Part shown: positions 1 through 64,000 of the stretch, in pieces
How the letters are laid out: every line of letters begins with the position of its first letter
How positions within the stretch are numbered: the first letter of the stretch is position 1
Virus record (IMG/VR): IMGVR_UViG_3300033070_001349
Location: 1-64,000 of that record
Direction: 5' to 3' (one strand)
Length of the DNA stretch: 64,000 nucleotides
DNA from: a virus
Taxonomy: Duplodnaviria > Caudoviricetes
Made by a program: the position numbers and the translations under genes
The notes under the pieces: generated by a model
What the model was told of the DNA's origin: nothing
Database searches by the model: none
The model's input: only the letters and a program-made list of their open reading frames with translations

Positions 1-588
1 ACCCTCACGCTGGGCGTGCACGACGGAGCCATCGGCGAGGTCCCGGTGTGGAAGACCCACAAGCGTGCCACCAACTGGCTCGCCGCGATCGACGTGAGCC
101 CCATCGCCCCAGGGGGCTTCAGCCGGGAGTTCGCCCGGCACTCCTACAGCGCCTCGACGTTCTACGTGGTCCCCGACTGGCTCAAGGCCGGGGTCGCCGT
201 CGAGTTCGGGACCAACTACACGAGCTCGGGCGGGAGCCAGACCCGGGATCGGTGGTACGGGGTGGTCGTGAGCGTCACCTCGAAGCTCCTCACCCTCCGG
301 CGGTACGCCACCGGGGAGGACGCCGTCGCGGTCTTCCGGCGCCTCCGGCGCCTCGCTCAGGCCAGGGCCAAGCGCCTTGGGGTCCCGGACGCCGAGTACG
401 ACCCACCGGCCGTCGAGGTCGCAAGGGTGCGGCACGACCAGGGGTGCCAGTTCTGCCCCGACCGGCCCCGCTCCCTCATCGAGGCCCGAGGGACGGGCCT
501 CGCGGGCGCCTCGACGCGATCCTTCCGTTTCTGCGACGCCTGCGCCGCGGTCCTCCTCAAGGCGCTACCCCAGGCCCTTCGTAAGTAA
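1..588 (+). CDS. hypothetical protein, probably 5'-truncated by the window edge
   Basis: Frame is open from base 1 to TAA at 586-588; no family recognised. Confidence 0.6.
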   Translation, partial: TLTLGVHDGAIGEVPVWKTHKRATNWLAAIDVSPIAPGGFSREFARHSYSASTFYVVPDWLKAGVAVEFGTNYTSSGGSQTRDRWYGVVVSVTSKLLTLRRYATGEDAVAVFRRLRRLAQARAKRLGVPDAEYDPPAVEVARVRHDQGCQFCPDRPRSLIEARGTGLAGASTRSFRFCDACAAVLLKALPQALRK

Positions 589-602
589 ACGACACAAGGC
601 CC

Positions 603-630
603 TTGACTCTTCGCAGTCATGCGCTAGATT
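603..630 (+). promoter_or_regulatory. phage class-I promoter
   Basis: AAACGAC-N9-TTGACT-N16-TAGATT, with ATGCGC directly before the -10. Confidence 0.8.
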
Positions 631-650
631 GGTTCTCAGAGGCACACACC

Positions 651-1682
651 ATGGCGCGAACCTTCCAGATCACCGGCCCCTACGGCACCTTCCTCGGTTC
701 GGCCCCCACGGGCTCCTACCGACCCAGGCCCCTCGCGATGTTGCCGCCCCGCACGTCCGTGACCCACCCCCTGCGGATCGACTGGGTCCCCCTCGGGTCC
801 GCGACGGGCGCCCTCGGCATCACCATCGCCCCCGGGAAGCACCACTACGGGATGGAGTCCGACCACAAGCGGGACCTCGCCGTAGACCTTCACGCGATCG
901 TCGAGGCGGGGGCTCGGGTCCTCGTCTCCCTGATCGAGGCGAAGGAGCGCGAGGCCCTCCGCATCCCGAACCTCCTCCGCGAGGCGGAGACTTTGGGCCT
1001 GGAGGTGTTCGCCCACCCGATCGCCGACGTGTCGACCCCCTCGGACCGTCCGGGCTTCGCCCTCCTCGTGCGCGAGGTGGCGAGCCGCATCCGGCTTGGG
1101 GAGAAGGTGGTGGCGCACTGCAAGGGCGGCCAGGGCCGGGCGGGGATGTTCGCGGCGTGCGTCCTCGTCGAGCTCGGGTTCGCCCCCAAGCGGGCGATCG
1201 AGCACGTCCGGGCCCACCGCCGCGGGGCGATCGAGACCCGCTCCCAGGAGCAGTTCGTCTACGGGTACGCCATCCACACCCCGGCAGACCGCGCCGAGGT
1301 CGCCCGGGGTCTCTCCGGGGACTCGCGCCTCGGGACGAAGTCCCGGGCCCTCGTCCGGGTGCTCTCGTCGGTCGAGAACGCCACCCGGCGCGAGATCGCC
1401 GCGGCCCTGCGGGACCCGGTCGGCGACAAGCGCCTCAACGACCTCGCCGCCCGCGGCCTCGCGGACAAGGTCGGCCGCCGGGTGTGTCGGGTCACGGGCA
1501 AGACCGCGACCGTGTGGGCCCTCGTGGGCTCGGACCCCAAGCCCCTCCCGAAGCGGGTCAAGGCCCCCAAGCCCCTCGTCCTGACCCCCGAGGAGCGCGA
1601 GGTCCTCCTCCTCGACCTCGTGGAGACCCCGCCGAGCGAGGGGCTCTCGAAGCTCCTCGCGTGGCTCCGCGCCCAGGTCTGA
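651..1682 (+). CDS. CDKN3-like / dual-specificity protein-tyrosine phosphatase with a C-terminal HTH-like region
   Basis: CX5R loop HCKGGQGRAG, PIADVSTP acid loop, GAIETRSQ motif. Confidence 0.85.
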   Translation: MARTFQITGPYGTFLGSAPTGSYRPRPLAMLPPRTSVTHPLRIDWVPLGSATGALGITIAPGKHHYGMESDHKRDLAVDLHAIVEAGARVLVSLIEAKEREALRIPNLLREAETLGLEVFAHPIADVSTPSDRPGFALLVREVASRIRLGEKVVAHCKGGQGRAGMFAACVLVELGFAPKRAIEHVRAHRRGAIETRSQEQFVYGYAIHTPADRAEVARGLSGDSRLGTKSRALVRVLSSVENATRREIAAALRDPVGDKRLNDLAARGLADKVGRRVCRVTGKTATVWALVGSDPKPLPKRVKAPKPLVLTPEEREVLLLDLVETPPSEGLSKLLAWLRAQV

Positions 1683-1683
1683 G

Positions 1684-2307
1684 ATGACCCTCCTACCCCC
1701 CGAGGCCCCGCCCGTGACGACCGATCACCCCCTCCTCCGCCTCGACTTCTTCGGGGAGATCCCCGCGTGGTTCCCGAGCCTCGTGGCCGCGAGGATGCGG
1801 GGGACCGCCCTCCTCGAAGAGGTCGCCGCCCAGCTCCTCGACCGGGAGCCGGACCAGATCCTGGCCGCCCTCCAGCCCCTCGCCGACGCCCACATCACCG
1901 AGGAGCTCGAAGGCTTCGACCTCGGCCACGTCAGGGTCCTCGCGCGGGACCGCGAGGCCGAGACCCTCGACCACTACCTCACCTCGCACGTCCACCTCGG
2001 GATCCGCGAGGCCCCCGCCCCCCTGGGGCTGTGGGTCCTCATGGCCGTGGCCTGCCTGGACCCGTCCAACCCGAAGCCCATCCTCTACAAGGACATCTTC
2101 GGTTTCCTCCTCACGGTCGCCCAGGGGCTCGGGCTCGGGGTCAACCCCAACCCCCTGGGCCCGGTCCTCCTCGTCTGTGAAGAGCTCCTCCCCCTGGTGG
2201 GCTTCTCGACCGGGACCAACGACAACGATGCGCGCTTCCCCGTCCACCCCAACCCCTTCCGACCGCGCCGACCGGAGCCCGAGGCCCTCGGCGCCCCCCA
2301 GCTCTAG
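1684..2307 (+). CDS. hypothetical protein
   Basis: ORF abutting the upstream stop, typical codon usage. Confidence 0.6.
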   Translation: MTLLPPEAPPVTTDHPLLRLDFFGEIPAWFPSLVAARMRGTALLEEVAAQLLDREPDQILAALQPLADAHITEELEGFDLGHVRVLARDREAETLDHYLTSHVHLGIREAPAPLGLWVLMAVACLDPSNPKPILYKDIFGFLLTVAQGLGLGVNPNPLGPVLLVCEELLPLVGFSTGTNDNDARFPVHPNPFRPRRPEPEALGAPQL

Positions 2308-2391
2308 AGCTTAGGGCGCACCGCCACGGGGCCACGGCTACGAGACGATCTAGTGGCCGACCCGATGCCCGTTCGTGTAGGGTCCCCCGCC

Positions 2392-2958
2392 ATGCTGACA
2401 GTCTACGCCGGGTGCATGGGGGCGGGGAAGACCGCCGTCCTGATCGACCTCGTCCACTACTACGACAACTTCGGGCCGACCCTGGCCCTGAAGCCTGCCC
2501 TCGACACCCGCTCGGGTCCCCACCTCCGCTCGCGCGACGGGCGACAGATCGACGCCGTGGAGGTCTCGACCCTCGAAGCGCTCGGGGGGGCGCTCACCCG
2601 CTTCGCGGAGTCATGTGACTCGGCGGGCAAGGCGGGCCTCGCCGTCATCGACGAGGGGCAATTCCTTCCCCAGGGGGCCCCCGGCGTCCTCCTCTCGGCC
2701 AGCATCGGCGGCCTCGCGGTGGTGGTCGCGGGCCTCGACCTCGACTACCTCGGGCGCCCCTTCGACGTGATGGCTCACCTCCTCGCGGCGGCCGACGACC
2801 CGCGGAAGCTCACCGCCTCGTGTGCCGGGTGCGGCGGCCCCGCGCGGTTCAGCTACCGCAAGGGCCCGGCCGCGCCCGGGGCCCTGATCGTGGTCGGCGG
2901 GGACGAGCTCTATGAGCCCCTCTGCGGCCTGTGCTACCGCGCTCGTCCGCCCTTCTGA
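2392..2958 (+). CDS. tdk: thymidine kinase
   Basis: P-loop GCMGAGKT, DEGQF, GLDLDYLGRPF, CxxC and GGDELYEPLCxxC Zn site. Confidence 0.93.
   Translation: MLTVYAGCMGAGKTAVLIDLVHYYDNFGPTLALKPALDTRSGPHLRSRDGRQIDAVEVSTLEALGGALTRFAESCDSAGKAGLAVIDEGQFLPQGAPGVLLSASIGGLAVVVAGLDLDYLGRPFDVMAHLLAAADDPRKLTASCAGCGGPARFSYRKGPAAPGALIVVGGDELYEPLCGLCYRARPPF
2607..2622. repeat. 16-bp dispersed palindrome, copy 1 (inside tdk)
   Basis: GGAGTCA-TG-TGACTCG. Confidence 0.85.
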
Positions 2959-2978
2959 GGACAATCGACACCACGGCC

Positions 2979-3006
2979 TTGACGGCTCCGCCCTTGGTGC
3001 TAGATT
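2979..3006 (+). promoter_or_regulatory. class-I promoter, leaderless arrangement
   Basis: AATCGAC-N9-TTGACG-N16-TAGATT-N6-ATG(3013). Confidence 0.8.
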
Positions 3007-3012
3007 AGGAGC

Positions 3013-5538
3013 ATGAGCACCTCAGACAAGAGCCCCGCCGCACCGCCCTCTCCCCTCTCGAAGGGGCGCTGGCCCTGGACCGCCCGATCCGTCCTGGTGC
3101 TGCACACCAACGAGACGATCACCCTCCCGCCCGAAACGGAGTACGCCCTCACTGAGCGGCCCTACTCCGAGACGGGGACTTTCCGGCCCGCCGCGCGACT
3201 GTGGCCGCACCACGGGCACGCCGGGAACCTCCCGCCGCACGTCGAAAACGAGGTGTGGGTCCAGCGCCCTGAGGGGCAGTACGTCGTTCGCATCCTCGGA
3301 TAGGAAGAGGTCTCGCCATGCCCACGCCCAAGAAGACCGCCAAGAAGTCCGCCCCCAAGCCCGGCGCCGTCATCCTCCCCCCGGCGCCCCCCTCCCTCCG
3401 CGACCGGATCGAGGCCGGGGAGTTCGCCAACCGCAACCCCTACGCCCAGCGCACGAAGGACCCCGCCACGCACGAGACGTGGCGCGCGGCCGAGACGGCA
3501 AACTACGCCAACTTCCGCGCCGCCCTCGAAGCGGACTACGACGTGGCGAAGTGGCCCCAGGCCCTCCGCGACCGGGTGTGGCGCGAGACCGAGGAGCGCC
3601 GGGACGGCTCGGGCTTCGCCTCCTACATCGACCGCTACGAGGAGATCGTGGCGGGGTACAGTGAGGCCTTCGACGCGGGCTTCAAGGCCGGGGAGGCTCA
3701 CGGCCGCGAGGCCGAGGCGGATCATCGGTCCGGGTTGACCGGCTAGGGGCTATGCGCTAGGTTGCGAACCGCGATGCTTACCCCGCCGCCCGTCGAAGTC
3801 CTCGCCGCCCTCGCCTCGAATACGGCGATGTTCTCCGCGGTGTCCGCCCTGAAGCGGATGCGGGACCGGGTCGAGAACTACCTCGAACACAGCCCCCTTG
3901 CCGACCCGGTCCGCCGCGAGTGGTGGACCCGGTGGCTCTCCTACGACACCCCCCACTGGCGCCGAGCCCTTGCCGACCCGAAGGACTGCGGCTGGGCGTG
4001 GTCGGTGTGCTTCATGGTGGAGGGGTGGATCGCCGGGGCGTGCCTCCGGGACCTCGAAGCCCTGCCCAGCCTGTGGTCGATCGAGACGGTCTCGGATGCG
4101 TGGAGTCAGGGCTTCCTCGTCCGGCTCGGGCCGGAGCCCGAGGGGCGCTATCTGACGCTCGCCGCGGACGGGGGCTGGATGGAGATTCTCGTGGCCGAAG
4201 AGCCCGACCCGGCCCCCGTCGAGGGCGCGTGAACCGCTCCTGGGACGTGACCCTCCGGCTCCCCGCGGCGATGCCCCTCGTCTTCCCGGCGGCCCCCCTC
4301 CCGTCGGGTAACATCGTCCCGTGCATCATCGCCCACCGGCAGAAGTTCGGCACGGGGCACCCCAAGGCCCCCTTCGTGCCGTCGCGCAGCCGCGACGCCT
4401 GGAAGGCCGCCCTCGCCGCGGGGAAGTCGCGGGGCCTGCGGCTCGTGGAGGTCAACGTCGGCGCCCCGCCCCACGCCGTGACGTGGTGGGTCGCTGGGGC
4501 CGTGATCTACGGCGGGGAGACCTACCGGCAGATCATCGCCGAGGTCGTCGGCCGGGGCCGCGCCCCAGACGCCTCGAAGGCCGCCCTCCTCTCCGCCCGC
4601 GGCGAGCTCGTGATCCACGATGCCCGTCAGGACGGCTTCGCTCCGCTCCTACCCGTCCTGTCCCTTGCCGCCGAGCCCGCCGAGCCCGAGGAGATCCCCG
4701 CCCCTGTGAGCGCCCTCTCCCCCCAACCCCCCGCCGTCCCCCACCGGGGGGAACCGCACCGCTGCCCCGAGGGCTGCGACGAGTGCAACGATCACGACTG
4801 CAAGCGCCGACGCCGCGGGGTGATGCCCGCGTGCCCCTGTCAGTGCCACGTCCGGTGCTTCGTCGCCGCCCACCCGTAGCCCATCGAGGACCCGCCGCCA
4901 TGCCCGAAGACCTCGCCTCTCACACCGAGCCGGAAGCCGCGTTTGGCTACCGGACGCGCCTCATGGGGCACTTCCAGCGCCTCGCCGACCTCCACGGCAA
5001 GGAGGCGTCCGCGATCCCCGAGGAGGGGGCCACGCCCCTGGACAAACTCCGGCGCGACGCCCACCTCCACCGCGGGGCGATCTACCTGTCCGTCGTCTCG
5101 ACCCTCTCGACCGACTCCCGGCGGGAGAGCCCGGAGGAGCGCACGGTGCGGCTCCTGGGGGTGGGGGCGAACGCCGTTCTCCACTACGCCGACCACCTCA
5201 AGGCGCATACCGCCAGGGCCTTCGCGGTCGAGCTCGTGGGCCGCATGAAGGACGCCCTGGCGCGGGTCGATCGGGAGTACCTCACCCTCGCCGAGGTGAA
5301 GACGGTCCTCACCGACGCGCGGGCCGAGGCTCACACCCCCTTCGGGTCGACCGTCGAGGCCGTGTACGAGGACGCCCTCTTCCGGTGGCAGAGCCTCGCG
5401 ATCCACCGGGCCCAGGTCGCCGAGGCCTTCGACGAGATCACCACCCTCCTCGACCTCCCCGAGGGCTCGACGCCCCGCGAGGTGGTCTTCGCCCTCCGGG
5501 AGCGGCTCGCACGCTCCGCCCTCGCTTCCAACGCCTGA
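3013..5538 (+). CDS. run of five hypothetical genes
   Basis: 3013-3303, 3318-3746, 3774-4232, 4229-4879 (Cys-rich C-terminus), 4900-5538. Confidence 0.6.
3735..3763 (+). promoter_or_regulatory. class-I promoter
   Basis: TTGACC-N17-TAGGTT with TATGCGC. Confidence 0.75.
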
Positions 5539-5543
5539 CCCGC

Positions 5544-5559
5544 GGAGTCACATGGCTCC
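5544..5559. repeat. 16-bp palindrome, copy 2 (intergenic)
   Basis: GGAGTCA-CA-TGGCTCC. Confidence 0.9.
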
Positions 5560-5578
5560 ATCACCCGAGAGAGACCCC

Positions 5579-8284
5579 ATGCTCATCCTCACCACCGACC
5601 GCATCGAAAACACCGAACACGTCATCCTGACCACCCGGCGCCTCGCCGAGCTCGCCTCCGACCCGGAGCGCACGCGCGTCACCGCGGGGATGCAGGAGCT
5701 CGCCTCGAAGCTCAAGCCCTACATCGCCGCAATCCCGCGCGACGGGTGGACCCCCTTCCACGTCGCCCTCGAACTCATCCGGCTCGACTACGCCTCCATG
5801 ACCCTCACGAATGAGGACGTGAACTTCCTCGTGTCATCCCTGGCGGAGTACCCCTGGTCGGACATCTCGACCGACGAGATGCGCTTCGCCTGGGCCCACC
5901 GCTTCTATGCCATCGCCGAGCTCAAGGGGTACTTCGCCTTCGTTCCGCGCAGCGGCGAGGCCGTCAACGTGGGCGTCTCCCGGGCGCAGATCGAGCTTCA
6001 CTCCCTCGTCTGCGACGCCCGCCGCCGCGACTACGGCGCGGCGCTCGAAGCCACTAACCTCATGCACTTCGCCTCCAGGGACCGCGCCCACGTCGACTAC
6101 CAGACCCTCGTGACCGTGCGGCCCGGCTTCCTCGTCACGACCGACGGCGCCGAGGCCACGGTTGTCTTCTACGACTACGTGATCCCCTTCGGCCGGACCG
6201 GCACGGGCCCCGAGGCCATGGCCTTCAAGGCGGTGAACCCCCGGCGCTACATGGAGGCGGTCGCCCTCCTCCCGGGCAACAACCGCGGCACCGACGAGGA
6301 CCTCAAGGGCTCCTTCCGGCGGGACGACGCCCGGCCCCCGCACGTCGTGAGCAGCGACGCGATGCTCTCCCGCGCGACGCATCGGGCCCCCGGCGCCCCC
6401 CGCGGGGTCGACGGCCCCTTCGTCCCCGAGACCCTCACGCACCCCCTCCTCGACAGCGCGGACACCGCCGAGGAGGTCGACGCGGCCCTCGCCGCCGCCG
6501 AGGGCTGCGACTACTGCGGGCCGGTCCCCGACGCCCGCGACAGCGACAGCGACCTCATCGCGGCGATCCAGGCGGCCGACCCCGCCCTCAACCCGAGGCG
6601 CAAGGCCGCCGACGAGGAGAAGAGGTCGGTGCGCCACCTCGTGGGCATCGGGCGGCTCCCGCACGCCTTCATCGAGGAGCACGCCCAGGGCATGGCCCCG
6701 CGGGCGCCGCGGCTCGGGGTCCGGGGCGTGCTCGCCGGGCCCCCTTCGGGGGATCCTGGTCTCCTCGACCGCGCCGAGCGCCACCCCGCCTCGGCGGTGT
6801 CCGCGAAGCACCCCGCCGAGCGTCGGTCCGTGACCGAGCTCCGCAACAAGCTCTCCGAGGCCCTCGACATCATCGGGAAGATGAGCGCGGCCGAGCGGTC
6901 GGGGCAGGCCAACACCGACCACCGGGAGGGCTACAACCGGCTGCGGTCGTGGGCCCTGACCTTCCTCCACGGAGTGCCCGCGTCCTCCTTCCCCGGGCCG
7001 ATGCCGCTCGACGAGGGGGCCCCGGTCACCTTCGAGGCCCTCGCCGTGTGCATCCGGCAGCTCCTTGGGCTCTTCCCGGTGCAGGCCTCCCCCGACTACG
7101 TCGGCCTCATGGCCGAGTCGCCCGGGGTTCTCGGGGACGCCCTCCGCCATCCGGGGCCCCCGCCCATGGCCCCCGCCGACCCCACCGCGCTGCAACTGCT
7201 TCGCGTGGACATCACCGTCTCGATCCGCGACCTCGCGGGGGTCGGGATCGACGCCCTGTACGCCAAGGCGAGCGCGGAGGCAGTCGGCGCCTACAACGCC
7301 CTCCTCGCTCGGGCGTGGGCGCTCTTCCCCGAGCCCGGCCCCCAGCGCGCCCTCCTCCCCGAGGTCATCGCCGCGGTCCCTGGCCTCGCGCCGCCGAACA
7401 GGGCCGAGGTCCTCGAACGGTCGCGCCGCCTCCTCGCGGTCCTCCCCGGGGACCCGCCCGCGAGCGGTCAGGATCCGCTCGAATCCCCGCGGGCCAAGGG
7501 ATCGGAGGAGCCATACGACCTCGTGAACGACGGCCTCCTCCAGGCGTGCCTCGCGGGCCCCGAGGCCATCCGGGTCTTCGCCCTCGACGACTTCGCGGTC
7601 GCCTTCCTCGACCGCCTCGACGACCTCGGCCGCCTCGTCCGCCGCGGGCGGCTCCCGTGGGCCACCGTCTTCGCGTGCGTCGAGGCCTACAACCACTTCC
7701 GCCGCGCGGTCTTCCAGACGACCGGCGGCGGCATCACCCTCGGGGACCTGGGCCCGGTGGAGCTCCCCGTCGTGGACACGATCGGCAAGGCCGAGGTCCT
7801 GGTCGACCTCAAGGTGCGGATCGCGGAGATCCTCAACCGGCTCCGCCTTTCGCGGACGAAGCGCGCCCAGGATCCGAAGCCCGAGGCCCTCCAGACCCTC
7901 TCGTCGTCCGCGGGTGCAGCCCCCAACCTCATCGACGCCCTCCGCGGGGGCTTCGTGGGCTACCACCTCTTCTCGGCCCGTTCGGCGGCCGAGGGACTCC
8001 TCGGGACGATCGACGCGGTCCTCCACTTCGGTCAGGGCAACGAGCAGCCGTACCCCACGGAGCGGCTCCTCCACACGATCGAGGCCTATAACACCCTCCT
8101 CGCGGCGGCGGTCGCCGCGTGTGGGCCCGGGGTCCCGTATACGCGGTGGCCGGATCGCATGGCGACCGTCCTGCGCTCTGAGATGCCCGCCGAGCTCGCC
8201 CGGGACCACTACCGCGCCCTCGCCGCGGCGCTCCGTACGATCCTCTCCCTCCTCGCCACGCCACGCCGCGCCCCGCGGACGTGA
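5579..8284 (+). CDS. large hypothetical protein (~900 aa) with four C-terminal xAYN/xGYN helical repeats
   Basis: REGYNRL, VGAYNAL, VEAYNHF, IEAYNTL spaced ~120-135 aa apart. Confidence 0.7.
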   Translation: MLILTTDRIENTEHVILTTRRLAELASDPERTRVTAGMQELASKLKPYIAAIPRDGWTPFHVALELIRLDYASMTLTNEDVNFLVSSLAEYPWSDISTDEMRFAWAHRFYAIAELKGYFAFVPRSGEAVNVGVSRAQIELHSLVCDARRRDYGAALEATNLMHFASRDRAHVDYQTLVTVRPGFLVTTDGAEATVVFYDYVIPFGRTGTGPEAMAFKAVNPRRYMEAVALLPGNNRGTDEDLKGSFRRDDARPPHVVSSDAMLSRATHRAPGAPRGVDGPFVPETLTHPLLDSADTAEEVDAALAAAEGCDYCGPVPDARDSDSDLIAAIQAADPALNPRRKAADEEKRSVRHLVGIGRLPHAFIEEHAQGMAPRAPRLGVRGVLAGPPSGDPGLLDRAERHPASAVSAKHPAERRSVTELRNKLSEALDIIGKMSAAERSGQANTDHREGYNRLRSWALTFLHGVPASSFPGPMPLDEGAPVTFEALAVCIRQLLGLFPVQASPDYVGLMAESPGVLGDALRHPGPPPMAPADPTALQLLRVDITVSIRDLAGVGIDALYAKASAEAVGAYNALLARAWALFPEPGPQRALLPEVIAAVPGLAPPNRAEVLERSRRLLAVLPGDPPASGQDPLESPRAKGSEEPYDLVNDGLLQACLAGPEAIRVFALDDFAVAFLDRLDDLGRLVRRGRLPWATVFACVEAYNHFRRAVFQTTGGGITLGDLGPVELPVVDTIGKAEVLVDLKVRIAEILNRLRLSRTKRAQDPKPEALQTLSSSAGAAPNLIDALRGGFVGYHLFSARSAAEGLLGTIDAVLHFGQGNEQPYPTERLLHTIEAYNTLLAAAVAACGPGVPYTRWPDRMATVLRSEMPAELARDHYRALAAALRTILSLLATPRRAPRT

Positions 8285-8307
8285 ACCCCGGCTGACCTAC
8301 CCCTCCC

Positions 8308-9159
8308 GTGTTCGACCCCCTCCTCCCGTTCTACCCGAAGCCTGACGGCGGGGTGGGGGTCCGCGCCCCCTACCTCCTCGCCGTCTACCGGGTCGTGTCC
8401 TCCAAGGGGCGCCGCCCCGAGCTCGTTCACGAGCCCGAACTCCCGGAGGTGTCGGGCCCCCGCGAGCAGGACACCATCCTCGTCCGCGTCTACATGGAGC
8501 TCTCCCAGACCTACGGCCCGGGGTGGGTCACGGTCGGACAGGCTCTCGTCACCGCTGGCCGGTTGACCCCCGAGGCCGAGCGGCTCCTCGACCTCCTCGC
8601 CGCCCTCTACCCCCAACGAGCCCCCGACTCGAAGTAGGATCGCCGCCCCATGAGCAGTGACTACGGCATCGTCCACCCCCCGAAGACCCTCCGCGAGCGC
8701 TTCCTCGACTCGCTCTACCAGTCCCAGGTCGAGAAGGTGAAGGAGTCCCTACGGGGGGACGGGGTGAGCTTCCTGGGCCGGGCAACCAACCTGGACGCCA
8801 GGGTGGCCCACCGAGTCCTCGCCTCCTTCGGTCTCGCCGGGTGGCACATCGACATCGAAGACACCCCCGATGGCGCGGACTACATCCGCGCCACCGTGAC
8901 CGAGCCCTGCGAGGACCTCGACGTGGGCCGCAAGGCCGCCGAAGAGATGACCGACCGCCTCCGCACCCTCTGTCTCGATGCCCAGGTGGAGGTCCGAGGA
9001 GCCCCGGGGTGCCGGTGGATCCTCGTCGTCTACCGCCTCGGGGACGGCTCCCACGAGCCGGTGACGATGGCGTCCGAGCCCACTGACCTCCTCGGGCTCT
9101 GGCGCGTCTTCAACCTCTTCTTCCCCCCGCCGGTTGACTCCGATCTTTCTATGCGCTAG
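8308..9159 (+). CDS. two hypothetical genes
   Basis: 8308-8637, 8650-9159. Confidence 0.55.
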
Positions 9160-9162
9160 ATA
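9134..9162 (+). promoter_or_regulatory. class-I promoter, leaderless arrangement
   Basis: TTGACT-N17-TAGATA-N6-GTG(9169). Confidence 0.75.
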
Positions 9163-9168
9163 GAGCCC

Positions 9169-9519
9169 GTGACCAACACCCCCGCGATCCCGCCGCCTCC
9201 GAACGACCAACCGACGGACCCCCAACACCGCGAGCTCCTCGCGAAGATCCGGGACGACCGGGACCGAAACGCGATGCGGGTCCTCTTCCTGGCGACGGAG
9301 GGCAAGACCACCTACGCCGAGGCCCGAGACCTCGCGGGCTTGTCGATCGGTCAGGCCGCCCGGTACCTCCAGGCGTCAGGGTGGACGAAGGCCCGGCTCG
9401 AAGCGATCGAGACCGGCGCGGAGCGGCCCACCGCCGCCGAGCTCGCCGACCTCATGCGGACCTACGGGGTCCCGGACTTCATCGGATGGACGCGCAACCC
9501 CTCCTCCCCCTCGACCTGA
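9169..9519 (+). CDS. XRE-family HTH protein
   Basis: ARDLAGLSIGQAA...LEAIETGAERPTAAELADL. Confidence 0.7.
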   Translation: MTNTPAIPPPPNDQPTDPQHRELLAKIRDDRDRNAMRVLFLATEGKTTYAEARDLAGLSIGQAARYLQASGWTKARLEAIETGAERPTAAELADLMRTYGVPDFIGWTRNPSSPST

Positions 9520-9757
9520 GCGCGCGCCCCCTGCGGCCGATCCCCGAGGGCTCCAACCCGGGGAAGGTCGTCGTCGAGTGCGCCGGGTGCCACGTCCTGG
9601 CCCTACCCTTCCTCTACCGGACCTTCCAGGTGCAAGGGCACACGATCACCGAGGACCCCTACTGCCTCGACTGCGCGGCCGAGCTCATCCTCGCGAAGAA
9701 GCGGGCCGAGGGCTACGTGCCCGAGTGTTGGGCCTGGGCCATCGCGTGGGCCCTCTC

Positions 9758-10513
9758 GTGACCCCCTACCCGCACCCCCTCCTCGATTGCCCGGCCTGCG
9801 ACCACGGGACGGTCACCATCACCACCGGGGACGGTTCCTTCGGGACCCTGGAGCCGGAGTCATGTGGCTCCTGCGACGGCACCGGGTGGCGGGACGAGTC
9901 CGTCGAGGCCGCGATCGAGCGGCTCTACCCCGAGGTGTGGCCGTGGGCCCCGGGCGTAGGGGGCGTGCGTTGGTACAACCCCCGCGAACCGGCCGGGGGG
10001 TACGACCACCTCGGCCCGGTCTATCCCAGGCGGCGCCCGGTCTCCTGTCGCAAGTGCGAGAACCCCCACAACTGGGAAGGCTGCGTCGGGGCTGACTGTT
10101 GCCGCCACTGCGCTCTGATCGACTCCCCGCCCCTCCTCGAAGACCTCTCCGCCGTCCTCTACTACGGGGTGCGGCGCTACGAGGCCGCCACCTCGATCCT
10201 CCGAGAGCTCGACCCTGAAGGGATGATCGTCTTCCTCGCCGGGGACCTCCGGCACCGCCTCGCCTACGGCCGCAACCCCAGGGCCATGGCCTACCTGGAA
10301 CGGCGTCGCGCGGAGCGGGGCGGGGGCCCTGACCCCTACAAGGCTCTCGCGGACCTCCGCATCATCACCCTCGACCGGCGGGTCATCGGCCCGGAGAAGG
10401 CCTCCGTCCTCAACCCCCCGCGATGCACCGTCATCGGGTTCCTACCCCCGGAGAGAGAATCACGATGGGACTCCCCCCTGACCCCGTCCTCACTGCCCGT
10501 CGGCCTGCCCTGA
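9758..10513 (+). CDS. Zn-finger hypothetical protein (dispersed paralog family)
   Basis: CPACDHG...CGSCDGTG, EAAIERL, ILRELDP. Confidence 0.6.
   Translation: MTPYPHPLLDCPACDHGTVTITTGDGSFGTLEPESCGSCDGTGWRDESVEAAIERLYPEVWPWAPGVGGVRWYNPREPAGGYDHLGPVYPRRRPVSCRKCENPHNWEGCVGADCCRHCALIDSPPLLEDLSAVLYYGVRRYEAATSILRELDPEGMIVFLAGDLRHRLAYGRNPRAMAYLERRRAERGGGPDPYKALADLRIITLDRRVIGPEKASVLNPPRCTVIGFLPPERESRWDSPLTPSSLPVGLP
9856..9871. repeat. 16-bp palindrome, copy 3 (in CDS)
   Basis: GGAGTCA-TG-TGGCTCC. Confidence 0.9.
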
Positions 10514-11088
10514 AGGGGCTACTCCTCGCCCTCGCCCCGCCCGACGTGACGCCCGAGCGGGTCGACCGGGCCCTCGCCCGGCCGGTCTTCTCAGAGGAGA
10601 CGGTCTACGCCCCGGTCGAGAACATGGAGAGCGGGTGGCGGCACCGGCTCCGGGACCCCATCGGCATGCTCGAAGTCCTCGTGGAACGCGGGCTCGCCCC
10701 GGAGGACACGTTCGACCCGAAGGCGAGGAGGCGGTGGTGGTGCTCCTACTGCCAGGGGACGGGCCGGGTTCCGGGGCGGCCGTGCGACTGCGGCCCCGGT
10801 ACGTGGGCCGCGCTCAACGCCTTCGACCTCCTCTCGTGGCTCTCGATCGGCCTCACGGCGATCCGCCTCGCCGAGGACCTCGCCCGCGAGCTCGAACCGG
10901 AGGGCGAGGCGGTGTGGCGGGTGATGAGCCCCTACGACGCCCGGACCCTGATGTGGCCGGTGGACCCCCCGCCCGGCGGGGGCGGGACCCGCATCGTCGG
11001 CCACCTCCCGCCCCTCGTGTACCTCCACGGCCGGGCCCCCCGACTCGTCACCCTCTGCGTCGAGTGGCTCCCTCCCTCCGATCGGTAG
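10465..11088 (+). CDS. hypothetical protein (dispersed paralog family)
   Basis: LVERGLAP..DP..RRWWCSYCQG...AEDLARELEP...VWRV. Confidence 0.65.
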   Translation: MGLPPDPVLTARRPALKGLLLALAPPDVTPERVDRALARPVFSEETVYAPVENMESGWRHRLRDPIGMLEVLVERGLAPEDTFDPKARRRWWCSYCQGTGRVPGRPCDCGPGTWAALNAFDLLSWLSIGLTAIRLAEDLARELEPEGEAVWRVMSPYDARTLMWPVDPPPGGGGTRIVGHLPPLVYLHGRAPRLVTLCVEWLPPSDR

Positions 11089-11135
11089 CCCGAAGGTAGC
11101 CCGCGGAGGGGTCAGGATGGGGTAGCGTCCTACCC

Positions 11136-11984
11136 ATGAGCTACCTGATGCAGGGCACCCTCATCTCGGGGGGAGCGAACGCAGCCTGGACCTACGACGA
11201 TCCAGACCCCAACGGGGACCAGTACCCCGGAGGCCCAGGCCTCGTGAGCACCGCCTCGATCACGTCCCGCTTCATCGCCTCCGGGGGCGGAGGAGGCGGG
11301 GTGCCCACCTCCAGAACGATCACGGCGGCCTCGCCCCTCACGGGCGGCGGCGACCTGTCGACCAATCGGGCGATCGGGCTCAACCGGGCCGCCCTCGGGG
11401 CTGGGCCCGTCCCCAACGACCTGTCCACCGCCACCGCGACGAACGGGAACGGCTCGGCATCCGTCGTCTCGGCGAACGCTATCCTCTCCTATACCGACGT
11501 TCAGGATGGGGGTTACGGGCCCGGCATATGGACTGGTCCGCGCGTCCGCCTCCTCGGGGCCTTCCCCTTCGGGGGCGGCGCCCGATTCCAGTGCCGGGTC
11601 CTGTCCCTCATCGGAGACAACACGACCTATCTGCGCATCGGGTTCGTGGACGAAACGGCCAACGCCTTTTATGGGTTCAGGATCCGAGCCAGCGACGGGG
11701 CGTGCACCGCCTACCTCACGGGCGGGGCGCTCGCCTCCAGCGTCACACCGCTCGCGCTCGACGGGAGCGGTTATCTCGCCTGCGAGCGGCAGGGGGCCTC
11801 CTCTGTGTGGTACCGGGGCGACGGCACCCCCACCGTCCCCCCCGGGCCCCTCGACTGGGCCCCCTTCATCTCGTTCGCGAACACGGACGTGGTCACCCCG
11901 ACCTTCGTCATGGGGCTGGCCAAGAGCAACAACGGCATCGCGGGCTCCGCCAGCGTCGGGGGCATCATCCTCACTTCCCTGTGA
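11136..11984 (+). CDS. possible virion fibre/decoration protein
   Basis: Gly/Thr-rich; VPTSRTITAASPLTGGGDLSTNR resembles tail-fibre repeats; beta-rich C-terminal domain. Confidence 0.45.
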   Translation: MSYLMQGTLISGGANAAWTYDDPDPNGDQYPGGPGLVSTASITSRFIASGGGGGGVPTSRTITAASPLTGGGDLSTNRAIGLNRAALGAGPVPNDLSTATATNGNGSASVVSANAILSYTDVQDGGYGPGIWTGPRVRLLGAFPFGGGARFQCRVLSLIGDNTTYLRIGFVDETANAFYGFRIRASDGACTAYLTGGALASSVTPLALDGSGYLACERQGASSVWYRGDGTPTVPPGPLDWAPFISFANTDVVTPTFVMGLAKSNNGIAGSASVGGIILTSL

Positions 11985-11985
11985 G

Positions 11986-12013
11986 TTGACTCCCGCTGTT
12001 TATGTCCTAGATT
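11986..12013 (+). promoter_or_regulatory. class-I promoter, leaderless arrangement
   Basis: TTGACT-N16-TAGATT-N6-GTG(12020). Confidence 0.75.
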
Positions 12014-12019
12014 GAGGAG

Positions 12020-12727
12020 GTGCTGCACCTCCCCCTTGACCGGACGCAACGCGGCGCCGTCATCGACATCCTCGAAGCCCTCACCGCGATCCCCGTCGGG
12101 ACGCTCCACGACCGGGTCGACGCGGTTCAAGGGTTCGGCCCCCGCCGGGTGCTCTTCGACGGCGTCCCCCGGGAGCAACGCGGCTGGGTCACGCGCGACC
12201 CGATGGAGATGCGCGAGATCCTCCACACCCGCGACCGCTACCCCTTCGCTCCGGGCGAGGACCTCGAATGGTGGGACCCCACGGGCCCCAGGGATCCCCA
12301 GAGCCCGGCCGAGCTCCTGTCCGTTGCCATGCAGGGAAGCCACCGGCTCACGCGGATCCGAAACGTCCTCTCGGAGACACTCGGGGTGGGAAACCTCTTC
12401 TGGCGCCCCCTCGCCTCCGACGCCTTCGCCGCCTCCCTCTCCGGCACGATCGACGCGATCAACCGCTCAGGATGGGAGGCCTCGAAGGCACACCCCGTTC
12501 GGTCCATGTCCGTCCGGGTCTTCGCGGCGAATCAGGCCCCGAGGCTCGCCGCGATGCACCTCGGGCCGACCGACCACTGGCGCACGCCGAACGTCCTCCC
12601 CTCGGGGATGGAGCGGGTGTGGCGGGCCCTGAACTCCCTCGCGGGCGCCCCGATCGTGGTCTCCGAGGTCGACCCCTCGGCCCCCCGCGCGGGCTACCTG
12701 CTACTCCTCGACCGCGGCCTCATGTAG
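12020..12727 (+). CDS. hypothetical protein (distant member of the paralog family)
   Basis: PQSPAELLSVAMQG...LFWRPL. Confidence 0.55.
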   Translation: MLHLPLDRTQRGAVIDILEALTAIPVGTLHDRVDAVQGFGPRRVLFDGVPREQRGWVTRDPMEMREILHTRDRYPFAPGEDLEWWDPTGPRDPQSPAELLSVAMQGSHRLTRIRNVLSETLGVGNLFWRPLASDAFAASLSGTIDAINRSGWEASKAHPVRSMSVRVFAANQAPRLAAMHLGPTDHWRTPNVLPSGMERVWRALNSLAGAPIVVSEVDPSAPRAGYLLLLDRGLM

Positions 12728-12741
12728 AAGGACCCCACCCG

Positions 12742-13191
12742 ATGCCCCTGAAAGTCTACCTCGCCGGGACCCGGCACGACCCCAACCTCCAGGCCGTCAA
12801 GGCGCTGCTCCTCGAAGCGGGGTGCGAGCTCACGAGCCGCTGGCACGAGCTCCCCCCGGGCGACGTGGACGGCACCCCCGAGGCCCGCCAGCGGACCGCG
12901 GCGATGAACTACGACGACCTCCAGAAGGCCGACCTCGTGGTGGTGTCGGTCTACAAGGAACACCACCTCCGCGGCGCCCACGTCGAGGTGGGCTTCGCGA
13001 TCGGGAGGGGGATCCCCGTCCTGACCCTCGGCCCCGAGCCCATGAACACCATGACGGCGGTCCCGTCCGTTCACCACCTCTCGGAGAGTGATGAGGTGCG
13101 GGCCCGGGTGTCCCTGTGCGCGAAGGAGCTCGAAGCCAGCAAGGTCCGCCGCCTCGGGCTCGTCAAGCGGTGGGACGGGTTCGGCCGATGA
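12742..13191 (+). CDS. nucleoside 2-deoxyribosyltransferase-like / nucleotide N-hydrolase
   Basis: KVYLAG, DDLQKADLVV, GAHVEVGFAIGRGIPV. Confidence 0.75.
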   Translation: MPLKVYLAGTRHDPNLQAVKALLLEAGCELTSRWHELPPGDVDGTPEARQRTAAMNYDDLQKADLVVVSVYKEHHLRGAHVEVGFAIGRGIPVLTLGPEPMNTMTAVPSVHHLSESDEVRARVSLCAKELEASKVRRLGLVKRWDGFGR

Positions 13192-14718
13192 TCCACCTCG
13201 TCGCCGTGGACGGCACCCCCAACCCCACCGTCCCCTCGTCTCACGCCGGGCTCCTCGACCTCGACGGGGGGCCGCTCCTGCGGTCGCCTGACGGCCGCGC
13301 CCTCGGCCGGAACGACGCCCTGCGCCTCTACGTCTCGGGTCACATCGCGGCCCTCGTAACGCCGCTCGCGATCGAGCCTGAGAAGGCGGATGGCCGGGCC
13401 CTGTGCACCCCGCTCGCGTCGTGGCAGGCGGCCCCGGTGGGCGTCGGGGTGCTCGCGCGCCCAGAGTGCTGCTACACCGTCGAGTGGCTCGCCAGGGACG
13501 AGGCCCACGACCGACTCGTACGGTACGCCCAGGTCAAGCGAGAGCTCGCCGGGATCGCCGCTGTGCGTGGCCTCGTGGCCGACGCAGCGGTCCTGGCCCG
13601 CGAGGGCCTCAAGGCCGCTCCGCGCGAGGAGCCGGGCCTGTGGGCCAACCTCTACGCCGTCCTCTACGCGGTGAGCTCCGGGTCCTCCGTGTCGGCGCGG
13701 ATCGACCGGGAGATGGGGGCCGTCCTCGGCGAGGAGAGGGACAAGGCCGTTTCGTGGGGCGAGATCCTCGTGAAGGAGATGGGGCGGTGAGCTCGCGCCG
13801 CGACCGCGTACGCCGCTCCCCCTCGCCGGACCCGGTCACGATGCTCGCGGCCCCCGCCGCTGTGCTAGTGAACCCCGGCGAGCACCGCCCCCCGTCCGTA
13901 GTGCTACGGCTCCCCGGGACGGACGCCCACATGAGCGCTGAGAGCGCCGAGGCCCTCGCCGACGAGCTCCGCCGCGCCGCGAAGGTCCTGCGCGAGATGC
14001 CCCTCCCTACCCCCGAGCCCCCCGCGTGGAAGAAACCCAGCCGATGACCCTCTCGACCCTCCAGCGCACCACCCCCGGCAACGACTTCGACCTCTCCGCG
14101 TGGCGCTCCCGCGAGGGAGGGGCGCTCCGCCTCCTCGACCCGGCCCTGGCGTGGCGTCTCCAGAGCACCGAGGAGGTGTGGTCGATCGAGGCCTTCGACG
14201 GCGAGAAGACTCCCGCGGCCGTCACCTGGACCCCACGCGGCTTCACCGCCGACACGGGGGCCTACTCCGTCATCGCCCCCACCATCGGGGAGTGCCTCAC
14301 CGCCTACGCCCTCCTCTCCGACATCATCGAGCCGGTGGGGTGCCTCGACCCCGAGGGCGCCCCGACCGAGTGGTCTCTCGGCCGGGTGCACACGGGGGCC
14401 GAACGCTTCGGACTCATCGGGGTCGACCGCTGGCGCTCGATCGCGCTATGCCCCGAGAGCCTGAGGACCGCCTACACGGGCATGGCCCGCTCCCTCAGGG
14501 CCTACGTCCTCGATCGGAGCTTCCACCAGATCGTCGCGGCGGCCATGACCGGGACGGCCGTGGCGCGGATCCTCCTCGCCGCTCAGGAGCGCTTCGGAGT
14601 GCCCCTCGGCGCCGAGGCCGAGGAGCTCCGATCCATCGCCCGCCTCTCCGCCCGACCCTTCCACGTCGAAGTCCGTCACGGCCGGGGCGTGTGGATGCGA
14701 CTCCCCGATAGGGAGTGA
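13188..14718 (+). CDS. three hypothetical genes
   Basis: 13188-13790, 13787-14047, 14044-14718, coupled by 4-bp overlaps. Confidence 0.55.
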
Positions 14719-14724
14719 CCAGTC

Positions 14725-14740
14725 GGAGTCACATGACTCC
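14725..14740. repeat. 16-bp palindrome, copy 4 (3 bp upstream of a -35)
   Basis: GGAGTCA-CA-TGACTCC, perfect arms. Confidence 0.92.
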
Positions 14741-14743
14741 GGC

Positions 14744-14771
14744 TTGACTCGCCTGTTCTGTGCGCTACATA
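14744..14771 (+). promoter_or_regulatory. class-I promoter, leaderless arrangement
   Basis: TTGACT-N16-TACATA-N6-GTG(14778). Confidence 0.65.
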
Positions 14772-14777
14772 GAAGAG

Positions 14778-17700
14778 GTGCCCCGCCGCCCCCTCCACGA
14801 GATATTCGACCGAGCCGCCCGGTCCCTCTGGCTATCGACGGAGCCGGACGCCGAGACCTTCCTCCACGAGCTCGCCCACTGGATCGAGCGTGGCCGGGCC
14901 TGGAGGGACCTCTACGGCAAGAGCTGGGGGTGGCTGCTCTGGGCCAACAGCAAGGCCCTCCGAGCCCTGCGCAACTGCGAGGACATCGACCTCCGCGGGG
15001 ACGCGACGACCGTGGGGATGGTCCGACTCTACCGGATCGAGGTCCGGGTCCTGGCGGTGGTCCGGCCGGCCTTCCGAACGATCGACCTCCGCGGCCCCGT
15101 CCGGGTCCTCCGTCGGAACTTCAAGGACGAGTACGGCCTCGCGGGGGTCCTCCTCGGGGAGTCGGTCGAGCGGGACATCACGGCCGCCGCCAAGACCGCC
15201 ACGTCCAAGCGCCTTGCGGCCAAGCTCCGCCGCCTCGTCCTGAAGGCGGGCGCGTGAGCGCCGAGGCGGTCAAAAAGGCGCTACTCGGCGCCATCGAGGG
15301 ATGGCCCGACACCCCCGATCGGCCCTGGTTCACGCACCCCTGGCGCGGTCGGATCGACGCGGTGTTGCAGGCCCTCTCCGACTACCCCGGGGAGAACACC
15401 CGCACCCTGATCGAGGCCTTCGCGACCCGGGGCCTGTGGCCGGAGGAGTGGGTCGAGTTCGTAACCTCGGACGCCAGGGACCAGCGCAACCTCGCGCTCG
15501 GGCGCGAGAGCCCCCTTCGGTTCACGAAGTCCGACCTCGGGCCCTACCACCGGGAGCCGTGCTTCGCCGGATGGTGCAGTTGGTGCGACGGCTGGCCCTA
15601 CCCCCCGGACCCGGTCCACCTCGCGATCCTGGCCTGCCGCGGGGTAGAGGCCCTCCGCACCCTCCCCGTCCTCGCCCGCGAGTCCCTCAAGGTCGATCGG
15701 GTGATCCTCCGGCCCTGGACGCCCGCGAGGAAAGAGAACCTCGGGCTCGCTGCCGACCCGGCCGAGAGGCACCTCCGCGAGGCTGGGTGGTTGTCCCGCC
15801 GTGTGGTCGATCGGACCATCGGCCCCCCGGTTCGGACCCTCACCAATTCCCCCTTTCGTACCTACCGCCGCGTCATCATCCTCTTCCCCAACCCCCGAGA
15901 CCCCAACCCCGTGAGCACCCCATGAGCGAAAAGCACCCGGACGCGAGCCCCTTCTCGCCCCGCCACGCGATCCTCGACAAGATCGTGCAGGCCCTCCTTT
16001 ACAACACCGACGCCTACGAGCTCCTCATGGGCAGGGTGTGGGAGACCTGGACCGACGAGCAACGGAAGGAGATTGCCGACCGGGCCTACACCCTGGCCCT
16101 CGCGCGGCTCGACGTGGTCGTCCCTCACTCGATCCGCACGCTCGGCGCCGGGTCGGCGAAGGGCCAGATCAACCTCTTCGCCGACCACGTCAAGGCGTCC
16201 ATCCGCCGGGCCTTCGACGATCGGAAGGTCGAGGGGTCCATCCGCGAGCTCGTGACCTCCCACCTCGACGAGACCCTCTCCTCGCTCCGCGAGACGGTCA
16301 CGAAGACCGCCGGGGACCGGGCCCGCGAGATCCTCGTCCAGGTCGCCGACCGCATCGACGCGCAGACCGCCAGGAGCCTCATCCGGGACGCCCTCCTCGG
16401 GGAGAAGGGGCGGGGCTAGGCCGTGACCAACTACGAGGAGATGAAGGCGATCCGCGAGAAGGTCCGAGCCGCGCTCGGGGCCGCTGGGTTCCGCGAGTGC
16501 TCGGTGGGGCGCCACGGTGGGGGTCGTGCGAGATACCGCGACGAGGAGGGTTTTCGGATCATGGAATCCATCTACTCCCCCGACGCCTTCGTGAAGCCTG
16601 TCGGCCACGCAGTGGTCGGGGTGTCCTGCCGGGGGGATAGGAAGAGCGAGTTGCGGCGCTACCTCGCCGCCCTGGCGAAGGTCGGGTTCGAGGCGTACCT
16701 GTGCGGTCACGGCGGGCGGAAGACCCCGGCCGTGTGGATCAAGGCGGCTTCGTGAGGGGCGCGCAGTACGACCGCTTCGTAGCCGTCCGCGACCGGGTTC
16801 GAGCCGTGCTCGACGCTGCGGGGCACACCGAGCACGGACCCGACAGCCCCAACGGCTACAAGGTCCTGTGGGCCCTCGTCCCGCCCAAAGGCTTCCCCGT
16901 GACCGAGGGAGAGCCCATCGTGTCGATCGGGTCGCCTGACGAGTCCCTCCTCGCCGGGTACCTCGCGACCCTCCGGGCGGCGGGCTTCACCGCCGAAATC
17001 GCCAGAACCCGCGTACAAGACGCCTCGGCCGTGTGGATCCACCGGGTACTCGCGAACCCCACGGGAGTATCTCCGACGCCATGAAGAAGAAGCGGCCCCA
17101 GCCCATGTGCTTCTACGTGACCCAGTTCGAGGCCGTGTGGCGGCTCACCGAGAACGCCCTCCGCCGCATCCTGAAAGCGGGCGCGGCCGGAGGTCCCTCG
17201 ATCGGGGGGGAGGGCGTGACCCGGCTCCGCGTGAGGCTCTCCGCCGCCGGGTTCAGGCGGCGGGAGGGCGGGCCCCCCAAGAGCTGGCGGCGGAGGCACA
17301 TCGTCCTCCTCCAGCCCCTCGACCAGCCCCCGGAGTGGTTCCGCTCCATGCTCGCGGCCCTCGACCGCCAGGACTTCGACGAGATGCGCGGCTTCATCGG
17401 AGTGGAGCCGTAGCCGTGGCGTTCGTCGTGTCACTCGGAGAGGGGACCATGCGTCGTCTGTCCGCCATCGCGCGGAAGTTCAACCTCCTCGACCGGGACC
17501 GAGGCCCCCAGGTCACGTTTCGCGATGGCACCCGCGACGGCCGGGCCCGGATCGATTACGCCGCCATGGCCCAGCTCGCGGTCCTGTTCGCCCTCAACCA
17601 CCGCGAGGACTTCGAGCGCTTCGTGGCCGCCAACACGTCCCAGGGCCCCAAGGGGCCCGAGAAGCCGGGGGAGTGACCCGTGGCCCTTTACAACCTCCAC

Positions 17701-18629
17701 TGCGGCCGGGCGGGCACCGTCCTCTTCCGCAAGAATCACCGGGGCACCCTCCGAGGAGCGGTCTCGAAGGCCCGCCGGATCCTCTCCCGGTCCGAGCGGG
17801 AGGCGATGGCCTGTCAGGTCGACCTCCCCGAGGTCTCGCGCGTGACCATCTACCGCCACAACGTCGGGCCGAACGAGTCCGCCGGGTGGTCCCATTCCCT
17901 CGTGGCCGAGGTGCCCAGACGGCGCCCGACCCTCTACTACCAAGGCCTCCGCCGCGTCCTGAACCCCCCGAGGGAACCACGCCGATGACCGACCCGATCG
18001 ACCTCAAGACCCTGCGCGAGGCCCCCCTCGCCGACGCGGAGAAGCGCGACCCCTTCCTCCACTATCGGGCCCACACCGAGACCCCTACGCGGGTCACCCT
18101 GAAGAGGGCCGCCCATCCCAGGCTTCTCACGATCGTCTCCGTCCACCACGGAGCGATCTTCGTGGCCGGGGCGGGCACCGACCTCTACCTCCACCCGGTC
18201 AACGGTCCGGCCGCGGGCGAGGAGCCCTCGCTTCGCGTCCTCGTCCGCGACAAGCTCGCCCTCCCCCTCTCGGACCTCCACGAGATGGCCGAGCGGTCCT
18301 CGGGGCGCAAGCTCCGGGACTTCTGCGGGGCGGCGATGGCCCCGGGGATCGAGGCGCTCAGGAACGAGCTCCGGCCGACGATCGAGCTCGCCGACCACCC
18401 CAACCGGCACACGGTCGCCCGGTACGACCGGCTCGGAGACTTCGCCCGGAAGCTCAAGGGCGGCGACTACGACTTCGACGAGGATACAGCGATGGAGGCC
18501 GCCGAGGAGGCCCAGAGCTGTGGGGTGGAGCACCTCTATGAGGAGGCCTGGGCGTACGACACCCGCTTCGTCCACACCGTCCTCGCCCTGCGCGCCGCCG
18601 TTCGGGCCTTCGAGTGGAATCGACAATAG
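14778..18629 (+). CDS. run of nine hypothetical genes
   Basis: 14778-15257, 15254-15925 (paralog family), 15922-16419, 16423-16755 and 16752-17084 (tandem paralogs), 17081-17413, 17416-17676, 17680-17988, 17985-18629. Confidence 0.55.
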
Positions 18630-18633
18630 GGCC

Positions 18634-18661
18634 TTGACGGTCCTATTCCATGCGCTAGATT
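18634..18661 (+). promoter_or_regulatory. class-I promoter
   Basis: AATCGAC-N9-TTGACG-N16-TAGATT. Confidence 0.8.
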
Positions 18662-18684
18662 GAGGGTATCCCAGAGGTGCCGTC

Positions 18685-19587
18685 GTGAACTACCCTCCTC
18701 CGCTCCCTCCTCCCGCTCCGCTCCACCCTCACCTGAGTGCCGCCCTCTTTGCTGAGTCGGCCCGCCTTCGAGCGGCACTCGCGGCCGTCGAAGCGCGCCA
18801 GAAGACCGTCAAGATGATGAATCACGCCGCGAGCAAGGTGTGGACGCTGGAGTGCGAAATCGCGCGCCTCTCCCGTCGGTCGAGTCACGCCCTCGTTTCC
18901 CCCGCCCGGCAGGCCAAGGCGGCAGCGCGAGCCGGGGCCCTCGGGGCCGGTCTTATGACCGCCCGAAGGGAGCTCGCGGAGGCGGAAGCCCTGGTACTCG
19001 CCGAGGCCGCCACCACCACCGAACGGAAGGGCTGAACGATGACCACCTACGACGAAACCATGCGCCGGGCCCAGGACGAGGAGTTTGAGGCCGCGAACCG
19101 CGGGCACGCGGTGCTCCGGTACCTCCTCGCGGGGGCCTTCTTCTCAGGAGCCACATGGCTCCGGTCCCTCGTGGTGTCGTCCGCCCACCACCACGGCGGG
19201 ACGGCCATCCTGAACGCCACCCCTGAGATGCCGAGCCCCTACAAGGAGGCGGTCCTCGCCACCTTCGCGACCCTCAAGGCGAACGCGCGCGAGCAGTATG
19301 GCGGCCCGGAGCCCCGCCTCGCGAAGGCCGCCCGCATCCACGCCGACCTCGATGCGATCCTCGCGCCCATCCCCGAGCTCCCGGCGGACCGGGCCATCGT
19401 CTACACCGCGGACCAGCCCGCCCACGAGGCCCGCAAGGTCCGCACGGGCAAGACCTTCGTCGAGTACAAGCTCGACCGCACGGGCGAGCTCGTGAAGGTG
19501 GGGATCGGGAAGCACACCACCGAGTGGACCCTCGCCTTCCTCCCGGACCGCCCCGTCCGCCCTGCCCCGAAAGGATCTACCCCGTGA
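18685..19587 (+). CDS. two hypothetical genes
   Basis: 18685-19035, 19039-19587. Confidence 0.55.
19147..19162. repeat. 16-bp palindrome, copy 5 (in CDS)
   Basis: GGAGCCA-CA-TGGCTCC, perfect arms. Confidence 0.92.
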
Positions 19588-20321
19588 AGATCATCCACCA
19601 GCTAGCCTCCCCGAGCCTCCCCGTCCTGGCCGCGATGGTGGGCGACAACAGGCTCGTTCCCTCCCCCCTCCGGCCGATCGACCCGCAGTGGAGGACCGAC
19701 GAGACCCTCGCCCTCCACGACAGCGTCGCGAAGGGCTACCCCATCGGCCAGATCACCGTCTACCGGGCCCCCTTCGGGAAGCCCCCTCTCGGGGTCCACC
19801 TCAAGGCCCGCGAGCTCGTGATCGACGGCCACGAGCGGCTCTGCGCCCTGATCGAGCCGCTCTACTCCGGGCTCGACTCCGTCTGGTACGATGTGGGCCG
19901 CGGGGTCTACACCTTCTCGGGGGGCCCGGCCGGGTCGGGGCTCTTCCCCCTGTCCGCCATCCCCTCGACGCTCCTCGTCGAGCAGTGGGTCCGCGCGGAG
20001 TTCGAGGCCCTGCCGAACGACCCGCGGGCGAAGGTGCACGCCGAGGGGGCCTGGAACCTCGTCTCGACCTACCGCGACCTCGCGATCCCCGTCGCGACCA
20101 TCATCGCCCCCGGCGGCTTCCCCGCCGAGATGGAGCGCGAGCTCTACGCCCGGCTCAACCCCGGCCGAGCGCTCCCGGCGCCCATCGTCGAGGCGCCCCC
20201 TGAGCGGTGCCCGAAGTGCGGGAGCGTGGCCCTCCTCGGGGCCACCCTCGGCCAGAAGGGGACCTACCTCGCGTGTCCCGACTCCGGGTGCCCCAACTCG
20301 TTCGGGTACGAGGGGCGGTAG
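19584..20321 (+). CDS. DUF262 (GmrSD-N / ParB-Srx fold)-like protein with a C-terminal Zn ribbon
   Basis: QW..DETLALHDSVAKGYPIG, LVIDGHERL, LYARLN; CPKCG...CPDSGC. Confidence 0.65.
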   Translation: MKIIHQLASPSLPVLAAMVGDNRLVPSPLRPIDPQWRTDETLALHDSVAKGYPIGQITVYRAPFGKPPLGVHLKARELVIDGHERLCALIEPLYSGLDSVWYDVGRGVYTFSGGPAGSGLFPLSAIPSTLLVEQWVRAEFEALPNDPRAKVHAEGAWNLVSTYRDLAIPVATIIAPGGFPAEMERELYARLNPGRALPAPIVEAPPERCPKCGSVALLGATLGQKGTYLACPDSGCPNSFGYEGR

Positions 20322-20347
20322 CCGCCGCAGGAATCGACACCGGGGGC

Positions 20348-20376
20348 TTGACTACACGAAAGCCATGCGCTAGATA
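20348..20376 (+). promoter_or_regulatory. class-I promoter
   Basis: AATCGAC-N9-TTGACT-N17-TAGATA. Confidence 0.75.
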
Positions 20377-20399
20377 GTACCCCAGAGGCAACGAGGACC

Positions 20400-21515
20400 A
20401 TGAAGACCCGCACCGCCAAGCCCCGCTCCGCCGCCGAGTCCCTCCTCCTCATGTCCCCCCTCATGGGCGCGGCGGCGGGCGATGCTCTCGGCACCACCCT
20501 GGAGTTCAGCCGCCCGAAGGCCCTCCCGTGGGACTTCTCGGCCCAGTACAAGCACACGACCATCACGGGGGGCGGTCCCTTCGGCGTCCGCATCGGCCAG
20601 ATCACGGACGACACGATGATGGCCGCGGCCATCGCGGGGTCGCTCACCGCGCGCGGCGCCTTCGTCCCCTCGGACGTGGCCCGTCGGTACGCAGCGTGGG
20701 TCCGGGTCACCTTCGACAAGGGCGGGACGTGCGCCTCGGCGTGCTCGATCCTCGGCGACTGCCTCGGGCGCGCGAAGGAAGGCATGGAAGGGGCGCTCCT
20801 CCGCGCCGTGAGCCCCTCGTTCAACAGCCGGGCGAACGGCGCCCTCATGCGGGCCACCCCGCTCGCGGTCTTCCGCTTCCGCAACCGTCGGGCGGTCCTG
20901 CGCCACGCGATGCTGGACGCGATGCTCTCGCACAAGTCGCCGCACTGCATCATCCAGAACGCGGCGTACTGCGTGTCGATCGCCGCGGCCCTCGTGACCC
21001 GCTCCTCGGGCGTGACCTCGATCCCGCTCGTCCTCTCGGCGGCCCTCAAGGGCGCCAAGTGGGCGGTCCGCGAGGCGGCCGAGGTCCTGCGCGACGGTTT
21101 CGACTTCACCGCGGACCAGATCGCCGAGGCCGTGTGGGACACCCTCACCGACCTCTCCCTCGGGCAGGCGGACGACCCGGTGCTCTACGGGGAGAACGGC
21201 GACAACGTGAACATCACGGGCTCTACGGGCTACTGCCGGGTGGGCTTCAGGATGGCGTGGTGGGAGGCCTTCCACGCCGCGAGCTACACCGCGGGGATCG
21301 TCGACTGCGTCAACCGCGGTGGCGACGCCGACACCAACGGCGCGATCGTCGGCGGGTTCCTCGGGGCGGTCTTCGGCATCGGGGGCCGCAAGGGCATCCC
21401 CACCGGCTGGGTTCAGCTCGTCCTGACCGCGAAGACCCGCCAGGGTGGCACCCTGGACACCGAGTTCCACCCCAAGGTCTTCGAGGCCTTCGTCGAGTCC
21501 TGCCCCGTCCGCTGA
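20400..21515 (+). CDS. ADP-ribosylglycohydrolase (DraG/ARH family)
   Basis: GDALG, TDDT, NGALMR, GGDADTNGAIVG. Confidence 0.92.
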   Translation: MKTRTAKPRSAAESLLLMSPLMGAAAGDALGTTLEFSRPKALPWDFSAQYKHTTITGGGPFGVRIGQITDDTMMAAAIAGSLTARGAFVPSDVARRYAAWVRVTFDKGGTCASACSILGDCLGRAKEGMEGALLRAVSPSFNSRANGALMRATPLAVFRFRNRRAVLRHAMLDAMLSHKSPHCIIQNAAYCVSIAAALVTRSSGVTSIPLVLSAALKGAKWAVREAAEVLRDGFDFTADQIAEAVWDTLTDLSLGQADDPVLYGENGDNVNITGSTGYCRVGFRMAWWEAFHAASYTAGIVDCVNRGGDADTNGAIVGGFLGAVFGIGGRKGIPTGWVQLVLTAKTRQGGTLDTEFHPKVFEAFVESCPVR

Positions 21516-21531
21516 GAGGAGCACACCCCCC

Positions 21532-24255
21532 ATGAGCACACCTCCCGTCCGCGACCTCACCACCCCGGAGGGCGCCGCCACCGAGCTCGCCGAGCTCCTC
21601 TTCTACACCGTCACGCTCGAAACCCTCGACCGGGGCCGCGTCCGGTGCAAGATCGCCCCCATGCACCTCGGGGAGGGCGACACGCACCACACCCAGGACT
21701 ACACCGTGCCGTGGCGAGCGTGGGACGCGGCGTGTACCCACCTCGCCCTGATCGCCTACGAGATGCACACAGACGCCTTCCGGCTGGCCTACGGCGCCCG
21801 CCAGGGGGAGGAGGCGGTCCGCGCCGCCGAGGAGCGAGTCGTGCGCCTCCGGGAGAGCCTCGTCGCCGCAGAGGCCCAAGCGAAGCTCATCCGCGAGGAC
21901 TCCAGCGGCGCGACTGCCAACTTCCACCGCCTCGACGCGACCGCGCGCGACATCGCGACCCTGGCCCTCCGGGTCCGCAAGGGGGACGGCGAATGACCCC
22001 CTCCCTCAACGACACCCCCGAGAGTACCGCCCGGCGCCTTGCCGGTCTCCTCGGCATCCAGGCGATCCGGCTCATGGAAACCGCCGAGGGTTACGGCGTC
22101 GAGATGGACCCGCACCGCACCCGCAAGGACTTCCGGCTCCCGTGGCAGGCGTGGGTCGACGCCGTCCGCATCCTCGGGGACGTGGCTCGGTGCCTCAACA
22201 TGCCCGCGATCCGCGCTCGGAACTCGCGCCTCTCGGCCGAGGCTGAGTACCAGCGCCGCCTGGAGGAGGAGCGGGCGGCGCGCGAGGCTTTGGTCGCGGC
22301 CAAGGGCGCCGATGCGAGCGCCTCCGCGGCCCGGAGCGCGGCGGAGGCCCGGCTCAACACCTCGATCTGCGAGGAGCGCGGGAACCTCGATCGCATCGCC
22401 GGGTTCCGCGCCTCCACGCGCCACAACGGAGACCTCACCGCCGCCCGCGCCGAGCTCGTGGGACTCCTCGACCTCCTCTCCCGCCTCGAACCCTACGCCT
22501 GATCGAACCCTACCCCACGGAGCTCCGCCGCATGATCGACCTCGACGCCATCCGAAAGACTCTGACCGGCGACGGATCCTGCACGAAGTGCGAGGGATCC
22601 GGCACGGAGTATTGGGATGCGAGCGCGTGCGGGAGTGCCGGTCATGGGCCCTGCGGCCGATGCAACAGCACGGGCCGGGACCCCGAGGCGCTCCTCCGCT
22701 CCGTCCAGGCCGTCGGGCTCCTCCTCCTCCACCTCGTCGAGAAAGGCAACACGCCGTGAGCACCTGCGACACCTCCAAGCTCTACGTTCAGGACCCCAAG
22801 GACCCCACGGGCCGGGTCTGCATCCACTGCGGGGCCGCCGAGTCCCCGATGGACCCCACGCCACACCGGGACGACCCCAACGGCGACCTGTGCCCCGTCT
22901 CGGTGATCGAGGGCCTGCGCGTGGAGGCCGTCATCGGGGAGGAGGACTCCAAGGGCCGGACCGAGGGGGACGGCTACGAGACCCTGCGCGAGGTGGAGGC
23001 GTGGGCGCGGGGGGCCGTGCGCCGCGCCCTCGCCTGGACCCGCTACCCGACCCTGGACTCCGTACGGCTCGTGTTCGACCTCGAACAGGTCCGCCCGGAG
23101 CGCTTCGAGGCGATCCGCCAGAGCGCCCTCGCCCCGCGGTGGGCCGCCGAGGCGGAGGCCGCCGGGAAGGTGGCCGCGCAGCGCCGGGAGTCCAGGGTCC
23201 GCGCGTGCCGGGAGGAGCTCGCCGCCCTCGACGCCGCCCAGGCCGACTTCCTCCCAGGGGCGTACGAGCGCCGCCGCCTGGACGTGCTCTCCCGCTTCGC
23301 GGACGTGTGCTCCGACCTCGGGGAGACCCCGCCGCCCACCCCCCTCGCCTTCTGAACGGAGCCCTCTGATGCCAGTCCATGTCTCCGAGCGGGCCAAGTG
23401 GATTGGGTACACGAACACCCTCGATCGTCAGCGCGACCGCCTCACCCCCGCCGACAGGCTCCGCTACACGAAGCTCCGCGCCAGGATCCTTCGCGAGGCC
23501 GGGGAGGGCGTTACGGTCGAAGACATCGTGTGGCTCTGCCAGTGCATCATCAACACCGCCACGAAGTGAGACCCATGCCCAACCCCGACGAACGCCCTCC
23601 CTACAAGGTCGAGCCCCTCCTCTACCCCGTCACGTTCACCCCCGACGACTTCCTCCCCCGCCTCGGCGCCCTCCGGCGCAAGGTCCGGGAGGGGACCGTG
23701 GGGTGGGTCCCGGTCCCCGAGGGAGCGTGGTCGCCGGATCGGGCCGGTGGCTTCCCCTCGGGCTTCGAGGTGGCGCCGCCCGCCGCCCTCCTCAAGGCCG
23801 AGCTCGACCGGCCCCGGTGGATCATCCCCCAGCCCGAGGGCCCCCCGAAGACCCGCCCGGCCAACGACGCCCTCTGCCTCTTCCTCACCACCCTGGCGGT
23901 CTCGAAGCGGCTCGACGAGGCCCACCTCCGGGGCCTGACGACCCGGCGCGAGATCGAGGACTTCGTCCGCGAGGTCGACGACGACCCCCTCATCCGCTGC
24001 ATGTTCGAGTGCGTCGACACGACCCCGAGGCCGCCCCTCTGGCTCTACGCCGAGTCCTTCTCCCCCCTGATCGTCGGGGCCCGGCAGAGGCTCGTGGTCC
24101 TCCCCCTCGGGGGCATCATCCTCCCGCCGAAGGCCCCCGAGGTCGCGCTCGTGGGGGTCCTCGTCCTCCCGGTGTGGATCCTCGGGCCCGGCCGTCCCCT
24201 CGCGGACGCCACCGGCAAGGTGTGGCCCTCGCGCCTTGCGACCTCTGCCTGTTGA
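21532..24255 (+). CDS. run of six hypothetical genes
   Basis: 21532-21996 and 21993-22502 (tandem paralogs), 22532-22759 (CxxCxGxG twice), 22756-23355, 23369-23569, 23575-24255. Confidence 0.55.
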
Positions 24256-24280
24256 CACAAGGTCACTCATGCGCTAGATT
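24252..24280 (+). promoter_or_regulatory. class-I promoter, leaderless arrangement
   Basis: TTGACA-N17-TAGATT-N6-ATG(24287). Confidence 0.8.
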
Positions 24281-24286
24281 AGACGC

Positions 24287-24358
24287 ATGGACCTCGACAT
24301 ACTTCTCCTCATCGTCATCGCCCTCGTCGGGTCCCGCCTCGCGGAGACCGCCGCGTGA
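24287..24358 (+). CDS. 23-aa hydrophobic small protein
   Basis: MDLDILLLIVIALVGSRLAETAA; ATG at the predicted +1; GTGA-coupled to the next gene. Confidence 0.5.
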   Translation: MDLDILLLIVIALVGSRLAETAA

Positions 24359-24875
24359 GGCCCCTCCTCGACCTCCTCCATGGGCTCGACCGCGTCCTGA
24401 TCGTCACCGGGAGCTCTGGCCCTGGGCGCCGGGGGACTCCGCGGGCTCCGAGCTTCTGCGCGTTGCGTGGTGGGTCCCGGGCGGGTCCTGCGATCGGTGC
24501 CTATCTATGGCGGCCGAGTGTCCTCCGGCGGGATGGGAATGCCCGAACTGCGACACGGCCGCGGGTATGCCTCTGGCCGCCGTGCCCACCTCCCTCGTCA
24601 ACCTCGTGTCCGTCGCGTCGCTCGGGCGGGCCCACATCCTCGCCCTGTGGAACTACGCCCGGGAGCTACCCGTCAGGACGATGGCCTTCCGCCCCCTGCC
24701 CACCGAGCGGCTCTCCTCGTGGCGCGCGGCCCAGTGGCACGAGGCCGCGAACAAGGTCCTGGCGAACCACGGGGCCCTGGTCGAAAGGACCGGCCCCGAG
24801 ACCCTCGTCCTGGCCGTGCCCCGGGCCGGAGGGCTCGACGGGGTGTGCCCCTACTTCGAGGGCGCCGAGCGGTGA
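24355..24875 (+). pseudogene. paralog-family gene with an apparent -1 frameshift at ~24410
   Basis: MRPLLDLLHGLDRVLIVTG continues in the -1 frame as ELWPWAPG...CDRC...CPNC...YARELP. Confidence 0.45.
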
Positions 24876-24890
24876 GAGCCACATGACTCC
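24875..24890. repeat. 16-bp palindrome, copy 6 (4 bp upstream of a -35)
   Basis: AGAGCCA-CA-TGACTCC. Confidence 0.88.
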
Positions 24891-24894
24891 AGGG

Positions 24895-24922
24895 TTGACT
24901 CCGCCGCTCTATGCGCTAGATT
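24895..24922 (+). promoter_or_regulatory. class-I promoter, leaderless arrangement
   Basis: TTGACT-N16-TAGATT-N7-ATG(24930). Confidence 0.8.
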
Positions 24923-24929
24923 GCTTCGC

Positions 24930-25571
24930 ATGGGCGACCTCGACAAGCTCCTTTTTCTCGACATTGACGACGTGGTCGCCACGGATGCTCGCTACGACGC
25001 CACCGCCGCGGCCCTCGGGTTGACCCGCCGCCAGCTCCGCGAGCGACCCCTGACCCCCGACCTCATGCCCAGCCTCCTCTCCCCGGAGCACGTCTCCCGG
25101 GTGCAGCGGGTGTGCGAGGAGACCGGGGCGGGCTTCGTGCTCGTGACCTCGTGGCTCGACCTCTACACGGTCCCCGAAGATGCCCCCTGCCACATCCAAG
25201 ACCCGGCGGGCTACGACCGCGTCGAGACGGAGTGCCGCGCGTCGCACATCGCGGCGATCGTCTCCGCCCTGAGGGGCCACGGCCTCGCGGCCCCCTACCT
25301 CGGGGCCCTCCCGGCGGTCCGCTACAAGATGAGCGACTACGCGGGGAGGGACGCCCACCGCCGCCGGGGCATCGTCCGGTGGCTTGCAGAGCACCCGTGC
25401 GCCGCGTGGTGCGTGCTCGACGACGACACCGACGGGAGGCACTACGGGTACGTCCGCCGCGGCGTGCGCCGCTACCACCAGCCCCTCTTCGAGGGCCACT
25501 GCGTTCACCCCGTGGACGGCGTCACCGACGCGGACGCGGCCCTGTGCATCGAGATCCTCAACCGGAAGTAG
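24930..25571 (+). CDS. HAD-superfamily protein (Swiss-Army-Knife RNA-repair HAD-like)
   Basis: LFLDIDDV, VLVTSW, WCVLDDD, DGVTDAD. Confidence 0.7.
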   Translation: MGDLDKLLFLDIDDVVATDARYDATAAALGLTRRQLRERPLTPDLMPSLLSPEHVSRVQRVCEETGAGFVLVTSWLDLYTVPEDAPCHIQDPAGYDRVETECRASHIAAIVSALRGHGLAAPYLGALPAVRYKMSDYAGRDAHRRRGIVRWLAEHPCAAWCVLDDDTDGRHYGYVRRGVRRYHQPLFEGHCVHPVDGVTDADAALCIEILNRK

Positions 25572-25577
25572 GCCCCC

Positions 25578-28500
25578 ATGCAGACCCCCAGGCTCCCCCA
25601 CCTCTTCACCGCCGCCGAGCTCGAAGCCATGGCCTCCTCGACCGATGGCACACCGGGCCTCACCGACAACGCGGTGGTGGCCGACCTCCTCTACACCGCC
25701 CGGATCCAGGCCGCCGAGCTAGCGAAGCACGAGAAGGACCTCGAAGACGCGGCCGGGGCCTTCCCGATCGCCCTCCCCGCCCCGGGGTCGGTCGAGGCCA
25801 AGCTCCTGCGGGCCAACTGCATCCTCAAGGGCGAGCGCACCGCGTGGGAGCGGGAGCGCCACTCGCTTCGGGAGCTCGTTCGGGTGGCCCTCCGCGAGCT
25901 CGACGCGGTGTGTCGGGAGGCCAACCCCCGCGCCTACTCGCAGGGGGACGGCATCCACCCCATGCAAGGCAAGGTCGGCGGGATGGACGGAGTCGTCCAG
26001 GGCCAGTCCCTCCTCGCGGTGTACTCGGTCTGCCGTCGCCTGTACCTCCTCGGGGTCGAGAAGGCGAAGGCGGCGGGGATCGAGGGCGTGTGACCCGCCG
26101 GGACCCCACCCGCGAAATCCTCTTCCGCCGGGCCTCCCTGGACCCGCGTCCTGAGCCCCCGTGGCACTTCGTGGGGTCCGCCCCCGACCTCCCCCGAGCG
26201 ATCGACGAGGTCGCCTCGTGGCTCGGGCCGCGACCCGCCCACGGGGACGCCGTCCTCCTCCACCAGAAAGCGAGGCCGCAGCGGGGGCGGGCCTTCGTCT
26301 TCGACGAGGACTCGGGGCTCTTCACGACCGAGACCCACGCCTACACCCTCGGCGAGGGCATCCGGGAGTGGGAGCAGGGCCACACGCAGCGGATGGTACT
26401 ACGGGGGTCGCTCGGGACTCTCGGCCGCCGGACCCTCGTCTACCGCTACATGCTCCTGGCCTGCGAGGCGACGGAGCGAATGGCTGCTGGCGTCCGCGCC
26501 ACCCTCACCCGTGAGGACCTCCCCCCGTGGGTAGACGGCCTCGTCCTGACGATCCGGTCGGTGGCCGCGGCGATCCGAGCGGGGAGCCCGGAGGGGGTGG
26601 TCTCCACCCACTCGTACCCCCTCCGCGCCGAGTGGAGCAAGGCCCTGGCGGACCTCCACAACAGCACCCGCGAGCTCGAATCCTGGGCCCGGCGGGACCT
26701 CGCGTCGAGCGAGCCCCTGCGCGGCTCCTTCCGGGACGCGGTCAGGATCCTCGGGCGGGCCGCCTACGTGCTGCTCGGGGAGGAGCGCGAGATGCTGTGG
26801 CGCCACGTCCCCCTTGCCTCGTACCTGTGCGCCCTGGCCAACATCCGAGACCCCTTTCCTCTCCACGTCTACGACCCCGCGAGGACACCATGAGCCACCG
26901 ACTCCCCATGCACCACCCTCACGTCCTGTGCCCAGCCCTCGCGGGGACCCACTACTTCGCGATCATCGGGGCGGCGGGCTATGCCCACGGCATCCTCGCC
27001 CGGACCCTCAAGGGCTTCCTCCACACGGCCACCCGACTCGCTCTGAGCGAGGGATTCGACAAGGTAGTCTCGATGGCCCCGGCACGCATCAACGTCGTCT
27101 CCCTCGACCGGGAGAGCCTCGGGCGCCTGGAGCACGACTACCGCAACGCCGAGCTCGACCGGGTGAGGGACCGGGTGGGGCGGTCCCTCCGAGGGCTCCT
27201 CAAGGCCAAGGATCCCATCCCCGAGGGCTTCGAGGTGATGCGTAAGCCGCGCACCGACGAGTTCCGGCGGCTGACCCCCAAGGGCCACGTCATCGTCAGG
27301 GTGCCCGGCGACAAGGGGGATCGCTTCCGGGTTGCGGATGCCCTCAGGGCCGCCGAAGACCTCTATCACCTGGGGGCCGGGTCGGTGGTAGCGGACACCG
27401 CCGCCGAGGCGCTCGAACCCCTCATGCCCTACCTCGAACGTCTCGGGGCCATCCTCGAAGCGGGCTTCCGCGTCCTGAGCGTCTCGGACTCCGGCGAGCG
27501 GGGCTCGCTCCTCGTCTCCCCCACCCTCGACGCCCTCGTGGCGGCCAACCCGTGACCCTCCCTCACTACCCACACCCCGAGCTCCCGAAGTGGCCTGAGG
27601 CCTGCGAGGTGGTCGAGCCGTACATCCGCGAGATGGTCGCCGTGGAGCCGGACACCTGGGCTCTCGCCGCCGAGGCCTTCGAGACGAACGGCCTCCTCCC
27701 GGAGGGCTTCTCTCAGGGCGCGCGGTGGGCCTGTCCGGGCGAGAAGAATGACCCGTGGAGCGACCATCGGCACCTCCGGTGCGGGAACACCTACGCGATC
27801 GACGCGCCGCCCTGGCTCCGCGACCTCATCCTCGTGGCATCCCTTGGGCTCGAAGCCCACAAGACCGTTCAGGGCCTCGCGGATGAGCTCTCGCGCGAGG
27901 CCCACGTCTTCGACTTCAAGCGGGGCCTGCGGGGGAGAGAGCGGGCCCGCATCCTGTGGCGGGTCTCGGCCAGGATGGTGCTCACGACTCTCCCAGGTAG
28001 CTACGGAGGGGCGGAGACCCGTTTCCACTGCTGGAACGAGCCCGGGTACAGCACCGAGCGCCCCCTGTCCTGCTACGCGGTGCGGCACGGGTGGGCCGCC
28101 GCTCCCGTCCCGGCGGACGCCAAGGAGATCCGGCGGGGCTATGGGGAGAATCTCCGGTGGCTCGCGCGTACGAGCTCGATCGACGGGACGAAGGTGTGCG
28201 CCCTCCTCTCCCAGCTCCTGGCCCTCGGGCTCTCCGTCGACCGGGTGTGTCCTGACCCCAAGACGGGGGAGAGTCATGTGGCTCTATGCTTCGAGGAGCT
28301 CGCCACCGACCCCCAACGGCCGGGTGAGCTCCGGGCGGGGCCGTGGTCGTGAGGAGCAAGCGGGAGGCCCTCGCCGCCGCCACGAAGGCGGTTCGGGATG
28401 GACACCGCGCGGAGGCCCTCGCCCTCCTCGGCGAGCTCGCGGCCCTCCTCGACGCCGAGGACCCGGTCGAAGCCGCGTGGAGCGCATGGACCTTCGAGGC

Positions 28501-28642
28501 CGCCCCCTCGACCGGGCTCGTGTGCGAAGACTGCGGCGCCGAGGTGAAGGACTCGCCGGGAGGGACCGTGTGCGCCAACGGCCACGGCGGTGCGGGGACC
28601 CTTCCGGCGCCGGGCTCATCCGACGGGCCCCACCCGTTTTGA
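25578..28642 (+). CDS. run of five hypothetical genes
   Basis: 25578-26093, 26090-26893, 26890-27555, 27552-28352 (paralog family), 28349-28642. Confidence 0.55.
28270..28285. repeat. 16-bp palindrome, copy 7 (in CDS)
   Basis: AGAGTCA-TG-TGGCTCT. Confidence 0.85.
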
Positions 28643-28652
28643 TCCCTCGCTC

Positions 28653-28680
28653 TTGACCCCTCGAATCCATGCGCTAGATT
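28653..28680 (+). promoter_or_regulatory. class-I promoter, leaderless arrangement
   Basis: TTGACC-N16-TAGATT-N6-ATG(28687). Confidence 0.8.
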
Positions 28681-28686
28681 AGACGC

Positions 28687-29286
28687 ATGACCGAACCGCG
28701 CATGTGTGATCCAGGCCCTCAGGACGAGTTCCCCCGGAACGAGCGGAAGCTCCCCCTCCGCTTCCTCCAGGTGGCTCCTGAGCTCTTCCTCGGGCCCGCC
28801 AAGGACCTTCGGAAGCTCTCCCAGAACGTCGAGCGGCCCAAGGCCATCCTCGACACCCGACCCCCGGAGACGGTCGACGCTCTCTTCCCGGACAGGCTCT
28901 TCGCGCCCATCAACGCGCCCCTGCCCTACTTCCACTGGTGGAGCCCGGTCCCCGCGGTGCTCTCCAACTCCAATGCGGCCGACCACGTCGTGGCGTGCCT
29001 CCTCGCCTTCTGGGACCAGATCGAACCGAACTACCGCGGGTCGGTCTACCTCGTCGCCGAGACCGAGGGCCGCGCGCGGGCCCTGGGGTACGTCTACCTC
29101 CGGCTCCGCTACGGGCTCGACCGAACCGAGGCCCTGGCGCGGATCGGCGCCGGGCGGCTCACGGGCGACACGCACACCCTCCTCGAAGACCTCAAGCTCG
29201 CGGTGACCTCGCGGGAGCTCACGGAGCGCCGCCTCGCCCACGAGGCCCAGGTCGCCACCGCCGATGCCCGCCGGGTGAAGCCGTGA
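28687..29286 (+). CDS. possible inactive dual-specificity phosphatase-like protein
   Basis: QVAPELFLGP, GSVYLVAETEGRARALGYVYL..YGLDRTEALARI; catalytic Cys absent. Confidence 0.4.
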   Translation: MTEPRMCDPGPQDEFPRNERKLPLRFLQVAPELFLGPAKDLRKLSQNVERPKAILDTRPPETVDALFPDRLFAPINAPLPYFHWWSPVPAVLSNSNAADHVVACLLAFWDQIEPNYRGSVYLVAETEGRARALGYVYLRLRYGLDRTEALARIGAGRLTGDTHTLLEDLKLAVTSRELTERRLAHEAQVATADARRVKP

Positions 29287-30864
29287 TGCCCGTCCTCTCC
29301 GCGAAGGCGTATCGCGCCATCGGCCGCCGGGCCTACCTCCGCGCCCTGGCCGAGGAGCTCGCCGCCGACGCCGGAGGCGGGGCGGTAATCCTCCACCCCT
29401 CCGAGGGGTCCGAGCACACCGCCCGGCTCGTGCGCGTCGACAACCCGCTCGCCTTCGCCGCGAAGACCGAAGGCCTCGCCCTCGTGGCCCTCATCGAGGC
29501 GATGGCCCCCGACCCCGCCACCCGGCTCGCGGCCATCGCCCGCGCATCCCAACGCACCGGCAACTGGACCCCGCTCCCGGGCGACGTGATCGACCGCGAA
29601 GGGGACACCGTCCTGACGATTGCCCCCAAGGGCCGGATCGGATGGGTCGTGACGACTGCGGGCGGTCCCGTTCGCTACGCGGTTCGTGCCCAGGCCGATC
29701 ACCAGTTCCGCATCCGCGTGGACCGCCTCCCCAAGGACCGACCCGAGGGTGTCCCGATGGGCGCCGCCTACGGCTCCCTCTCGGAGGAGGACTGACCCGA
29801 TGAACCAGGACGACCTCAAGCGCATCGGCCTCGCCCCCTCCCACATCGAGACCCTCAAGGCCGTGATCGCCAAGGGCGCCGACCGCATCCGCGCCTCGGC
29901 CCTCTACAAGCACCTCGGCGCCACGTCGGTCTTCGCGAGCCCCCACACCTACCCCCTCCAGTTCCACCTCGTGACTCCCAAGGGCTTCCGCTCCGTCCAC
30001 CTCGTCACCCCCTCGGAGACCGCCCCCGACGGGGTGGTCATCGGGGACTAGACCCCCGTCAGGAGCCACATGACTCCAACTCCAACCCCTCCCCCGGCCG
30101 ACCCCCTACTCGAAGCCGCCGAGGCCCTCATCGCCCGGGGGGAGGCCCCCCAAGACCTCCTCGACCCCGAGACCTCCAAGAGGGCCTTCGTGTGCCCCGC
30201 GTGCCTCGGCCAGCGCTGGCGGCGGGAGCTCATGTCGCGCCCGGGTCACCCGCCTGTCCCCCACTACACGATCACCGATCGTTGCCCGCTCTGTGACAAC
30301 GCTGGGCACATCCCCCTCCCCGAGTTCCCCGAACACCTCCGGGCCTGGGCCAACCACCCCAAGAGCATCGCCCTGGCCGAGGACATCGCCCGCGAGCTCA
30401 ACCCCAACACCGCCCTCCCCCTCCTCTGGGCCCTCGTCCACCCCGAGGTCCTCGCCGCCCGCCATCGACGGGTGGCGGTCAGGCTCCCGGTCGACGGTCG
30501 GGGCCCCGCCCCAGAGACCGTCTTCGCCGTCGAGACCCACGCCACGAGGTCGCCTAGTTACGTCCAGGGGTGGGCGTGGCCCGACCGATGCCGGTGGGGG
30601 CCTCCCTACAACTTTCCCGAGAGAACCTACCAGCTCCTCAAGGCCCTCCACGAGCTCAACGTCCACCCCCTCCAGCTCGTCCCGGGGCAAGTCACCCTCC
30701 TCGCCCTCCCCTACCCCGACTCGACCGAGACCGGCCTCCCCATGATCCGGCTCGAAGGCCCCGAGGCCCCTCGCCCGGGAGGGATCGTCCTCCACACCAC
30801 CCGGGCCGGGCGGGACCGCTCCCCCGATGCCGTCGCCTTCGAGACCGAAGACCCCCGACGGTAG
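29286..30864 (+). CDS. three hypothetical genes
   Basis: 29286-29795, 29800-30051, 30070-30864 (paralog family). Confidence 0.55.
30062..30077. repeat. 16-bp palindrome, copy 8 (overlaps ATG 30070)
   Basis: GGAGCCA-CA-TGACTCC. Confidence 0.9.
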
Positions 30865-31324
30865 ACCCCGTCCGCCCGCGTCCTCCCCCCCTCCCTCGAC
30901 CGCGCCGACCCCCTATGACATCGCAACTTCTCCGAATGGAGAGCCGGGTACCTGGACCGAAAAGGCTAGGGGCGTCCGTGCGCGCGGGCTATCTGCGACA
31001 CGCAGGGGGTACCGGGGGGCGGTGCCGGGTTTTCGGGGAGACCCCCACCCCCCTACGAAAAATCCAGGGACCCCCTACCCCCCGGGGGGTGTGTTTCAGG
31101 ACGGAGCCACGATGGCTCTACCCGGCACCGAAGATCCCAGAGGAGATGCGCCGGGGCATCGCCGGATGCGTGGGGGCATCCGCTCTGACCGGGCCGCCCG
31201 GCGGATGGTTGACGGTTGGTTGACCGCCCGTCCTCCACCGTCCTCCACCCGGGATCCTCTGGCGACTCCCGCCAACCCTGACAAAAGCTCCCACCTCCTA
31301 GATCGTAAAGAGGGTGGAGTCGTA
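30865..31324. other. largest gap without a gene or RNA call; G-run/C-run tracts and hairpins
   Basis: GGGGGTACCGGGGGG, ACCCCCACCCCCC, AAAAAT, CCCCCTACCCCCCGGGGGG, plus a variant palindrome at 31103-31119. Confidence 0.5.
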
Positions 31325-31353
31325 TTGACGCCGTGCGTTCTATGCGCTAGGTT
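31325..31353 (+). promoter_or_regulatory. class-I promoter, leaderless arrangement
   Basis: TTGACG-N17-TAGGTT-N6-GTG(31360). Confidence 0.8.
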
Positions 31354-31359
31354 GCAGGC

Positions 31360-32840
31360 GTGACGAACCCGACGAACCGCTCTCCTCCGCTCGACACCGA
31401 GAAGGGCGCCGAGTGCGACCGCTGTCAGAAGCGGTACGCGACCTCCATCTCCGTCGAGCTCAACGAATCCTGGTGCGACGGCTGCGTGGACTGTGCGGGG
31501 GCCCGCGGGGGCCGATGGCGGGACCTCGAAGACGCCGAGCTCGCGCGGAAGATGAACCGGGGGCTCGACCGGAAGGAAGAGGGACGACGGTGACCGCCCA
31601 CGAGGACCAGACCCCGGGGATGTTCTACCGGGGCTCCTCCCCTGCGGCGAAGGCCAACGGCCGGGACCTGGAGAACATCGTGACCCTGATCGAGCTCGCG
31701 GCGATCCACCTCACGCCGAAGGCGGGGGCGGTCTTCACCGCGGACGAGCTTTACGAGGAGGCGGTGTGGTACGGCGGGGAGTCGATCGAGCTCCTCCGGG
31801 TGGACTCCGACATCGTCCTGAAGAGCGCCTCGGGCATCCTCAAGCGGGAGCCCGGGGGGAAGTGGAGCCTCAAGTGATCGTCGACCTCAAAGGCCTCTCG
31901 GGCGAGGTGGTGCCAGACGTGGAGATGGGGTTCCGCGAGGGCGGGACCTCGGAGGAGGTTCAGGACTGGATCGCCGAGCGGGCCCGGCTCGAAGGCCCGC
32001 GGTGGGCCCGGTCCGCCACCCTGATCCTCCTCTACACCGAGCGGAGCGGCCTCGTCCCGACCCGCGAGGCGGCCTGGAAGGGGGAGCGGTACTTTATGGC
32101 GCACTTCCTGTGCGTCTACCACGAGGGCCTGGAGGGCTTCGTGCCCATGCCCGAACCGAGGACCCGATGACCACCCCCTCCGACTTCGACGTGGACCCCT
32201 TCGGCCTCTCCCTCTTCAAGCCCTGCGAGCGGTGCTGGACCCTCTGCGGCCGGGACCCGGACGGGCTCGAAGTCCGGCACGTCCTCCCCTGCGGCCGGGA
32301 GTGCGAGCTTACGGCCCCGAGTGACCTCTCCGACCGTTACACCTGTGTGGGGCGATGCTCCGCGTGCCGGGCGGCCGTGTTCGGGTGCTGGGGGCTCCGC
32401 GCTCCGTGCGGGAAGGAGGGGTGCTCCCAGTGTGGGACGCACGCAGGTGATGAGTACGGGGACGACCTGTGCGGGCTCGCGCCTCCGGTGTCCCGGATGG
32501 CGTGGCCCGGCGGCAAGGTGACCTGCGGGGTGTGCCTCAAGCGCCTCACGGCCTCATCGACGGCGGCTCCCTCCCCTGCGGTGAATCCGTGACGCGCCCC
32601 TCCGAGCGATCCCTCCTCCGGGCGACCTGGGACCGAGACCTGTGCGACCGGCCCTTCACCGACGCCGAGCTCCAGACCGTGGAGAGCCTCCTCCGGGGGA
32701 CAGACGCCACCGTCTACTGGACGGGGGTGTCGATCCATCGGTGGACGGTCGTAGTGACTACGCGGAGGGGTCCGAGGGCGGAACGGTTGCGGCGGTCCAT
32801 CGGTAGGGTCCTCGGCCCCGAGTACGTGCCGGAGGCGTGA
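31360..32840 (+). CDS. run of five small hypothetical genes
   Basis: 31360-31593, 31590-31877, 31874-32170, 32167-32592 (Cys-rich), 32589-32840. Confidence 0.55.
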
Positions 32841-32844
32841 GGCC

Positions 32845-33357
32845 GTGATCCTCTCCCTCATCGTGGCCGCCGACGAGGCCAACGTCATCGGCGTGGACGG
32901 GCGCCTCCCCTGGAGGCTCCCCCGGGACCTCAAGGCCTTCCGCGACACCACCCTGGGCCGCCCCGTGATCCTCGGGCGGCGGACCCTGGAGTCGATCGGC
33001 GGGCCCCTCCCTGGGCGGACCAACATCCTCGTCTCGACGACGGTACCCGCGGCGGCCCGATCGTTCTCCGAGGCCATGGACCGGGCCGAGGCCGCCGCGG
33101 GTCCTGAGGGGGAGGCCTTCATCATCGGGGGGTCGAGCCTCTACTCCCTGGCGGCGCCGCGGGTGGACCGGGCCTACCTGACCCGGGTGCACACCACGGT
33201 CGACCTGACGGGGGCCCGCCGCGTGTCGAGGCTCCCGTGGTTCGCCGTCGAGTCGCGCGTCCTGAGGGCCCTGTCGACCACGGAGTGCCCGGCGGGCGAC
33301 GGCGAGGACTACGCCTGGACGCGAACCGTCTACGAGCTCGGGGACGGCCCGCGATAG
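32845..33357 (+). CDS. folA: dihydrofolate reductase
   Basis: LIVAA..NVIG.DGRLPWRLPRDL, GRRTLESI..PLPGRTNILVS, FIIGGSSLY, YLTRV. Confidence 0.93.
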   Translation: MILSLIVAADEANVIGVDGRLPWRLPRDLKAFRDTTLGRPVILGRRTLESIGGPLPGRTNILVSTTVPAAARSFSEAMDRAEAAAGPEGEAFIIGGSSLYSLAAPRVDRAYLTRVHTTVDLTGARRVSRLPWFAVESRVLRALSTTECPAGDGEDYAWTRTVYELGDGPR

Positions 33358-33376
33358 GCCTTTCGAGGTCTGGGCC

Positions 33377-33404
33377 TTGACCCTCGGGTTCCATGCGCTA
33401 GATT
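33377..33404 (+). promoter_or_regulatory. class-I promoter, leaderless arrangement
   Basis: TTGACC-N16-TAGATT-N6-ATG(33411). Confidence 0.8.
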
Positions 33405-33410
33405 GTTCCC

Positions 33411-33572
33411 ATGAACCGAACCAAGGACAGGACGACGGCCCGAGGGGAGAAGCGGTGCCCCCGGTGTCGCGGGGCGACGCGGGTGGAACCGGCCGCCGAG
33501 GGGGCCTACCGGGTGTGCTCCTGCGGGTGGAGCAAGCGCCGCGGTCCGGCCACATCGGGCCCCTCGTCGTGA
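33411..33572 (+). CDS. 53-aa Zn-ribbon protein absent from the ORF track
   Basis: MNRTKDR...CPRCRG...VCSCGW; GTGA overlap with the next gene. Confidence 0.6.
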   Translation: MNRTKDRTTARGEKRCPRCRGATRVEPAAEGAYRVCSCGWSKRRGPATSGPSS

Positions 33573-34366
33573 CGGTCGCCCACTTCCTCCTCGGGGTCCC
33601 TCGGCCCCCACCGGGCCCTGCGCGGGACGTGTTCGAGTGCACGCACCGGGTCTGCACGGGGTGCCGCGGGGGCGGTCTCTCCATGGTGACCCCTCGGGGG
33701 CGCGGCGGGGCCGTGCAGGCGAAGTGCCCGGTCTGCTACGGCGCGGGCTCGGTCCGAGAGAAGGTCGAGGAGGCGGCCGAGGCCCTCGTCTCCCGGGGGC
33801 TCGCCGCCCTCGACCTCCTCGACCCCGGGGCCTCCCGGCGCCTGTGGTGGAACGGACCTGGGCCGGGGCGGGTGCAGTTCGGTCAGGGCGAGTGCGCCGT
33901 GTGTAGCTCCCCCGGGGGGTGGTACGCCCCCACCCCCGAGAGCCGGTGGTCCCGGAGCATGGAGGCGTGTCCGGCCTGCACCCGGCTCCCGCTCCCCCCG
34001 ACGGCCACCGAGCTCTACCACTGGGCCGTGTGGGGCCTCGTCCTGACCGAAGGGAGGGACCGGCCGGACCGGATCGAGCGGGCGGAGTCCCTGGCCCGCG
34101 AGCTCCTCCCCGGGGCTGTCATTCTGTGGCGGGTCCTCTCCGAGGAGGCGCTCCGGCGCCACCACCGGACGCAGGCCAAGCGGATGCTCACGGGGGCCGA
34201 GAAGCTCGCGGCCATCTTCTCCGGCCAGCGGTCGGGGTACATATGGCAGGACCGGCCGAGCTTCGCGAAGCTCTCCCCGGCGATGGACGCGATGATCGAC
34301 CTCGGGGTCGAGCTCCTCGGGGTCTACAAGGACGCGGTCGTCCTCGGGGTGTCCGCCGTGCGGTAG
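33569..34366 (+). CDS. Zn-finger hypothetical protein (paralog family)
   Basis: EEAAEALVSRGL..LLDP..RR...CAVC...CPAC...AESLARELLP..ILWRV. Confidence 0.65.
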   Translation: MTVAHFLLGVPRPPPGPARDVFECTHRVCTGCRGGGLSMVTPRGRGGAVQAKCPVCYGAGSVREKVEEAAEALVSRGLAALDLLDPGASRRLWWNGPGPGRVQFGQGECAVCSSPGGWYAPTPESRWSRSMEACPACTRLPLPPTATELYHWAVWGLVLTEGRDRPDRIERAESLARELLPGAVILWRVLSEEALRRHHRTQAKRMLTGAEKLAAIFSGQRSGYIWQDRPSFAKLSPAMDAMIDLGVELLGVYKDAVVLGVSAVR

Positions 34367-34386
34367 CCTCTTTCGCTCAAAGGGGC

Positions 34387-34414
34387 TTGACTGTTGGTTT
34401 CTATGCGCTAGGTT
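34387..34414 (+). promoter_or_regulatory. class-I promoter, leaderless arrangement
   Basis: TTGACT-N16-TAGGTT-N6-GTG(34421). Confidence 0.8.
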
Positions 34415-34420
34415 GTACGA

Positions 34421-37400
34421 GTGAGCAACGGCAAGCGCCCCAACCCTGAGCCCTCGAAGAAGTCGGTGCTCCGCGGCTACGACCGCGAGGCCCGGCGCAT
34501 GGCGAAGAAGGCGCGGCGGCGCCTCGGCCTCCTCAACACCGCACCGAAGGGACGATGACCATGGCCCTGAGCGAAAGAGCGCATAGACGGTCCCTCGTTC
34601 GTGCGGTAGACGAGGCGGCGCGTCGGCGGTTCGGACGACACGCGGCCTTCCGCGTGTACTGTGACACGAGCGACGGGGACCCTGAGGCCTTCGACGCCTG
34701 TCTCCAATACACAAGACGCCCCGCGGGAGCCTCCGGTGCCTGCATGTTCCCCGCCCCTCCCGACCGAGTCCTCACCGCCCCTACCGCCGTAGAGGCTCTA
34801 AGCCTCCTCCTCAACGCTCTTCTGAAGAAGGGATGCCCCCGCCAATGAGCACCGACCAACCTACCGAATCCGACCTCCGCGAAGGCATCCGGGTTCTCGG
34901 CACCGTGCTCCGGCGCCTCCGCTGGGACGACCAGGGCGGCTACCCCGGCCTCTACAAGGGGGAGTGGGACTTCGCGAGCACGTCCCTCCCGCAGACCACC
35001 CCCGCGGAGCTCGACGCCCTCTTCAAGCTCGCGGGCATCGTGCCCGACGAGATCGTCCCGCTCGGGTCGTGCCGGGAGTGCGCTCACGCCTCGGACGGCC
35101 GCGAGCGCGGCTACGCCAACCCGTGCGGGGGATGCAAGCGGCCCCGTATGTCCAACTTCGTCCCGCTCGCGAGCGTCCGGGGGGCCCCGATGAGCGACCC
35201 GCTCCCCCTCTGGTTCCGCACCGCCCTTCGGGATGGCGGGGAGTGGAAGTCCCCCGAGGAGCTCGGGTGGCCTGCGGATGCCGCGGCGGTCTCGGAGGGC
35301 TTTCTCCTCGGCCTGCGCGAGCCCGACGGGGTCTACGACCTCCACCTCACGGCGTCGGCCGGGTCCTACCGCTGGAAGGACTCTACCGGGGCGGTGTCCC
35401 AGTTCGCATTCGCCACCCTCCTCGGGGAGACGGCTCGCGTTGCCACACGCGGTGACACGGTCGTCGGTGCGACCTGTCGATCGGCCACCCGCCCCAACCC
35501 CGAGGCCTGAGGATCCCCCATGACCGACCACATCGGCCGTCTCACCGACGCCCTCGACAACAGCCTGCTCTCCGCGGGGACCATCGCGGACCTCGGCGAC
35601 CGCACCGACCCGGGGACCGACCACGCGCGGCGCGTGGCCTCTGACAGCGTCAGCTACGCCGCGGACCTCCTCAACACCTCGTGCGCCCTCCGGCGGCGGA
35701 TCATCGACCGACCGGCCTACGAGGGGCCGATGCCGGGGGAGACCCAGGAGAGCCATGTGGCTCGCTACCGGCGGGCCGAGGACGCGCTCCGCCGAGTCGA
35801 CGCGATGACCCGCCGACTCCTCCTCCGCTCGCTCGACCTCGTCCTGACCCCCACGCCCCAGGAAGGCTGAACCCGCCATGTCCGTCTACGCCGCCCTCAT
35901 GTTTGGCTTCGTCTGCGACGAGCGGAACCCGACGACCACGGACCGGGCCCGGGTCGCGGCCCGAACCCTCAAGGTGGAGGTCAAAGAGGGCCAGAACGTC
36001 ATGGCCGCGATCTTGGCTCACCTCGGGCTCGTGGCCCTCCCCGGGGTCCACGTCGATCACCACGAGTACCTCGTCGGGGTGCAGTTGGCCGGGACCGAGA
36101 ACAACGACTTCTCTAAGGTCGAGCGCACGGCCCCGACCCACGAGGAGGTCGCACGGGTCGAGCGGCTCTGGCGGCTCCTCGGGGGGCCCGAGTTCGCCCC
36201 CGCCCCCGCCCTACGCCTCACCGCCTGGAGGGGGTGAGATGGGCCGTCCCCCGTACGCATCCCCTACACCCGAGCGCCGCTCCGTCACCATCGCGGCCCT
36301 CTGCCGGGTGGGGCTCAAGCTCGCCGACCTCTTCGCCGAGAAGGGCCTTGAGGTGACGGACGTTCCGCGGGAGTGGCTCCAGGGCTGCGAGCGGTGGGCC
36401 GCCGGGGAGGGCAACGGCCGCGAGCTCGTCCGGTACTCGAACGCCCTCACCCGCACCTACGCCGAGTTCGCGAAGCGGGACGGGCGCCTCCCCGTCTACC
36501 TTCTCTTCAACTACTGCCTGAAGGTCTCCTCCGTGCGCTCCTATGTCTCCCTATACAAGGACCACCGACTCGGCGACCTGACCCTGATCCTGACCCTCGA
36601 ACGCGCCGGGGAGTGCCTCCTCCACCTGGGTCTGGTCACGAGACACGTTGACGGGAACCTCGTGGCGAAGCGCTGGTACCTCACCGAACGCGAGTCGACC
36701 CTCTTGACCAATCCCTCGAAGACCCCGGAGACCCCATGAGCAACGACGAACCCGCCCTGACCGATACCACCCCAGACGCCACCGACGCCCACGCCGACTG
36801 GTGCGTGCGGCGTGACGGCGGGGCCTGTAACTGCGGCCGGGCCCGCAACGAACAGCTCCTCGGCCTCGCCGCCGTGGGGGTCGTTGACACCGCCCTCGCC
36901 GCCCTGACGGGCCTCCCGCCGCCGAGCGCGCCCGCTGGGCTCCCCACGGGTGCCCAGGCCCGGCGCCTCCGGGAGGCCGCCCCGCCCGGCCCCTACACCG
37001 CGAGCTACGTCTCGGAGGGCTCCTCGACGGTTCGGAACCGCCACGTCGCCGTCGCCCGCCTCTTCGGCCCGGGGCACGAGGAGGCCGCCTCGCTCCTCGC
37101 GGCCTCCTACACCCTCACCCTGGCGGTCGGGCACTACGAGCGGCTCTACGAGCTCTCCCTCTACAAGGAGCTCGACCTCCAGCGCCGGGTGGCGATGATG
37201 CGGCTCGCCGCCGAGGGCTACCCCGAGCTCCCCCTCAAGACCACCGAGGAAGTCGACGCCTCGGCCGCGAGGGGCGAGCTCTGGCGGTGCATCGTTGACC
37301 CCGTGTCAGAGCACCCGGCGCTCTGCGCGGACCACATGACCCCCGAGCACGCGCACGAGCACGCGGCCAGCCTCAAGGACTTCGAGGCGGCGGTCACCCG

Positions 37401-38174
37401 GCGCCTCGGGCGCAAGCCCCTCCGGGTCCGCTGGTGGCGGCTCGACGCCCGAGGGGCGGTCCTCCTCGAAGACCCCGCCGAGGCCCCGGCCCCCCTCCCC
37501 CCTCGGCCCGCCGGGCTCATCACGGGCGTCGAGGCCCGGAAGCTCCGTGAGGAGGCCCGCGAGTTCTACCAGAGCCTCCGGGCCGTCGGGGAGGACGTGA
37601 TCCTCGTCGAGGGCGACGGCAAGCCGCGGGTCAACGAACCCCCGGTCGCCGAGTGCCCCCACGGCGGCGTCGCCCGGCTCTTCGCTGCGGCCCCCGCCCT
37701 CGCCCGGACAGTCGAGTACCTCGCCGCCGTCCTGACCCTCGAACCCAAGGACCCGTGATGCCTACCGCCATGACCTCCGAAGCGGACCCCAAGCTCCTCG
37801 ACCTGTACTCCGACCTCTTCGCGCACATCCCCCTCCGGGACATCAACAAGGTGTGGACCGACGCCTGCGAGGTGTGGCTCCACTACGCCCAGGAGCTCGA
37901 ATACACCATCCGGGCGCACAACGACCTCGTGGGGCTCCCCAAGGCCACGGGGTACGACGTGGCGTGCATGAACGTGGTCCGGGCCGAGGCCCGGCTCGAT
38001 GCCGCGGTCGACATGCTCCATGGGGTGCTCGCCAGCATCCACCCCGGCGCGGCGGCCTCCCTCGACGCTCTGCGGTGGCGCCCGAGCGCGAAGCCCCTCC
38101 CGTCCGGGGAGTACGAGTTCCCCGACATCGGACAGGGGCACTCCCTGTTCCGGCGCATCGGGGACAGGCTCTAG
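34421..38174 (+). CDS. run of eight hypothetical genes
   Basis: 34421-34558 (45-aa basic), 34555-34848, 34845-35510, 35520-35870, 35878-36237, 36239-36739, 36736-37758, 37758-38174. Confidence 0.55.
35749..35764. repeat. 16-bp palindrome, copy 9 (in CDS)
   Basis: AGAGCCA-TG-TGGCTCG. Confidence 0.82.
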
Positions 38175-38197
38175 CCTTCCTTTTCGACCTCGGCTGG

Positions 38198-38225
38198 TTG
38201 ACTCCTCGGATCTATGCGCTAGATT
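38198..38225 (+). promoter_or_regulatory. class-I promoter
   Basis: TTTCGAC-N9-TTGACT-N16-TAGATT; GAGGAG SD before ATG 38245. Confidence 0.8.
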
Positions 38226-38244
38226 AGGCAGAGGAGACCCGACC

Positions 38245-39585
38245 ATGCCCCACACCGCCGCGCCGACCCACCCCGCCCCGTCCCGCCCCGACTGGCGGGC
38301 CGTACCCTACGCCGCCGAGGTCATGGCCCACAACGGCCCCTGGCTCGCGTACCACGGCACCGACCCGGCCGTAGAGGGCCCCGTCAGCACCATCACGCTG
38401 CGCGACGGTATGGGCACCACCATCGCGGGCTACTCGCCCGAGGGGTGGGACGAGGGGGGCCGGTCCGCCTACGCCAAGCGGATCGGGGCGTTCCTGTTCG
38501 TCCCCGCCGACCCGACCCGCACGGCGATCGGGAGTCTCCCAGCGGCCGTGCCGTGGCCGGTCTTCGACCTCGGCGCCGCGGACCCCCAGCGGGTCGAGGA
38601 CGGTCTCGGCCGTATCAAGGCCTTCCTTACCGGCGAGGCGGTCCTCAAGGCCCCCGACGTGCACGGGGCCCTCCGCCGTGTTCTGCGGGCGGGCCGCGGG
38701 ATCGACACGATCGAGACCTACCAGCGCATCAACCGCTTCGGGCTCCACGCTACCCTCACGGCCCTCGGGTGGGCGTGCACTCGAACGGTCGAGGGGTCGA
38801 TCGAAGGCCAGTGGATGGAGGCCGAGGAGTGGCGGAAGCTCGCGGGGGAGCACCTCAATCGGGCCTCCTCTGTCTTCCTCCCGCTCGATCCGGGAGCGAT
38901 GAAGCGGTGGAAGCGCCACCTCCGCGAGTGGATCGCCCCCGTCGTGACGGAGGCGGAGTCTACCCTCTCCACCGAGGAGTTCCTGGCCGTGGCCCTCTTC
39001 ATCTCGGAGACCGGGGAGGAGGGCTCTTCGACGGGGGAGGCGAGGCTCGCGCTCCACGCGCTCGAAGGCTGGGCCGCCCCCGCGACCCCCGTCCCGCCCG
39101 CGACCGCCAACCAGGAGACCTTCAAGGCGGTCCTGGCCGCGCTCAAGGCGGAGCACGACCGGCTCACCGTGGAGGCCATGGGGATGCTCAGGTCCCCCAC
39201 GGTCCACGCGATGCTCGCGAAGATCCAGGGCCTCGGGGTGGCGATGGACGCGGTCCACGCCCTCGCGAAGAAGGCCACCCCCTGAGAGCCACATGGCTCC
39301 GTCCGCCGCGGGAGTCCCCTCATGCCCATCTACATCCAGAACGGCCGCCGGACGGTGGGGGACCAGAGCCTCCCCGTCCTCAACTTCCACGTCCTGACGA
39401 TCCACCTCGGGAGCTTCTTCGCGCCACCGTCTGACACCAGGGACGAGCGGAGGACGAAGGTGGTGTGCGAGCGATGCGGCGCGGAGGCCCTCGCCTTCAT
39501 GGGCGGACCCTCTGGGCTCTCCTCGGGCCTCGCCCACATGGCCCAGGCCTTCAAGGACCCGTGCCCCCGAAAGGACGACCCGTGA
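38245..39585 (+). CDS. two hypothetical genes
   Basis: 38245-39285, 39322-39585. Confidence 0.55.
39285..39300. repeat. 16-bp palindrome, copy 10 (at a stop codon)
   Basis: AGAGCCA-CA-TGGCTCC. Confidence 0.88.
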
Positions 39586-39630
39586 CCCCCTACACCGACG
39601 CCGCCAACCCTGCGTTTCGCCCCAAGGGGG

Positions 39631-39659
39631 TTGACTTTGTGGGCCCTATGCGCTAGGTT
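39631..39659 (+). promoter_or_regulatory. class-I promoter, leaderless arrangement
   Basis: TTGACT-N17-TAGGTT-N7-GTG(39667). Confidence 0.8.
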
Positions 39660-39666
39660 GCTGTCC

Positions 39667-40479
39667 GTGATCCCAGCCCCTCCCTCGCAGAAGCTCCCCT
39701 GGTCCGCAGGCGTACTCGTGGCCCGCGACACCGGCACGACCCAGTACCTCACCGTGAAGTGCAAGGGGGGCTACGGGCTCCCCTTCGGCAAGGTCGATCC
39801 GGGGGAGCAACCGGCCATCGCCGCGCGGCGCGAGTGCCGCGAGGGGACCGGGATCGAGGTCCTGAGCGCGACGATCCTCTACGCCGCGGAGTGTGACGGT
39901 CGGTGGGCCGTGACCTACCTCGTGACCGCCTACGAGGGCGAGCTCCGGTCGAGCGCGGAGGGCGAGGCCCGGTGGCTCCCATTCGACTACCTCCTCGGGC
40001 CCGGGAGCCGCTTCCCCGAGTACAACCGCGGGGTCCTCGGGGCCCTTGTCGCCGAGCGCCTCAAGTGCGCCGACAAGCTCCGGGCCCTCGGTAAGGGGGG
40101 GATCGACTACGACTCCCCGCGCCAGACGCTCGCCGAGCTCGAAGCGAGGCCCGACTTCGCGGCCATCTCCCCCCTCGCTCACATCACCCCTGAGGCTCTC
40201 CGCTGGGTCGCCGAGCGCCGGAGCTTCCAGCGGGCCAACCCCGAGTCGTTCCTGGTCGAGCGCCGGGGCGCCACGGCCAACGCGCGCCTGTGGGTCCCCC
40301 TCCAAGGACACCCCGCGCCGGGCATCGACGGGGCCACCCTGGCGCGTCGATCCAGCTACGCCACCGCGGTTCGGACCTTCCTCGCCGAGCTCGCCACCCT
40401 CTGTCACGTTCCGCCCCACGTCGTTCTCGCCGAGGCCTTCCTCGCGCGGACGATCTTCCCCGAGGAGACCCCCCCATGA
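39667..40479 (+). CDS. Nudix hydrolase with an unknown C-terminal domain
   Basis: Nudix box GKVDPGEQPAIAARRECREGTG. Confidence 0.85.
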   Translation: MIPAPPSQKLPWSAGVLVARDTGTTQYLTVKCKGGYGLPFGKVDPGEQPAIAARRECREGTGIEVLSATILYAAECDGRWAVTYLVTAYEGELRSSAEGEARWLPFDYLLGPGSRFPEYNRGVLGALVAERLKCADKLRALGKGGIDYDSPRQTLAELEARPDFAAISPLAHITPEALRWVAERRSFQRANPESFLVERRGATANARLWVPLQGHPAPGIDGATLARRSSYATAVRTFLAELATLCHVPPHVVLAEAFLARTIFPEETPP

Positions 40480-40850
40480 CCGACACCCCCATCACGCCCC
40501 CCGAGGGCGACACGCCCCCCGAACCCCACACCGAGAAGCGCCACGGGCGCCCCCCCGTCGAGTTCGACCGCGACGCCGCGATGCAGCGCGTGGCCGCGGG
40601 CACCTCCACGGCGAAGGTCGCCCTGGAGTTCAAGGTCCACCGATCGGTCATCGACCGCGAGGTTCGCGCCCGCGGGGGCCTCGCGACGCTCCGCGCCCCC
40701 ATCCCCCGCACCGGCCTCGCCCCCCGGAACGAAGAGCTCCGGCGCAAGGTGGCCGAGCTCGTCGACCAGGGGCTCAAGCAGTCGGCCATCGCGAAGGCGC
40801 TCAAGGTGTCCAAGCAGCGGGTCTCCCAGATCCTGAACGAGACGACGTGA
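40476..40850 (+). CDS. protein with two HTH motifs
   Basis: GTSTAKVALEFKVHRSVI and GLKQSAIAKALKVSKQRVSQIL. Confidence 0.7.
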   Translation: MTDTPITPPEGDTPPEPHTEKRHGRPPVEFDRDAAMQRVAAGTSTAKVALEFKVHRSVIDREVRARGGLATLRAPIPRTGLAPRNEELRRKVAELVDQGLKQSAIAKALKVSKQRVSQILNETT

Positions 40851-41716
40851 GCGACCCCGTCATCCCCGTCCCGAGCTCGGCCGACCCGGTCGAGGCCTTC
40901 CTCTCGACCCTCAAGTCGGGGCCGCGCAAGACCGCCGCCCGGCGCCTCGCCTCCCCCATGAGCACGGGTACCCTCGCGGTCTTCGTCGACCGGCTCATCG
41001 CGGACGGCTACACCCTCGACCGGCTCGCCCTGAGCGACGGGGCCGAGACCCGCAGGCTCCACGAGAGAGCCGCCGCCCTCTCGCGCGAAGCCCCCCTCGG
41101 GAACCCGAAGCACCCGCAGAGCATCGCCCTGGCCGAGACCAGGGCCCTCATCGCCCTCGGGGTCTACCAGGAGACCCGGCGCCTCCGGCACCCCTCCGGC
41201 GCCTCCTACTGGGAGGACACCCTCGGGAAGATCGCCTTCGACTACGCCGAACACAGGATGGAGGGCCTCACGGGGGCGAAGGTCCCGGGCCTCCCCGAGG
41301 GGGTCGGAGTGTCCGTCCCGGTCTCCGTCGGCGGCGGTCGGTCGGGGTGGCTCTCCCTCCGGGGGAAGCACCGGCTCCTCGAACTCCCGGGCGGTCGCGT
41401 CGAGCCGGGCGAGAGGCCCGTAGACGCCGCGGTCCGCGAGCTCTTTGAGGAGACGGGCTTCCGGGTCTCGCGCAGTGACCTCGTGTGCCTGTGGACCGGG
41501 ATCATCAACAACGGGGAGAACTCCTACGCCCGGGTCCACCAGTACCTGCACCCTGCGGGGATCGCGGCGGCGCAGGCGCGCGAGCTCCGCACGGAGACCG
41601 GGGGCCGATGCCTCGTCTCCACCGCGGAGGAGCTCTCAGCGCCCACGGCCCGGTTCCCCGCCCTCTACCGCCTCGTCCTGACCCTGGCGGCCAAGCCCAT
41701 CCCCCCGAAGCGGTGA
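40847..41716 (+). CDS. unknown N-terminal domain fused to a Nudix hydrolase
   Basis: PGGRVEPGERPVDAAVRELFEETG. Confidence 0.85.
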   Translation: MSDPVIPVPSSADPVEAFLSTLKSGPRKTAARRLASPMSTGTLAVFVDRLIADGYTLDRLALSDGAETRRLHERAAALSREAPLGNPKHPQSIALAETRALIALGVYQETRRLRHPSGASYWEDTLGKIAFDYAEHRMEGLTGAKVPGLPEGVGVSVPVSVGGGRSGWLSLRGKHRLLELPGGRVEPGERPVDAAVRELFEETGFRVSRSDLVCLWTGIINNGENSYARVHQYLHPAGIAAAQARELRTETGGRCLVSTAEELSAPTARFPALYRLVLTLAAKPIPPKR

Positions 41717-42402
41717 CCCCCGTGGCCCCCGCCCTCACCGTCCAGTACCGCGGGACCTGTGGGGTGTGCTTCGAGCCCCACATGCTCACCGAGGCCCTCA
41801 CCGTCCGTCACCACGGGTGGTCGCAGCCGGGCAAGCACACCAAGCCGGTCCCGCGCGAGGCCTGGGAGAAGGGGTCCTGCTTCGGGAGTTGCCGCAGGCC
41901 CTACGAGCTCTCGGCCTCGGCGCCCAGGGCCTACCTCCACGAGGTGCTCTTCCCGGTGGCCGTCCAGCTCGACGCCTACATCGAACAGCTCCGCGGCCAG
42001 CCCCCGCTCCGATTCTCCGGGCGGACCCCCGTCCCGGGGCGGCCGGGCTACGTGGGGGAGCACCGGACTGGGGCCTTCGAGGTCTGTCTCCGCCCCGGCG
42101 ACCCGCACGGCAAGGGCATCCCCTCCTACTCGGCCCACCTCGGAAAGCTGATCGAGGAGGCCGTGCGGCGCCACGAGCGGGTCATGGCGGAGGGCCTGCG
42201 GTTCGTCGAACGAGTCGAGCGGTGGTCCCTGGCCCCGGTGGTGCCCGTCGGTGCCAAGCACGCGACCGCCCACCGGGAGAACCCCAAGCGGCCCGGCTTC
42301 GCCGTGTGTGGCAAGGACCTCCTCCCTCGCCGTGGCCCCCGGCCGAAGTACGCCGCCGCCCTCTCCGAGGTGACGTGCCTCCGGTGCCTCCCCACGCGGT
42401 GA
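41713..42402 (+). CDS. hypothetical Cys/His protein
   Basis: GTCGVC...HHGW...CFG; VTCLRC. Confidence 0.55.
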   Translation: MTPVAPALTVQYRGTCGVCFEPHMLTEALTVRHHGWSQPGKHTKPVPREAWEKGSCFGSCRRPYELSASAPRAYLHEVLFPVAVQLDAYIEQLRGQPPLRFSGRTPVPGRPGYVGEHRTGAFEVCLRPGDPHGKGIPSYSAHLGKLIEEAVRRHERVMAEGLRFVERVERWSLAPVVPVGAKHATAHRENPKRPGFAVCGKDLLPRRGPRPKYAAALSEVTCLRCLPTR

Positions 42403-42403
42403 C

Positions 42404-42419
42404 GGAGTCATGTGGCTCC
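42404..42419. repeat. 16-bp palindrome, copy 11 (3 bp upstream of a -35)
   Basis: GGAGTCA-TG-TGGCTCC. Confidence 0.9.
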
Positions 42420-42422
42420 CGG

Positions 42423-42451
42423 TTGGCCTCGGGCGATGTATGCGCTAGGTT
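42423..42451 (+). promoter_or_regulatory. class-I promoter, leaderless arrangement
   Basis: TTGGCC-N17-TAGGTT-N6-ATG(42458; hypothetical gene 42458-42688). Confidence 0.7.
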
Positions 42452-42684
42452 GTGTGTATGGACCTCGAAGCCATCTACAAAGACATGCGGCGCCGCGGGC
42501 TCCCTGAGTGGAAACTACTCGTGACGGGCCGGGAGCCCCTCCGGCTCACCGTCCTGAAGATCCGCAACCGCGCCGACGAGCGCCTCGCCGCCCGCTACTT
42601 CGGCCACCGACTCCCCGGCGCCGTGCTCACCTACGACCGGGTCAGCGCGCCGCCCGGCATGACCCCCGTGAGGACTAGACCCCG

Positions 42685-43509
42685 ATGAGCAACATCCGCG
42701 GCCTCAAGACCGACCCCGAAGCCTTCGAGCCCATCGCCTCGGGGGCGCAGCCCTTTCACGGGCTGTACGTCCAGCCCGGCTCCTACACGGTCGGGGACAC
42801 CCTCCACCTCCGCGAGTTCGCGCAGGGCGTGGGCTACACGGGTCGCGAGGTCCTTCGTCGCGTGACGTGCGTCGTCGCGGACCCGAAGCGCGCGGGAGGG
42901 AGCGGACTCGTGATCCTCGGACTCGCGAACGCCCCGCGCCCGGAACTCGCCGACCCGGACTACGTGTCGCGGCGCGTGACCAGCCTCCTCGCGACGATGG
43001 AGGGCCCCGCCTTCAAGGACCAGTGGAAGCAGACCCTCTACGCCTGGGTCTTGCGGGTGAGGAGCCCGAAGGAGGCGGTGTCCATGAACTCGATCGTCGC
43101 GCTCCTCGGCGCCGCCCGGTGGCGCAAGGCGGAGGTCGAGGGCCTCCCGACCGACGTGTGGGCCGTCCAGACCTCCGACCTCCAGGCGACCCCCCGGGTG
43201 GTGCGGCTCGACCACCTTCACCCCGACGAGCCCCTCCAACTCCGCCCGGCCGGAGCCCCGTGGCGCTACGAACTCGTGACCGACCACACGCGCGGCTTGA
43301 CCCCCGCTCGTGCCCTCGTTCCGCTTACGATGATCGTCGGTCCGGCGCGGAAGGGGGAGGCGATCTACGACTTCGCCGCCGGTCCCCTCCGCCCCGACTC
43401 CATTTCGATCGCCGATCGCGAGGGGCTTCTCCTGGCCGGGGCGGAGGGCTACCTCTACCCGAGGCACTGCCTCGCGTACGGCCTCACGTCCGCCCTCATC
43501 ACGCCGTAG
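42685..43509 (+). CDS. ASCH/PUA (DUF3850-like) domain protein
   Basis: LKTDPEAFEPIASG...YTVGDTLHLREF...YTGREV. Confidence 0.65.
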   Translation: MSNIRGLKTDPEAFEPIASGAQPFHGLYVQPGSYTVGDTLHLREFAQGVGYTGREVLRRVTCVVADPKRAGGSGLVILGLANAPRPELADPDYVSRRVTSLLATMEGPAFKDQWKQTLYAWVLRVRSPKEAVSMNSIVALLGAARWRKAEVEGLPTDVWAVQTSDLQATPRVVRLDHLHPDEPLQLRPAGAPWRYELVTDHTRGLTPARALVPLTMIVGPARKGEAIYDFAAGPLRPDSISIADREGLLLAGAEGYLYPRHCLAYGLTSALITP

Positions 43510-43543
43510 TCTCCGGGCCCTCGGGGTGATACACCCGGCGCCC

Positions 43544-44203
43544 ATGACCCCTGAGCGCAAGTCCATCATCCTCAAGACCGGCCTCGGCCTCGCCGCCCTC
43601 CTCGTCCTGACCCTCGTCGGGGCCTTCGTCGGCAAGCGCTTCTTCACCCCGAACCAACACAACCCCGCCAAGCACGGCACCGTCCAGGTCCGGCTCGGGC
43701 CCGGGTGGACCGCGGCGGAGCGCGCAACGATCCTCTCTGAGTTCCCGATGCTCGAACGCCTCGGCCCGCGGTTCGAGTGGGCCCCGGACGGCGACCTGAG
43801 CGCCCCCTCTCCCCCCGGCCCGGTCCGCGGGATCATCCGCCACGTCGTGGTCTACCGCGGCGACTGGGGGCCCGCCGGGTGCCGCTCGCGCGGGTTCGGC
43901 GCGGGCTACTACGACACGGTCGCCTACACGGTGTGGGTCGACCCGGTCTGCGCCCCCGGCGAGGCCCTCGCAGCGGTCTTCGCTCACGAGGTCGGCCACG
44001 CCCTCGGCATGGGCCACGTCTGCCGGTCGGCCGGGGACACGACCCCCGACGCCCGGTGCTCCCCGGTGGGCTACGACCCGCACTCCGTGATGAACCCGGG
44101 TATGCCCGAGGCCAGCGGCCTCGACCTGTCGGTGCCCCCGCTCGCGCCGAGCTACAAGGACCTCGAAGAGTTCAACCGCGTGATGCTCATTCGACCCGAG
44201 TGA
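43544..44203 (+). CDS. membrane-anchored metzincin (matrixin-like) Zn metalloprotease
   Basis: N-terminal TM helix; HEVGHALGMGH; Met-turn SVMNP. Confidence 0.85.
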   Translation: MTPERKSIILKTGLGLAALLVLTLVGAFVGKRFFTPNQHNPAKHGTVQVRLGPGWTAAERATILSEFPMLERLGPRFEWAPDGDLSAPSPPGPVRGIIRHVVVYRGDWGPAGCRSRGFGAGYYDTVAYTVWVDPVCAPGEALAAVFAHEVGHALGMGHVCRSAGDTTPDARCSPVGYDPHSVMNPGMPEASGLDLSVPPLAPSYKDLEEFNRVMLIRPE

Positions 44204-44204
44204 C

Positions 44205-44232
44205 TTGACGCCCTCAACCCATGCGCTAGATT
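44205..44232 (+). promoter_or_regulatory. class-I promoter, leaderless arrangement
   Basis: ATTCGAC-N9-TTGACG-N16-TAGATT-N6-ATG(44239). Confidence 0.8.
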
Positions 44233-44238
44233 AGGCGC

Positions 44239-45623
44239 ATGGAGACCAACGCGAGCGAACTCTGGGGCGTCGAGTACAAGGACGGAGCCGTCAAGGAGTT
44301 CCGCGTCGACCACCGCCCCACCTACCTGGGCCCCGCGTGGTGCGTCGAGCTCCCCCGGGGGTGGCAGGCCACGAAGGCGAGGGGCCCGCGCGAGGCCCTC
44401 GAAGCCGTGGCGACGATGGAGCGGTGGGAGGTCGAGCGCCTCGTGCCGCCCGCAAGTGACTCCCCCGTCACCTACCGGGTCGAGTTCGTGGACGGCTCGA
44501 CGCGCCCCGTGGCGGCGTGCGGCGGCAAGGCGTGGCTCCCGGAGCGCCCGGGGACCTACGTCTACTCGGACGATGCCGAACGCGAGGCGGTCACGATGCT
44601 CGCGGCGCACCTCCGGTGGCCCGTCCAGTCCATCCTCGCCCCCGGCCAGAAGACCCGCGCCGAGCTTGCGGGGGGGAGGGGATGAGCGCCGCGCACTCCA
44701 TGGGGACCACGGCCACCGCCACCCTCCCCCCGGTTTCCCCCGAGGCCGTCCTCGCCCTCAAGGCCACCCTCCCCTCGGACCCGGCCGAGGCGTGGGAGGC
44801 CCTGGCCGCCCGAGGGATGATCCCCACGAGCTGGACGACCGACCGGGTCTTCGCCTCCCTCCCCCACCCCCCGCGGGTCAACGTCCGCTCCATGTGGATC
44901 CCCGACACGGACGCCCTGGTCGAGGTCATCGTCGAGGCCCGGTCTCACCCGGAGGCGGAGGCCCTCCTCTCCGCGGGGCTCTTCTTCGGCCCGGTTTCCC
45001 ACTGCCGGGCGAGCTCGCTCCGAGGCGTCCCCTACTTCACCAACCGCGAGCTCTTCGCGTTCCTGGCCGACGGGGACCGGACCCCGGCGGGCTACTACAT
45101 GGGCTTCCTCAACTGGCAGGCCTCGCGGCGGTTCACGAGCATCCCCCGGGACCAGCTACCGGCCCACTACGGGCCCTTCACCCTGATCCGCGGAGGGGTC
45201 GAGCTCGAAGAGGGCGGAACCTACCGCGCGGTCCTCGGTCGCATGGAGCCCGGCGAGGAGCCCGCCTTCCGTGGGCGGTTCCCGGGGTACGGTGCCGGGC
45301 CAATCGCCGCCCTCCACGCCGACCGGATGCTCAAGGCGGAGGCCCTCCTCACCGAGCTTGGGGTGTCCGGGTGGACCTGGGCCTTCACGAGCTTCCTCCA
45401 CTACGCCAACTACCTCGCGCTCCTCACCCCGGAGGTCGCGGACTGCTTCGTCGAGAGCGGCACCTTCCCGTCGAACCCGAACAAGCTCAAGCGGCTCCTC
45501 CGGGCGCTCCTCGGAGTACCGGCCGATCGCCCCCGGCTCGTCGAGGTCGCCGAGGAGCTCAAGGCCCTCGGGGTCCGGCCCTGGCGGGACGGGGACACCC
45601 CGGGCCTCGCCCTGGTGCTCTAG
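44239..45623 (+). CDS. two hypothetical genes
   Basis: 44239-44685 (internal duplication), 44682-45623 (AWEALAARGMIP, paralog family). Confidence 0.55.
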
Positions 45624-45655
45624 CCGTCCGTCCTCGCGCCGTGGTACTCCGGGCC

Positions 45656-46462
45656 ATGGGCTACACCAACCTCGCCACCGGCACCGGCCTCGTGATCGAC
45701 GGCTCCAGGGTCAACGTCCCCGGGGTCAACGTCCTCAACTTCTCCGACGCCCCCGAGCTCGCCATGAGCGACGCGGACGGCGAGACGCGCCTCCCGACCG
45801 AGGCGATCCACCTCCTCGTCCTCCACACCACGACGGGCCGGATGCCCCAGCGCCTCCAGCCTGGGAAGGGCCCCGCCGGGGACCTCGCCGAGCGCAACGC
45901 CCGGTCGTGGTCGGGCTCCGCCCGGGTCGCCTCCGCTCACCTCATCGTCGACCTCGACGGTCAGGTCGTCCAGATCGCCGACCTCGCGAAGAAGATCACC
46001 TACCACGCGGGGCACAAGGCGGTGAACCACCACTCCATCGGGGTCGAAATCGCCATCACTGGCGACGGGAAGCTCTACGAGGGCCAGATGGATGCCCTCA
46101 TGGCCGTGGTGAACCTCCTCACCCGGCACCCGCGCTTCAACCTCGTCAGGACGTACGCGAAGGGCTCCTGGCCGATGGCGGGCATCGCCGACTTCCGCGG
46201 GGTCATCTCGCACCGCGACGTGGGCAACCGCGGCGAGGGGGACTGCGGCCCGGTCCCCTACCAGTACCTCGACCGGCACAACTACACCCCCCTCGCCTTC
46301 CCCGGCCCGGCCCAGGCGAGCTTCTGGAAGGACGTGCAGGCCAAGATGAACACCATGCGGCCCGGCAAGCCCGCCCTCTCCGTGGACGGCATCCCCGGCC
46401 GGATGACCTTCGACGCCCTCCGCGAGCTCCGCGCGGCCGGGTACGGCGCCGAGCTCCCGTAG
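45656..46462 (+). CDS. N-acetylmuramoyl-L-alanine amidase (endolysin-like) with a C-terminal PG-binding motif
   Basis: LVLHTT, SAHLIVDLDG, YHAG, NHHSIGVEI, SHRDV, DC; LSVDGIPGRMT. Confidence 0.85.
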   Translation: MGYTNLATGTGLVIDGSRVNVPGVNVLNFSDAPELAMSDADGETRLPTEAIHLLVLHTTTGRMPQRLQPGKGPAGDLAERNARSWSGSARVASAHLIVDLDGQVVQIADLAKKITYHAGHKAVNHHSIGVEIAITGDGKLYEGQMDALMAVVNLLTRHPRFNLVRTYAKGSWPMAGIADFRGVISHRDVGNRGEGDCGPVPYQYLDRHNYTPLAFPGPAQASFWKDVQAKMNTMRPGKPALSVDGIPGRMTFDALRELRAAGYGAELP

Positions 46463-46506
46463 CACTCGCCTTGCGGTAATTCCGGCCCCCGGTGTAGGGT
46501 AGTCGC

Positions 46507-46821
46507 GTGAACCGCCGCACCCTGGCCGAGATGATGAACCTCTCCGAGGCGACCCCCCTCACCTTCCTCTCCCCGCTCCCCGGGCAGACCACGGCCAAGC
46601 CCCGGGCGAAGGTCCAGCGCAAGTTCGAGGAGGTCCGCGACGCCCTCTCCAAGGCCCAGGTCGCGGTCGAGAAGCTCACGGGCTTCCTCGTCCCGAACGA
46701 GCTCTCGGAGGAGGATATCCAGCGGGCCCTCGACGCCCTCAAGGACCTCGACGACGCCGGGAGCTCGCTCACGTCGGCGGGCGCCGCCCTGACGAAGGCA
46801 GTGGAGGGGTGCAAGCCGTGA
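46507..46821 (+). CDS. leader-bearing protein 1 (candidate internal virion protein)
   Basis: N-terminus MNRRTLAEMMNLSE. Confidence 0.6.
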   Translation: MNRRTLAEMMNLSEATPLTFLSPLPGQTTAKPRAKVQRKFEEVRDALSKAQVAVEKLTGFLVPNELSEEDIQRALDALKDLDDAGSSLTSAGAALTKAVEGCKP

Positions 46822-47186
46822 ATCACGGGACCCTGACGGAGATGATGCGGCTGGCGGAGACCTACGCCACGTCCCCGATCGCGCCGATCCCGACCCTCGG
46901 GGTGCGGGGGCTCACCGGGGAGGCCAACCCCAACGTCGCCCCCTCGACCCACCGCTCGAACCCCGCGCTCGACCAGGAGATCCTGAAGGCAGTCGAGATG
47001 CTCGAACGGGCCATGAAGTCGGCGCGGGCCAACCTCGGGCACATCTTCAACCAGATGCGCGACCACCAGGACAAGAACCCCACGCACGACCGGCTCCAGA
47101 TGCTCCTCGTGGTGATTCAACAGACCTACGAGACGTGCCAGTCGGTCGAGGAGCTCGCCCGCACTGACCTCCGCAACCCCCGCTGA
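46818..47186 (+). CDS. leader-bearing protein 2
   Basis: N-terminus MNHGTLTEMMRLAE. Confidence 0.6.
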   Translation: MNHGTLTEMMRLAETYATSPIAPIPTLGVRGLTGEANPNVAPSTHRSNPALDQEILKAVEMLERAMKSARANLGHIFNQMRDHQDKNPTHDRLQMLLVVIQQTYETCQSVEELARTDLRNPR

Positions 47187-47206
47187 CCAGGGACGAGACC
47201 GTGCCA

Positions 47207-47860
47207 ATGGACCGACGGATGCTCTACGAGATGCAGGTGCTCGCCGGGGTGCGCTCCCAGGAGATGGGGGCCCGGCCCGACCTCGGCCGGGGGGTCCTCT
47301 CCGAGGAGTCCGAAGCCGCCTACCGCATGTCCTACCCGGGCTACGCCGCCCTCTCCGTGCTGACCCGGGCGGTCTTCGACCTCCACGGCATCCTCGCCCA
47401 GATGAAGGCCGAGCTCGACTCCTTCGTCTTCTCGGACGGGGAGTACGCGAAGCGCGCCGCGGCCATGCGCGACGGCCCGGTCGCGTCCCTCCACGAGCTC
47501 GTCCTGAAGCTCGGGTACGCGATCGACAACGACTTCACGACCGGCTGGCGCTACCGCCGGGTCAAGGGCTCCGACGACGAGATGCCCACGGCCGGGCGGA
47601 TGCCCGTTCTCGTCCTCCACGCCTTCGGCGAGCTCGCCGAGGTGGCCGCTATCGGCCAGCGGGTCAAGCCCAAGCTCGCCCGGATGCGGGAGGACAGCCG
47701 CCGGGAGTCCCTCGGGGGCGGGAGCCTGGACGGCCCCTCCCTGGCGGCCATCACCAAGGCCTTCGACGCCCTGACCGACAAGGGCGAGAACCTCCTCGAA
47801 CGCATCTCCAAGGGCGTCGAGGACTTCGCCGCCGAGATCGCCCGCAACGACGCCCGCTGA
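47207..47860 (+). CDS. leader-bearing protein 3
   Basis: MDRRMLYEMQVLAG...VLSEE. Confidence 0.6.
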   Translation: MDRRMLYEMQVLAGVRSQEMGARPDLGRGVLSEESEAAYRMSYPGYAALSVLTRAVFDLHGILAQMKAELDSFVFSDGEYAKRAAAMRDGPVASLHELVLKLGYAIDNDFTTGWRYRRVKGSDDEMPTAGRMPVLVLHAFGELAEVAAIGQRVKPKLARMREDSRRESLGGGSLDGPSLAAITKAFDALTDKGENLLERISKGVEDFAAEIARNDAR

Positions 47861-47881
47861 TTCAGGAGAGACCGCCACACC

Positions 47882-48730
47882 ATGGACGCCCGAACCCTCA
47901 CCGAGATGGCGGCCCTCGCCGACCGCCGGTACATCCCCCCGAACATCGCCCGGCGGATCCTCTCCGAGGAGGGCGGCATGGGGGCGGCCGAGCCCACCGT
48001 CGACCACCACCTGAGCCACGCCCACCACCACGCGACGGCCGCACTCACGGCCTCGCGCCTCGGGGACGCCGACGCGGCCCAGAAGCACTCCGCGGCGGCC
48101 AACAAGCACCTCCTGTCCGCCGCCCAGAAGCAGCGGGCCGAGGACCACCCGAGCGCCCACGGCCCGGACGAGAAGATGGTCTTCGGGGTGTGGCGCAAGA
48201 CGGGCAAGGAGCACTCCCCCGCCGAGCACCACGCCATCGGGGACAAGTACGCCCGGCACGCCCACCGGCAGAAGCAGCGGATCGACACCCGCGCGATGCT
48301 CTCCGGGGTGCACCCCTCCGAGGTCCCCGACCACGAGAAGGACCACCACTACCGCGAGGTCAAGCAGGCCCTCTCCCTCGCGAAGACCCACTACGCCGGG
48401 CAGGACCCGATGAAGCACCCGGGGATCGCCAAGCACCCCCACAAGCAGGGCGCGGCCGGGGCCAAGCCCGAGGTCCAGGGGTCGGTCGCCGACTCCCGCG
48501 TCCCCCTCGGGAACCCGGTGGGCGAGGGCGACCGGCCGCTCCCCCTCCTCCCGACCTCGCGCCACAACCCCGCCCACCAGGGCCTCCAGAACATCGACCC
48601 GCACCCCTACCTGCACAGCAAGCACCCGGACGCCAAGCCCGGGGCGACGACGCAGATCAAGGGGCACAACTACGTCAAGGGCCAGAACGGGAAGTGGCGG
48701 TACACGCACCGCACGCCCATCACCCCCTGA
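47882..48730 (+). CDS. leader-bearing His/Lys-rich protein 4
   Basis: MDARTLTEMAALAD...ILSEE; EKMVFGVWRK. Confidence 0.65.
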   Translation: MDARTLTEMAALADRRYIPPNIARRILSEEGGMGAAEPTVDHHLSHAHHHATAALTASRLGDADAAQKHSAAANKHLLSAAQKQRAEDHPSAHGPDEKMVFGVWRKTGKEHSPAEHHAIGDKYARHAHRQKQRIDTRAMLSGVHPSEVPDHEKDHHYREVKQALSLAKTHYAGQDPMKHPGIAKHPHKQGAAGAKPEVQGSVADSRVPLGNPVGEGDRPLPLLPTSRHNPAHQGLQNIDPHPYLHSKHPDAKPGATTQIKGHNYVKGQNGKWRYTHRTPITP

Positions 48731-48753
48731 GCACCCCCCGAGGAGCCCGACCG

Positions 48754-49536
48754 ATGCCCCTGCCCCTTCACGAGATGCGCACCCTCCTCCGGCTCGCTAC
48801 CACCCCGGCCCACGTCCTGGCCGAGGAGGGGGAGGGAGACCACGAGGGCGAAAAGATGGTCTTCGGGACGTGGCGGCCGGTAGATCCGAACGCCACGCCT
48901 GAGGCTCTTCACGCGCACGCGGACCACCACAAGGCCCACCGCGACAAGCACTTCGCCGCTTCTACCGCGGCCATGAAAGCAGCGTCCGTCGCCAAGTCCA
49001 AGGGGGACCACGAGACCGCTGCCAAGCACCTTCAGGTCGGGTTCGAGCACCAGAAGCAGGGCGAGGCCCACCAAGACGTGCAACTGGCCCTCCGCGCGGC
49101 GGCCTTCGGTCACGGCAAGGCCTCCGACATCGTGGTCCCCAAGGACGATGCCGAAGCGTCGAAGCACTACCACAACCGCGCGGTGAAGACCCTCTACGCA
49201 CGAGCGAAGAAGGCCGGGTCGCCTATCACTGCCGACGTGGCGAAGATCGGGTGGAGCGAGCACAAGTCCCCTGCGGCGAACCACCAGATGACGGACAAGT
49301 GGCAACACACCCCCGGGTGGGGCGAAGCGCAACCGGCCCTTCACGGGCACGGCGGCGACACCCGGGGTCCCGACGACGTGCCGATCCACAGCGTCACGAA
49401 GAAGTCCCCCCTCGGCCCCTCGATGACCCTGACGGCGTACGGCGGGAAGGACCCGGCGAAGCCCAAGAAGGTGAGCGCGGGCATCAAGCTCCACCTCCCC
49501 AAACACCCGGGCGGGGGATGGCCCCCGAAGAAGTAG
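48754..49536 (+). CDS. leader-bearing His/Lys-rich protein 5
   Basis: MPLPLHEMRTLL...VLAEE; HEGEKMVFGTWR; GAGGAG SD. Confidence 0.65.
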   Translation: MPLPLHEMRTLLRLATTPAHVLAEEGEGDHEGEKMVFGTWRPVDPNATPEALHAHADHHKAHRDKHFAASTAAMKAASVAKSKGDHETAAKHLQVGFEHQKQGEAHQDVQLALRAAAFGHGKASDIVVPKDDAEASKHYHNRAVKTLYARAKKAGSPITADVAKIGWSEHKSPAANHQMTDKWQHTPGWGEAQPALHGHGGDTRGPDDVPIHSVTKKSPLGPSMTLTAYGGKDPAKPKKVSAGIKLHLPKHPGGGWPPKK

Positions 49537-49544
49537 CCCCGGCC

Positions 49545-50540
49545 GTGTGGTCCCCCCGCGCCCTCCTCGCCGAGCGGTCCAGCCCGAAGGGTACGAGCTC
49601 GTGGGCGGCCGTCGTCCTCGCCCTCGACGGCCCCTCCCGGTCCGCCCTGGCGATCGAGGACGGCCTCCCCTCTAAGGAGCTCCACTGCACCCTCACCGTC
49701 CACGGCAAGGTCGACGAGCTCGGGCCCGACGCCTTCGAGAAGCTCAAGCGAGCGGTCGAGGGGTGGGCCGGGGGTCGGGCCCCCTTCGAGGCCCAGGTCG
49801 GAGGGATCGGGCGCTTCGCTGGGGACGACGAGGGCGGGGACCCGGTCTACCTCCCGGTCGACTGCGCACGGCTCACTCGGGAGCGTCCTGACCTCCTCAA
49901 GGCCCTGGCGAAGGAGGGCGTGAAGGCCCGCGAGGACCACGGCTTCAACGCCCACATCACCCTGGCCTACATCGACCCCGAGGACGACCTCCCGGTGCAG
50001 CGCATCGACAAGCGCACCCTGACCTTCGGCCGCGTCGAGGTCTGGTACGGCGGGAAGCGGGCAGGGTACAATCTCTCGAAGGAAGCACAGGAGCACGTTC
50101 GCATGGATGCCAGGACGCTACGGGCCCTCTCGGAGATCGCCTCCACCCCCACGGAGAGGCTCGCGCAGCGCCTCCGCGAGGCCGAGGAGCCTTCGGGCGG
50201 CCACGAGGGGGAGAAGATGGTCTTCGGGACGTGGCGCAAGCTCGGGCCCGACGCCGCCGGGAAGAAGCCCGGGGAGCCGGGCTACAAGGGGCCCACGCAG
50301 AACCAGCGCCGCCACGGCGCCGAGCTCAACAAGCACGGCGACGCCGAGAAGGACTGGACCGTGTGGGGCCCCCACCCCACGGCCAGGGGAAAGTGGAACT
50401 ACCTCGGGACGCACAAGGGCACCTACGCCTCCGCCCTGACCAAGTACGCCGACGACCCGGGCTTCCACACGAGCGGGAAGAAGAACTACCAGGGCGTCAT
50501 CAAGCCGTCGAGCGACCACACCCGGGTCAAGATCCAGTAG
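49545..50540 (+). CDS. 2H-phosphoesterase (Acb1/LigT-like) fused in frame to leader-bearing module 6 (internal ATG 50103)
   Basis: LHCTL and AHITLAY motifs; internal SD plus MDARTLRALSE; HEGEKMVFGTWRK. Confidence 0.8.
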   Translation: MWSPRALLAERSSPKGTSSWAAVVLALDGPSRSALAIEDGLPSKELHCTLTVHGKVDELGPDAFEKLKRAVEGWAGGRAPFEAQVGGIGRFAGDDEGGDPVYLPVDCARLTRERPDLLKALAKEGVKAREDHGFNAHITLAYIDPEDDLPVQRIDKRTLTFGRVEVWYGGKRAGYNLSKEAQEHVRMDARTLRALSEIASTPTERLAQRLREAEEPSGGHEGEKMVFGTWRKLGPDAAGKKPGEPGYKGPTQNQRRHGAELNKHGDAEKDWTVWGPHPTARGKWNYLGTHKGTYASALTKYADDPGFHTSGKKNYQGVIKPSSDHTRVKIQ

Positions 50541-50562
50541 AAAACAATTCGACTGGCGGCCC

Positions 50563-50590
50563 TTGACGGGTCCGATCTAGGTGCTAGATT
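50563..50590 (+). promoter_or_regulatory. class-I promoter
   Basis: ATTCGAC-N9-TTGACG-N16-TAGATT. Confidence 0.8.
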
Positions 50591-50613
50591 GTGAAGCACA
50601 GGAGATCGAGACC

Positions 50614-51228
50614 ATGAACACCGCCGCCGCCACCGCCAACGTCCCCGCCGAGACCACCCCCGTCACCACCACCATCGCCCCCTGGACGGCGCCCGAGTCC
50701 TCGGACCCGGCGTACCTCCACGGCCTCGCCGACGCCCACCGCGCGAGCCGCGACGCCCTCCGCACGGTCGCCAACGACTGCATGACCCAGGCGGTCGGCC
50801 AGCTCAAGGCCGGGGACGCCGACGCCGCGCAGGCCCTCTTCGACGCGGGCTTCCACGCCCAGGCCCTCTCGGAGGCCCACGACGACGTGCGCGCGGGCTT
50901 CCGCGGCGCCGCGCAGATCAACGACGGCAAGGCCGCCGTGAAGATCGTGGTCCCGACCTCGGACGAGGTCGCGGCGGCCACCTACCACAACCGCGCGCTC
51001 AAGTTCTGGCGCCGCCGGGCCCACATCAGCCAGCACACCTGGATCCTCCTCCGCCCCTTCACCATGGCGGTCGAGTTCTCCGCGACCCGCCCCTCGTGGG
51101 CCAACCGCGGCCTCGCCCAGGACGGGTCGTCCGCGAGCCTCGCCGCCAAGTTCGGGTCCCCCGTCGCCCTCGACGAGGGGGAGGACGAGGGGGACGACGC
51201 GGCCGAGGTGCAGGGCGAGCAGATCTGA
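50614..51228 (+). CDS. paralog of 48754-49536 lacking the N-terminal peptide leader
   Basis: Aligns over ~100 aa (LH..AD.H...GD...GF..Q...EAH.DV...IVVP..D.....YHNRA.K). Confidence 0.7.
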   Translation: MNTAAATANVPAETTPVTTTIAPWTAPESSDPAYLHGLADAHRASRDALRTVANDCMTQAVGQLKAGDADAAQALFDAGFHAQALSEAHDDVRAGFRGAAQINDGKAAVKIVVPTSDEVAAATYHNRALKFWRRRAHISQHTWILLRPFTMAVEFSATRPSWANRGLAQDGSSASLAAKFGSPVALDEGEDEGDDAAEVQGEQI

Positions 51229-51280
51229 GCGAAGGGGAGGGGCCTTGCCCGCCGGGGCCGGGCCCTTCTACTCTCCCTCG

Positions 51281-51775
51281 GTGCGCTCCATCCTGATCCT
51301 CGCCCTCCTCGCCGGGTGCGCCTCGACGCAGACCCCGCGGCTCCTCCCTCCGCCCTCTGCACCCGAGACCCGCGACCTCCCGCCCGACCCCGCCGAGGAG
51401 CCCCTCCCCGACGGCATCCCGGCGGGGGAGACGGTCGAGCCCCTCGAAGCCGGGTCCTGTTACGACGCCACCGGGCTCCGCGGCGGGAACTACCCGTGTC
51501 CCCGGGCCTCCGGGCTCCTCGCCTCCGAGGGGTGGGCGGTCCGGGCGGGCTTCTACCGGCTGCGCTACCGCGAGCTCCGCGAGCACTACGAGGCCGACCG
51601 CTCCGTGTGGCGGGCGCACCGGGTGCTCTACGAGTCGACCCACGCGGAGAACCTCCGCCGCATGGAGGCCGCGAGGCCCTCGTGGCTCGTGCGCAACGCC
51701 TTCCCCATCGGCCTCGGCGCCGGGCTCATCCTCGGAGGGGTTGCGGCCACGTCGGTCGCCGCCGCGTTGCGCTAA
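51281..51775 (+). CDS. lipoprotein with a C-terminal TM helix (u-spanin topology)
   Basis: MRSILILALLAG-C lipobox; C-terminal PIGLGAGLILGGVAATSVAAAL. Confidence 0.6.
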   Translation: MRSILILALLAGCASTQTPRLLPPPSAPETRDLPPDPAEEPLPDGIPAGETVEPLEAGSCYDATGLRGGNYPCPRASGLLASEGWAVRAGFYRLRYRELREHYEADRSVWRAHRVLYESTHAENLRRMEAARPSWLVRNAFPIGLGAGLILGGVAATSVAAALR

Positions 51776-51802
51776 AGCGAGCGATCCGTGTAGAGTCCCT
51801 CC

Positions 51803-52447
51803 ATGGGTTCCCGGGACTTCAACCCCGCGCTTCAGGCCGCACACCTCCGACAGATCCCCCTCGCCGAAGACGACGGGGGCCGCGTGCTCCTCCACGTCGG
51901 CCGCATTCGCGACTGGGAGACCCCGACGCGGGACCGCTACTCCGAGCCACATGGCTCCGAGCTCGCGCGGGTCAACGCCGCCCCGGAGGAGCCCCCACCC
52001 GCCGAGCGACCCCTCTCGTACGTCGCCAACGACCCCCCGGACCCGCGCACCCTCGACCGGGCCAGGGCCTTCCGCGTGACGCTCTCGCAGGAGTTCGGTC
52101 AGGACGACCAGGACGCCTTCCTCCGCGACCCCCGAGCCTCGGTCCCCCTGCGACAGGTCCGCCGCCTGATCCAAGAGATGGATCACGTCTCCCGGAGCGC
52201 GCAGGAGCGGCTCACTGGCCTGCGGCTCCAGGCGGCCCACCTCCTGAACCAGTGCTCGCGTACCCCGACCGGACGGGAGGCGATCCGCCAGCGCCTCCCC
52301 CGGCTCTTCGAGCTCCTCGCGGCGGTCGAGCAGCCCCACGGGCTCGCGGACCAGATGGAGATGGCCCTGACCGAGTTCGACGAGTCCGGGATCGGGGATG
52401 ACGAGCCGCAGGCGGCGGCTCACCCCATGAGCTTCGGCCTCTTCTAG
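51803..52447 (+). CDS. hypothetical protein
   Basis: Preceded by GTGTAGAGT-N6-ATG; IPLAE near the N-terminus. Confidence 0.55.
   Translation: MGSRDFNPALQAAHLRQIPLAEDDGGRVLLHVGRIRDWETPTRDRYSEPHGSELARVNAAPEEPPPAERPLSYVANDPPDPRTLDRARAFRVTLSQEFGQDDQDAFLRDPRASVPLRQVRRLIQEMDHVSRSAQERLTGLRLQAAHLLNQCSRTPTGREAIRQRLPRLFELLAAVEQPHGLADQMEMALTEFDESGIGDDEPQAAAHPMSFGLF
51943..51958. repeat. 16-bp palindrome, copy 12 (in CDS)
   Basis: CGAGCCA-CA-TGGCTCC. Confidence 0.85.
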
Positions 52448-52519
52448 CGACCCCCGTTGACCCCGAAGAGGGCACCTCGCTAGATTGACCCGGAAGCGCG
52501 CATCCGCGCGGAGTGAAGG

Positions 52520-53032
52520 GTGCGTGCGGTGTCGGCGATCCTGGCGGTGTCCCTACTACTACTCTCCGCCGCCTTGCTTCCCCTCTGGCGTAGAGTTCGG
52601 TCGCGCGGGGTACGGCTCGCGACGGTCCCCCCGCCGCCCCCGCCGTTGCCCCTGATCCTCGTGATCGAGGACTACGAGCCCATCGCCTACGGACTGTGCG
52701 TCGAGCTCACCCGGCTACCGGCAGACGTGAAGTGCGCCAAGACCGCGGCGGAGGCGAGGCGGCTCCTCGAAGACACCCGTTTCGAGGCTGCGGTCATCGA
52801 CCTGTCCCTGCCCGATGGGTCCGGCCTCGACATCGCCTGCGGGATACGGCGGGGACTCTTCGCCTGCGGGGCGTCGATCCCCCTGGTGGTCGTCACGGGC
52901 GTCCCCGCGAAGGTCGAGGAGATCCGCATCGCCTGCGGGGCCGACCTCGTGCTCACCAAGCCCTTCCAGGCCGAGGACGTGCGGGCCGAGGTGATACGGC
53001 TCCTGAGGGACCCGAGCAAGGCAACGAACTAA
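52520..53032 (+). CDS. response-regulator receiver domain with an N-terminal hydrophobic anchor
   Basis: ILVIED, IDLSLPDGSGLD, VVVTG, GADLVLTKPF; upstream promoter-like TTGACC-N18-TAGATT at 52457-52486. Confidence 0.85.
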   Translation: MRAVSAILAVSLLLLSAALLPLWRRVRSRGVRLATVPPPPPPLPLILVIEDYEPIAYGLCVELTRLPADVKCAKTAAEARRLLEDTRFEAAVIDLSLPDGSGLDIACGIRRGLFACGASIPLVVVTGVPAKVEEIRIACGADLVLTKPFQAEDVRAEVIRLLRDPSKATN

Positions 53033-53037
53033 GGCCC

Positions 53038-53066
53038 TTGACTACCTGCTATCTATGACATAGATT
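53038..53066 (+). promoter_or_regulatory. class-I promoter, leaderless arrangement
   Basis: TTGACT-N17-TAGATT-N6-ATG(53073). Confidence 0.8.
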
Positions 53067-53072
53067 AGCAGC

Positions 53073-54850
53073 ATGACCCACCGCGAACCTCTCCCCGAAC
53101 CCGAGTACGACTCCGTCGAGGCCTTCGTCGAGCACTGCTGCGAGGACAACCGGACGACGTTCCGCCCCGGGGACGCCCAGAAGGTCGCCCGCCGCACGAA
53201 GGCCTCGGTGCGGTCGGTCCTCGACGCCCTGACCTCGTACGGCCTCTCGGTGGCCGTCGAGTCCAACGCGCGGATCCGGGGCTTCACCACGAGCTCGAAC
53301 GATCGGTACTTCGGCCCCGGGTCCGAGCCCATGCACGGCGGGTCGGGGTGGGTCCAGATCAACGGTTTCGCCACACAAGAGGGGTACTGACCATGACCCA
53401 GCGCCGATCCTACGAGTCCGCCTTGAGCGCGATGCTCCCCTCCGTGTTCGAGGGTGTAGTGTCCGCGATGGGCGCCCGATCCGACATTCCCGGAGAGGCG
53501 GCCCCTCCCCGGTCCCGTGCGGTGGCCCTCACGCTGTGGGCCGCCGCGCGCAAGCGCCTGTGGGACCTTCAGGAAGCGATGTACCGCGCGAATCCGGGGT
53601 ACTCTGGCGCGGACTTCTTCGTCGAGACCCCCGAGCCCCCCGCCGAGAAGACCTGGGCCCTCACCGCCGATGTGAGGTCGGTCCGGGTGGTGACCTACAA
53701 CGACCTCGCCAAGGCCTACGTCGAGTTCGTGGGCCCCTCGACGCTTCTCCGGCCCGGCGAGCGGGTCTTCATCGCCGCGGAGACACTCCTCGCCCTCGGG
53801 GAGCAGATCCGACCCGAGGAGACCGACGACCTCGCGCGGCTCCGGGCGGGCATGGCCCCGGTCAGGCTCATGCTCCTCGTCCTCGCCCGCGCCGACCGGA
53901 CGCCGTGGGCGAACTACCTCGTCACGCCTTGACAGCCCCCCGGCCTCGCCGGGTAGGAGCGCCGCCATGATGAACCTTCTTCCCTCTCTCCCCCCAAACG
54001 TCGTGAGGGCCCGCGAGCTCGCCGAGGCCGCGGCCTCCATCTACGGCACCGACCCCTCCCGGATCGAGGTTCGCACCCGCGCGGTCGGCCCCCTCACCAC
54101 CCTCACCACGGGGCTCCTCGGGTTCCGCACCGTGGCGACCGTCATCCTCGACGGCGAGGAGGTCGTCAGGACCCACCCCGTCGAGGACGAGGACCTCGCC
54201 CTCGAAGCCCTCGGGTGGCTCTCGTGACCGGCTACTTCGACGAGTACGCCCGCTGCGTTCAGGACGCCGACCCCTACGAGGGCCCCAACAACTTCGAGAC
54301 CCTGGAGCGGGAGCTCGTGGCCGACGTGACCCTCGTGGCCGAGGCCCCCGGACTCCCCCAGCGCTACCGCCGGAAGATCCACGCCCTCGTCCGTGGGCTC
54401 GGGGTCGCCACGGCGGAAAAGGGCTTCCCCGGCTACGACCCGGAGACCCACGACGCCCACCGGCAACAGCCCGCCCAGCTCGGGAGCGACCTCCACTCCC
54501 TCTTCCACGACATCGCCCGGACGGTCCCCGGCCTCACCGACTACCCCACATCCTACCGGATGCGCGTGGACACCCGAGGGAGCGACTACCGCGCGGCGAT
54601 GCACGCGGGGACGCTCGAAGCGCTCCTCGTCCTGAGGACCCAGGTGGAGATGGGGCTCCGGCTCCTCCCCCTGGCCCGGCTGGAAGCCCTCCGCGCGAGC
54701 CTGTTCTACCCACGGTGGGACCGCCTCGACGGGCTCTCGGCCTCCGAGCACGCGGAGGGCATCCTCCTCTGGGCGGGCCTCGACGCCGACTCCCTAGAGG
54801 CGGTGGTTTCCGGTATCGGCGACGTGGTGAAAACCGTCGATCGTCCTTGA
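53073..54850 (+). CDS. four hypothetical genes
   Basis: 53073-53390, 53393-53932, 53967-54227, 54224-54850. Confidence 0.55.
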
Positions 54851-55001
54851 CGAGACCCTCCCATATCGTAGATTGTAAGGGTCGGGTGGCGCGGCCACCG
54901 GACCCCGATCCAGAGCGATCGGGCTCACCCCTCCGGCGGTTCGGAGGGGCGCCGGGCCACCGGCCCACCACACCGACCCAAGGAAAGAGACAGCACACCC
55001 C
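54847..55001 (+). promoter_or_regulatory. promoter plus multibranched structured 5' leader of the HU gene
   Basis: TTGACG-N16-TAGATT; GGGTCGG/CCGACCC closing stem around four hairpins. Confidence 0.65.
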
Positions 55002-55376
55002 ATGGCCTCCACCAAGAAGACAGCCTCGAAGCCCGCCGCCAAGGCCCCCGCGTCCACCCCGAAGCGGTCGCCCGCCCCGGCGACCAAGAAGGCGATGATC
55101 GACGCCCTCGCCGCCTCGACGGGCGAGTCGAAGAAGAGCATCGACAAGGTGCTCCATGCTTTCGGGGCGTACGCCCTCTCCGAGGTCCAGGGCCGCGGCG
55201 CGGTGATCGTCCCCGGCATCGGCAAGATCCGCAAGGCGGTCCGCCCGGCCCGCCCCGAGCGCACGGGCCGCGACCCGCGGACGCAGCAGAGCCGCACCTT
55301 CCCGGCGATCCCGGCGAAGAGCGTGGCGCGCTTCCGCTTCGCCAAGGCCTTCAAGACCGGCGTCGAGTCGGTCTGA
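55002..55376 (+). CDS. hup: HU/IHF-family DNA-binding protein with a Lys/Ala/Pro-rich N-terminal tail
   Basis: TKKAMIDALAASTGESKK, VIVPGIGK, RTGRDPRT, IPAKSVARF. Confidence 0.88.
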   Translation: MASTKKTASKPAAKAPASTPKRSPAPATKKAMIDALAASTGESKKSIDKVLHAFGAYALSEVQGRGAVIVPGIGKIRKAVRPARPERTGRDPRTQQSRTFPAIPAKSVARFRFAKAFKTGVESV

Positions 55377-55406
55377 CCCTCCCGCCCTGACCCATCCCCT
55401 CCCCCC

Positions 55407-55724
55407 GTGGACTACCGCAAGCCCTTCCGGGTGCTCAGGGCCGCCAGGAACCTGAGCCAGAAGGAGCTCGCGGCGCGGATGGGGGTCACCCCCACCGTCA
55501 TCTCCCTCGCCGAGACCGGCGCCAGGAAGCCCTCCCGCGAGGTGGTCGAGCGAGCCGCTCGGGCCCTCGGGGTCTCCCTCCCCCTCTTCACGACCCTGGC
55601 CATGACCCCTGAGGCGTTCGCCGCCCTGACGCCTGCCGTCGTGGAGGGGGTGACCGCCGAGCTCCTCTCGGTGGTCCTCTCAGGGGAACATGGCCCCGCC
55701 GCGACCCCGCCCCCTCCGAATTGA
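55407..55724 (+). CDS. XRE-family HTH regulator
   Basis: LRAARNLSQKELAARMGVTPTVISLAETGARKPS. Confidence 0.85.
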   Translation: MDYRKPFRVLRAARNLSQKELAARMGVTPTVISLAETGARKPSREVVERAARALGVSLPLFTTLAMTPEAFAALTPAVVEGVTAELLSVVLSGEHGPAATPPPPN

Positions 55725-55754
55725 CTACGCCTAGACACCTGATAGATTGGTGTC

Positions 55755-55949
55755 ATGCGCGACCAGTCTGTCCAGGCCGTCCACGAGCCCGTGGAGGGCT
55801 CCAAGCTCCGCATCCATCGGGGGGTCTACGCCGGGAAGGTCGGTGTGGTTCGGGGGCCCTACGCCGACCCGGTCCGCCCGGCGGGGTACAAGGTCGTCAT
55901 CGAAGGGGTCGCCACGGTCGTCTTCACTTTCGAGACGATGGCCCCTTGA
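55755..55949 (+). CDS. small KOW/SH3-like protein with its own leaderless promoter (55721-55748)
   Basis: LRIHRGVYAGKVGVV; TTGACT-N16-TAGATT-N6-ATG. Confidence 0.5.
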   Translation: MRDQSVQAVHEPVEGSKLRIHRGVYAGKVGVVRGPYADPVRPAGYKVVIEGVATVVFTFETMAP

Positions 55950-55973
55950 CTCCTCCAATCTAGGACATAGAAT
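55946..55973 (+). promoter_or_regulatory. promoter of the ncRNA island
   Basis: TTGACT-N16-TAGAAT. Confidence 0.8.
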
Positions 55974-55982
55974 ACAACTCGT

Positions 55983-56202
55983 GAGCGGCTCGATCGGTGA
56001 GCCCTTCGCGAACACCTCAAACGGACCCCCCGGACCATCCTCCGGGAGCGAAGGGCGAGGTGACGACGATCTAGCCCGCGACGCAGGCGAGGAGCTTGCG
56101 GAAGCAACCCGAGGAGGGGAGCGCGTCGGGCACTACGAGGGCGGACTGGGCCCCCGAAAAGGATCGAGGCAGCGCGCGAAGGATTCACCGATCGAGCCGC
56201 TC
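55983..56202 (+). ncRNA. 220-nt structured RNA closed by a 28-bp stem
   Basis: 55983-56010 pairs with 56175-56202 (one G-U, one mismatch); internal hairpins. Confidence 0.75.
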
Positions 56203-56207
56203 CAACC

Positions 56208-56284
56208 CCTCGCGTGGCGCAAAGCAGACGCGCTCCGTTCAGACCGGAGACATAGTGCGGGTTCGAGACCCGCGGCGAGGACCA
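56208..56284 (+). tRNA. atypical tRNA-Leu(CAG)
   Basis: CTCCG-TTCAGAC-CGGAG, GCGGG-TTCGAGA-CCCGC, 3' ACCA; G7:G66 mismatch, no D-loop GG, 7-nt variable region. Confidence 0.7.
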
Positions 56285-56307
56285 GACCGCTCCCGCAGAC
56301 CACCCCC

Positions 56308-56323
56308 GGAGTCATATGACTCC
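56308..56323. repeat. 16-bp palindrome, copy 13 (fully symmetric, 7 bp upstream of a -35)
   Basis: GGAGTCA-TA-TGACTCC. Confidence 0.92.
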
Positions 56324-56330
56324 AAGCCCG

Positions 56331-56358
56331 TTGACCTGACGGGCCTGCGTGATAGGTT
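56331..56358 (+). promoter_or_regulatory. second ncRNA promoter
   Basis: TTGACC-N16-TAGGTT. Confidence 0.75.
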
Positions 56359-56364
56359 GCAGTT

Positions 56365-56459
56365 GTTCAGACCCGGGGCCCTCCGAGACGGTCTCCTCCC
56401 CCGTGCCCCCTCGCGGCTCCCCGCCCGCCGCGAATCCTCCGAGGGCCCCGGGCCTGGGC
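56365..56459 (+). ncRNA. 95-nt RNA with a long terminal stem and two C-rich loops
   Basis: CCCGGGGCCCTC/GAGGGCCCCGGG; loops TCTCCTCCC and TCCCCGCCC; starts at the predicted +1. Confidence 0.65.
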
Positions 56460-56470
56460 GTTCGTTCGAT

Positions 56471-56547
56471 TCTCCCGTAGCTCAATTGGCTAGAGCACCG
56501 GCTTCCTAAGCCGGTTGTTGCAGGTTCGAGTCCTGCCGGGGGTGCCA
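56471..56547 (+). tRNA. tRNA-Arg(CCT)
   Basis: Cloverleaf GCTC/GAGC, CCGGC-TTCCTAA-GCCGG, GCAGG-TTCGAGT-CCTGC, 3' GCCA; U1:U72 mismatch. Confidence 0.92.
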
Positions 56548-56688
56548 TCCGTCGTCCAAGTTTAGGACGCTCGCTGATCGACCATCGGGGACGCCCGGGG
56601 CGGTCCGACCGGGGTCGCTCCCTGGAGTACCTGCGAGAGATGCTGTCTGTCCGCCCCTCCATAAGGGGGGCGGTGAGCAGCCGGACCA
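56548..56688 (+). ncRNA. tRNA-derived RNA with a 58-nt anticodon-loop insert and an expanded T-arm
   Basis: TCCG/CGGA plus CCA; D-arm GTCC/GGAC; CTCGC/GCGAG; AGAT; GCTG/CAGC. Confidence 0.55.
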
Positions 56689-56720
56689 ATTCACCCTGAC
56701 AGAGAAAAGGACGTGCGAAC

Positions 56721-57035
56721 ATGGCGAGCGAGATGGAGAAGATCCTCAAGGACCTCCCGGTGGGCTACATCGAAGACATGGTCTCCGCGGACCCGGCGAA
56801 GCTCCGGGACGAGATCGTGAAGGCGGACGCCCGCGCGGCCGAGATCAAGCGGGAGATGAAGGCCGACGAGAAGCTCGCGGGGGCCCGCGAGATCGTCAAG
56901 GACCTGTCCGGGGGCTACCGCGACGCCCTCAAGGCCCAGGCCGCCAAGGTGGCGTGGTGCCTCCACGAGCTCGACGAGAAGGGCCAGCCGGTCGACACGG
57001 GCTCCGAGGAGCCGGTCCCGGTGCCCGAGAAGTAG
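56721..57035 (+). CDS. hypothetical coiled-coil protein inside the RNA island
   Basis: AAGGA SD, 104-aa charged helical ORF. Confidence 0.7.
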   Translation: MASEMEKILKDLPVGYIEDMVSADPAKLRDEIVKADARAAEIKREMKADEKLAGAREIVKDLSGGYRDALKAQAAKVAWCLHELDEKGQPVDTGSEEPVPVPEK

Positions 57036-57039
57036 CTAC

Positions 57040-57164
57040 GGCCGGGTCGTCCAACGGCAAGACGACCGGAACCTCCCCCAGGTGAGCGCTTGCCCGGGAG
57101 GAGGGCCCGAGGGTAGATCGCCCTCGGTGGGGAGATGCGGGTTCGAGTCCCGCCCCGGCGACCA
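57040..57164 (+). ncRNA. tRNA-like RNA with the anticodon arm replaced by a multi-hairpin insert
   Basis: GCCGGG/CCCGGC plus ACCA; D-arm GTC-CAACGGCAA-GAC; T-arm GCGGG-TTCGAGT-CCCGC. Confidence 0.7.
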
Positions 57165-57264
57165 GCTTGACGGAGGCCCAGGTTCAACTCCGGGCACTTC
57201 TCCTCGGAGGGGTGTGGTGTAGGAGGTACGTCCCCCCGGGGGCGAGGCCGCGCACCGTCGAGCT
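57164..57264 (+). ncRNA. YrlA/Y-RNA-like circularly permuted tRNA mimic
   Basis: Outer stem AGCTTGACGG/CCGTCGAGCT; T-arm, loop-closed acceptor stem, D-arm in that order. Confidence 0.6.
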
Positions 57265-57292
57265 CCTCTATTCAACTACCGAGGTCCGCACC

Positions 57293-57547
57293 ATGAGCAT
57301 CCTGACCCGCCTCGCGCACCACCTCCACCTCGCGACCCGGGACTACCTCCGCTCCCGCGGGGAGACCCCCGGGATCTGGGGGGAGCGCCGCGAGCTCTAC
57401 GACAGGTGCCATCAGGCCTACGCCCAGGGCCGAACCTCGGAGGCCCGCGCCCTCCTCGACACGCTGAAGCTCGACCCGACGGGGATCGAGGCGGACCTCG
57501 TCCGCCTGGAGCTCCTCGTCCGCCGGAAGGAGTCGCTCGCCACATGA
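57293..57547 (+). CDS. hypothetical protein
   Basis: GAGG SD, ATGA-coupled to the AlkB-like gene. Confidence 0.55.
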   Translation: MSILTRLAHHLHLATRDYLRSRGETPGIWGERRELYDRCHQAYAQGRTSEARALLDTLKLDPTGIEADLVRLELLVRRKESLAT

Positions 57548-58158
57548 CCAAGCCCACCTACACCCCCCGCTACGTCGCCTCCATCCTCCCCGCCGGGGGC
57601 CTGCCCGAGCACAAGCTCTACGACTCCGTCCTCGCGACCCTGCGGGACGAGGCACAGTGGGACGACACGCACGACGCCCCGCGGTCGGAGTGCTTCATGG
57701 CCGAGGACCAGGGGGCGGTCTACTCCTACGGGTCGCAGGCCCGGGGACGGACCTACAAGGCCACGCCCATGCACCCCCTGGTCAAGGCGATCATGGACGG
57801 GATGAACGCCGACCTCAAGACGGCGTACAACGTGTGCGTCCTGAACCGCTACAAGGACGGCCACCAACACCTGGGGTGGCACTGCGACGACAGCCCCGAG
57901 CAGGACAAGGACCACCCCATCGCGGTCGTATCGTTCGGGGCCGAGCGGGCGATCTGGACCCGCGTCAACGGGCACAAGGGCCCGATCCCCGACGAGGACA
58001 AGTACCTCCTCGGCCAGGGGAGCCTCTTCGTGATGCCGGTGGGCTACCAGGACACGCATCAGCACAAGATCCCCAAGCACGACCGGGAGTGCGGAATGCG
58101 CATCTCCCTCACCTTCCGCAAGCTCGACGTGCTCGTGCCGATGCTGGGGGCGGGGTGA
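57544..58158 (+). CDS. AlkB-family 2OG-Fe(II) dioxygenase (ALKBH2/3-like)
   Basis: LNRYKDG..LGWHCDD, IAVVSFGAER, GSLFVM, HKIPK, RISLTFR. Confidence 0.92.
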   Translation: MTKPTYTPRYVASILPAGGLPEHKLYDSVLATLRDEAQWDDTHDAPRSECFMAEDQGAVYSYGSQARGRTYKATPMHPLVKAIMDGMNADLKTAYNVCVLNRYKDGHQHLGWHCDDSPEQDKDHPIAVVSFGAERAIWTRVNGHKGPIPDEDKYLLGQGSLFVMPVGYQDTHQHKIPKHDRECGMRISLTFRKLDVLVPMLGAG

Positions 58159-58589
58159 TCCGTTCGGGCCGCGTCGTCGTCCCCTTCGGCCCGAGGGCCC
58201 CGGCCAGTCTCCGCATCGGCGGGACCGGAGCCAGGGCCCTCGGGTGCGTAGCTCGGGGCGCCACGGGCCGATCCACCCCACCGCGGCCCTTCCTCCGGTG
58301 CGAGCCCGAGCGTCAGGACGACTGGCGCTCCTACCCCACGATCGCCCCTTTCCGACCGACCTACTGGTGGCTCCGGCACCGTGAGGACCTCGTGGTCAAC
58401 GTCCTCGTGGTGCGGGTGGAGTGGACCCGCTGCTCGGACAACCCCCTCGACGGGGTGGTGATCGACGCCGAGTGGAGCGAGCCGCCCTACACCCTGCGAA
58501 CCTTCCTCGACCTCCTCGCGACCTGGACCGACGTTCGGTGGGCCCGGGTCCCCCAGCATCCCCCCATCCCCAACACGAGAGTCCTATGA
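58155..58589 (+). CDS. hypothetical protein
   Basis: Coupled by 4-bp overlaps on both sides. Confidence 0.45.
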   Translation: MIRSGRVVVPFGPRAPASLRIGGTGARALGCVARGATGRSTPPRPFLRCEPERQDDWRSYPTIAPFRPTYWWLRHREDLVVNVLVVRVEWTRCSDNPLDGVVIDAEWSEPPYTLRTFLDLLATWTDVRWARVPQHPPIPNTRVL

Positions 58590-59563
58590 GCACCCCCACC
58601 CTCCCCGTCGGTCTCCGGCTCCGCATCCTCGGTCCCAAGGGCACCCCGGACACCCGCACCGTCTTCTTCCCCGAGAGCCTCACTCCGTGGGGCGGCCGGA
58701 AGCCCCTCCGCATCGGGAACCGGCTCGGCGTCGAGCTCTACGTGGATGACCCAGCGGTGTCGAGTCTCGAAGCGGTGGTCGAGTGGACCGACCACGGGCT
58801 CGTCCTGCGCCGCATCGCCGCCGAGGGCGCCGTCCGACTCAACGGCGAGCCCGTGGTCGAGGCGGCCCCCCTCCGGGTCGTCGGCGACAGGATCCAGGTC
58901 GGGGATACGACCATGACCGTCGAGGTGTACCTGTACGGCTTCGTCGGGTCCGTCCACCAGAACGACGCCCCGCAGGCTCCATCAGCGGCCCCCGAGCCCC
59001 CCAAGCAGACCCGCACCGTCCGAGTCCTCACGCGCATCGTCCTCCACGTCACCGAGCCCGGCGTCCCGCCCTACGACCGCACCTTCGACCGCACCGAGAA
59101 GGGGAGCCGCCCGGGGGTGACGATCGGCCGGGGCGAGCGCAGCAAGCTCAGAGTCGCCGACCCGGCTGTGGCCCGTATGCACGCCGTGATCGAGCTCTCG
59201 ACTCAGGGCGCGAAGCTGATCGACTACGGGAGCTGCTCCCTCGTCAACGGGATCGCCGTCAACACCGCAGAGCTCAAGACCGAGGACGTGATCGCGATGG
59301 GCGCCACCTCCATCCGCGTGACCGAGCTCCGCACGGACCCCTTCGAGGTGCCCGTCGAGACCCAGGCCCCCGAGCCCCGCCCCGAGGCCCCGCCGCCGCC
59401 GATGCCCACGAAGACCCCGCCGACCGCCCCGACCGCCAGGGTGGAGGTCTCCTACCTCCAGGCCTTCCTCTGGACCCTCGACGGGGTCGCCAAGCACCTC
59501 CTCGCCAAGGCCGTCCGGTACGCTCGCTCGGTCGAGGCCTCGCACCCGGAGAGCAAGCCGTGA
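58586..59563 (+). CDS. tandem FHA-domain protein
   Basis: LRIGN...DDPAVSSLEA...LNG...GDRIQVG; TIGRG...DPAVARMHA...VNG...EDVIAMG. Confidence 0.85.
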   Translation: MSTPTLPVGLRLRILGPKGTPDTRTVFFPESLTPWGGRKPLRIGNRLGVELYVDDPAVSSLEAVVEWTDHGLVLRRIAAEGAVRLNGEPVVEAAPLRVVGDRIQVGDTTMTVEVYLYGFVGSVHQNDAPQAPSAAPEPPKQTRTVRVLTRIVLHVTEPGVPPYDRTFDRTEKGSRPGVTIGRGERSKLRVADPAVARMHAVIELSTQGAKLIDYGSCSLVNGIAVNTAELKTEDVIAMGATSIRVTELRTDPFEVPVETQAPEPRPEAPPPPMPTKTPPTAPTARVEVSYLQAFLWTLDGVAKHLLAKAVRYARSVEASHPESKP

Positions 59564-60758
59564 AGCCCCTCTCGCGCTTCATGTTCGCATCGAGCATCCG
59601 ACCCACCACGAAGGGCCGGGCCGTCGAGGTCCTCAGGCTCAGGGTGCGCGTCACCCCTTCGAAGTCCCTCACCCTCCGGGTCCCCTCGGGCCGGGCCTAC
59701 ACCGAGGTCGCCCGCCTGAGCTTCGAGGCCTTCCAAGATGGGGGCTACTCCGTCACGCCGAAGGCCATGTGGGGGGCTACGACTGTCGTCACGTTGGAGG
59801 ACTTCAGCCTGCGTGCCTACGACTGGTCGACCCTGCCCACGCTCGCCGAGCTCCGCGAGGCCCTCAAGCTGGAGTACGTGGACGCATGAGGTCCCTCGCC
59901 GAACAGGCCGCCGCGAAGGGCGTCGAGGTCGAGGCCCTCCTCGGGAAGACCCCGGCCGAGGTCCGGGCCCTCGGGTTCGAGGTCCACGAGTCGGTGCCCT
60001 CCGACGCCACCCTCCGTCGCGAGGACCCGAACCTGGAGGTGGACACGAGCGTCACCGGCCGCCGGACGGGCCTCGTGTGGCACCGCCCAGCCTTCCCCGC
60101 GGTGCTCGCCGACGAAATGAGCGCTGCCCTGGGCAGAGCGATCGACGAAGAGGTCCTCGCCGAGATTCTCAACCCGCCCAAGGCTCTCGCCTCCGCGACA
60201 GACCTCGACTTCCACCGCAGCCTCCGCCTCAAGTACCCGCCCAGGTCCTGACACCTCGACCGCCCACAACGTGGTATCCACGGACCCGCCGGACCCACGG
60301 ATGGGCCCCGCAGGAGACACCTCATGGCGCACTACAAAGACGGCACCCCCGCGCGACTCGGCGACCTCGTGAAGGGCCGCGGCTACAACCTCCCCTATGA
60401 CGTGCAGGGCATCGTCTCCGGGCTCACCCCCGGCGCCGGGTCCTGCGACATCCACATCGCCTGCCTCAAGCCCCACACCCCCCTCGGGACCGTCAGGACG
60501 GTCCACCCGGTCCTCGCCGAGGAGCACGGGACGTGCGCCGCCTTCGAGCTCGTGTACCGAGACCCGGCGCTCACCGTCACGGTCGAGGACGAGGAGCTCG
60601 CGGCGGACGCCTTCGCCGCCTACGGGCAGAGCACCGGGGGGCTCACGCACGACGGCCGCCCCATCCCCCCGCTCGACAAGATCCGCGAGGAGAAGCCCAG
60701 CGTCTTCAACGCCTGGGTCGCCGCCGTCCGCAAGGTCCGCTCCCGCCTCTCCGTCTGA
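59560..60758 (+). CDS. three hypothetical genes
   Basis: 59560-59889, 59886-60251, 60324-60758. Confidence 0.55.
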
Positions 60759-60787
60759 CGCGCCCGCCCCATAAAGACACTACGGGG

Positions 60788-60815
60788 TTGGCGGGCGGGG
60801 CCTATGTGCTAGGTT
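60788..60815 (+). promoter_or_regulatory. class-I promoter, leaderless arrangement
   Basis: TTGGCG-N16-TAGGTT-N6-ATG(60822). Confidence 0.65.
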
Positions 60816-60821
60816 GCGCTC

Positions 60822-62795
60822 ATGCCGTCGTTGAACCCTGAGCAAGCCGCCGCCGCCGCCCACGTCGAGGGCCCCGCGATCGTCAACTCCCTCGCGGGGA
60901 CCGGGAAGACCGAGACGATCACGTCCCGGATCGTCGCCCTCGTGGAGGCTGGGGTAGACCCGGCGCGCATCCTCGCCGTGACCTTCTCCCGGGCGGGCGG
61001 GGAGGCGATGAACACCCGCCTCCGCAAGCGCCTCGGGAAGACGGCGGCGCGGGTCGGCACCTTCCATTCCCTGGCCCTGGAGATCCTCCGCGCCGAGGTC
61101 CCCGAGTACGCCAAGTGGGACATCAAGGACGGCGCCTACCGCATGTGCATCAAGACCGCGGTGGGGTGGGAGGAGATGGGCTGGAAGGAGGCCGACGTGT
61201 CGGTCTGCGAGCAGTACGTCTCCCTCTGCATGTGCGCGCTCGCCATGCCCGGCACCCCGGCCGCCCTGAAGGTCGCCGAGGACCTCTACGCTAGGCGGAA
61301 GAAGTCCGACGCCATCCCGAAGCACCTCATGCGCATGTACGAGCGCGCCGAGGAGATCCGCAAGGACCGGCAATTCCTCACCTTCGACGTGGTCCTGGCC
61401 GAGGCGACGCTCCTCCTCCTCGAAGACGAGGGCGTCCGGCGCCGGGTTGCCTCCCGCTGGGACTACGTCATCGCGGACGAGCAACAGGACTCGAACAAGG
61501 CCCAGAACCTGATCGGGCGCCTCCTCGCCGAGCTCCACCGCAACCTCATGGTGGTGGGGGACGAGTTCCAGCGCATCTACGGGTGGCGCGGGGCCGAGGT
61601 GGAGTCCCTCGTGGGGCTCAAGACCGAGTGGGGGGCCAAGACCTACACCCTCTTCCGCAACTACCGATGCGGCGACTCGATCCTCGCGGCGGCCAACATG
61701 ATGCTCAAGAGCATGGGGGCGACCTCCTTCCTCAAGGGGGAGCGCGGGGTCAACGGGGTGGTGACCGGAACCCTCTTCTTCGACTTCGACGCGGAGGCGC
61801 GGAGCATCGCGGGGCGCATCGCCGACTCGCGCGGGGTGCGCAAGCTCTCGGACTACGCAGTGCTCTACCGGACGGCCGCGCAGAGCCGCGCCCTGGAGGA
61901 GGCCTTCCTTGCGGCCAGGATCCCCTACCGGATCACGAGCGGGACCAACTTCTACGAGCGCACGGAGGTGGCCGACCTCCTCTCGTACCTCCGGGTCATC
62001 GCGCCCCTCGGGGACCCCATGGCGTCCCTCCGGTGCCTCAACCGCCCCTTCCGCTTCCTGGGCAAGGCCTTCCTGTCCCGGGTCGAGGCCGCCCTCGGCG
62101 CGGCCGGGTCCGGTGACCCCGTGGCGACCGTCCGGGCCGTCTCCCAACAGCCCGGGGTCCAGTCCCGGCAGGCCGAGAGCGCCGAGTCCTGGTGCGTCCT
62201 CGTGGCCGCGTGCCGCGCCCGCATGGAGAAGGCCGCGTCGTCCCCCTCCGAGGTCGTGCGGCTCGAAGGGTCCCCGGCCTCGATCCTCGAACACATCCTG
62301 ACGCGGACCGACTACGTGAAGTGGCTCACCCGCGAAGAGGGCGACGAGTCGGTCGAGAACTCGCGGGTGTCCAACGTCCGCGAGCTCGTGCGCGTGGCGA
62401 CGAAGTTCGAGACCGTCTCCGACTTCCTGGCCTTCATCGACGAGACCATCGCGGCGGCCAAAGAGGCGGCCCGCACCAACGCCGAGGTCGACGCCGTCAC
62501 CCTCTCGACGGTCCACCGGGCCAAGGGCCTCGAATGGCCGGTGGTGTTCGTCATCGGCGTCAACGCGGGCATCCTCCCCCACGCCCGCGCCGAGGACCCC
62601 TCGGAGGAGGGGCGGCTCTACTACGTCGCCCTGACCCGGGCGCGGGACGAGCTCCACGTCTCCGCCGTCCGGTCCGCCGTGGTCAGTGGCAAGGTTCGGC
62701 CCCTCACCCCCTCGCACTTCCTCGGGCTCTCCGGCATCGTCCTGGTCGACGCGGACGCCGCCGCGATCGAGGCCCAGGGCGTCGGAGCCACATGA
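60822..62795 (+). CDS. UvrD/PcrA/Rep SF1A DNA helicase
   Basis: LNPEQ, AGTGKT, DEQQD, VGDEFQRIYGWRGA, NYRC, STVHRAKGLEW, EEGRLYYVALTRAR. Confidence 0.95.
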   Translation: MPSLNPEQAAAAAHVEGPAIVNSLAGTGKTETITSRIVALVEAGVDPARILAVTFSRAGGEAMNTRLRKRLGKTAARVGTFHSLALEILRAEVPEYAKWDIKDGAYRMCIKTAVGWEEMGWKEADVSVCEQYVSLCMCALAMPGTPAALKVAEDLYARRKKSDAIPKHLMRMYERAEEIRKDRQFLTFDVVLAEATLLLLEDEGVRRRVASRWDYVIADEQQDSNKAQNLIGRLLAELHRNLMVVGDEFQRIYGWRGAEVESLVGLKTEWGAKTYTLFRNYRCGDSILAAANMMLKSMGATSFLKGERGVNGVVTGTLFFDFDAEARSIAGRIADSRGVRKLSDYAVLYRTAAQSRALEEAFLAARIPYRITSGTNFYERTEVADLLSYLRVIAPLGDPMASLRCLNRPFRFLGKAFLSRVEAALGAAGSGDPVATVRAVSQQPGVQSRQAESAESWCVLVAACRARMEKAASSPSEVVRLEGSPASILEHILTRTDYVKWLTREEGDESVENSRVSNVRELVRVATKFETVSDFLAFIDETIAAAKEAARTNAEVDAVTLSTVHRAKGLEWPVVFVIGVNAGILPHARAEDPSEEGRLYYVALTRARDELHVSAVRSAVVSGKVRPLTPSHFLGLSGIVLVDADAAAIEAQGVGAT

Positions 62796-62799
62796 CTCC
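62784..62799. repeat. 16-bp palindrome, copy 14 (spans an ATGA stop/start junction)
   Basis: GGAGCCA-CA-TGACTCC. Confidence 0.9.
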
Positions 62800-63178
62800 C
62801 AGGCCCTTCACCCTCGAAGACCTCCGGGGCCTGTGTGCGAGCACGGCCGGGGACGGGCTCACCTTCGATATCACCCTCGGACAGCTCCGCTCGATCGTCG
62901 CCGAGGTCCAGAGGGAGGAGGACGCCCTCATCGCCCGGACCTCGACGGACACGGTCCGGGCGATGACCGCCCCGCCGGGCCTTCGGAGCTTCACCGACGC
63001 CCAGGTGCGAGACGCGATCCGCCAGGAGAAGGGCTGCGTCTCCAAGGCGGCCCGCGCGCTCGGACCCGGCGTGACGGCGCACGGCCTCACTTGGCGCATC
63101 AGGCGCCACCCTGAGGTGTGGCCGGAGGGGGTGGTCCCGCGGACGAGGCGCCCCCGCAAGCCCGAGGCGGCCCCATGA
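62792..63178 (+). CDS. protein with a Fis-type HTH
   Basis: VRDAIRQEKGCVSKAARALG...LTWRIRR. Confidence 0.65.
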   Translation: MTPRPFTLEDLRGLCASTAGDGLTFDITLGQLRSIVAEVQREEDALIARTSTDTVRAMTAPPGLRSFTDAQVRDAIRQEKGCVSKAARALGPGVTAHGLTWRIRRHPEVWPEGVVPRTRRPRKPEAAP

Positions 63179-63492
63179 GCCCCGAGCTAGAGACGGAGAC
63201 CTCGACGTGGCGCGCGGTCCTCTGGCGCATCACCGACCGGGGGACCGAAGAGGTGGTCGTGCCCGTCACCGTCGAGCGACGGGGCGAGGCCCCGGAGCAC
63301 CGCCGCTACTTCGCCACGCACGGCTGGCGGGGGTGGGGCGGAGTCTACGAGCACGTCGGCCACGGGAGCACGCCCGAGCTCGCGGTGTGGCAGTCGATCC
63401 GCCCGGATTGGCCCGGCTTCTTCGCGACGCGCGAGATCGTACCCCCCGGGGGAAAGACCTTCGCGGAGCGGCTAGCCGGTTCCGACTTTTAG
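63175..63492 (+). CDS. hypothetical protein (resembles the repeat unit of 44239-44685)
   Basis: REIVPPGGKTFAE vs QSILAPGQKTRAE. Confidence 0.5.
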   Translation: MSPELETETSTWRAVLWRITDRGTEEVVVPVTVERRGEAPEHRRYFATHGWRGWGGVYEHVGHGSTPELAVWQSIRPDWPGFFATREIVPPGGKTFAERLAGSDF

Positions 63493-63495
63493 CGC

Positions 63496-63523
63496 TTGAC
63501 TCCCGCCGTCTATGCGCTAGGTT
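63496..63523 (+). promoter_or_regulatory. class-I promoter, leaderless arrangement
   Basis: TTCCGAC-N9-TTGACT-N16-TAGGTT-N6-ATG(63530). Confidence 0.8.
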
Positions 63524-63529
63524 GTGCTC

Positions 63530-64000
63530 ATGCCGAACCTGATCCTCAACCGCTACCCGAGCAACCGAGGGCTGGCCCTTGGCGCTCCCCTCACGGAGCT
63601 TCTCCTCGACGGCAACGACACCCCGGCCCGCATCCGCGAAGCCGTGGAGCGCCACCTTGGCGCGCGGTGCACCCTCGACGGGTGGGAGCGCTTCGGGACC
63701 CCGAGGACCGAGAACGCCTGCACGTTCTCTCTCGTGGCGATCGAGCACTGGGTCTACGTCCACCGGAAGCTCAACGACGGCGCGATGCCCGACGACCTCA
63801 TCGCCACGATCTTCTACGCCTCCCCCGGGGGCGACGTGCCGGTGTCCCTCTGCCGCGAGGCGGCGTGGTTCAACCACTTCTCGCTCTCCGAGCTCTACGG
63901 CGAGGGGTACTTCGAGTGGGTCACGATGGACCCGCGGCCCCCCTCCGTGGAGCAACTCCAGCGCGCCATGCAGGAGTACGGGCGGACAGAGGACGGAGTG
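63530..64000 (+). CDS. hypothetical protein, 3'-truncated by the window edge
   Basis: ATG at the predicted +1; I saw no in-frame stop before the window end. Confidence 0.55.
   Translation, partial: MPNLILNRYPSNRGLALGAPLTELLLDGNDTPARIREAVERHLGARCTLDGWERFGTPRTENACTFSLVAIEHWVYVHRKLNDGAMPDDLIATIFYASPGGDVPVSLCREAAWFNHFSLSELYGEGYFEWVTMDPRPPSVEQLQRAMQEYGRTEDGV

Follow-up and report, generated by a model that had tools for sequence, protein, structure and literature searches.

Six consecutive genes of an uncultured T4-like phage (46507-50540) share the leader M-[DN]-x-R-T-L-x-E-M-x-x-L-[AS]-x, which is moderately probable, on sequence grounds, to be a lineage-specific, T4-type capsid-targeting propeptide on internal or ejected proteins. 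The window analyzed here (64,000 nucleotides) is the start of a 148-kb, high-GC record from IMG/VR (IMGVR_UViG_3300033070_001349) that is 78% complete, about 22% of the genome being missing. T4 places capsid-targeting sequences (CTSs) on its internal proteins (PMC9026906, PMC3012670), and the leader, originally predicted to be a new capsid-targeting signal, is in this reading not a new kind of signal but a lineage-specific form of the T4 principle.

The leader and the genes that carry it

The features of the block and its surroundings are as follows.

45641..46462, + strand: upstream neighbor, N-acetylmuramoyl-L-alanine amidase (PF01510, E 9.7e-14; PHROG endolysin/amidase), no leader
46463..46506, + strand: intergenic TTGCGG-N18-TAGGGT in the GTGTAGGGT motif, 6 nt 5' of the GTG of A
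46507..46821, + strand: gene A, 104 aa, pI 5.5
46507-46548, + strand: short leader of A, MNRRTLAEMMNLSE, with LAE and LSE; leave-one-out rank 1, E 0.048
46818..47186, + strand: gene B, 122 aa, pI 6.5
46818-46859, + strand: short leader of B, MNHGTLTEMMRLAE; leave-one-out rank 1
47207..47860, + strand: gene C, 217 aa, pI 5.7, ORFan; database gene call agrees
47207-47308, + strand: long leader of C, MDRRMLYEMQVLAG, then a Pro-containing spacer and VLSEE
47882..48730, + strand: gene D, 282 aa, pI 9.6, 30 His, 20 Lys; database gene call agrees
47882-47971, + strand: long leader of D, MDARTLTEMAALAD..IPP..RRILSEE; leave-one-out rank 1, E 0.0036
48754..49536, + strand: gene E, 260 aa, pI 9.4; database gene call agrees
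48754-48828, + strand: leader of E, MPLPLHEMRTLLRL..TP..VLAEE, followed by EGEKMVFGTWR
49518..50540, + strand: gene F, 340 aa from ATG 49518 (database gene call) or 331 aa from GTG 49545
50103-50189, + strand: internal leader of F, MDARTLRALSE..TP..LREAEE, in-frame with no stop ahead; the part of F that it opens is called F'
50563..50590, + strand: early-type promoter TTGACG-N16-TAGATT, which closes the block and is predicted to drive G
50614..51228, + strand: gene G, 204 aa, pI 5.1, no leader, acidic tail, paralog of the E helical domain

The leader is conserved at the protein level, identical residues being encoded by different codons while the upstream DNA is unrelated. A leader HMM run against the six-frame translation of the 148 kb found six sites only (10 to 18.5 bits), with the next match at 4 bits; the original prediction had raised the concern that such a model might hit random N termini equally well, and no random matches appeared. 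In leave-one-out searches, the leaders of A, B, C, and D were each the top non-training match. Those of E and F' were not recovered with the 14-residue model, and these two were placed by a 46-residue mutual match (52% identity, E 4e-10); the start of F', MDARTL, is identical to that of D.

Seven ORFs of the block had been listed as leader bearing. Six copies stand, with the ORFs and N termini as listed, whereas MWSPRALLAE at 49545 does not score, and the database start of this gene lies 9 codons earlier, at 49518. The copy at 50103 had been taken to begin its own ORF; the leader is present but lies within F, where a nested start is conceivable from an AGGAG 9 nt upstream. The joint of F (50016-50166) is spanned by an identical contig of another study. 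The leader had not been noticed on other genes of the window, which is correct; elsewhere in the genome, a further, F'-type copy (reciprocal best hits) opens a gene at 91982-92308, which encodes a zinc-ribbon protein and is located between RecA and RuvC, among recombination genes. Six of the seven copies are thus at predicted N termini, the seventh being the in-frame one at 50103.

A and B have GTG starts, that of B overlapping the stop of A as GTGA, and these starts are credible because the stretch that each adds ahead of the earliest in-frame ATG is conserved, as amino acids, in C and D. Leader length ranges from 14 to 34 aa, with a short form in A and B and a long form in C, D, E, F', and the zinc-ribbon protein. 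The first helix is amphipathic, its hydrophobic residues falling at positions 6, 9, and 12. By inspection, the leaders have no hydrophobic core, twin-arginine motif, or lipobox, which speaks against a secretion signal. A recognition tag for a modifying enzyme, as in RiPP-like leaders, fares no better: no candidate modifying enzyme adjoins the block, and a search of the 148 kb of this 78%-complete record for the radical-SAM domain (PF04055) found none, with 14/14 control genomes positive. We regard any such tag for modification or export as highly improbable.

Cut-site motifs and the prohead protease

In T4, gp21 cleaves after L/I-x-E, and CTSs are 10- to 20-residue N-terminal propeptides that end there (PMC9026906, PMC5694885). 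An L-x-E near every leader was among the initial observations, and it was borne out: all seven leaders contain exactly two [LIM]xE motifs among their 36 N-terminal residues (14 motifs over 252 residues versus a background of 1.06%, P 7e-7). A single [LI]xE is uninformative, because 14% of all predicted proteins have one inside their first 16 residues; at least two [LIM]xE motifs, however, occur N-terminally in only 10 of 180 other proteins. Besides a 3585-aa protein, these 10 include three of the four head-module proteins, namely, the capsid protein, the protease, and one head-module protein (hypergeometric P 5e-4). Moreover, A, C, D, and E account for half of the eight L[SA]EE copies in the proteome (odds ratio 52, P 8e-6), and L-[SA]-E-E of the leaders resembles the predicted capsid maturation site. 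In A, ELSEE is also present at residues 65-69.

The record encodes the gp20 portal (PF07230), protease (PF03420), and gp23 capsid protein (PF07068) homologs in the same order as T4, and these head genes are nearer to those of T4 proper than to those of the giant phages phiKZ, 201phi2-1, and SPN3US. The gp21-like prohead protease that the original prediction had suggested looking for is therefore present. It is of the gp21 type (S77; PF03420, E 6e-15), its profile matches the T4 gp21 structure (PDB ID 5JBL, E 2.5e-18), and the catalytic residues His77 and Ser132/133 are invariant across 25 relatives. Unlike in T4, the protease has a scaffold-like domain as a fusion partner, the protein being 452 aa long in this phage, 489-667 aa in clade relatives, and 201-229 aa in three distant relatives, and this scaffold-like C-terminal half is 3-fold enriched in [LIM]xE (P 0.006). 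In the capsid protein, the sole Glu residues at the position of the T4 Glu65 cut sit in a clade-conserved [LM]-x-E-E-T.

The binding, cutting, packaging, and injection that we infer from these elements would proceed as follows. The amphipathic first helix would dock the protein to the scaffolding core during prohead assembly, and the gp21-type protease would then cut after Glu in L-x-E. Short leaders (A and B) would be cleaved at residues 12-14, and long ones (C, D, E, F', and the zinc-ribbon protein) at L-[SA]-E-E, past the Pro-containing spacer. Once matured, the proteins would stay packed alongside the DNA and accompany it out of the head at infection. As cargo, there would be three small acidic ORFans (A to C), three basic His/Lys-rich proteins of shuffled modules (D, E, and F'), a 2H phosphoesterase linked to F' by the internal leader, possibly a cleavable joint, and the zinc-ribbon protein encoded elsewhere.

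The protease and the motifs would serve equally well if the leader proteins were protease substrates acting as assembly factors, that is, core or DNA-condensing proteins like T4 gp67/gp68 or IPIII that are degraded or retained and not injected as antidefense effectors. The strong basicity, His/Lys richness, and partial disorder of D, E, and F' are what DNA-associated fillers would be expected to show, and in T4, mutants of IPIII are defective in head assembly (PMC9026906). Yet the block lies about 70 kb away from the head module and includes an enzyme, and this ORFan set is absent from relatives with the same head genes, so that it is not essential for assembly. We consider a role in assembly rather improbable.

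Paralogy and divergence of the leader proteins

The bodies that follow the leaders had been described as dissimilar. This applies to A, B, and C, for which no body similarity is detectable, but EKMVFG(T/V)WR recurs in D, E, and F', and the core of E aligns with G over 108 aa at 39% identity (E 1.6e-15). In D, the motif appears as EKMVFGVWRK after a Gly-rich linker. Similarly, the idea of a modular set of His/Lys-rich proteins suits D, E, and F' (the body of the latter has a pI of 9.7 and carries EGEKMVFGTWRK), whereas A to C are acidic, and the cargo is in part one paralog family. None of A to E matches a Pfam or PHROG family. C has no relatives among 5.8 billion 90%-identity clusters (about 15 billion proteins), and its ESM model has a pLDDT of 0.51.

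E contains a G-homologous helical domain (residues 41-185) followed by a Lys-rich disordered tail. In its AF2 model, residues 1-38 have a pLDDT of <50 and include a short helix (5-13), and the core reaches 85-94; the leader is thus modeled as a small helix tethered by a disordered linker to a confident domain, which appears propeptide-like. The E/G domain gave no significant fold match when the E model was searched.

D has an ortholog, P0007, whose body is 63% identical, with a leader only about one third identical that retains the hydrophobic pattern and LSE-GG. P0007 also has an F'-like insert inside the D-like protein. Together with the modules shared within the block, this insert indicates that the leader family evolves by duplication and recombination. 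The leader may then have no capsid role and be the best-conserved N-terminal part of a family that arose by tandem duplication and evolves fast, serving in the infected cell as a helix for oligomerization or partner binding, and L-x-E would be a by-product of an amphipathic Glu/Leu-rich helix in a high-GC proteome. Internal modules are indeed common to D, E, F', and G, six copies of the block are adjacent, the zinc-ribbon gene belongs to a recombination module, and the system is absent from relatives; A to C could be paralogs diverged beyond detection. Since D, E, F', and G are paralogous, part of the N-terminal likeness may reflect plain common descent. Left unexplained, however, are the exactly two cut motifs per leader, the 52-fold L[SA]EE enrichment, and the signature on head proteins. 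Furthermore, G retains the domain without the leader, and the leader is less conserved than the body in orthologs yet alike on nonhomologous bodies in one genome. We judge this explanation unlikely. Leaders that are alike within the genome and diverged between D orthologs would fit a removable peptide coevolving with a phage-specific receptor.

The contrast between E, with its leader and basic tail within the block, and G (P0003), with its acidic tail, its own early promoter, and no leader, also favors the preferred capsid-targeting reading. A G homolog in another phage, P0002, is likewise leaderless. T4 packages Alt, while its paralogs ModA and ModB are expressed early, so that there are copies with and without a capsid address. 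E and G show the same pairing, which by analogy is what would be expected of one copy carried inside the capsid and another synthesized once the cell is infected. Unlike Alt, ModA, and ModB, the E/G domain has no fold match and is no ADP-ribosyltransferase.

The leader and the cluster were not found in five large relatives with 60-65% capsid identity. We counted this against the capsid reading, as well as the paralogy of D, E, F', and G, the acidic A to C, the ORF-internal leader, the zinc-ribbon gene among recombination genes, and the unrecovered E and F'.

Comparison with known systems and promoters

Like the leader, the CTSs of T4 IPI, IPII, IPIII, and Alt are short N-terminal peptides, removed by gp21, on diverse nonessential proteins. 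The T4 leaders, as read from their sequences, are MKTYQEFIAE before A for ipII/ipIII and MKTFKEFTSTTTPVSTITE before A for ipI. A short form exists in both phages (10 aa in IPII/III and 14 aa in A and B), as does a long form with a Pro-containing spacer (19 aa in IPI and 25-34 aa here), and both have an amphipathic core followed by L/I-x-E. No sequence homology to MKTYQEFIAE or MKTFKEF...ITE is detectable; only the pattern Phi-x-E-Phi...Phi-x-E before A/T is common, over 10-14 residues, too few for statistics. Unlike the T4 CTS, the leader is longer, always has two cut motifs with L-[SA]-E-E as the second site, and in one copy stands between two modules of a single ORF. T4 internal proteins are basic, as are D, E, and F' but not A to C. 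The giant phages phiKZ, 201phi2-1, and SPN3US also use a gp21-like protease that cuts after Glu, in propeptides with several sites; their inner-body or ejection propeptides are cut at S/A/G-x-E or A-x-E, and SPN3US gp53 and gp54 share MANFVKSKLARESVE, paralogous head proteins having identical N termini and diverged bodies (PMC5694885). In contrast to the 14-34 aa leaders, most giant-phage propeptides exceed 100 residues, and giant-phage cargo forms recognizable paralog families, whereas A to E match none in Pfam or PHROG.

In T4, lysozyme e and nudE directly precede ipIII and ipII, and the 2H enzyme 57B precedes ipI; here, the amidase, likely an endolysin, precedes the block, and a 2H enzyme lies within it. 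The 2H phosphoesterase domain of F has both H-x-T motifs (HCTLT and HITLA), as in gp57B (Acb1)/LigT-type enzymes, and matches PF13563 (E 2e-9, 38 bits) and PF02834 (E 4e-8, 33.7 bits) above the cutoff. Among solved structures, the one closest to it in sequence belongs to a bacterial RNA 2',3'-cyclic phosphodiesterase, a weak match (E 0.22). Identity as an Acb1 anti-CBASS enzyme was not supported, as F does not match PF23474 at E 0.1 in the same library in which T4 57B scores E 2.7e-60. To our knowledge, T4 Acb1 has not been reported to be packaged.

The T4 late promoter TATAAATA has no copies in the 148-kb record, and the candidate promoter motif of the block also stands ahead of a thymidine kinase gene; both points were likewise counted against a capsid role. 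RNA-library contigs match parts of the block and are silent on timing. The block had been reported to contain no class-I promoter, and indeed, 27 early-type sites lie between 0.6 and 89 kb, with none from 44205 to 50563. The GTGTAGGGT motif may be the promoter of the block, and transcription from it might yield a leaderless mRNA. Five copies of GTGTAGNNT are on the + strand and none on the - strand; the distance to the predicted start downstream is 6-10 nt for four of them (starts at 2392, 46507, 51803, and 96908) and 59 nt for the remaining one (start at 53522). TAGCGT-type motifs similar to GTGTAGGGT precede 96908, 118433, and 138868.

The shared leader and its bearers

The N-termini of genes A (46507), B (46818), C (47207), D (47882) and E (48754), and of F' (50103), an in-frame internal leader with a basic body in the 2H phosphoesterase ORF F, were found as predicted from the sequence. 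The starts of C, D and E are the same in the database gene calls, and the GTG start of B overlaps the stop codon of A (GTGA). In a six-frame scan of the whole genome, the leader HMM gave just these six sites (10 to 18.5 bits, the next reaching 4 bits), rather than hitting random N-termini equally well. In a leave-one-out analysis, A, B, C and D were each the top non-training match; E and F' were not recovered, and we count them as members because they match each other over 46 residues (52% identity, E 4e-10) and because the MDARTL of F is identical to that of D. The leader is real and specific.

A codon-level control was run since, in a 200-kb relative (G004, 51% G+C), what looked like common N-termini was in fact a DNA element lying before the start codon. 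Here, the invariant Leu is encoded by CTG, CTC, CTT and CTA, the Arg by four different codons, and the upstream stretches of DNA are not related to each other: the constraint acts on the protein. The G004 element, which would translate as ..EILSxLRCLLxM, is conserved; at least eight genes (L060-L069, about 52-74 kb) have it directly in front of their MSN start, and it is probably a promoter or 5' leader element.

Two details of the original prediction had to be revised. MWSPRALLAE (49545), listed as a leader copy, receives no score, and the database call starts F at 49518 (340 amino acids). Nor is F' a separate ORF, as the 2H phosphoesterase frame enters it without a stop; the joint is covered by an identical 151-nt contig from another study. 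An AGGAG lying 9 nt upstream of the F' leader would permit a nested start. Furthermore, the leader, noticed only in the block, is also carried by a gene outside the window:

Genome 91982-92308 (locus L071:1983-2309): g91982, a 108-amino-acid zinc-ribbon protein between RecA-like and RuvC genes

This seventh copy begins MSANDRTLLALSERALRPTDRALVLLSESPSGG and has the long, F'-type leader. It and the F leader are reciprocal best matches in the genome (E 0.09 each), and the leader of P0007, a D-like relative from outside the record, also matches it best (E 0.028). Two further candidates, at 14778 (MPRRPLHEIF...) and at 51803 (protein H, ..RQIPLAEDDGG), were dropped, their scores being within chance. 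H (window 51803-52447) has 214 residues with no Lys and 26 Arg, and the same promoter motif as A; its N-terminal RQIPLAEDDGG recalls the RRILSEEGG of D, but H receives no score from the leader profiles.

Leader anatomy and the head protease

The leader occurs in two forms. The short one (A and B) has 14 residues and ends in L-S-E or L-A-E. In the long one (C, D, E, F', g91982 and P0007), the same first helix leads through a spacer that always contains Pro to a stretch ending in L-[SA]-E-(E/S/G), followed by a Gly-rich linker. In every one of the leaders, [L/I/M]-x-E is present exactly twice within 36 residues; these 14 occurrences in 252 residues compare with a 1.06% background (P 7e-7). Four of the eight L[SA]EE occurrences in the predicted proteome of 45,637 residues lie in A, C, D and E (odds ratio 52, P 8e-6). 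An AlphaFold model of E, built on an alignment with its leaderless paralog G and with P0002, a G-like relative from outside the record, gives residues 1-38 low confidence, with a short helix at 5-13, then a confident helical domain at 41-185 (pLDDT 85-94) and a disordered Lys-rich tail. Foldseek searches of the PDB and BFVD with this model returned nothing below E 0.07, only generic helical bundles; the ESM Atlas offered low-confidence models and no usable neighbours for E and C, and the single-sequence AF2 model of F (pLDDT 37) was unusable.

In T4, the prohead protease gp21 cuts after the Glu of L/I-x-E, and the capsid targeting sequences (CTSs) of internal proteins are N-terminal propeptides of 10-20 residues, whose N-terminal residues serve targeting and whose last three serve processing (PMC9026906; PMC3012670, PMC5694885). 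The record studied here (148,482 bp, 70.7% G+C, 78% complete according to CheckV, the window being its first 64 kb) carries nearly all of its genes on the + strand and has a head module beyond the window, with its genes in T4 order:

Head-module genes of the record (genome coordinates)
115599-118385 (locus L002:1835-4621): portal, T4 gp20 family, split by an intein with HNH endonuclease and HTH (PF14890, PF13392)
118433 and 119139: two non-conserved head-module proteins, between portal and protease
120346-121704: Peptidase_S77 (gp21-type) prohead protease
121741-123249: Gp23-family major capsid protein

The gp21-like protease that the prediction called for is therefore present: a profile of this protein and 24 relatives matches the T4 gp21 structure 5JBL at E 2.5e-18, with invariant His and Ser columns. 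Its C-terminal half, 250 residues long, helical and Glu-rich, looks like a fused scaffold. In this clade, gp21-type proteases carry a fused scaffold-like helical domain of 250-350 residues (452 residues in all here, 489-667 in clade relatives; loci L003-L056), and three distant relatives (L048, L050/L051, L053) have a protease of about T4 size (201-229 residues).

The same motif recurs in the head module. At least two copies in the first 36 residues are found in 10 of 180 non-leader proteins, among them a 3,585-residue protein and three of the four head-module proteins, namely the capsid protein, the protease and 118433 (hypergeometric P 5e-4). The protease has LIE at residues 10-12, the place at which LIE-9 stands in T4 gp21. 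In the capsid protein, the region aligned with the maturation cut at Glu65 of T4 gp23 has as its sole Glu residues the pair in M-N-E-E-T; it reads [LM]-x-E-E-T in 31 relatives and, by sequence, resembles the L-[SA]-E-E of the leaders. The motif is also enriched threefold in the scaffold-like half of the protease (P 0.006), reminiscent of T4 gp22, which gets cut into small pieces. Judged by these motifs, the leader bears the signature of cutting sites for the T4-type head protease that the phage itself encodes. A complex prediction for the protease-scaffold protein (alignment A2) with residues 1-60 of D scored 0.00 and, run without controls, is no evidence either way.

We favor, with some confidence, the view that the leader would be a capsid-targeting propeptide specific to this lineage and carried by internal proteins or ejected ones. 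The original prediction saw in it a new capsid-targeting signal; in kind this is the T4 CTS system. What is new is the sequence, the two-site design, the cargo itself and the internal copy, which may join an enzyme to the rest through a cleavable link. No radical-SAM enzyme was found in the record, which leaves the alternative of a modifying-enzyme tag without support here.

Relatives, variability and the comparison with T4

The bodies behind the leader had been described as dissimilar, and not all of them are unrelated: D, E and F' have EKMVFG(T/V)WR in common, the core of E matches the next gene, G (39% identity, E 1.6e-15), and P0007 resembles D but has an F'-like insert. Such shared modules would suit a plain N-terminal module of a paralog family, one of the two main rival readings, which we hold to be improbable yet worth weighing. 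G keeps the domain of E but lacks the leader; its tail is acidic, where that of E is basic, and it has an early promoter of its own. Leaders on non-homologous bodies within this genome are more alike than the leaders of D and P0007, which are about one third identical, compared with 63-74% for the bodies. Both of the latter leaders keep the hydrophobic positions 6, 9 and 12, the Pro pair and R-x-LSE-GG, the P0007 variant being MHAQQFRTLLQLSES. Likeness within a genome combined with drift between orthologs would fit a removable peptide matched to one phage-specific receptor.

The block proteins are near-ORFans. Relatives were sought among about 15 billion predicted proteins, through two libraries drawn from them (5.8 billion clusters at 90% identity; 1.84 billion representatives at 50%), and just P0007 (63% identity to D) and P0002 came up. 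P0002 was not found in viral and JGI metagenome contigs, a related-locus search with C and E gave no match, and neither did megablast, blastn and tblastn against 50,697 phage records. Searching five large relatives (60-65% capsid identity) with the leader profile, the amidase, F and g91982 returned one amidase homolog, with no leader genes after it; since block and leader are absent there, the set is accessory, as are the variable internal-protein loci of T4. An assembly-only role, the other main rival, would fit the motifs shared with head-module proteins; the accessory character speaks against it, and it strikes us as quite unlikely.

The T4 leaders also come in two forms: ipII and ipIII start with MKTYQEFIAE followed by A, a short form, and ipI with MKTFKEFTSTTTPVSTITE followed by A, a long form with a Pro-containing spacer (AF158101). 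In T4, ipIII and ipII come straight after lysozyme e and nudE, and the block directly follows an amidase; T4 ipI lies after 57B (2H-fold Acb1, PF23474) and before the tRNA island, and here the block includes a 2H enzyme, with a NUDIX gene 6 kb before it and a tRNA/small-RNA island 5 kb after it. This likeness of neighbourhood is a weak hint only, and the 2H domain of F gave no match to the Acb1 family. T4 gp57B itself (AF158101 15953-16411, L070) begins MMEFKDFST, reminiscent of the CTS of the next gene, ipI (MKTFKEFTST). CTS-like leaders on variable proteins were already expected by T4-family specialists (PMC9026906).

Timing, neighbours and possible roles

The early promoter, TTGACN-N16-19-(ATGCGC)TAGATT, has 27 copies (window 603-63523 and on to genome 88983), all of them outside the block, as first noted. 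Many copies end 6 nt before a start codon, a spacing that suggests leaderless mRNAs. No T4 late promoter was found in the genome. A is preceded by a GTGTAGGGT motif; similar motifs precede some late-region genes, but one precedes a thymidine kinase gene. GTGTAGNNT occurs five times on the + strand and never on the - strand (window 2375, 46492, 51788 and 53454; genome 96889), with four copies 6-10 nt before predicted starts and that at 53454 lying 59 nt before the next such start. It may represent a second promoter class; related TAGCGT and GTGATA motifs precede the late-region genes 118433, 138868, 108170 and 137275.

We speculate, as an unlikely elaboration, that the capsid could be pre-loaded with a changeable kit delivered alongside the DNA, including a polyprotein in which a complete leader, placed between the 2H phosphoesterase and the basic module, would address the protein to the capsid and also be the joint at which the protease cuts. 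Infection would then start with an RNA-end or cyclic-nucleotide phosphodiesterase already present from the first second, and leaderless copies such as G would be made afterwards. If capsid targeting is confirmed, the T4 principle would reach a very distant, 71%-GC, uncultured T4-like branch from wastewater. The gain would include a concrete new address peptide that exists in two forms and has two cut sites in each, and seven ORFan proteins, including an enzyme, would become candidate injected host-takeover or anti-defence factors. The contrast between leaders alike within the genome and drifting between orthologs would offer a handle on address/receptor co-evolution. Nothing established would be overturned.

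Two flanking proteins could have lysis or exclusion roles:

Window 43526-44203: zincin-like protein (HExxH) that has a membrane helix at its N-terminus; lies immediately before the amidase operon
Window 51245-51775: resembles a lipoprotein (LLAGC), has a membrane helix at its C-terminus and follows G

Other studies have yielded short contigs that match parts of the block (window 46400-51300) identically, in a DNA library and in a metatranscriptome, both from wastewater. Of the runs compared, X1 is probably the source sample; X2-X4 cover small parts of the stretch alone, and we draw no ranking of expression or habitat from them. Given these identical contigs, the phage recurs in wastewater samples.

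Follow-up and report, generated by a model that had tools for sequence, protein, structure and literature searches.

An island with about 1 kb of non-coding DNA in this phage raises the question of what its two promoters produce, ordinary tRNAs, mimics of tRNAs, other stable RNAs or the debris of a former tRNA cluster. The island lies in a window of 64 kb, which is the first part of a 148-kb IMG/VR phage record with a G+C content of 71% that covers about 78% of the genome. Codon statistics detect no coding signal in any of the six frames from 55950 to 56720 and from 57036 to 57292. Non-coding gaps are few in the 148-kb sequence, and the 771-nt gap of the island ranks second in size among them.

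Organization of the island

The features of the island and its borders are as follows.

55721-55748, plus strand, upstream promoter TTGACT-16-TAGATT with TG, predicted to drive a leaderless 64-aa coding sequence (CDS) at 55755-55949
55946-55973, plus strand, promoter P1, TTGACT-16-TAGAAT, with 10 of 12 consensus matches
55981-56203, plus strand, RNA A, about 220 nt, with a closing stem of 19 + 8 bp and a purine-rich core of 165 nt, beginning at the inferred transcription start
56208-56284, plus strand, atypical tRNA with anticodon CAG and an encoded ACCA, called by ARAGORN
56308-56323, strandless, 16-bp palindrome GGAGTCATATGACTCC in the gap that separates the P1 and P2 units, a hairpin on folding
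56331-56358, plus strand, promoter P2, TTGACC-17-TAGGTT with TG
56365-56459, plus strand, RNA B, about 95 nt, two hairpins on a long stem, beginning at the predicted transcription start
56471-56547, plus strand, canonical tRNA-Arg(CCU) with an encoded CCA and a U-U pair at 1-72, called by ARAGORN
56548-56693, plus strand, S1, structured spacer and 5' leader of the 104-aa CDS, with a D-arm-like hairpin, a 4-bp end stem and a CCA end
56721-57035, plus strand, CDS of 104 aa within the island, function not assigned, G+C content at third codon positions (GC3) 0.99
57040-57164, plus strand, S2, tRNA-derived chimera
57165-57262, plus strand, Pm, 98 nt, non-coding by gene call, with a 9-bp closing stem and one T-arm-like hairpin
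57293-57547, plus strand, orphan CDS of 84 aa, from codon statistics and gene call
57544-58158, plus strand, gene for an AlkB-family 2OG-Fe(II) dioxygenase, which overlaps the 84-aa CDS at its stop codon

A preliminary description of this DNA had counted seven structured RNAs, most of them tRNA mimics. Five stand (RNA A, RNA B, tRNA-Arg, the CAG unit and S2), and two, S1 and Pm, are weak. S2 is the sole convincing mimic, with tRNA-Arg and the CAG unit scoring above the Rfam tRNA cut-off. The small CDS reported among the RNAs is real by codon statistics, and no relatives were found for the 84-aa CDS. The palindrome is one copy of a palindrome dispersed genome-wide, related copies of which were found in the genome. 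No intrinsic terminators were found. The units are tightly joined, and CCA ends directly meet the next unit, as had been described, at 56547/56548 (tRNA-Arg and S1) and at 57164/57165 (S2 and Pm), while S2 begins 4 nt after the stop codon of the 104-aa CDS.

Promoters and predicted transcription starts

Both near-consensus promoters of the preliminary description, at 55946 and 56331, were recovered as members of a phage-wide family, TTGACn-N16-18-TAGrTT, with about 30 sites. A generic promoter scan returned 2 sites against 0.1 expected, including P1; the scan overlooks TAGGTT, and P2 was recognized through the phage's own promoter family. In at least 14 family promoters the start codon lies 7 to 8 nt past the -10 element, which indicates that this spacing likely fixes the transcription start, and about half of the phage promoters are predicted to give leaderless mRNAs. 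The ATG of the 64-aa CDS sits 7 nt past the -10 element of the upstream promoter, and its stop codon is overlapped by the -35 element of P1. By the same spacing rule, the predicted starts of RNA A and RNA B fall exactly at the base of their own closing stems. Within the promoter family, only P1 and P2 are followed by more than 300 nt without coding signal.

RNA A and RNA B

RNA A folds with a free energy of -121 kcal/mol (z score of -5.5), and none of 200 shuffles was equally stable. Its 18-bp perfect inverted repeat is the longest in the 148-kb sequence, compared with 13 to 15 bp in shuffles. CGAGG occurs five times in the RNA, with successive copies about 27 nt apart; the enrichment is modest (uncorrected P of about 0.008), and other parts of the genome reach the same density. 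RNA A is single-copy in the genome and matches no Rfam family, and it was rejected on the latter ground as a small RNase P RNA, 6S RNA or signal recognition particle RNA. A leaderless ORF starting at GTG 55981 was rejected with a codon score of -45.8 and a GC3 of 0.65. Terminal inverted repeats, as in a retron RNA, are present, but the 148 kb contain no RVT_1 domain, and RNA A was rejected as a retron RNA.

RNA B has a z score of -4.4, again with none of 200 shuffles equally stable. Its two hairpins expose C/U-rich loops of 9 nt each, UCUCCUCCC and UCCCCGCCC (56392-56400 and 56418-56426), and CTCC and CCCC are enriched in the RNA. Ribosome-binding sites of the phage show no enrichment of sequences complementary to the loops and were rejected as targets. 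Searches of 55700-57500 gave no match to 6C RNA (RF01066) or 6S RNA (RF00013) at E values up to 10.

tRNA-Arg(CCU) and the CAG unit

The tRNA-Arg(CCU) is the only tRNA found by a standard search of the whole 148 kb, scoring 62.9 bits with the Rfam tRNA model (RF00005; match 56471-56544; gathering cut-off of 29 bits). The CAG unit reaches 34.1 bits (56208-56281) only with lax filters and is missed by standard ones. Its minimum-free-energy fold is a cloverleaf, and it possesses the discriminator A73. Its variable region of about 7 nt has no stem, unlike that of a class II bacterial tRNA-Leu; its D loop, AAAGCAGAC, has no G18G19, and a G-G mismatch occupies 7-66. Among the G-ending four-fold codons, CUG is the one that the phage avoids most, by a factor of 3 to 5 over each of the others. 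Of the units that the preliminary description had proposed to check with ARAGORN and Infernal/Rfam, tRNA-Arg and the CAG unit pass as tRNAs, whereas S1, S2 and Pm fall below the cut-off or are unmatched.

S2, a tRNA skeleton with an insert

S2, described previously as a second tRNA scaffold, indeed retains a tRNA skeleton, as judged from its fold and its RF00005 score of 22.8 bits, which includes a 64-nt insertion and lies under the cut-off. It comprises a 6-bp acceptor stem, a Glu/Gln-type D arm, a perfect T arm and an encoded ACCA, with a mismatch at 1-72, and its anticodon arm is replaced by about 72 nt that form hairpins at 57072-57104 and 57107-57127. The tRNA-like fold is 2.6 kcal/mol less stable than the minimum-free-energy fold. 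ARAGORN and Rfam detect no tmRNA in the island, and S2 has C3-G70, not the G3-U70 of tmRNA. An exact scan of GTDB genomes with the 3' half of S2 returned nothing, and the S2-type pattern occurs at three loci in JGI metagenomes, all unrelated.

A pattern scan retrieved 38 distinct examples of insert-bearing tRNA-like genes inside tRNA arrays of other phages. Compensatory changes were found in 18 of the 27 base pairs of one 21-sequence family (alignment A2, model R1), which together with this recurrence indicates that the design is maintained by selection elsewhere, and the recurrence of such genes argues against simple gene decay. The family gives only tRNA-model matches in Rfam 15 and no match in isolate phages. 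The arrays that hold insert-bearing genes already contain the matching ordinary tRNAs.

Like the Glu-type A2/R1 family, S2 has an acceptor stem (7 bp in the family, 6 bp in S2), a UCGUCyAA...GACG D arm, a T arm preceded by a GAGAU junction, a structured insert between the two arms and an encoded ACCA, and is not called by ARAGORN. In contrast, the family insert consists of a hairpin plus an invariant CAGCA, and both this insert and the anticodon-like stem-loop of the family, with its 4-bp stem, are missing from S2. With R1, S2 reaches 30.3 bits in an alignment that lacks the insertion helix, compared with about 46 bits for ordinary tRNA-length (75-nt) hits and 80 to 132 bits for the family. 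With this score and no mutual similarity between the inserts, S2 was rejected as a family member; the resemblance is one of design and not of membership.

S1 and Pm

The two remaining units do not bear out their earlier descriptions. S1 had been named a first tRNA scaffold, but its acceptor is only 4 bp long, the T loop is lacking, the D loop has no GG, and the z score is -1.15; R1 matches it only in fragments, with nothing past a 17-nt piece of the D arm. Pm had been taken for a permuted tRNA mimic, but it has a lone T-arm-like hairpin with a mismatch, a z score of -0.45 and no match to the YrlA model. Neither exceeds its shuffles in stability, and neither matches RF00005 at E values up to 10. 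S1 and S2 were rejected as paralogues, since by alignment they share only an 8-mer and a 7-mer, which we estimate to be near chance.

The YrlA model gives one partial match at 56514-56570 (30.2 bits against a cut-off of 69; model positions 25 to 83), which consists of the T arm of tRNA-Arg and the next D-arm-like hairpin. Tandem tRNAs can give artefactual YrlA matches of this type (PMC4201824). The Ro-binding motif GNCGAAN0-1G is absent from all RNA units and occurs only inside the CDS, at 56795. On these grounds both S1 and Pm were rejected as YrlA RNAs.

AlkB and relatives of the island

The AlkB-like gene reported downstream of the island was confirmed by Pfam (E value of 2.6e-16; PF13532, 60.8 bits, where the cut-off is 31.2) and PHROG (21963; 2e-52). 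HAD, 2H and ASCH proteins had also been listed elsewhere in the window; a 2H phosphoesterase is encoded at 49665-49991, whereas ASCH (PF04266) and HAD_2 (PF13419) were not found in the 148 kb. Searches of the 148 kb (about 78% of the genome) found no Ro60/TROVE, RtcB, CCA-adding enzyme or reverse transcriptase, nor any tyrosine integrase.

Seven AlkB contexts, those of six homologues with 55% to 68% identity and that of this window, were compared. tRNA genes lie within about 2.5 kb of AlkB in five of them. Two of these five also carry Ro60, accompanied in one case by a YrlA candidate and in the other by RtcB. The homologue contigs L008 and L009 each have a YrlA candidate, and L008 also has Ro60. 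The AlkB genes of the distant isolate phages XacN1 and Cr30 do not adjoin tRNAs. The recurrence of AlkB beside tRNAs, Ro60 and RtcB suggests that this AlkB family may work on RNA rather than on DNA.

The nearest relative proteins reach no more than 68% identity. The 104-aa CDS has homologues (51% to 67% identity) in phage or bacterial surroundings that are densely packed and contain no RNAs. With the 104-aa CDS, AlkB and a UvrD helicase as anchors in IMG/VR, no homologue of the island was found in the relatives G001 and G002; G001 has a partial tRNA beside an integrase, and the more distant G002 carries an Arg(CCU)-like remnant that lacks a D arm. No homologues of RNA A, RNA B, S1, the S2 insert or Pm were detected in IMG/VR, JGI metagenomes, GTDB genomes or isolate phages, and blastn of the island against isolate phages gave only generic tRNA matches.

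Interpretation of the island

We hold with moderate confidence that the island is an early tRNA operon region with two transcription units, in which tRNA-shaped modules serve as processing punctuation. Host RNA polymerase would transcribe both units. The P1 transcript would contain RNA A followed by tRNA(CAG), and the P2 transcript RNA B, tRNA-Arg(CCU), a structured leader, the small mRNA, S2 and the mRNAs of the orphan protein and AlkB. RNase P and 3' tRNA-trimming enzymes would then cut each module of acceptor stem, T arm and CCA, giving stable RNAs A and B with base-paired 5' ends, tRNAs for AGG and CUG and defined mRNA ends. Since the promoters are strong and the RNAs are separated by CCA-ended tRNA units, release by tRNA enzymes can reasonably be inferred, and RNAs A, B and S2 are most probably stable and functional, not debris. 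The promoters, the lack of coding signal, the folds, the tRNA scores and the CCA junctions are results of the sequence analysis; the transcription starts, cuts by RNase P and RNase Z, and the stability and function of the RNAs are predictions. The mismatches at 1-72 in tRNA-Arg and S2 and at 7-66 in the CAG unit count against this reading, as do the missing terminators and homologues, the stability of S1 and Pm, no higher than in shuffles, and the AlkB genes of XacN1 and Cr30, which lie away from tRNAs.

The preliminary description had proposed an arsenal of decoys, sponges or aptamers cut from tRNA-punctuated precursors, of which the architecture is retained here, whereas the roles are conjectural, as no partner protein was found in the 148 kb. 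We regard it as rather unlikely that A, B and S2, possibly joined by S1 and Pm, are effectors directed at the defences or the translation of the host. S2, with a full tRNA elbow and CCA and no usable anticodon loop, could in its tRNA shape mislead, as a decoy, enzymes that recognize the acceptor, the elbow or the CCA end; the loops of B could pair with G-rich or Shine-Dalgarno regions, and A carries its repeated CGAGG motifs. Leaderless mRNAs, which about half of the phage promoters are predicted to give, would be insensitive to Shine-Dalgarno interference, and other phages keep insert-bearing tRNA-like genes despite having the matching tRNAs. However, no partner or target was identified in the 148 kb, ribosome-binding sites of the phage are not enriched in complements of the B loops, CGAGG is enriched only modestly, and the S2 insert is unrelated to that of the conserved A2/R1 family. 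S2 also could not decoy anticodon nucleases, since it has no anticodon loop. A further reading, of the island as a kit that reprograms translation, is very improbable. In it, the anti-Shine-Dalgarno-like loops of B and the CGAGG motifs of A would move initiation from Shine-Dalgarno host mRNAs to leaderless phage mRNAs, the class I tRNA(CAG) would decode CUG abnormally, S2 would occupy a tRNA-handling enzyme as a CCA-tailed tRNA-shaped RNA, and AlkB would keep the island RNAs free of methyl lesions. An opposite explanation, to which we give a still smaller probability than to the arsenal and which we consider unlikely, is that of a decaying tRNA cluster in which tRNA-Arg alone functions and the rest is tRNA remnants and spacer with chance structure. 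The single canonical tRNA, the acceptor-stem mismatches of the CAG unit and S2, the single arm-like hairpins of S1 and Pm, no stabler than shuffles, and the D-arm-less remnant in G002 all fit decay. Against decay, the genome is densely packed and yet retains this 1 kb downstream of two strong promoters; neither A nor B resembles a tRNA, both are extremely stable, and the CAG unit still scores above the Rfam cut-off. In addition, S2 has gained about 72 nt as two stable hairpins while its T arm and CCA remain intact, which is not erosion.

Two further readings have hardly any probability left. In one, Pm or the junction of tRNA-Arg and S1 would be a YrlA-like permuted mimic serving Ro60, as the weak partial match and the two AlkB-homologue contigs with Ro60 beside tRNAs might hint. 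This reading appears largely refuted by the sequence data, because the match is of the artefact type described above, Pm is unmatched, no RNA unit contains the Ro-binding motif, and the 148 kb contain neither TROVE/Ro60 nor RtcB. In the other, equally far-fetched, the elements act as DNA, with the repeat of RNA A forming mobile-element ends or an origin and the tRNA pieces forming the cores of attachment sites. The perfect inverted repeat flanking RNA A and the partial tRNA adjoining the integrase of G001 are consistent with it. Nevertheless, RNA A was rejected as a mobile element or origin because it is single-copy and an exact scan of IMG/VR found its repeat absent, and no target-site duplication was seen; the tRNA pieces were rejected as attachment sites because the 148 kb contain no tyrosine integrase. 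The promoters, moreover, are predicted to set transcription starts exactly at the stems.

Phage tRNA regions are commonly interpreted as cassettes for codon supply, whereas here two strong and probably early promoters mainly serve RNAs other than ordinary tRNAs. Provided that they are stable products, these RNAs would add a so far unstudied layer to phage-host interaction, one that involves tRNA processing, repair or translation. tRNA skeletons with inserts recur in the tRNA arrays of uncultivated phages, with one family clearly under selection, and such natural "tRNA scaffolds" may be of interest to RNA engineers.

Comparison with known systems

Phage T4 cotranscribes eight ordinary tRNAs with two small stable RNAs, species 1 and 2, which are cut from tRNA precursors. 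The island shares with T4, by predicted architecture only, the placement of phage tRNAs next to non-tRNA RNAs; unlike T4, it has one canonical tRNA, its RNAs are predicted to head the transcripts, and no sequence relation was found. The precursor of the P1/P7 C4 RNA and the phi80 M3 RNA are hairpin-type phage RNAs that end in CCA and are matured by RNase P. No sequence or structural relation links them to the island, in which cleavage is a prediction. The 6C RNA of Actinobacteria and similar small RNAs pair with G-rich mRNA regions through C-rich hairpin loops. RNA B likewise presents C-rich loops on two hairpins, but both branch from a single long stem just 5' of a tRNA, and RNA B has no Rfam match at E values up to 10. 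YrlA RNAs (RF02553) are tRNA-mimicking noncoding RNAs that in phages lie next to tRNAs, as the island units do; unlike YrlA, S2 is not permuted. In mitochondrial transcripts, MALAT1-mascRNA and the tRNA-miRNA transcripts of gammaherpesvirus 68, tRNA-shaped modules serve RNase P and RNase Z as signals that define the ends of RNAs. S2, 4 nt past a stop codon, resembles such punctuation, although those systems are eukaryotic or organellar and processing in the phage island is predicted. The earlier statement that no described system has this combination is fair for the exact set; to our knowledge, the combination of RNAs has no described counterpart, but its parts have precedents in the T4 cluster, in phage YrlA beside tRNAs and Ro60, and in tRNA punctuation.

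Genome setting and noncoding character of the island

The IMG/VR record is a linear sequence of 148,482 bp, estimated to be 78% complete, and the window covers its first 64 kb. The G+C content of the phage genome is 71%, and almost all genes are carried on the plus strand. A codon usage gene model trained on the phage's own genome left 19 noncoding gaps of ≥150 nt in the whole record. The second largest of these, 55950-56720 (771 nt), and the region 57036-57292 had negative coding scores in all frames. The scarcity of such gaps, the negative scores in every frame, and the strongly positive scores of the neighboring coding sequences (CDSs) indicate that the island is genuine noncoding sequence inside a densely packed genome.

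Features of the island and its surroundings (window coordinates)
55946-55973, promoter P1, upstream of RNA A
55981-56203, RNA A
56208-56284, atypical tRNA with anticodon CAG (CAG unit)
56331-56358, promoter P2, upstream of RNA B
56365-56459, RNA B
56548-56693, tRNA scaffold 1 (S1)
56721-57035, CDS of 104 aa, coding score strongly positive, GC3 of 0.99
57040-57164, tRNA scaffold 2 (S2)
57165-57262, permuted tRNA mimic (Pm)
57293-57547, CDS of 84 aa, coding score strongly positive
57544-58158, AlkB gene (2OG-Fe(II) dioxygenase), coding score strongly positive

Just past the window, a 500-nt noncoding region of the same record (65469-65970) contains a 17-bp inverted repeat and repeated GGTGGCG/CGCCACC motifs; its appearance suggests an iteron-type origin and not an RNA.

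Promoters and transcription starts

The preliminary description had placed two near-consensus promoters in the island, and both were recovered. A generic promoter scan found P1 (TTGACT-16-TAGAAT) together with a second site at 55721, with 0.1 expected, and P2 (TTGACC-17-TAGGTT) belongs to a promoter family of the phage itself. A genome-wide search identified about 30 sites of this family (TTGACn-N16-18-TAGATT or TAGGTT), mostly within the first 72 kb, including those at window positions 603, 2979, 24895, 28653, 44205, 53038, 55721, and 63496. Many members have ATGCGC directly 5' of the -10 element. At least 14 have an ATG or GTG 7 to 8 nt past the -10 element and are therefore predicted to yield leaderless mRNAs. 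Calibrated by this spacing, the RNAs from P1 and P2 would start at about 55980 and 56365, which coincide exactly with the base of the closing stems of RNAs A and B. Within the family, only P1 and P2 have a downstream stretch of more than 300 nt that lacks any coding signal. Between the two transcription units lies a 16-bp palindrome, GGAGTCATATGACTCC (56308-56323), with copies dispersed through the genome; it may serve to bind a protein or form a terminator hairpin.

Structured RNAs and tRNA-like units

RNA A folds at -121 kcal/mol (z = -5.5), with no shuffled sequence equally stable. With the span limited to 320 nt, the longest perfect repeat of the genome is the 18-bp one in RNA A, compared with 13 to 15 bp in Markov shuffles. 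RNA A matched no Rfam family, and an open frame starting from the GTG at 55981 was ruled out by codon statistics. Five CGAGG motifs spaced by 22 to 32 nt occur in its core (56056-56169; P of about 0.008, uncorrected), and similar densities are also found elsewhere in the genome. RNA B (z = -4.4) has a 12-bp stem bearing two hairpins, each with a 9-nt C/U-rich loop.

The canonical tRNA-Arg(CCU) (62.9 bits) was the sole tRNA found in the whole record by standard search. The CAG unit was called by ARAGORN and dropped by Rfam's filters; searched alone, it scored 34.1 bits against a cutoff of 29 bits, and the cloverleaf is its minimum-energy fold. Given its short variable region and a D loop without GG, it does not qualify as a normal bacterial tRNA-Leu. 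S2 retains the acceptor (6 bp), a D arm of the Glu/Gln type, an intact T arm without mismatches, and the ACCA end; about 72 nt folding into two hairpins take the place of the anticodon arm. The loop of the second hairpin (UAGAUCG) is not usable as an anticodon loop, and the tRNA-like fold is 2.6 kcal/mol less stable than the minimum-energy fold. The dense island of seven structured RNAs described previously is a real, unusual, and compact RNA locus that was over-read in part. S1 (z = -1.15) and Pm (z = -0.45), each with single arm-like hairpins only, are weak. Pm shares an unusual T-loop variant with two tRNA-like genes on other contigs (L023:10697-10815 and L100:4746-4865), which have a nested T-arm-like hairpin (GGUUCAAsUCC) in the anticodon region. 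In a related phage sharing the 104-aa protein, a tRNA-like element without a D arm (L005:1501-1559; 24.1 bits; UUCCUAA loop) has a CCU anticodon, as does the tRNA-Arg of this phage.

Two sets of observations are possible leads to a translational role. The loops of RNA B resemble the anti-Shine-Dalgarno sequence, and half of the phage's promoters are leaderless; sites complementary to RNA B were not enriched at phage start sites. Across all predicted genes of the record, the ratio of C-ending to G-ending codons is 5.75 for Leu (CUC/CUG) versus 1.2 to 1.9 in the other seven fourfold families. CUG is avoided far more than other G-ending codons, yet an atypical CUG-reading tRNA is encoded. This bias may simply mirror host codon usage.

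An insert-bearing tRNA-like family in uncultivated phages

A search of IMG/VR for a Glu-type D arm with a T loop 48 to 78 nt downstream retrieved 88 loci, among which 38 distinct sequences had well-paired acceptor stems around 100 to 128 nt. One family (alignment A2) accounts for 21 of the 38 and includes L027:4994-5113, L045:2267-2385, and L074:9747-9866, its loci lying within L026-L108, contigs of uncultivated phages. Its members are conserved tRNA-like sequences of about 120 nt in which the acceptor and Glu-type D arm are followed by an insertion, made up of a hairpin and an invariant CAGCA, then by a stem-loop and a GAGAU-type junction, and finally by the T arm and, in most cases, ACCA. 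The stem-loop has a 4-bp stem and a 7-nt anticodon-like loop, AU-NNN-AA, whose middle triplet varies (GUC, GUU, UCU, UUC, UCC, and UGG) on near-identical scaffolds. In the alignment, 95.2% of cells are paired, and 18 of 27 pairs covary, with both sides changed (5 of 6 pairs in the insertion hairpin), a level reached by none of 500 shuffles. Nearly all members lie among tRNAs of the same strand, in arrays that hold up to 34 of them, and many of these arrays also contain ordinary tRNAs with the anticodon of the member's loop. ARAGORN made no call on these members, their sole Rfam match was to tRNA, with an insertion (39 to 47 bits), and no match was found in isolate phages. Further RNAs are encoded on phage contigs that carry tRNA arrays (L066:2103-2427, L033:2091-2367, and L071:1326-1530); an RNase P RNA-like sequence in this set scored 79.6 bits, under the 100-bit cutoff, and a permuted tmRNA 81.5 bits.

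S2 was rejected as a member of the family. It scored 30.3 bits against the family's covariance model with the insertion helix deleted, versus about 46 bits for matches of ordinary tRNA length (75 nt) and 80 to 132 for members, and its insert has no similarity to theirs. S2 is instead another case, independent of the family, in which this design occurs.

Relatives and genomic context of AlkB

No close relative of the phage was found in the collections searched, where the nearest nonself homologs were those of AlkB (68% identity), the 104-aa protein (67%), and a helicase (47%). The island is absent from the loci of these best homologs, and exact and degenerate DNA scans found no orthologs of RNA A or S2. 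Seven independent AlkB contexts were compared (the window and six homologs at 55 to 68% identity), and in five of them tRNA genes lie no more than about 2.5 kb away. The AlkB homolog contigs include the following.

L006, array of 24 tRNAs with RlaP
L008, YrlA candidate, three tRNAs, and Ro60
L009, shorter than L008, repeating its YrlA candidate and tRNAs
L018, tRNA about 2 kb away
L020, tRNAs immediately after AlkB, then Ro60 and RtcB

The more distant AlkB genes of isolates XacN1 and Cr30 have no tRNAs beside them. The association hints at an RNA substrate for AlkB without proving one. The AlkB family adjoins Ro60 (vWA_Ro60) in two phage lineages, one with a YrlA candidate and the other with RtcB and an RNA ligase. 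HAD, 2H, and ASCH proteins had also been proposed elsewhere in the window; a gene for a 2H phosphoesterase lies 6 kb upstream, and domain searches found neither ASCH nor HAD_2.

Interpretation of the island

The most economical model, to which we give about an even chance, is that of two early transcription units in which tRNA-type modules act as punctuation. The host's tRNA-processing enzymes would free RNAs A and B, both tRNAs, and S2, and would leave mRNAs whose ends are defined. That the RNAs are instead effectors, acting as decoys or sponges, is considered unlikely. Decay as the source of the island is rated a little lower still; the design that S2 shares with the A2 family makes an eroding pseudogene a less attractive reading of this unit.

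A Ro60-type module is very improbable. Neither a TROVE domain/Ro60 nor RtcB was found in the 148 kb of this 78% complete genome, and none of the RNA units of the island carries the Ro-binding motif. The same 148 kb yielded no reverse transcriptase, CCA-adding enzyme, or tyrosine integrase. A partial YrlA match (56514-56570) combines the T arm of tRNA-Arg with the D-arm-like hairpin that comes next, a tandem-tRNA artifact of the kind excluded in the YrlA paper itself (PMC4201824). Elements acting at the DNA level are likewise given only a slight chance. We class the island as a variant of the phage tRNA cluster that is accompanied by stable RNAs.

Follow-up and report, generated by a model that had tools for sequence, protein, structure and literature searches.

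The window, by which we mean the whole stretch of DNA analyzed here, covers the opening 64 kb of an IMG/VR virus record of 148,482 bp (71% GC; estimated completeness, 78%). The source record belongs to a large, GC-rich, uncultured myovirus, as identified by PHROG matches to a tail sheath, a tape measure, a DnaB-like helicase, a primase, and a UvsX-like recombinase. The called genes of the window lie on the plus strand. A promoter motif, TTGAC-N17-TAGNNT, was found at 16 sites in the window, all on the plus strand, compared to a chance expectation of 0.01. These sites, which include 603, 2979, and 11986 and extend to 63496, take the form TTGAC-N17-TAGATT, often with ATGCGC 5' of the motif. The same promoter motif is common to the related uncultured phages L105, L106, L108, L109, L113, and L134. 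The genes neighboring the element described below encode HU, an HTH regulator, AlkB, and an FHA protein, which are genes of the early or takeover type. Related loci carry Tad2-like and ADP-ribosylglycohydrolase genes, and the Tad2-like gene adjoins a candidate copy of the element in L109. Directly past the RNA island that holds the element, we noted an AlkB-type 2OG-Fe(II) oxygenase at 57544-58158 (PHROG "alkylated DNA repair," E 2e-52), with an FHA-domain protein next to it at 58421-59563; the same AlkB and FHA pair lies 3' of the island in L108. The main features of the locus are the following.

55721-55748, plus strand: promoter of orf64, the upstream neighbor of the element promoter
55946-55973, plus strand: element promoter, made up of TTGACT, a 16-nt spacer, and TAGAAT (10 of 12 positions agree with the sigma-70 consensus)
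55983-56010, plus strand: 5' strand of P1, the 28-bp closing helix
56175-56202, plus strand: 3' strand of P1
56208-56284, plus strand: tRNA-Leu(CAG)-like element called by ARAGORN, with an encoded CCA, 5 nt past P1
56308-56323, no strand assigned: 16-bp perfect palindrome GGAGTCATATGACTCC, located past the tRNA-like element and before the promoter that follows at 56331
60822-62795, plus strand: UvrD-type helicase gene, 4.6 kb downstream of the element, which served as the synteny anchor

The element promoter ends 9 nt before P1, a spacing that is shared by L108. The upstream gene, orf64 (55755-55949), has no homolog in a set of 5.8 billion protein clusters. This gene is leaderless; the ATG comes 7 nt after the -10 box of its own promoter. 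By analogy with this spacing, the RNA of the element would start at approximately 55980-55981; overall, we predict a start at approximately 55980-55983, i.e., up to 2-3 nt before P1. Every flanking gene shows GC3 periodicity, and this periodicity is absent across 55950-56700, the region of the element. The palindrome GGAGTCATATGACTCC starts 24 nt past the tRNA-Leu mimic. Allowing three or fewer mismatches, the palindrome GGAGYCAYRTGRCTCC has 10 copies of 16 bp each in the window (at 2607, 5544, 9856, 14725, 19147, 24875, 30062, 42404, 56308, and 62784) versus 0.16 expected, and these are mostly located at gene boundaries or approximately 20 nt 5' of promoters. The copy at 56308-56323 may mark where the unit ends on its 3' side, or it may be an operator. 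The palindrome could be the operator of the Cro/CI-type HTH protein encoded at 55407-55724, or it could act as a terminator or processing hairpin.

The first-pass annotation, which was made from the DNA letters of the window, had drawn attention to a 28-bp helix closing a 220-nt stretch. This helix is real; the two 28-nt arms of P1 are 93% complementary, with one G-U and one C-A pair, and they form the top-ranked inverted repeat of the entire 64-kb window. The 220-nt stretch folds at -120 kcal/mol with a z score of -5.8, and the reverse strand is nearly equal (z = -5.0) because a single long helix dominates. The 164-nt interior of the window copy was no better than its dinucleotide shuffles (z of -0.7 to -0.9 on the plus strand and +0.2 on the minus strand). 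The fold significance of the window copy is therefore due to P1 alone, and it is only in the homologs that a structured interior becomes evident. Taken alone, the window copy consists of one outstanding helix plus a purine-rich, U-poor interior. When the fold was constrained, the P1/P2/P3 arrangement of the family had the minimum free energy (MFE) in the window copy (-120.0 kcal/mol) and an ensemble probability of approximately 25%. The interior features in this arrangement are as follows.

56013-56062 (element positions 31-80), plus strand: P2 hairpin domain, with base CACCUC/GAGGUG and tip CCCGGA/UCCGGG at 56029-56046
56067-56166 (element positions 85-184), plus strand: P3 three-way domain, with outer stem CGAUCU/GGAUCG, an inner stem bearing P3a plus a variable hairpin, and the separate hairpin P3b
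56082-56100 (element positions 100-118), plus strand: P3a hairpin of 7 bp, loop GAGGA
56136-56156, plus strand: P3b hairpin, loop GGACUG
56167-56174, plus strand: J3/1, a purine-rich junction that reads AGGCAGCG in the window

Among the small helices proposed earlier, CACCTC/GAGGTG and CCCGGA/TCCGGG are backed by the homologs as the base and tip of P2, respectively, and the hairpin AGGC-GAGGA-GCTT is backed as part of the 7-bp P3a. The pairing CGACGC/GCGTCG and the hairpin TTGC-GGAA-GCAA both fall outside the family consensus and compete with the conserved P3a.

Collecting homologs, as had been recommended in the first-pass annotation, yielded three firm ones with the same fold and position. 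They were reached via synteny with the UvrD-type helicase, for which relatives at 50-57% identity were found on Logan contigs and the surroundings were fetched. Each of the three has a promoter, a 28-bp P1, an interior of 163-166 nt, and a tRNA-Leu-like element.

L108, 459-677: promoter 422-449 with a 9-nt gap; arms 459-486 and 650-677; interior of 163 nt; tRNA-Leu(CAG)-like partner 691-767
L105, 5487-5708: promoter 5444-5471; arms 5487-5514 and 5681-5708; interior of 166 nt; tRNA-Leu(CAA)-like partner 5727-5802
L134, 780-999: promoter present; interior of approximately 164 nt; tRNA-like partner 1020-1091

As judged from these sequences, the fold, length, and position of the element are conserved in at least three other phages despite almost wholly different P1 sequences. 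The element measures 219-222 nt across the four members, its closing helix comprises 26-28 bp, and the P1 sequences are unrelated between members yet complementary within each, with the exception of the ends GAGCGGC...GCCGCUC, which are common to the window and L108. The L134 and L105 copies are 86% identical. L108, with 71% GC, also resembles the window beyond its tRNA-Leu(CAG)-like element, where a window-like tRNA mimic and the AlkB and FHA genes follow. A further locus, L109 5228-5437, has a promoter, a helix of approximately 27 bp, a 157-nt interior, and, 55 nt farther on, a tRNA-Gln. Its score with the L108 model is only 22.9 bits (17.2 on the reverse strand), and it may be a diverged member or an independent analog; we therefore treat it as a candidate only. 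We also observed an 84-nt hairpin at L109 3800-3883, between the HU and Tad2-like genes, that is P1-like in sequence and length (39 bits) and has no interior domain.

When the locus was compared directly with 50,697 phage records by blastn, nothing matched; the family was not found in the IMG/VR contigs that were scanned, and 22- to 23-mers from the tRNA-like arm and the YrlA-like RNA of the island matched nothing in IMG/VR or JGI metagenome contigs. An exact 18-mer of P1 occurs in two viral contigs (L006 and L007), and these were rejected as chance matches without extended similarity. The contigs L005 and L008-L015, which were reached via synteny with orf104, all lack the RNA, and synteny with orf64 and AlkB identified no relatives. 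The RNA is absent from helicase relatives at 48% identity or lower (L018 and L116-L133), as well as from some relatives at 50-55% identity (L106, L110, L111, and L113). The closest cultured phage is 33% identical, and a search of GTDB genomes with the helicase returned only relatives at approximately 30% identity and no clue to the host.

A covariance model (R1) was built from L108 alone with its MFE structure and was searched against 577 kb of related phage DNA. The other members scored 53.8 bits (L134), 49.0 bits (L105), and 37.3 bits (window), with E values from 1e-10 to 5e-7, whereas unrelated background reached no more than 22 bits in the 577 kb. Besides the members, the matches above background were the L109 hairpin at 3800-3883 and the reverse strand of L108 itself (29 bits). 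Independent folds of L108, L105, and L134 gave the same architecture at nearly the same coordinates: P1, P2 at approximately 30-77, the outer stem of P3 at approximately 82-88/181-187, and a 5-nt junction, GGAAG, leading back to P1, with an inner stem carrying two hairpins and a separate P3b inside P3. The whole-element z scores were -9.0 for L108 and -6.9 for L105. In a four-member alignment guided by, and hence fitted to, the model, in which two of the members are mutually close, 92% of cells pair, compared to 66% in column shuffles and 31-45% with slid partners. The same alignment shows double changes in 52 of 83 pairs (P1, 18/26; P2, 12/18; P3 stems, 10/13; P3a, 5/7; P3b, 7/8), and helix 7, which corresponds to one hairpin, is variable among members. 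Since this alignment was fitted to the model, we added a fitting-free test in which L105 and L134 were aligned by sequence only. Changes affected 25% of the unpaired columns (16/64) and approximately 10% of the paired bases, and 9 of the 12 changed pairs were still paired. The interior came out structurally inconsistent in alignments made with plain MAFFT and RNAalifold, and our conclusions make no use of these; a pair count on an alignment that included 57 spurious hits (E up to 10) was discarded as invalid.

The strand on which this structure resides bears on whether the element acts as RNA or DNA. The interior z scores for the plus versus the minus strand were -6.3 versus -1.1 for L108 and -4.1 versus -1.4 for L105; the interior structure of both is thus confined to the plus strand, which fixes the strand and argues for RNA over DNA. 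Near-perfect 28-bp inverted repeats around 164 bp would also be expected of an invertible segment, a MITE, or a cruciform bounded by terminal inverted repeats, and we considered such a DNA-level element. We regard it as highly improbable given that the element is present in a single copy in the 148-kb record, no serine or tyrosine recombinase was found in the record, no target-site duplication could be read from the sequence, the interior helices show covariation and have their stability on a single strand, and the boundaries coincide with the transcription start and the 5' end of the tRNA-like element. A retron msr-msd was likewise rejected because the record contains no reverse transcriptase.

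Several single-stranded positions are also shared. At J3/1, the window has GGCAG where the other three members have GGAAG. The window and L108 share the P3a loop GAGGA, whereas this loop is GUGA in L105 and AUGA in L134, and the P3b loop occurs as GGACCG, GGACUG, GGGAACG, and GUGACUG (the last in L134). Both L108 and L134 carry GGGGACAC between P2 and P3, and P3 contains A-rich linkers. These conserved single-stranded features suggest tertiary packing. The earlier annotation had counted about ten GGA triplets and proposed a CsrA/RsmA sponge that displays GGA in hairpin loops. Ten triplets are indeed present, and the window copy does have GAGGA loops, but the count after dinucleotide shuffling of this sequence is 9.1 +/- 2.0, so GGA is not enriched over what composition predicts. 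Moreover, GGA is not kept throughout the four members at any of the three single-stranded sites that bear it, owing to the P3a loops of L105 and L134, the P3b loop of L134, and J3/1 of the window. With these results the sponge is close to refuted.

The loops and the genomic setting could also be read as those of a self-assembling ornate RNA, i.e., a small counterpart of ROOL and GOLLD that forms an RNA-only multimer near phage tRNA genes. The element occupies the same genomic niche as these RNAs (PMC12286853), its fold is compact and G-rich with A-rich junctions, and a GNRA-type or GNRNA P3a loop is present in three of the four members (GAGGA, GAGGA, and GUGA). However, it is 220 nt long, compared to 580-800 nt or more for ROOL and GOLLD, no copy matched either family, no self-complementary loop was identified, and the P3a loop of L134 departs from the pattern, so we judge this reading to be improbable.

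No Rfam 15 family matched the element in any of the four copies, at gathering or permissive thresholds. An Rfam search was among the checks proposed earlier, and of the four identities put forward there (a Y-like RNA, a CsrA/RsmA sponge, a 6S-like RNA, or a new class), the new class is the only one that our results back, as a conserved structured noncoding RNA with no Rfam 15 match. A catalog of approximately 10,000 candidate viral structured RNAs covers only motifs of 29-151 nt (PMC10690425). Other resemblances were discarded along the way: a likeness of GGAAGUC to RNase P CR-I is not conserved in the window copy, a T-box-like specifier pairing with the anticodon of the partner lacks a conserved complementary triplet, and a 5S-like three-way junction has no Rfam match.

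The position of the RNA at the +1 of an early promoter, together with the finding that no intrinsic terminator is predicted across the RNA island, led us to weigh an RNA polymerase modifier acting at the promoter, either a put-like processive antiterminator or a 6S-like decoy as suggested previously. The branched P1/P2/P3 shape, which is not a rod with a central bubble, speaks against the 6S option, as does the lack of a match to 6S (RF00013). The put RNAs are two-hairpin elements of approximately 70 nt, and in either case the RNA would be cut off the transcript at the tRNA-like element. We therefore hold out little prospect for a polymerase modifier.

Adjacent to the RNA in all four firm members, 5-20 nt on its 3' side, is a class-I-sized tRNA-Leu look-alike with the anticodon CAG or CAA, which in each case deviates from canonical bacterial tRNA-Leu. 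Bacterial tRNA-Leu normally has a long variable arm. In the window, the tRNA-Leu-like element is class-I sized and, as read from the sequence, has a D loop without GG, one G-G mismatch in the acceptor stem, and a good T arm; it goes unreported by the Rfam tRNA model at a threshold as permissive as E <= 10. Its identity to L108 667-767 is 78%, and the anticodon arm (29 nt) does not vary between the two. In L108, the T loop and CCA of the partner are decayed relative to the window, and in L134, the anticodon loop of the partner is unreadable to ARAGORN. All three tRNA or tRNA-like calls that ARAGORN made in the 148-kb record sit no more than 1.2 kb from the element. The layout of promoter, closed RNA, and tRNA recurs in a second unit of the window; a promoter at 56331-56358 is followed by a C-rich RNA of approximately 95 nt (56365-56459), closed by a 20-bp helix (hairpin 56368-56456), and, 11 nt later, by a genuine tRNA-Arg(CCT) that scores 62.9 bits.

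These arrangements could also mean that the element serves in cis, as a leader or processing stalk. In that case, P1 would be an RNase III stalk, the interior would be an excised by-product, and the RNA would serve the maturation, folding, or stabilization of the downstream tRNA-Leu mimic. The length of P1 is kept at 28 bp while its sequence is free, the coupling between the RNA and the tRNA-like element is strict (4/4 members), the second window unit has the same layout, and the P1-only hairpin of L109 (84 nt; 39 bits) indicates that a P1-type helix can stand alone. However, a by-product would not retain a covarying, constant-size P2 and P3 with conserved junction motifs over 50% divergence. 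Furthermore, the RNA fold is common to the two subgroups, whose tRNA-like partners are strongly divergent. On balance, we consider a purely cis-acting role unlikely, though less so than the other alternatives.

The island holds another RNA of interest, namely a tRNA scaffold with a YrlA-like RNA, at 57036-57298. This region is 80% identical to L108 936-1199 and includes a 40-nt invariant stretch. Against the tRNA model it scores 22.8 bits, with the anticodon arm replaced by an insert of 64 nt, and neither the scaffold nor the YrlA-like RNA reaches the Rfam YrlA model even at E <= 10. The earlier annotation had pointed out that the core of the closing helix resembles the outer stem of this YrlA-like RNA. 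This resemblance is weak; it amounts to a 6- to 8-nt match in GC-rich sequence and is missing from the L105 and L134 copies. We nevertheless considered whether the element could be a Y-RNA-like partner of a host Ro60/Rsr protein, with P1 as the Ro-binding stem working together with the neighboring tRNA mimics. The tRNA mimics of the island and the pairing of the ends in a long helix, as in Y RNAs, would fit, and the relative L113 has a full-length but subthreshold YrlA match at 5467-5582 (29 bits versus a gathering score of 69). However, no TROVE gene (PF05731) was detected in the 148-kb record, which is 78% complete, even though positive controls were detected. No match to YrlA (RF02553) or Y RNA (RF01053) was found over 55983-56202 at E <= 10, the nearest hits being ones that overlap tRNA-Arg, and the Rfam YrlA model recognizes neither the YrlA-like RNA nor the 220-nt element. 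The sequence of P1 is free, its mismatch positions vary between members, and it has no conserved bulge of the Ro type, while the tRNA-like module lies 3' of P1, outside the stem. Together, these results make a Y-like RNA very unlikely.

Weighing this evidence, we think that the element is probably a gene for a stable, compactly folded noncoding RNA of approximately 220 nt, representing a previously uncatalogued family of large, GC-rich, uncultured myoviruses. It is noncoding and phage encoded, and it lies in a tRNA region with a conserved promoter and an abutting tRNA-like element, as is characteristic of the stable RNAs of phage tRNA regions. The best reading is that it constitutes a new family among the stable phage RNAs that are cotranscribed with tRNAs, a kind of RNA that is long known but still lacks an explanation. 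We regard the gene, the way it folds, and its linkage to the tRNA-Leu mimic as evident from the four loci; from their architecture, we infer the following route to the RNA, including its ends and its stability. The promoter would drive a single early transcript through both the RNA and the tRNA mimic. Release would probably occur by tRNA-type processing, with the tRNA-like element as the presumed RNase P signal; a cut at its 5' end would free the RNA and leave a 3' tail of 5 nt. RNase III cutting within P1 may also contribute, given that a constant length of 2.5 turns with free sequence fits an RNase III site. The palindrome past the mimic may close the unit. Because both ends are buried in P1, the freed RNA would resist end-dependent decay.

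Once freed, the RNA could act in trans during early infection. We propose an early trans-acting role, most likely through protein binding, only tentatively. Should the RNA have such a role, it would most likely be that of a protein-binding decoy or scaffold, a reading that derives from the host-takeover and anti-defense genes in the neighborhood. It is also conceivable, if rather improbable, that the RNA and the tRNA-Leu mimic form a single anti-defense device that captures a host RNA-directed immune or housekeeping factor. Under this speculative scheme, the early RNA would be abundant and protected at its ends, and it would act alone or tethered to the tRNA mimic. Its targets might conceivably include a tRNA-anticodon nuclease, an RNA-sensing nucleotidyltransferase, or RNase III. 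If true, this would be a protein-free counter-defense of an undescribed kind.

That phage tRNA regions encode additional stable RNAs, the function of which is unexplained, has been known for fifty years. Our study adds to T4 RNAC and RNAD, ROOL, and GOLLD a compact 220-nt family that is small enough for probing and structure work. The family combines a clearly conserved fold with a defined promoter and an obligatory tRNA-Leu-mimic partner, in a phage lineage that has no cultured relative. Given that the unit is small and self-contained (promoter, RNA, and tRNA mimic), it should be expressible in a surrogate host, which would permit tests of processing, stability, binding partners, and the effect on defense systems.

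In comparison with known systems, the kind of RNA described here is best exemplified by phages T4 and T5. T4 RNAC and RNAD, the stable RNAs known as species 1 and 2, are small, noncoding, and derived from the phage tRNA region, and the stable RNAs of T5 adjoin tRNA genes, by report. The biological roles of T4 RNAC and RNAD are unknown (PMC3014915). Like them, the RNA of the window is a small noncoding RNA in a phage tRNA region, and maturation with tRNAs is presumed for both. It differs from them in its greater length, its closing helix of 28 bp, and the promoter of its own; moreover, the neighbor to which it is coupled is a tRNA mimic, and it does not sit inside an array of working tRNAs. Kinship in sequence or structure is not to be expected; the likeness is one of kind and not of homology. 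ROOL (RF03087) and GOLLD (RF01998) are structured RNAs of phages and prophages, of unknown function, that often lie near tRNA islands (PMC12286853). They are three to four times larger than the 219- to 222-nt element, pseudoknotted, and nanocage-forming, and their models do not match it. In the YrlA-type Y RNAs (RF02553; PMC4201824), the two ends likewise form a long stem, and tRNA mimicry is again a feature of the locus. In contrast to these RNAs, the window has no Ro60 gene, no model match, and no conserved Ro-binding helix, and its tRNA-like module lies outside the stem. Finally, the RNase III stalks of rRNA operons and the R sites of T7 likewise consist of a long-range helix of approximately 2.5 turns that encloses a structured RNA, and the leaders and spacers released by RNase P likewise have a tRNA-shaped element directly 3'. 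In those systems, cleavage yields a known product, either the enclosed RNA or the tRNA, whereas in the phages described here cleavage is only presumed, and the enclosed RNA is itself a conserved, uncatalogued fold.

Follow-up and report, generated by a model that had tools for sequence, protein, structure and literature searches.

A stem-closed RNA domain between a phage promoter and a tRNA-Arg gene, a candidate small RNA released by RNase P

A tightly folded 95-nt element lies between a promoter and a tRNA-Arg gene in the genome of a tailed phage, which raises the question of what RNA, if any, this stretch gives rise to and what such an RNA could do. The element occupies positions 56365–56459 (+ strand) of the window, i.e. 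the first 64 kb (64,000 nucleotides) of a 148,482-nt IMG/VR record that is approximately 78% complete. A first-pass annotation had proposed that it is a small RNA displaying an anti-Shine-Dalgarno (anti-SD) loop. The record has a GC content of 71%, its + strand contains 38.5% C and 32.2% G, and essentially all genes are located on this strand. Leucine codons are CTC in 79% of the cases and CTG in only 13%, which is unusual for a high-GC genome, and this CTC-heavy usage is one source of the surplus of C relative to G in the coding strand. The phage has a gp23-like major capsid protein (27–35% identity to those of T4-type phages), which is encoded next to the portal and prohead protease genes. 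The portal reading frame (record positions 116136–118385) carries an HNH endonuclease domain (residues 31–95) in addition to the portal domain (residues 238–634).

The computed fold of the element is Y-shaped, a three-way junction with a minimum free energy of −56.5 kcal/mol that accounts for 70% of the ensemble. It is closed by a GC-rich outer helix (inverted repeat I2), in which positions 56365–56387 pair with positions 56437–56459 through 21 base pairs (6 + 12 + 3, with two 1 × 1 mismatches between them), and which encloses two hairpins, each with a 9-nt loop. Hairpin 1 (56388–56404) has a 4-bp stem and the loop UCUCCUCCC (loop 1, 56392–56400), which contains the anti-SD core CCUCC, and hairpin 2 (56411–56433) has a 7-bp stem and the loop UCCCCGCCC (loop 2, 56418–56426), without CCUCC. 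The two are joined by a single-stranded linker, GCCCCC (56405–56410). Pyrimidines make up 22 of the 24 exposed nucleotides, and 49% of the whole element is C. The unpaired probability is at least 0.9 for both loops, in the element alone as well as inside the pre-tRNA, and the Y fold is kept in 183-nt and 206-nt precursors, where the tRNA cloverleaf also remains intact. The sequence and fold described in the first-pass annotation, with a long terminal stem around two hairpins, were therefore recovered, and so was the single-stranded character of its loops.

None of 200 dinucleotide shuffles equalled the fold of the element (z = −4.6). Its energy density is no outlier in a 71% GC genome, ranking about 220th among the local folds, and folds of about −0.6 kcal/mol per nt are common in the phage genome, genes included. 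Perfect 12-bp inverted repeats within 90 nt number 9 in the genome, against about 5 expected. No coding signal was found in the element, which has no start codon at +1, and a coding reading of the region was rejected on the GC3 of the neighbouring frame (0.68, against at least 0.85 in phage genes). The case for a real RNA is made jointly by the shuffle z-score, the exact registration of the helix with the predicted +1 and the position 11 nt before a tRNA, and on these grounds the element is regarded as real as a structure.

The registration depends on the promoter (56331–56358, + strand), composed of TTGACC, a 16-nt spacer ending in the TG of an extended −10 and TAGGTT. It belongs to a family of near-identical phage promoters (TTGACN-16/17-TAG(A/G)TT), of which a pattern scan of the whole record found 27 on the + strand and 2 on the − strand (e.g. 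at 2979, 24252, 28653, 33377, 44205, 53038, 55721 and 63496), most of them with a conserved ATGCGC ahead of the −10 box. The promoter at 56331 fits the pattern less well than most of its family; it fell below the hexamer threshold of the scan tool and was identified by pattern instead, and it resembles the promoter at 55721 (P55721), which the tool listed with TG before the −10. At least 14 family promoters have an ATG or GTG 6–7 nt past the −10 box, so that their messages would be leaderless, and such starts fix the +1 at the seventh base after the box. Leaderless mRNAs thus appear, from these sequence patterns, to be systematic in this phage, in agreement with the many leaderless starts previously claimed for it. 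For the promoter at 56331 this count places the predicted +1 of the element on G56365, where the pairing of the helix begins. The proposal that the RNA begins at the +1 is well founded in this sense, since the first paired base coincides with the start expected from 29 phage promoters. It had also been remarked that some phage genes do have SDs; in fact many carry GGAG-type SDs, structural and replication genes included, and later genes use SDs.

Downstream, the element is followed on the same strand by a tRNA-Arg(CCT) gene with an encoded CCA (56471–56547), which was identified by ARAGORN and by Rfam (RF00005, 62.9 bits) and is the only tRNA of the record above the Rfam threshold. AGG, the codon read by this tRNA, represents 6.4% of the Arg codons of the phage. 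The 11-nt spacer between the two (56460–56470) is single-stranded in the precursor fold and has a U at tRNA position −1, as expected for the leader tail of an RNase P substrate, in which cleavage would take place at the end of the spacer. No terminator-like site was found between the element and the tRNA-Arg gene. By position, therefore, the element is the 5′ leader of pre-tRNA-Arg(CCU), and transcription of the tRNA-Arg unit very probably begins with it. The first-pass annotation had considered that the RNA could be just a degraded pre-tRNA leader; this holds as far as the position is concerned, and the released piece might either be degraded or persist, the latter being assumed in the reading set out below.

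Considering the promoters that are not followed by a leaderless start, only three adjacent ones (P54847, P55946 and P56331) give tight stem-closed domains from the +1, with about −0.58 to −0.60 kcal/mol per nt. P55946 produces a 220-nt RNA (55981–56204) that starts at the +1 and is closed by a 28-bp helix (z = −4.4). A frame opening with the GTG at 55981 runs across this RNA with a GC3 of only 0.68, which favours a non-coding reading. Directly after it there is a tRNA-Leu(CAG)-like module (56208–56284), without the long variable arm, which is degenerate: it is a tRNA for ARAGORN and falls below the Rfam tRNA threshold. P54847 leads to an HU-like gene (ATG at 55002) through a 97-nt stem-closed multi-branch 5′ UTR (54881–54977), and in this case the 5′-terminal domain stays attached to the mRNA. 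The units of P55946 and P56331, on the other hand, end at an RNase P substrate, so that their domains cannot be lasting 5′ stabilisers of what lies downstream. Since RNase P would sever each of them at once, the domain itself is read as the probable product and the tRNA, or tRNA-like module, as a 3′-end processing signal.

The identity and biogenesis that best fit these observations, held with a confidence slightly better than even, are those of a stem-closed small RNA freed from the tRNA-Arg(CCU) precursor by RNase P. Transcription from the promoter at 56331 would start at G56365, and the first 95 nt would fold into the three-way junction, the 5′ end being hidden in its 21-bp GC-rich helix. 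Host RNase P would then cut between U56470 and U56471, leaving a piece of about 106 nt whose 11-nt tail would be removed by 3′ exonucleases as far as the helix. Both ends of the trimmed RNA would then be sequestered, and it could persist as a small stable RNA. Two units of this kind would exist side by side, the tRNA-Arg unit and, upstream, the 220-nt RNA with its tRNA-Leu-like module. Against this reading, GC-rich folds of similar density are common in the genome, the C-rich loops derive in part from the local excess of C, the promoter is one of the poorer matches in its family, no homologue was found in the collections searched (see below), and the tRNA promoters of a related phage are not followed by structured leaders.

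The element is also one component of an unusual RNA island (55946–57264) that is worth studying as a whole, and this may be its main value. Further tRNA-like RNAs are located at 56548–56690, 57040–57164 and 57164–57264, and three related modules composed of T arm, acceptor and CCA constitute a repeat family (D1). The RNA at 57040–57161 can be aligned with the tRNA model over the full length, with a 64-nt insert replacing the anticodon arm (22.8 bits). A partial YrlA match (56514–56570) comprises the T arm of tRNA-Arg and the next D-arm-like hairpin; with 30 bits (E = 4e-4) it is well under the gathering score of 69, and it lies outside the element. A link to Y RNAs through Rsr or RtcB was dropped, as neither Rsr/TROVE nor RtcB genes were found in the 148-kb record.

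Homologue searches did not reveal relatives of the element. A covariance model built from it (R1), which derives from a single sequence and therefore has limited reach, recovers the element with 106.9 bits and no paralogue elsewhere in the phage genome. It gave no match in 151 genomes of the order to which the Polyangiales metagenome-assembled genomes (MAGs) mentioned below belong, in 18 larger records of related phages (three of them at least 90% complete) or at 9 neighbour-gene loci. Distant blastn of 55900–57300 against 50,697 phage records matched the tRNA and nothing else, and the exact 21-mer of hairpin 1 had no match in IMG/VR. A two-loop pattern had 19 matches in IMG/VR and 10 in JGI metagenomes, all of them chance matches without the hairpin geometry. 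For the AlkB-like and HU-like neighbour genes no kin were found in IMG/VR. The neighbouring gene for a 104-aa protein (56721–57035) has homologues in named genomes only in four Polyangiales MAGs (47–50% identity), and its kin in IMG/VR, Logan, ENA and these MAGs were accompanied by no tRNA, RNA island or R1 match. BLAST of the island against the four Polyangiales genomes returned only marginal GC-rich coding matches, which were dismissed on inspection. The homologues of the 104-aa protein, the sole indication of a host that emerged, make a myxobacterial (Polyangiales) host, together with the GC content, a reasonable but weak guess. The tRNA-Arg is 81–85% similar to Polyangiales tRNAs, no more than to those of unrelated phages, and is for this reason uninformative on the host.

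The family of the major capsid protein includes 54 related uncultivated phage contigs (GC 41–67%), most of them with 60–67% identity to the capsid protein of this phage and five with 32–37%. These relatives carry 9–50 tRNAs, the near-complete members (175–200 kb) having arrays of 39–50, and the present phage has one genuine tRNA plus mimics in 148 kb. The AlkB-like and helicase genes of the accessory region are absent from the capsid relatives. In one relative that was examined closely, promoter-like TTGAC sites recognised by eye precede the tRNAs by a few nt and no structured leader intervenes, suggesting that the element is dispensable in this family; it may even be a recent accident. On the searches made, the element would be a lineage-specific orphan.

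Several other explanations can be weighed against release as a small RNA. The first is that the domain acts purely in cis, protecting the triphosphate end or insulating the folding of the tRNA, and is discarded after cleavage with no role in trans. The HU-like gene provides a neighbouring case of an analogous stem-closed domain that opens a 5′ UTR and is kept on the mRNA, and 5′-terminal hairpins can stabilise messages, the one in the ompA 5′ UTR being an established mRNA stabiliser; that no target or partner was identified for the element is also consistent with this view. However, RNase P would sever the domain almost immediately, tRNAs are stable on their own, so that protection would gain little, and the tRNA promoters of related phages have short, unstructured leaders. 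A cis-acting leader is consequently considered rather unlikely.

A second alternative, for which the probability appears low, is that the RNA serves as a decoy or scaffold for a host protein, such as S1, a KH-domain, cold-shock or Rsr/Ro-type protein, which its rigid helix and pyrimidine-rich single strands would bind in concert with the adjacent tRNA mimics. The dense island of tRNA-like RNAs, including the partial YrlA-like match, and a stem-closed architecture similar to that of Y RNA stems point in this direction, as does the independence of leaderless translation from ribosomal protein S1. Nevertheless, the phage lacks a TROVE/Rsr or RtcB gene in 148 kb, no Rfam Y-RNA model covers the element, and no protein-binding motif was recognised in it. 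Very improbable is, in turn, the absence of any RNA function, the element being either a GC-rich inverted repeat that arose by chance or a site acting at the level of DNA (e.g. a protein-binding palindrome) in an intergenic gap. The modest excess of perfect inverted repeats, the unexceptional rank in energy density and the orphan status in every search would all fit this, but the z-score against shuffles, a helix that starts precisely on the predicted +1 and stops 11 nt short of a tRNA, and two neighbouring promoters with the same design do not.

The remaining alternatives concern the anti-SD motif and, with it, what a released RNA could do. The complementarity of loop 1 to SD sequences, on which the original proposal was based, is confirmed: its CCUCC core lies in a loop that is fully complementary to GGGAGGAGA and accessible, and composition accounts for part of the motif. 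The + strand contains 1006 copies of CCTCC (one per roughly 148 nt). CCUCC is found in a hairpin loop in 18% of 600 dinucleotide shuffles of the element and in 3.2% of 600 random genomic 95-nt windows, and CUCCUCC in 1.8% and 0.3%, respectively; the loop motif is thus in part a by-product of local C-richness, unusual for the genome and only mildly so for C-rich sequence. There are 13 GGGAGGAG sites in the phage, of which 1–2 are at a ribosome-binding site (RBS). The site at 86772 is clearly at the RBS of an intein-bearing ResIII helicase gene, and the one at 26778 is a possible second location. The RBS of the helicase, GGGAGGAGA, is the only one in the phage fully complementary to loop 1. The intein that splits this ResIII-type gene (record positions 86787–88952) contains a LAGLIDADG domain. 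No target or partner of the element stood out, either among the complementary sites of the phage or by co-folding with the RNA at 57040. This RNA had been suggested as a sponge, and the GGGAGGAGG noted in it is indeed present, at 57096; however, the site is sequestered by pairing within a stem and no more than 0.1 kcal/mol is gained by co-folding, and the sponge idea was rejected on both counts.

For the small RNA that RNase P would release, the best single guess at function, tentative and rather doubtful, is that the exposed pyrimidine-rich loops and linker pair with G-rich, SD-like sites on a few mRNAs; a global block of SD-led translation is not favoured. There is very little likelihood that the RNase P-cut RNA, as a mimic of the 16S anti-SD, switches off SD-dependent translation, either in the host or, in a timed manner, for some of the phage genes. 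In that case the ribosomes would be shifted in favour of leaderless messages, an RNA-based translational takeover of the host, and the systematic leaderless translation in this genome makes the anti-SD function worth one simple experiment. Least probable of all is the original model, in which an abundant anti-SD sRNA occludes the SDs of host mRNAs across the board and spares phage genes with leaderless or translationally coupled starts, the sponge being either the 57040 RNA or the 220-nt RNA: the accessible CUCCUCC of loop 1, the rarity of such loops in random genomic windows and the at least 14 leaderless phage genes speak for it, but thousands of SDs would need to be titrated by a single 9-nt loop, the anti-SD core is missing from loop 2, structural and replication genes of the phage have GGAG-type SDs and would themselves suffer from a general activity, the site suggested for sponging is paired and yields no co-folding gain, the element falls outside the cuckoo/ar14 family, the motif is partly compositional, and general occlusion was not supported by any test run.

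Among known RNAs, the first-pass annotation had pointed to the cuckoo RNAs, which have 2–4 adjacent hairpins with CCUCCUCCC in each loop, are restricted to Rhizobiales and Rhodobacteraceae, and usually adjoin a DUF1127 gene, OG1 (PMC4615179). The element resembles them in having adjacent hairpins with a C-rich anti-SD-like loop, in a layout similar to that of the two-hairpin (HP2) type (PMC4615179). However, CCUCCUCCC is matched at 8 of 9 positions by loop 1 and at 6 of 9 by loop 2, which has no CCUCC, and the long terminal helix enclosing the hairpins of the element has no counterpart in cuckoo RNAs. The hosts of the latter are alphaproteobacteria, and the phage studied here would infect a Polyangiales myxobacterium. 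A direct search with RF02344 (ar14, the cuckoo family; gathering score 58.8 bits) over the whole record, with E up to 10, gave nothing on the element, a permissive scan of all 4227 Rfam families, also with E up to 10, gave no match overlapping 56365–56450, and DUF1127 is absent from the flanking proteins tested with Pfam. Kinship with the cuckoo RNAs therefore fails on the family search, on the per-hairpin motif and on the alphaproteobacterial setting, and the resemblance is limited to one loop.

The C-rich-loop sRNAs of Firmicutes (RsaE/RoxS, and RNAIII with its UCCC motifs) likewise expose C-rich loops, through which they pair with the G-rich SDs of particular mRNAs, but their hosts are unrelated, they end at intrinsic terminators instead of a tRNA, and the element has no Rfam match to them. 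5′ stabilisers of the ompA type share with the element a structure that starts at +1 and sequesters the 5′ end. They remain on the RNA that they protect, whereas the element meets an RNase P cleavage site at once.

Closer in terms of biogenesis are RNAs derived from tRNA transcripts. The 3′ETS of leuZ in E. coli is a spacer of a tRNA transcript that is freed by tRNA-processing nucleases and pairs in trans, acting as a sponge for RyhB and RybB. It is, however, a 3′ external spacer and not a 5′ leader, and the element is far more structured and lacks a known partner. In phage T4, to which the present phage is distantly related through its major capsid protein, RNAC and RNAD come from the tRNA gene cluster and undergo maturation by the enzymes that process tRNAs. 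Like the element they are small phage-encoded RNAs, although they show no apparent sequence or structural similarity to it, are late RNAs of an AT-rich phage and occupy a different position relative to the promoter. The function of RNAC and RNAD in T4 is still unknown (PMC9697503). T4 and eukaryotic viruses provide known examples of the design in which a tRNA gene serves as a handle for processing. It has hardly been explored in high-GC phages, where the present locus, if the RNA accumulates, would illustrate clearly how a phage makes a defined small RNA by means of a tRNA gene. By analogy, the nearest precedents for the element would be T4 RNAC and RNAD and the sRNAs that originate from tRNA spacers.

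Follow-up and report, generated by a model that had tools for sequence, protein, structure and literature searches.

The window analysed here is the first 64 kb of an IMG/VR virus record that totals 148,482 bp, with an estimated completeness of 78%. Its G+C content is 71%, and every gene lies on the + strand. A T4-type major capsid gene (Pfam Gp23, E 2e-64) places the phage, as judged from the sequence of that gene, in a T4-like lineage, with a capsid identity of 35% or less to any cultured relative. In the whole record ARAGORN calls three tRNA-like genes, all located at 56.2-57.2 kb: Leu-CAG, Arg-CCT, and a partial call inside a longer RNA designated X2. The Rfam tRNA threshold is passed by the tRNA-Arg only.

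These genes form an RNA island in which the gene for a 104-aa protein separates a further RNA, X1, from X2 (Table 1); the three nearest homologues of that protein (P0004-P0006) show 67-51% identity. X2 scores 22.8 bits against the Rfam tRNA model, with a 64-nt insertion, and is recognized by ARAGORN only in part. Its CCA end occupies 57162-57164, and the 101-nt element considered here (57164-57264) starts at the final A of that CCA. Downstream lie an 84-aa orphan gene, with GAGG as its candidate ribosome-binding site, and an AlkB-like dioxygenase gene; the two overlap at 57544-57547, and the neighbouring genes are tightly packed in general.

Several features of the flanking RNAs are recorded in their own right. 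The unusual D arm of X2 (UCGUCAAACGGGAAGACG) and its AGAUG variable region are shared with a tRNA-Cys (GCA) in a related phage (G016, L237:2211-2281), and on this sequence likeness X2 may have been derived from a tRNA-Cys with an expanded anticodon arm. X1 contains GGTCCGA (56602-56608), identical to the vertebrate Y-RNA heptamer contacted by Ro60, and 15 nt downstream of it GGAGTAC (56624-56630), which resembles the GGGAGUAC that follows the motif in a YrlA-like RNA of the related phage G013. The heptamer is only a lead, as about 0.15 such heptamers are expected in the island by base composition.

Table 1. Positions of the features discussed, in the window unless a locus is named.
Feature	Position	Strand	Description
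104-aa gene	56721-57035		between X1 and X2
X2	57040-57164	+	tRNA-shaped RNA; acceptor, D and T arms and CCA end; anticodon arm replaced by ~64 nt
Closing helix, 5' strand	57164-57173	+	AGCTTGACGG; sits where the 3' strand of a tRNA anticodon stem would be
AGGC linker	57174-57177	+	stands where a tRNA has its variable loop (positions 44-48), by comparison with the tRNA consensus
T arm	57178-57194	+	CCAGG-TTCAACT-CCGGG; consensus T loop, G53:C61, one A.G mismatch
Capped acceptor-like hairpin	57195-57214	+	CACTTCTC-CTCG-GAGGGGTG; 8 bp, two G.U; abuts the T arm
TG spacer	57215-57216	+	tRNA positions 8 and 9
D-like arm	57217-57231	+	GTGT-AGGAGGT-ACGT; two Watson-Crick and two G.U pairs
Segment outside the tRNA-like model	57232-57254	+	23 nt; C run 57232-57237, G run 57238-57242
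Closing helix, 3' strand	57255-57264	+	CCGTCGAGCT; includes GTCGAG
84-aa orphan gene	57293-57547	+	ATG at 57293, 28 nt past the element; GAGG at 57281-57284
AlkB-like dioxygenase gene	57544-58158	+	follows the 84-aa gene
Polyangiales TROVE-linked RNA	L261:471-600	+	tRNA-shaped
Polyangiales TROVE-linked RNA	L262:2617-2747	-	tRNA-shaped
Polyangiales TROVE-linked RNA	L263:2584-2710	-	tRNA-shaped

Direct reading of the sequence confirmed the outer stem, T arm, capped hairpin, TG and D-like arm exactly where the first-pass annotation had placed them, while that annotation had left out the 23 unassigned nucleotides, the overlap with the terminal A of X2, and the non-optimal energy of the fold. The two ends pair over 10 bp with one G.U to form the closing helix. 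Within it, spacings are those of a tRNA: no nucleotides between T arm and acceptor, two before the D arm, and a 4-nt variable linker, the last C of which could make a Levitt-type pair with G57222 (position 15). The core bases of a tRNA are in place as well, i.e., U8, A14, G15 with C48, G18-G19, G53:C61 and T54-U55-C56-A57-A58. The island contains four copies of the T arm (repeat family D2), this one included; no other T-arm-like site in the contig is followed by a capped hairpin. The D arm is the weakest part of the element. By these features the element is of tRNA ancestry, although it has neither a normal-order cloverleaf nor an anticodon arm, and no call was made on 57164-57264 by the tRNA model (RF00005) or by ARAGORN.

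Read in a 7-bp register, the acceptor-like hairpin begins A1-U72, G2-C71, G3.U70, the last being the wobble pair that serves as alanine identity element in tRNA-Ala and tmRNA; as the hairpin is capped and lacks CCA, charging would require cleavage and CCA addition. A second exact TTCAACT occurs at 57271-57277, 88 nt after the first (about one tRNA-gene period), within a weak CCTC/GAGG hairpin that includes the GAGG preceding the 84-aa gene. A tandem duplication by way of this repeat was considered and rejected, as the local alignment is not significant.

The element is non-coding. GC3 in its region is 0.6-0.8 in every phase, versus 0.9-1.0 in real genes. A coding N-terminal extension of the 84-aa gene was likewise rejected (GC3 0.79, three AGG codons), and the downstream protein has a single database entry, of 84 aa, which matches a start at 57293. 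An intrinsic terminator was not detected at the element.

The arrangement of the arms is also non-random. In a shuffle test the T arm was held fixed and both flanks were dinucleotide-shuffled in 200,000 trials, using a descriptor that was defined after the element had been seen. A capped hairpin of equal quality, directly next to the T arm, was obtained 470 times, and such a hairpin with a 4-bp arm bearing GG in its loop two bases on arose 24 times; all three elements, including a 10-bp helix 4-5 nt upstream of the T arm, were never obtained. With thresholds relaxed to 7, 3 and 7 bp, the full architecture appeared in 6 of the 200,000 shuffles. Expressed conditionally, the D arm accompanied the hairpin in 24 of 470 cases, and the closing helix was then found in 0 of 24 (relaxed, 6 of 168). 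Coincidence of the whole architecture is thus very unlikely by this test, with the qualification that its descriptor is post hoc. ARAGORN proved non-discriminating in this respect: a construct un-permuted in silico was called a tRNA, and so were shuffled controls (1799/2000 and 615/2000), with D-arm shuffling hardly altering detection.

Comparison was made with the YrlA RNAs, to which the element had been likened in the first-pass annotation. YrlA RNAs are bound by bacterial Ro60/Rsr and occur in mycobacteriophages too (Chen et al. 2014, PMC4201824). Their T and D stem-loops, nearly invariant, are separated by an acceptor-like stem-loop. They carry near the 5' end a GNCGAAN0-1G motif that is the proposed Rsr contact, Ro60 contacting mainly the 5' strand, and are encoded within 4 kb of Ro60 on the same strand; Y RNAs often occur as adjacent pairs from one precursor, and in the M. 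smegmatis YrlA the capped 7-bp acceptor stem is cut by RNase P and CCA is added (PMC4201824). The likeness was borne out as far as architecture is concerned: T arm, capped acceptor-like stem, D-like arm and enclosing helix follow one another in circularly permuted tRNA order, as in YrlA, the helix is formed from both ends in each case, the tRNA core bases are shared, the T loop (TTCAACT, with G53:C61) fits, and a stem-loop is present between the arms.

Family membership and Ro60 binding, the remaining part of that proposal, found no such support. The Rfam YrlA model (RF02553, gathering score 69 bits) gave no match to the element at E<=10, whether the window, 1.6 kb, the 121 bases alone or the whole contig was searched, and neither did Y_RNA (RF00019) or Deinococcus_Y_RNA (RF01053), down to 121 bases. 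As a positive control, RF02553 gives the YrlA-like RNAs of phage G013 57.1 and 37.7 bits. The sole match of the model in the contig is partial (30.2 bits, 56514-56570) and corresponds to the tRNA-Arg/X1 junction. The 3' strand of the closing helix had been taken to bear a GNCGA-type mark of Ro60 binding, but that motif belongs at the YrlA 5' end (PMC4201824); the only GNCGA of the element, GTCGAG at 57257-57262, lies in the 3' strand and is followed by G rather than A, the 5' strand has no GNCGAAN0-1G, and the CGA/UUG pairs of the helix are oriented opposite to those of YrlA relative to the tRNA-like module. The GGUCCGA 5'-strand motif of the bulged Y RNA helix was not found in 57164-57264 either. 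Compared with YrlA, the element further lacks the YUAY/V region, carries a 23-nt insertion, and has a plain 10-bp helix rather than a bulged Ro60-binding stem, and its D arm, with two G.U pairs, is unlike the YrlA consensus GCUCA..GGUAGAGC, including the near-invariant loop. No Ro60 gene lies within 4 kb or elsewhere in the contig. The element is not a member of the YrlA family.

A homologue of the element was not found in the collections searched. With blastn against GenBank phages only tRNA matches were obtained, an exact 20-mer of the element had no match, and two DNA patterns (X1/X2 and a tRNA-Leu look-alike) returned chance or ordinary tRNA matches only. No syntenic locus was found in IMG/VR by way of the flanking proteins, and a metagenome scan with the 104-aa island protein yielded 23 loci, none with the RNAs. 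Relatives were chosen by capsid (60-67% identity) and their whole records searched; BLAST of the island against them matched tRNA parts only, and a covariance model built from the single sequence and the structure given in the first-pass annotation (R1) matched only itself among 23 records, 22 of them from T4-like relatives.

These relatives nonetheless bear on the origin of the element. They carry large tRNA arrays, with at least 25 tRNA-model matches in one 3-kb locus, versus the three tRNA-like genes that the present contig keeps, all in the island. In relatives G005-G012 (L239-L246) the YrlA model gives full-length matches of 25-34 bits; these were rejected as real YrlA RNAs, all that were inspected being junctions of two tandem tRNAs. 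Of the 245 different T arms counted in the arrays of relatives, five directly precede a complementary strand of at least 7 bp: one belongs to a YrlA-like RNA of G013, and the others (4/244) to neighbouring tRNAs that share acceptor sequence. A tandem junction resembles the element in that a few bases separate the T arm and 3' acceptor strand of one tRNA from the 5' acceptor strand and D arm of its neighbour, so that where the two genes are paralogous the T arm, a paired acceptor and the D arm come to stand in permuted order by descent. It differs from the element in having both outer tRNA halves and the anticodon arm, which are missing here, whereas in the element a 10-bp helix closes the module. 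The junction cases show that the raw material for such elements exists, and the sequence fits an origin of this kind in which the outer halves would have been lost as the lineage shed most of its tRNA genes. Separately, in one relative (G005, L246, G005:C1:94557-97662) two adjacent tRNAs with CUA anticodons, at 1475-1549 and 1552-1631 (-), are amber suppressors labelled 'Pyl' by ARAGORN, and may point to stop-codon reassignment or suppression in that phage.

With such an origin, the element might be simply a neutral relic, i.e., a decaying tandem tRNA-gene junction left after loss of the array, acting as spacer or 5' leader and having no function of its own. This is the strongest of the rival readings, if on balance an unlikely one. 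The reduction from the dozens of tRNA genes in relatives to three tRNA-like genes here is consistent with it, as is the formation of the same hairpin, by descent, where paralogous tRNAs stand in tandem in relatives; the second TTCAACT, at about one tRNA-gene period, could be a further trace of an array, its alignment not being significant. The G.U pairs, the A.G mismatch, the weak D arm, the stronger competing fold described below, and the failure of the searches to find relatives all argue for decay. However, the closing helix, 22 nt beyond the D arm, is not accounted for by junction descent: it has 10 bp instead of the 5 bp of descent, lies 22 nt off the expected start of the anticodon stem, and has the low conditional chance given above. 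No loss is seen in the T loop or in the bases of the tertiary core, and together with the closing helix this tertiary core argues for retention by selection. Moreover, about 128 nt of junk would be unexpected among neighbouring genes so tightly packed that some overlap.

Energetically the tRNA-like fold is not the preferred one. Its energy is -29.5 kcal/mol, improving to -40.8 when its helices are enforced and everything else is optimised, compared with -51.1 for the minimum free energy (MFE) fold, so that it is 10-21 kcal/mol less stable than the competing hairpin fold. In the MFE structure the closing helix is retained, a bulged hairpin covers the T-arm sequence, and a long GC hairpin at 57202-57241, driven by the C run and the adjoining G run of the unassigned segment, takes the place of the acceptor and D arms. 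Ensemble pair probabilities are 0.72-1.0 for the closing helix, about 0.34 for the acceptor-like hairpin and only about 0.2 for the D-like arm, and the closing helix persists in MFE and centroid folds with and without flanks. When the growing transcript was folded, the acceptor hairpin was part of the MFE structure up to 57224, and was displaced only once the C run had been made.

These energies bear on a second rival reading, in which no tRNA-like fold is formed, the MFE shape provides the downstream mRNA only with a stable 5' leader or a processing stem, and the resemblance to tRNA is coincidental. The whole-fold z-score of only -1.78 agrees with this, and at 71% G+C a lone 10-bp stem is common in this genome: a count over 24 kb gave 68 stem positions, nested registers of one and the same stem being frequent among them, for an estimated 1-2 distinct 10-bp stems per kb. 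Against it, the whole architecture is very unlikely to be coincidental by the shuffle test, the T loop matches the consensus perfectly and lies within a tRNA island, and a terminator-like helix, or one of RNase III length, was not found at the element. The reading is considered distinctly unlikely.

Further possibilities involve Ro60 itself. The first-pass annotation had noted that a TROVE/Ro60 gene is absent from the window, and this holds for the entire 148,482-bp contig (78% complete), in which TROVE was not found by Pfam, nor by tblastn or phmmer with two phage Ro60-like proteins; RtcB was not found there either. This phage lineage does contain Ro60 systems, with RNAs that the YrlA model is able to detect. 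Phage G013 (L250, G013:C1) has a divergent Ro60-like gene of 549 aa with TROVE and Ro60-vWA domains at 1606-3255 (-), flanked by two YrlA-like RNAs, at 1348-1485 (-) and 3775-3905 (-), to which the control scores of 57.1 and 37.7 bits refer; these contain GCCGAAUG and AUCGAAUG near their 5' ends and abut tRNA genes inside a tRNA array, much as the present element directly adjoins a tRNA-like gene. A strong Ro60 orthologue (TROVE E 7e-39, Ro60-vWA E 2e-62) is present in G009 (L251, G009:C1:166000-182000) at 7451-9124 (+), with no Rfam YrlA match within about 4 kb on either side.

The search for Ro60 proteins was likewise positive for the likely host group. The only cellular homologues of the 104-aa island protein (47-50% identity) are in four genome bins of Polyangiales (Myxococcota), which suggests from sequence that this order is the host group of the phage, and all four bins carry a TROVE-domain gene. 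Use of a Ro60 supplied from elsewhere is conceivable; related phages and the likely host group carry Ro60-like genes. In three of the four bins the TROVE gene is preceded, at a short distance and in the same orientation, by an RNA of 127-131 nt (Table 1). The arms of these RNAs follow normal tRNA order: the acceptor stem shows compensatory changes, a D arm, a T arm and an ACC end are present, and an arm of about 70 nt stands instead of the anticodon arm. They look like YrlA permuted back to tRNA order; the Rfam YrlA model matched none of the Polyangiales TROVE-linked RNAs. The fourth bin (L264, about 640-760, +) has a related hairpin with GGUUACUUC and AACACC, without the tRNA domain. The design of the Polyangiales RNAs is that of X2 and X1, not that of the permuted element. 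A model (R2) built from the three RNAs just upstream of TROVE genes gave the element 2.7 bits (T arm only), X2 29.1 and the ordinary tRNA-Arg 36.7; since the tRNA-Arg outscores X2, R2 mostly sees general tRNA features, and a specific kinship of X2 with the Polyangiales RNAs is not shown by these scores.

It is conceivable, if doubtful, that with the island the phage encodes a group of tRNA-shaped RNAs acting as ligands or decoys of a Ro60-like ring protein in the host. In that case X1 and X2 would copy the non-permuted TROVE-linked RNAs of Polyangiales, with the element as a second, permuted partner from the same precursor, and a phage without its own Ro60 would redirect or block RNA surveillance by host Ro60 and exonuclease. 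Should the island RNAs address a host Ro60-like protein, which has a low probability, X1 and X2 are better candidates than the element. Least likely of all is that the closing helix binds a Ro60/Rsr ring from the host or from the missing 22% of the phage, with the module recruiting a nuclease: the permuted order as in YrlA, the frequency of adjacent Y RNA pairs from one precursor (both PMC4201824), the Ro60 genes of G013 and G009 and the TROVE genes of the four Polyangiales genomes speak for it, but they are outweighed by the absence of any YrlA, Y_RNA or Deinococcus_Y_RNA match at E<=10 on 121 bases, the missing 5' GNCGAAN0-1G with a partial motif on the wrong strand and in the wrong direction, the dissimilar D loop, the lack of TROVE and RtcB in 148 kb, and the 2.7 bits from the Polyangiales-RNA model.

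Other known systems share individual features with the element. Two-piece tmRNAs are products of circularly permuted ssrA genes in alpha-proteobacteria and in some cyanobacteria and beta-proteobacteria. As in the element, a T arm, 3' acceptor strand, intervening loop and 5' acceptor strand follow one another, with a helix joining the flanks, and the 7-bp register has G3.U70. Unlike tmRNA, the element has CCTCG rather than CCA after the 3' strand, has no tag reading frame or pseudoknots, and is only 101 nt long; ARAGORN found no tmRNA, and no tmRNA family matched in Rfam scans at E<=10 (taken to include the permuted-tmRNA models). Phage T4 stable RNAs C and D (species 1 and 2) are RNAs of its tRNA cluster. 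They could be considered analogous in being small non-tRNA RNAs that lie within, and are processed from, a T4-type tRNA transcription unit; they are not, to our knowledge, described as permuted tRNAs, and we know of no sequence or structural relation to the element. Algal and archaeal circularly permuted tRNA genes give rise to real tRNAs via a circular intermediate and a bulge-helix-bulge cut, and retain the anticodon loop, which is missing from the element; we know of no such circular-intermediate pathway in bacteria. In common with the element, these genes have the 3' half encoded upstream of the 5' half (Soma 2014, PMC3978253).

Taken together, the reading tentatively preferred, with a probability of about 0.45, is that the element is a tRNA-derived, circularly permuted module kept as a tRNA-shaped processing element or stable RNA. 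In structural terms, a 3' tRNA portion, comprising variable loop, T arm and 3' acceptor strand, appears to be joined to a 5' portion (5' acceptor strand, U8-G9 and D-like arm), the 10-bp helix closing the whole, and its origin would most likely have been the junction of two neighbouring paralogous tRNA genes in an ancestral tRNA array. The element would be transcribed with the RNA island, directly after the X2 CCA end, and the host tRNA-end enzymes that release X2 would free its 5' end. By stacking on each other, the T arm and the acceptor hairpin might then provide a tRNA-shaped body marking the boundary to the downstream mRNA, one that RNase P could recognize by analogy with the M. smegmatis YrlA, and the RNA of about 100 nt so liberated may survive as a tRNA mimic incapable of being charged. 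Points against such a module are that no homologue was found, that its fold is the less stable one, and that it has four G.U pairs, one mismatch, a weak D arm and 23 extra nucleotides, the pairs, mismatch and D arm looking like decay.

One caution is of practical use: in phage tRNA arrays, ordinary tandem-tRNA junctions are a systematic source of false-positive YrlA-model matches at 25-34 bits. Along with the tandem-junction cases, the element illustrates how YrlA-type RNAs could be derived in a simple way from tRNA arrays. Its interest would be minor were it only a relic. If functional, it would add a second, independent example of circularly permuted tRNA mimicry outside the YrlA family, and this in a phage that retains several tRNA-shaped RNAs while nearly all its true tRNA genes have been given up.
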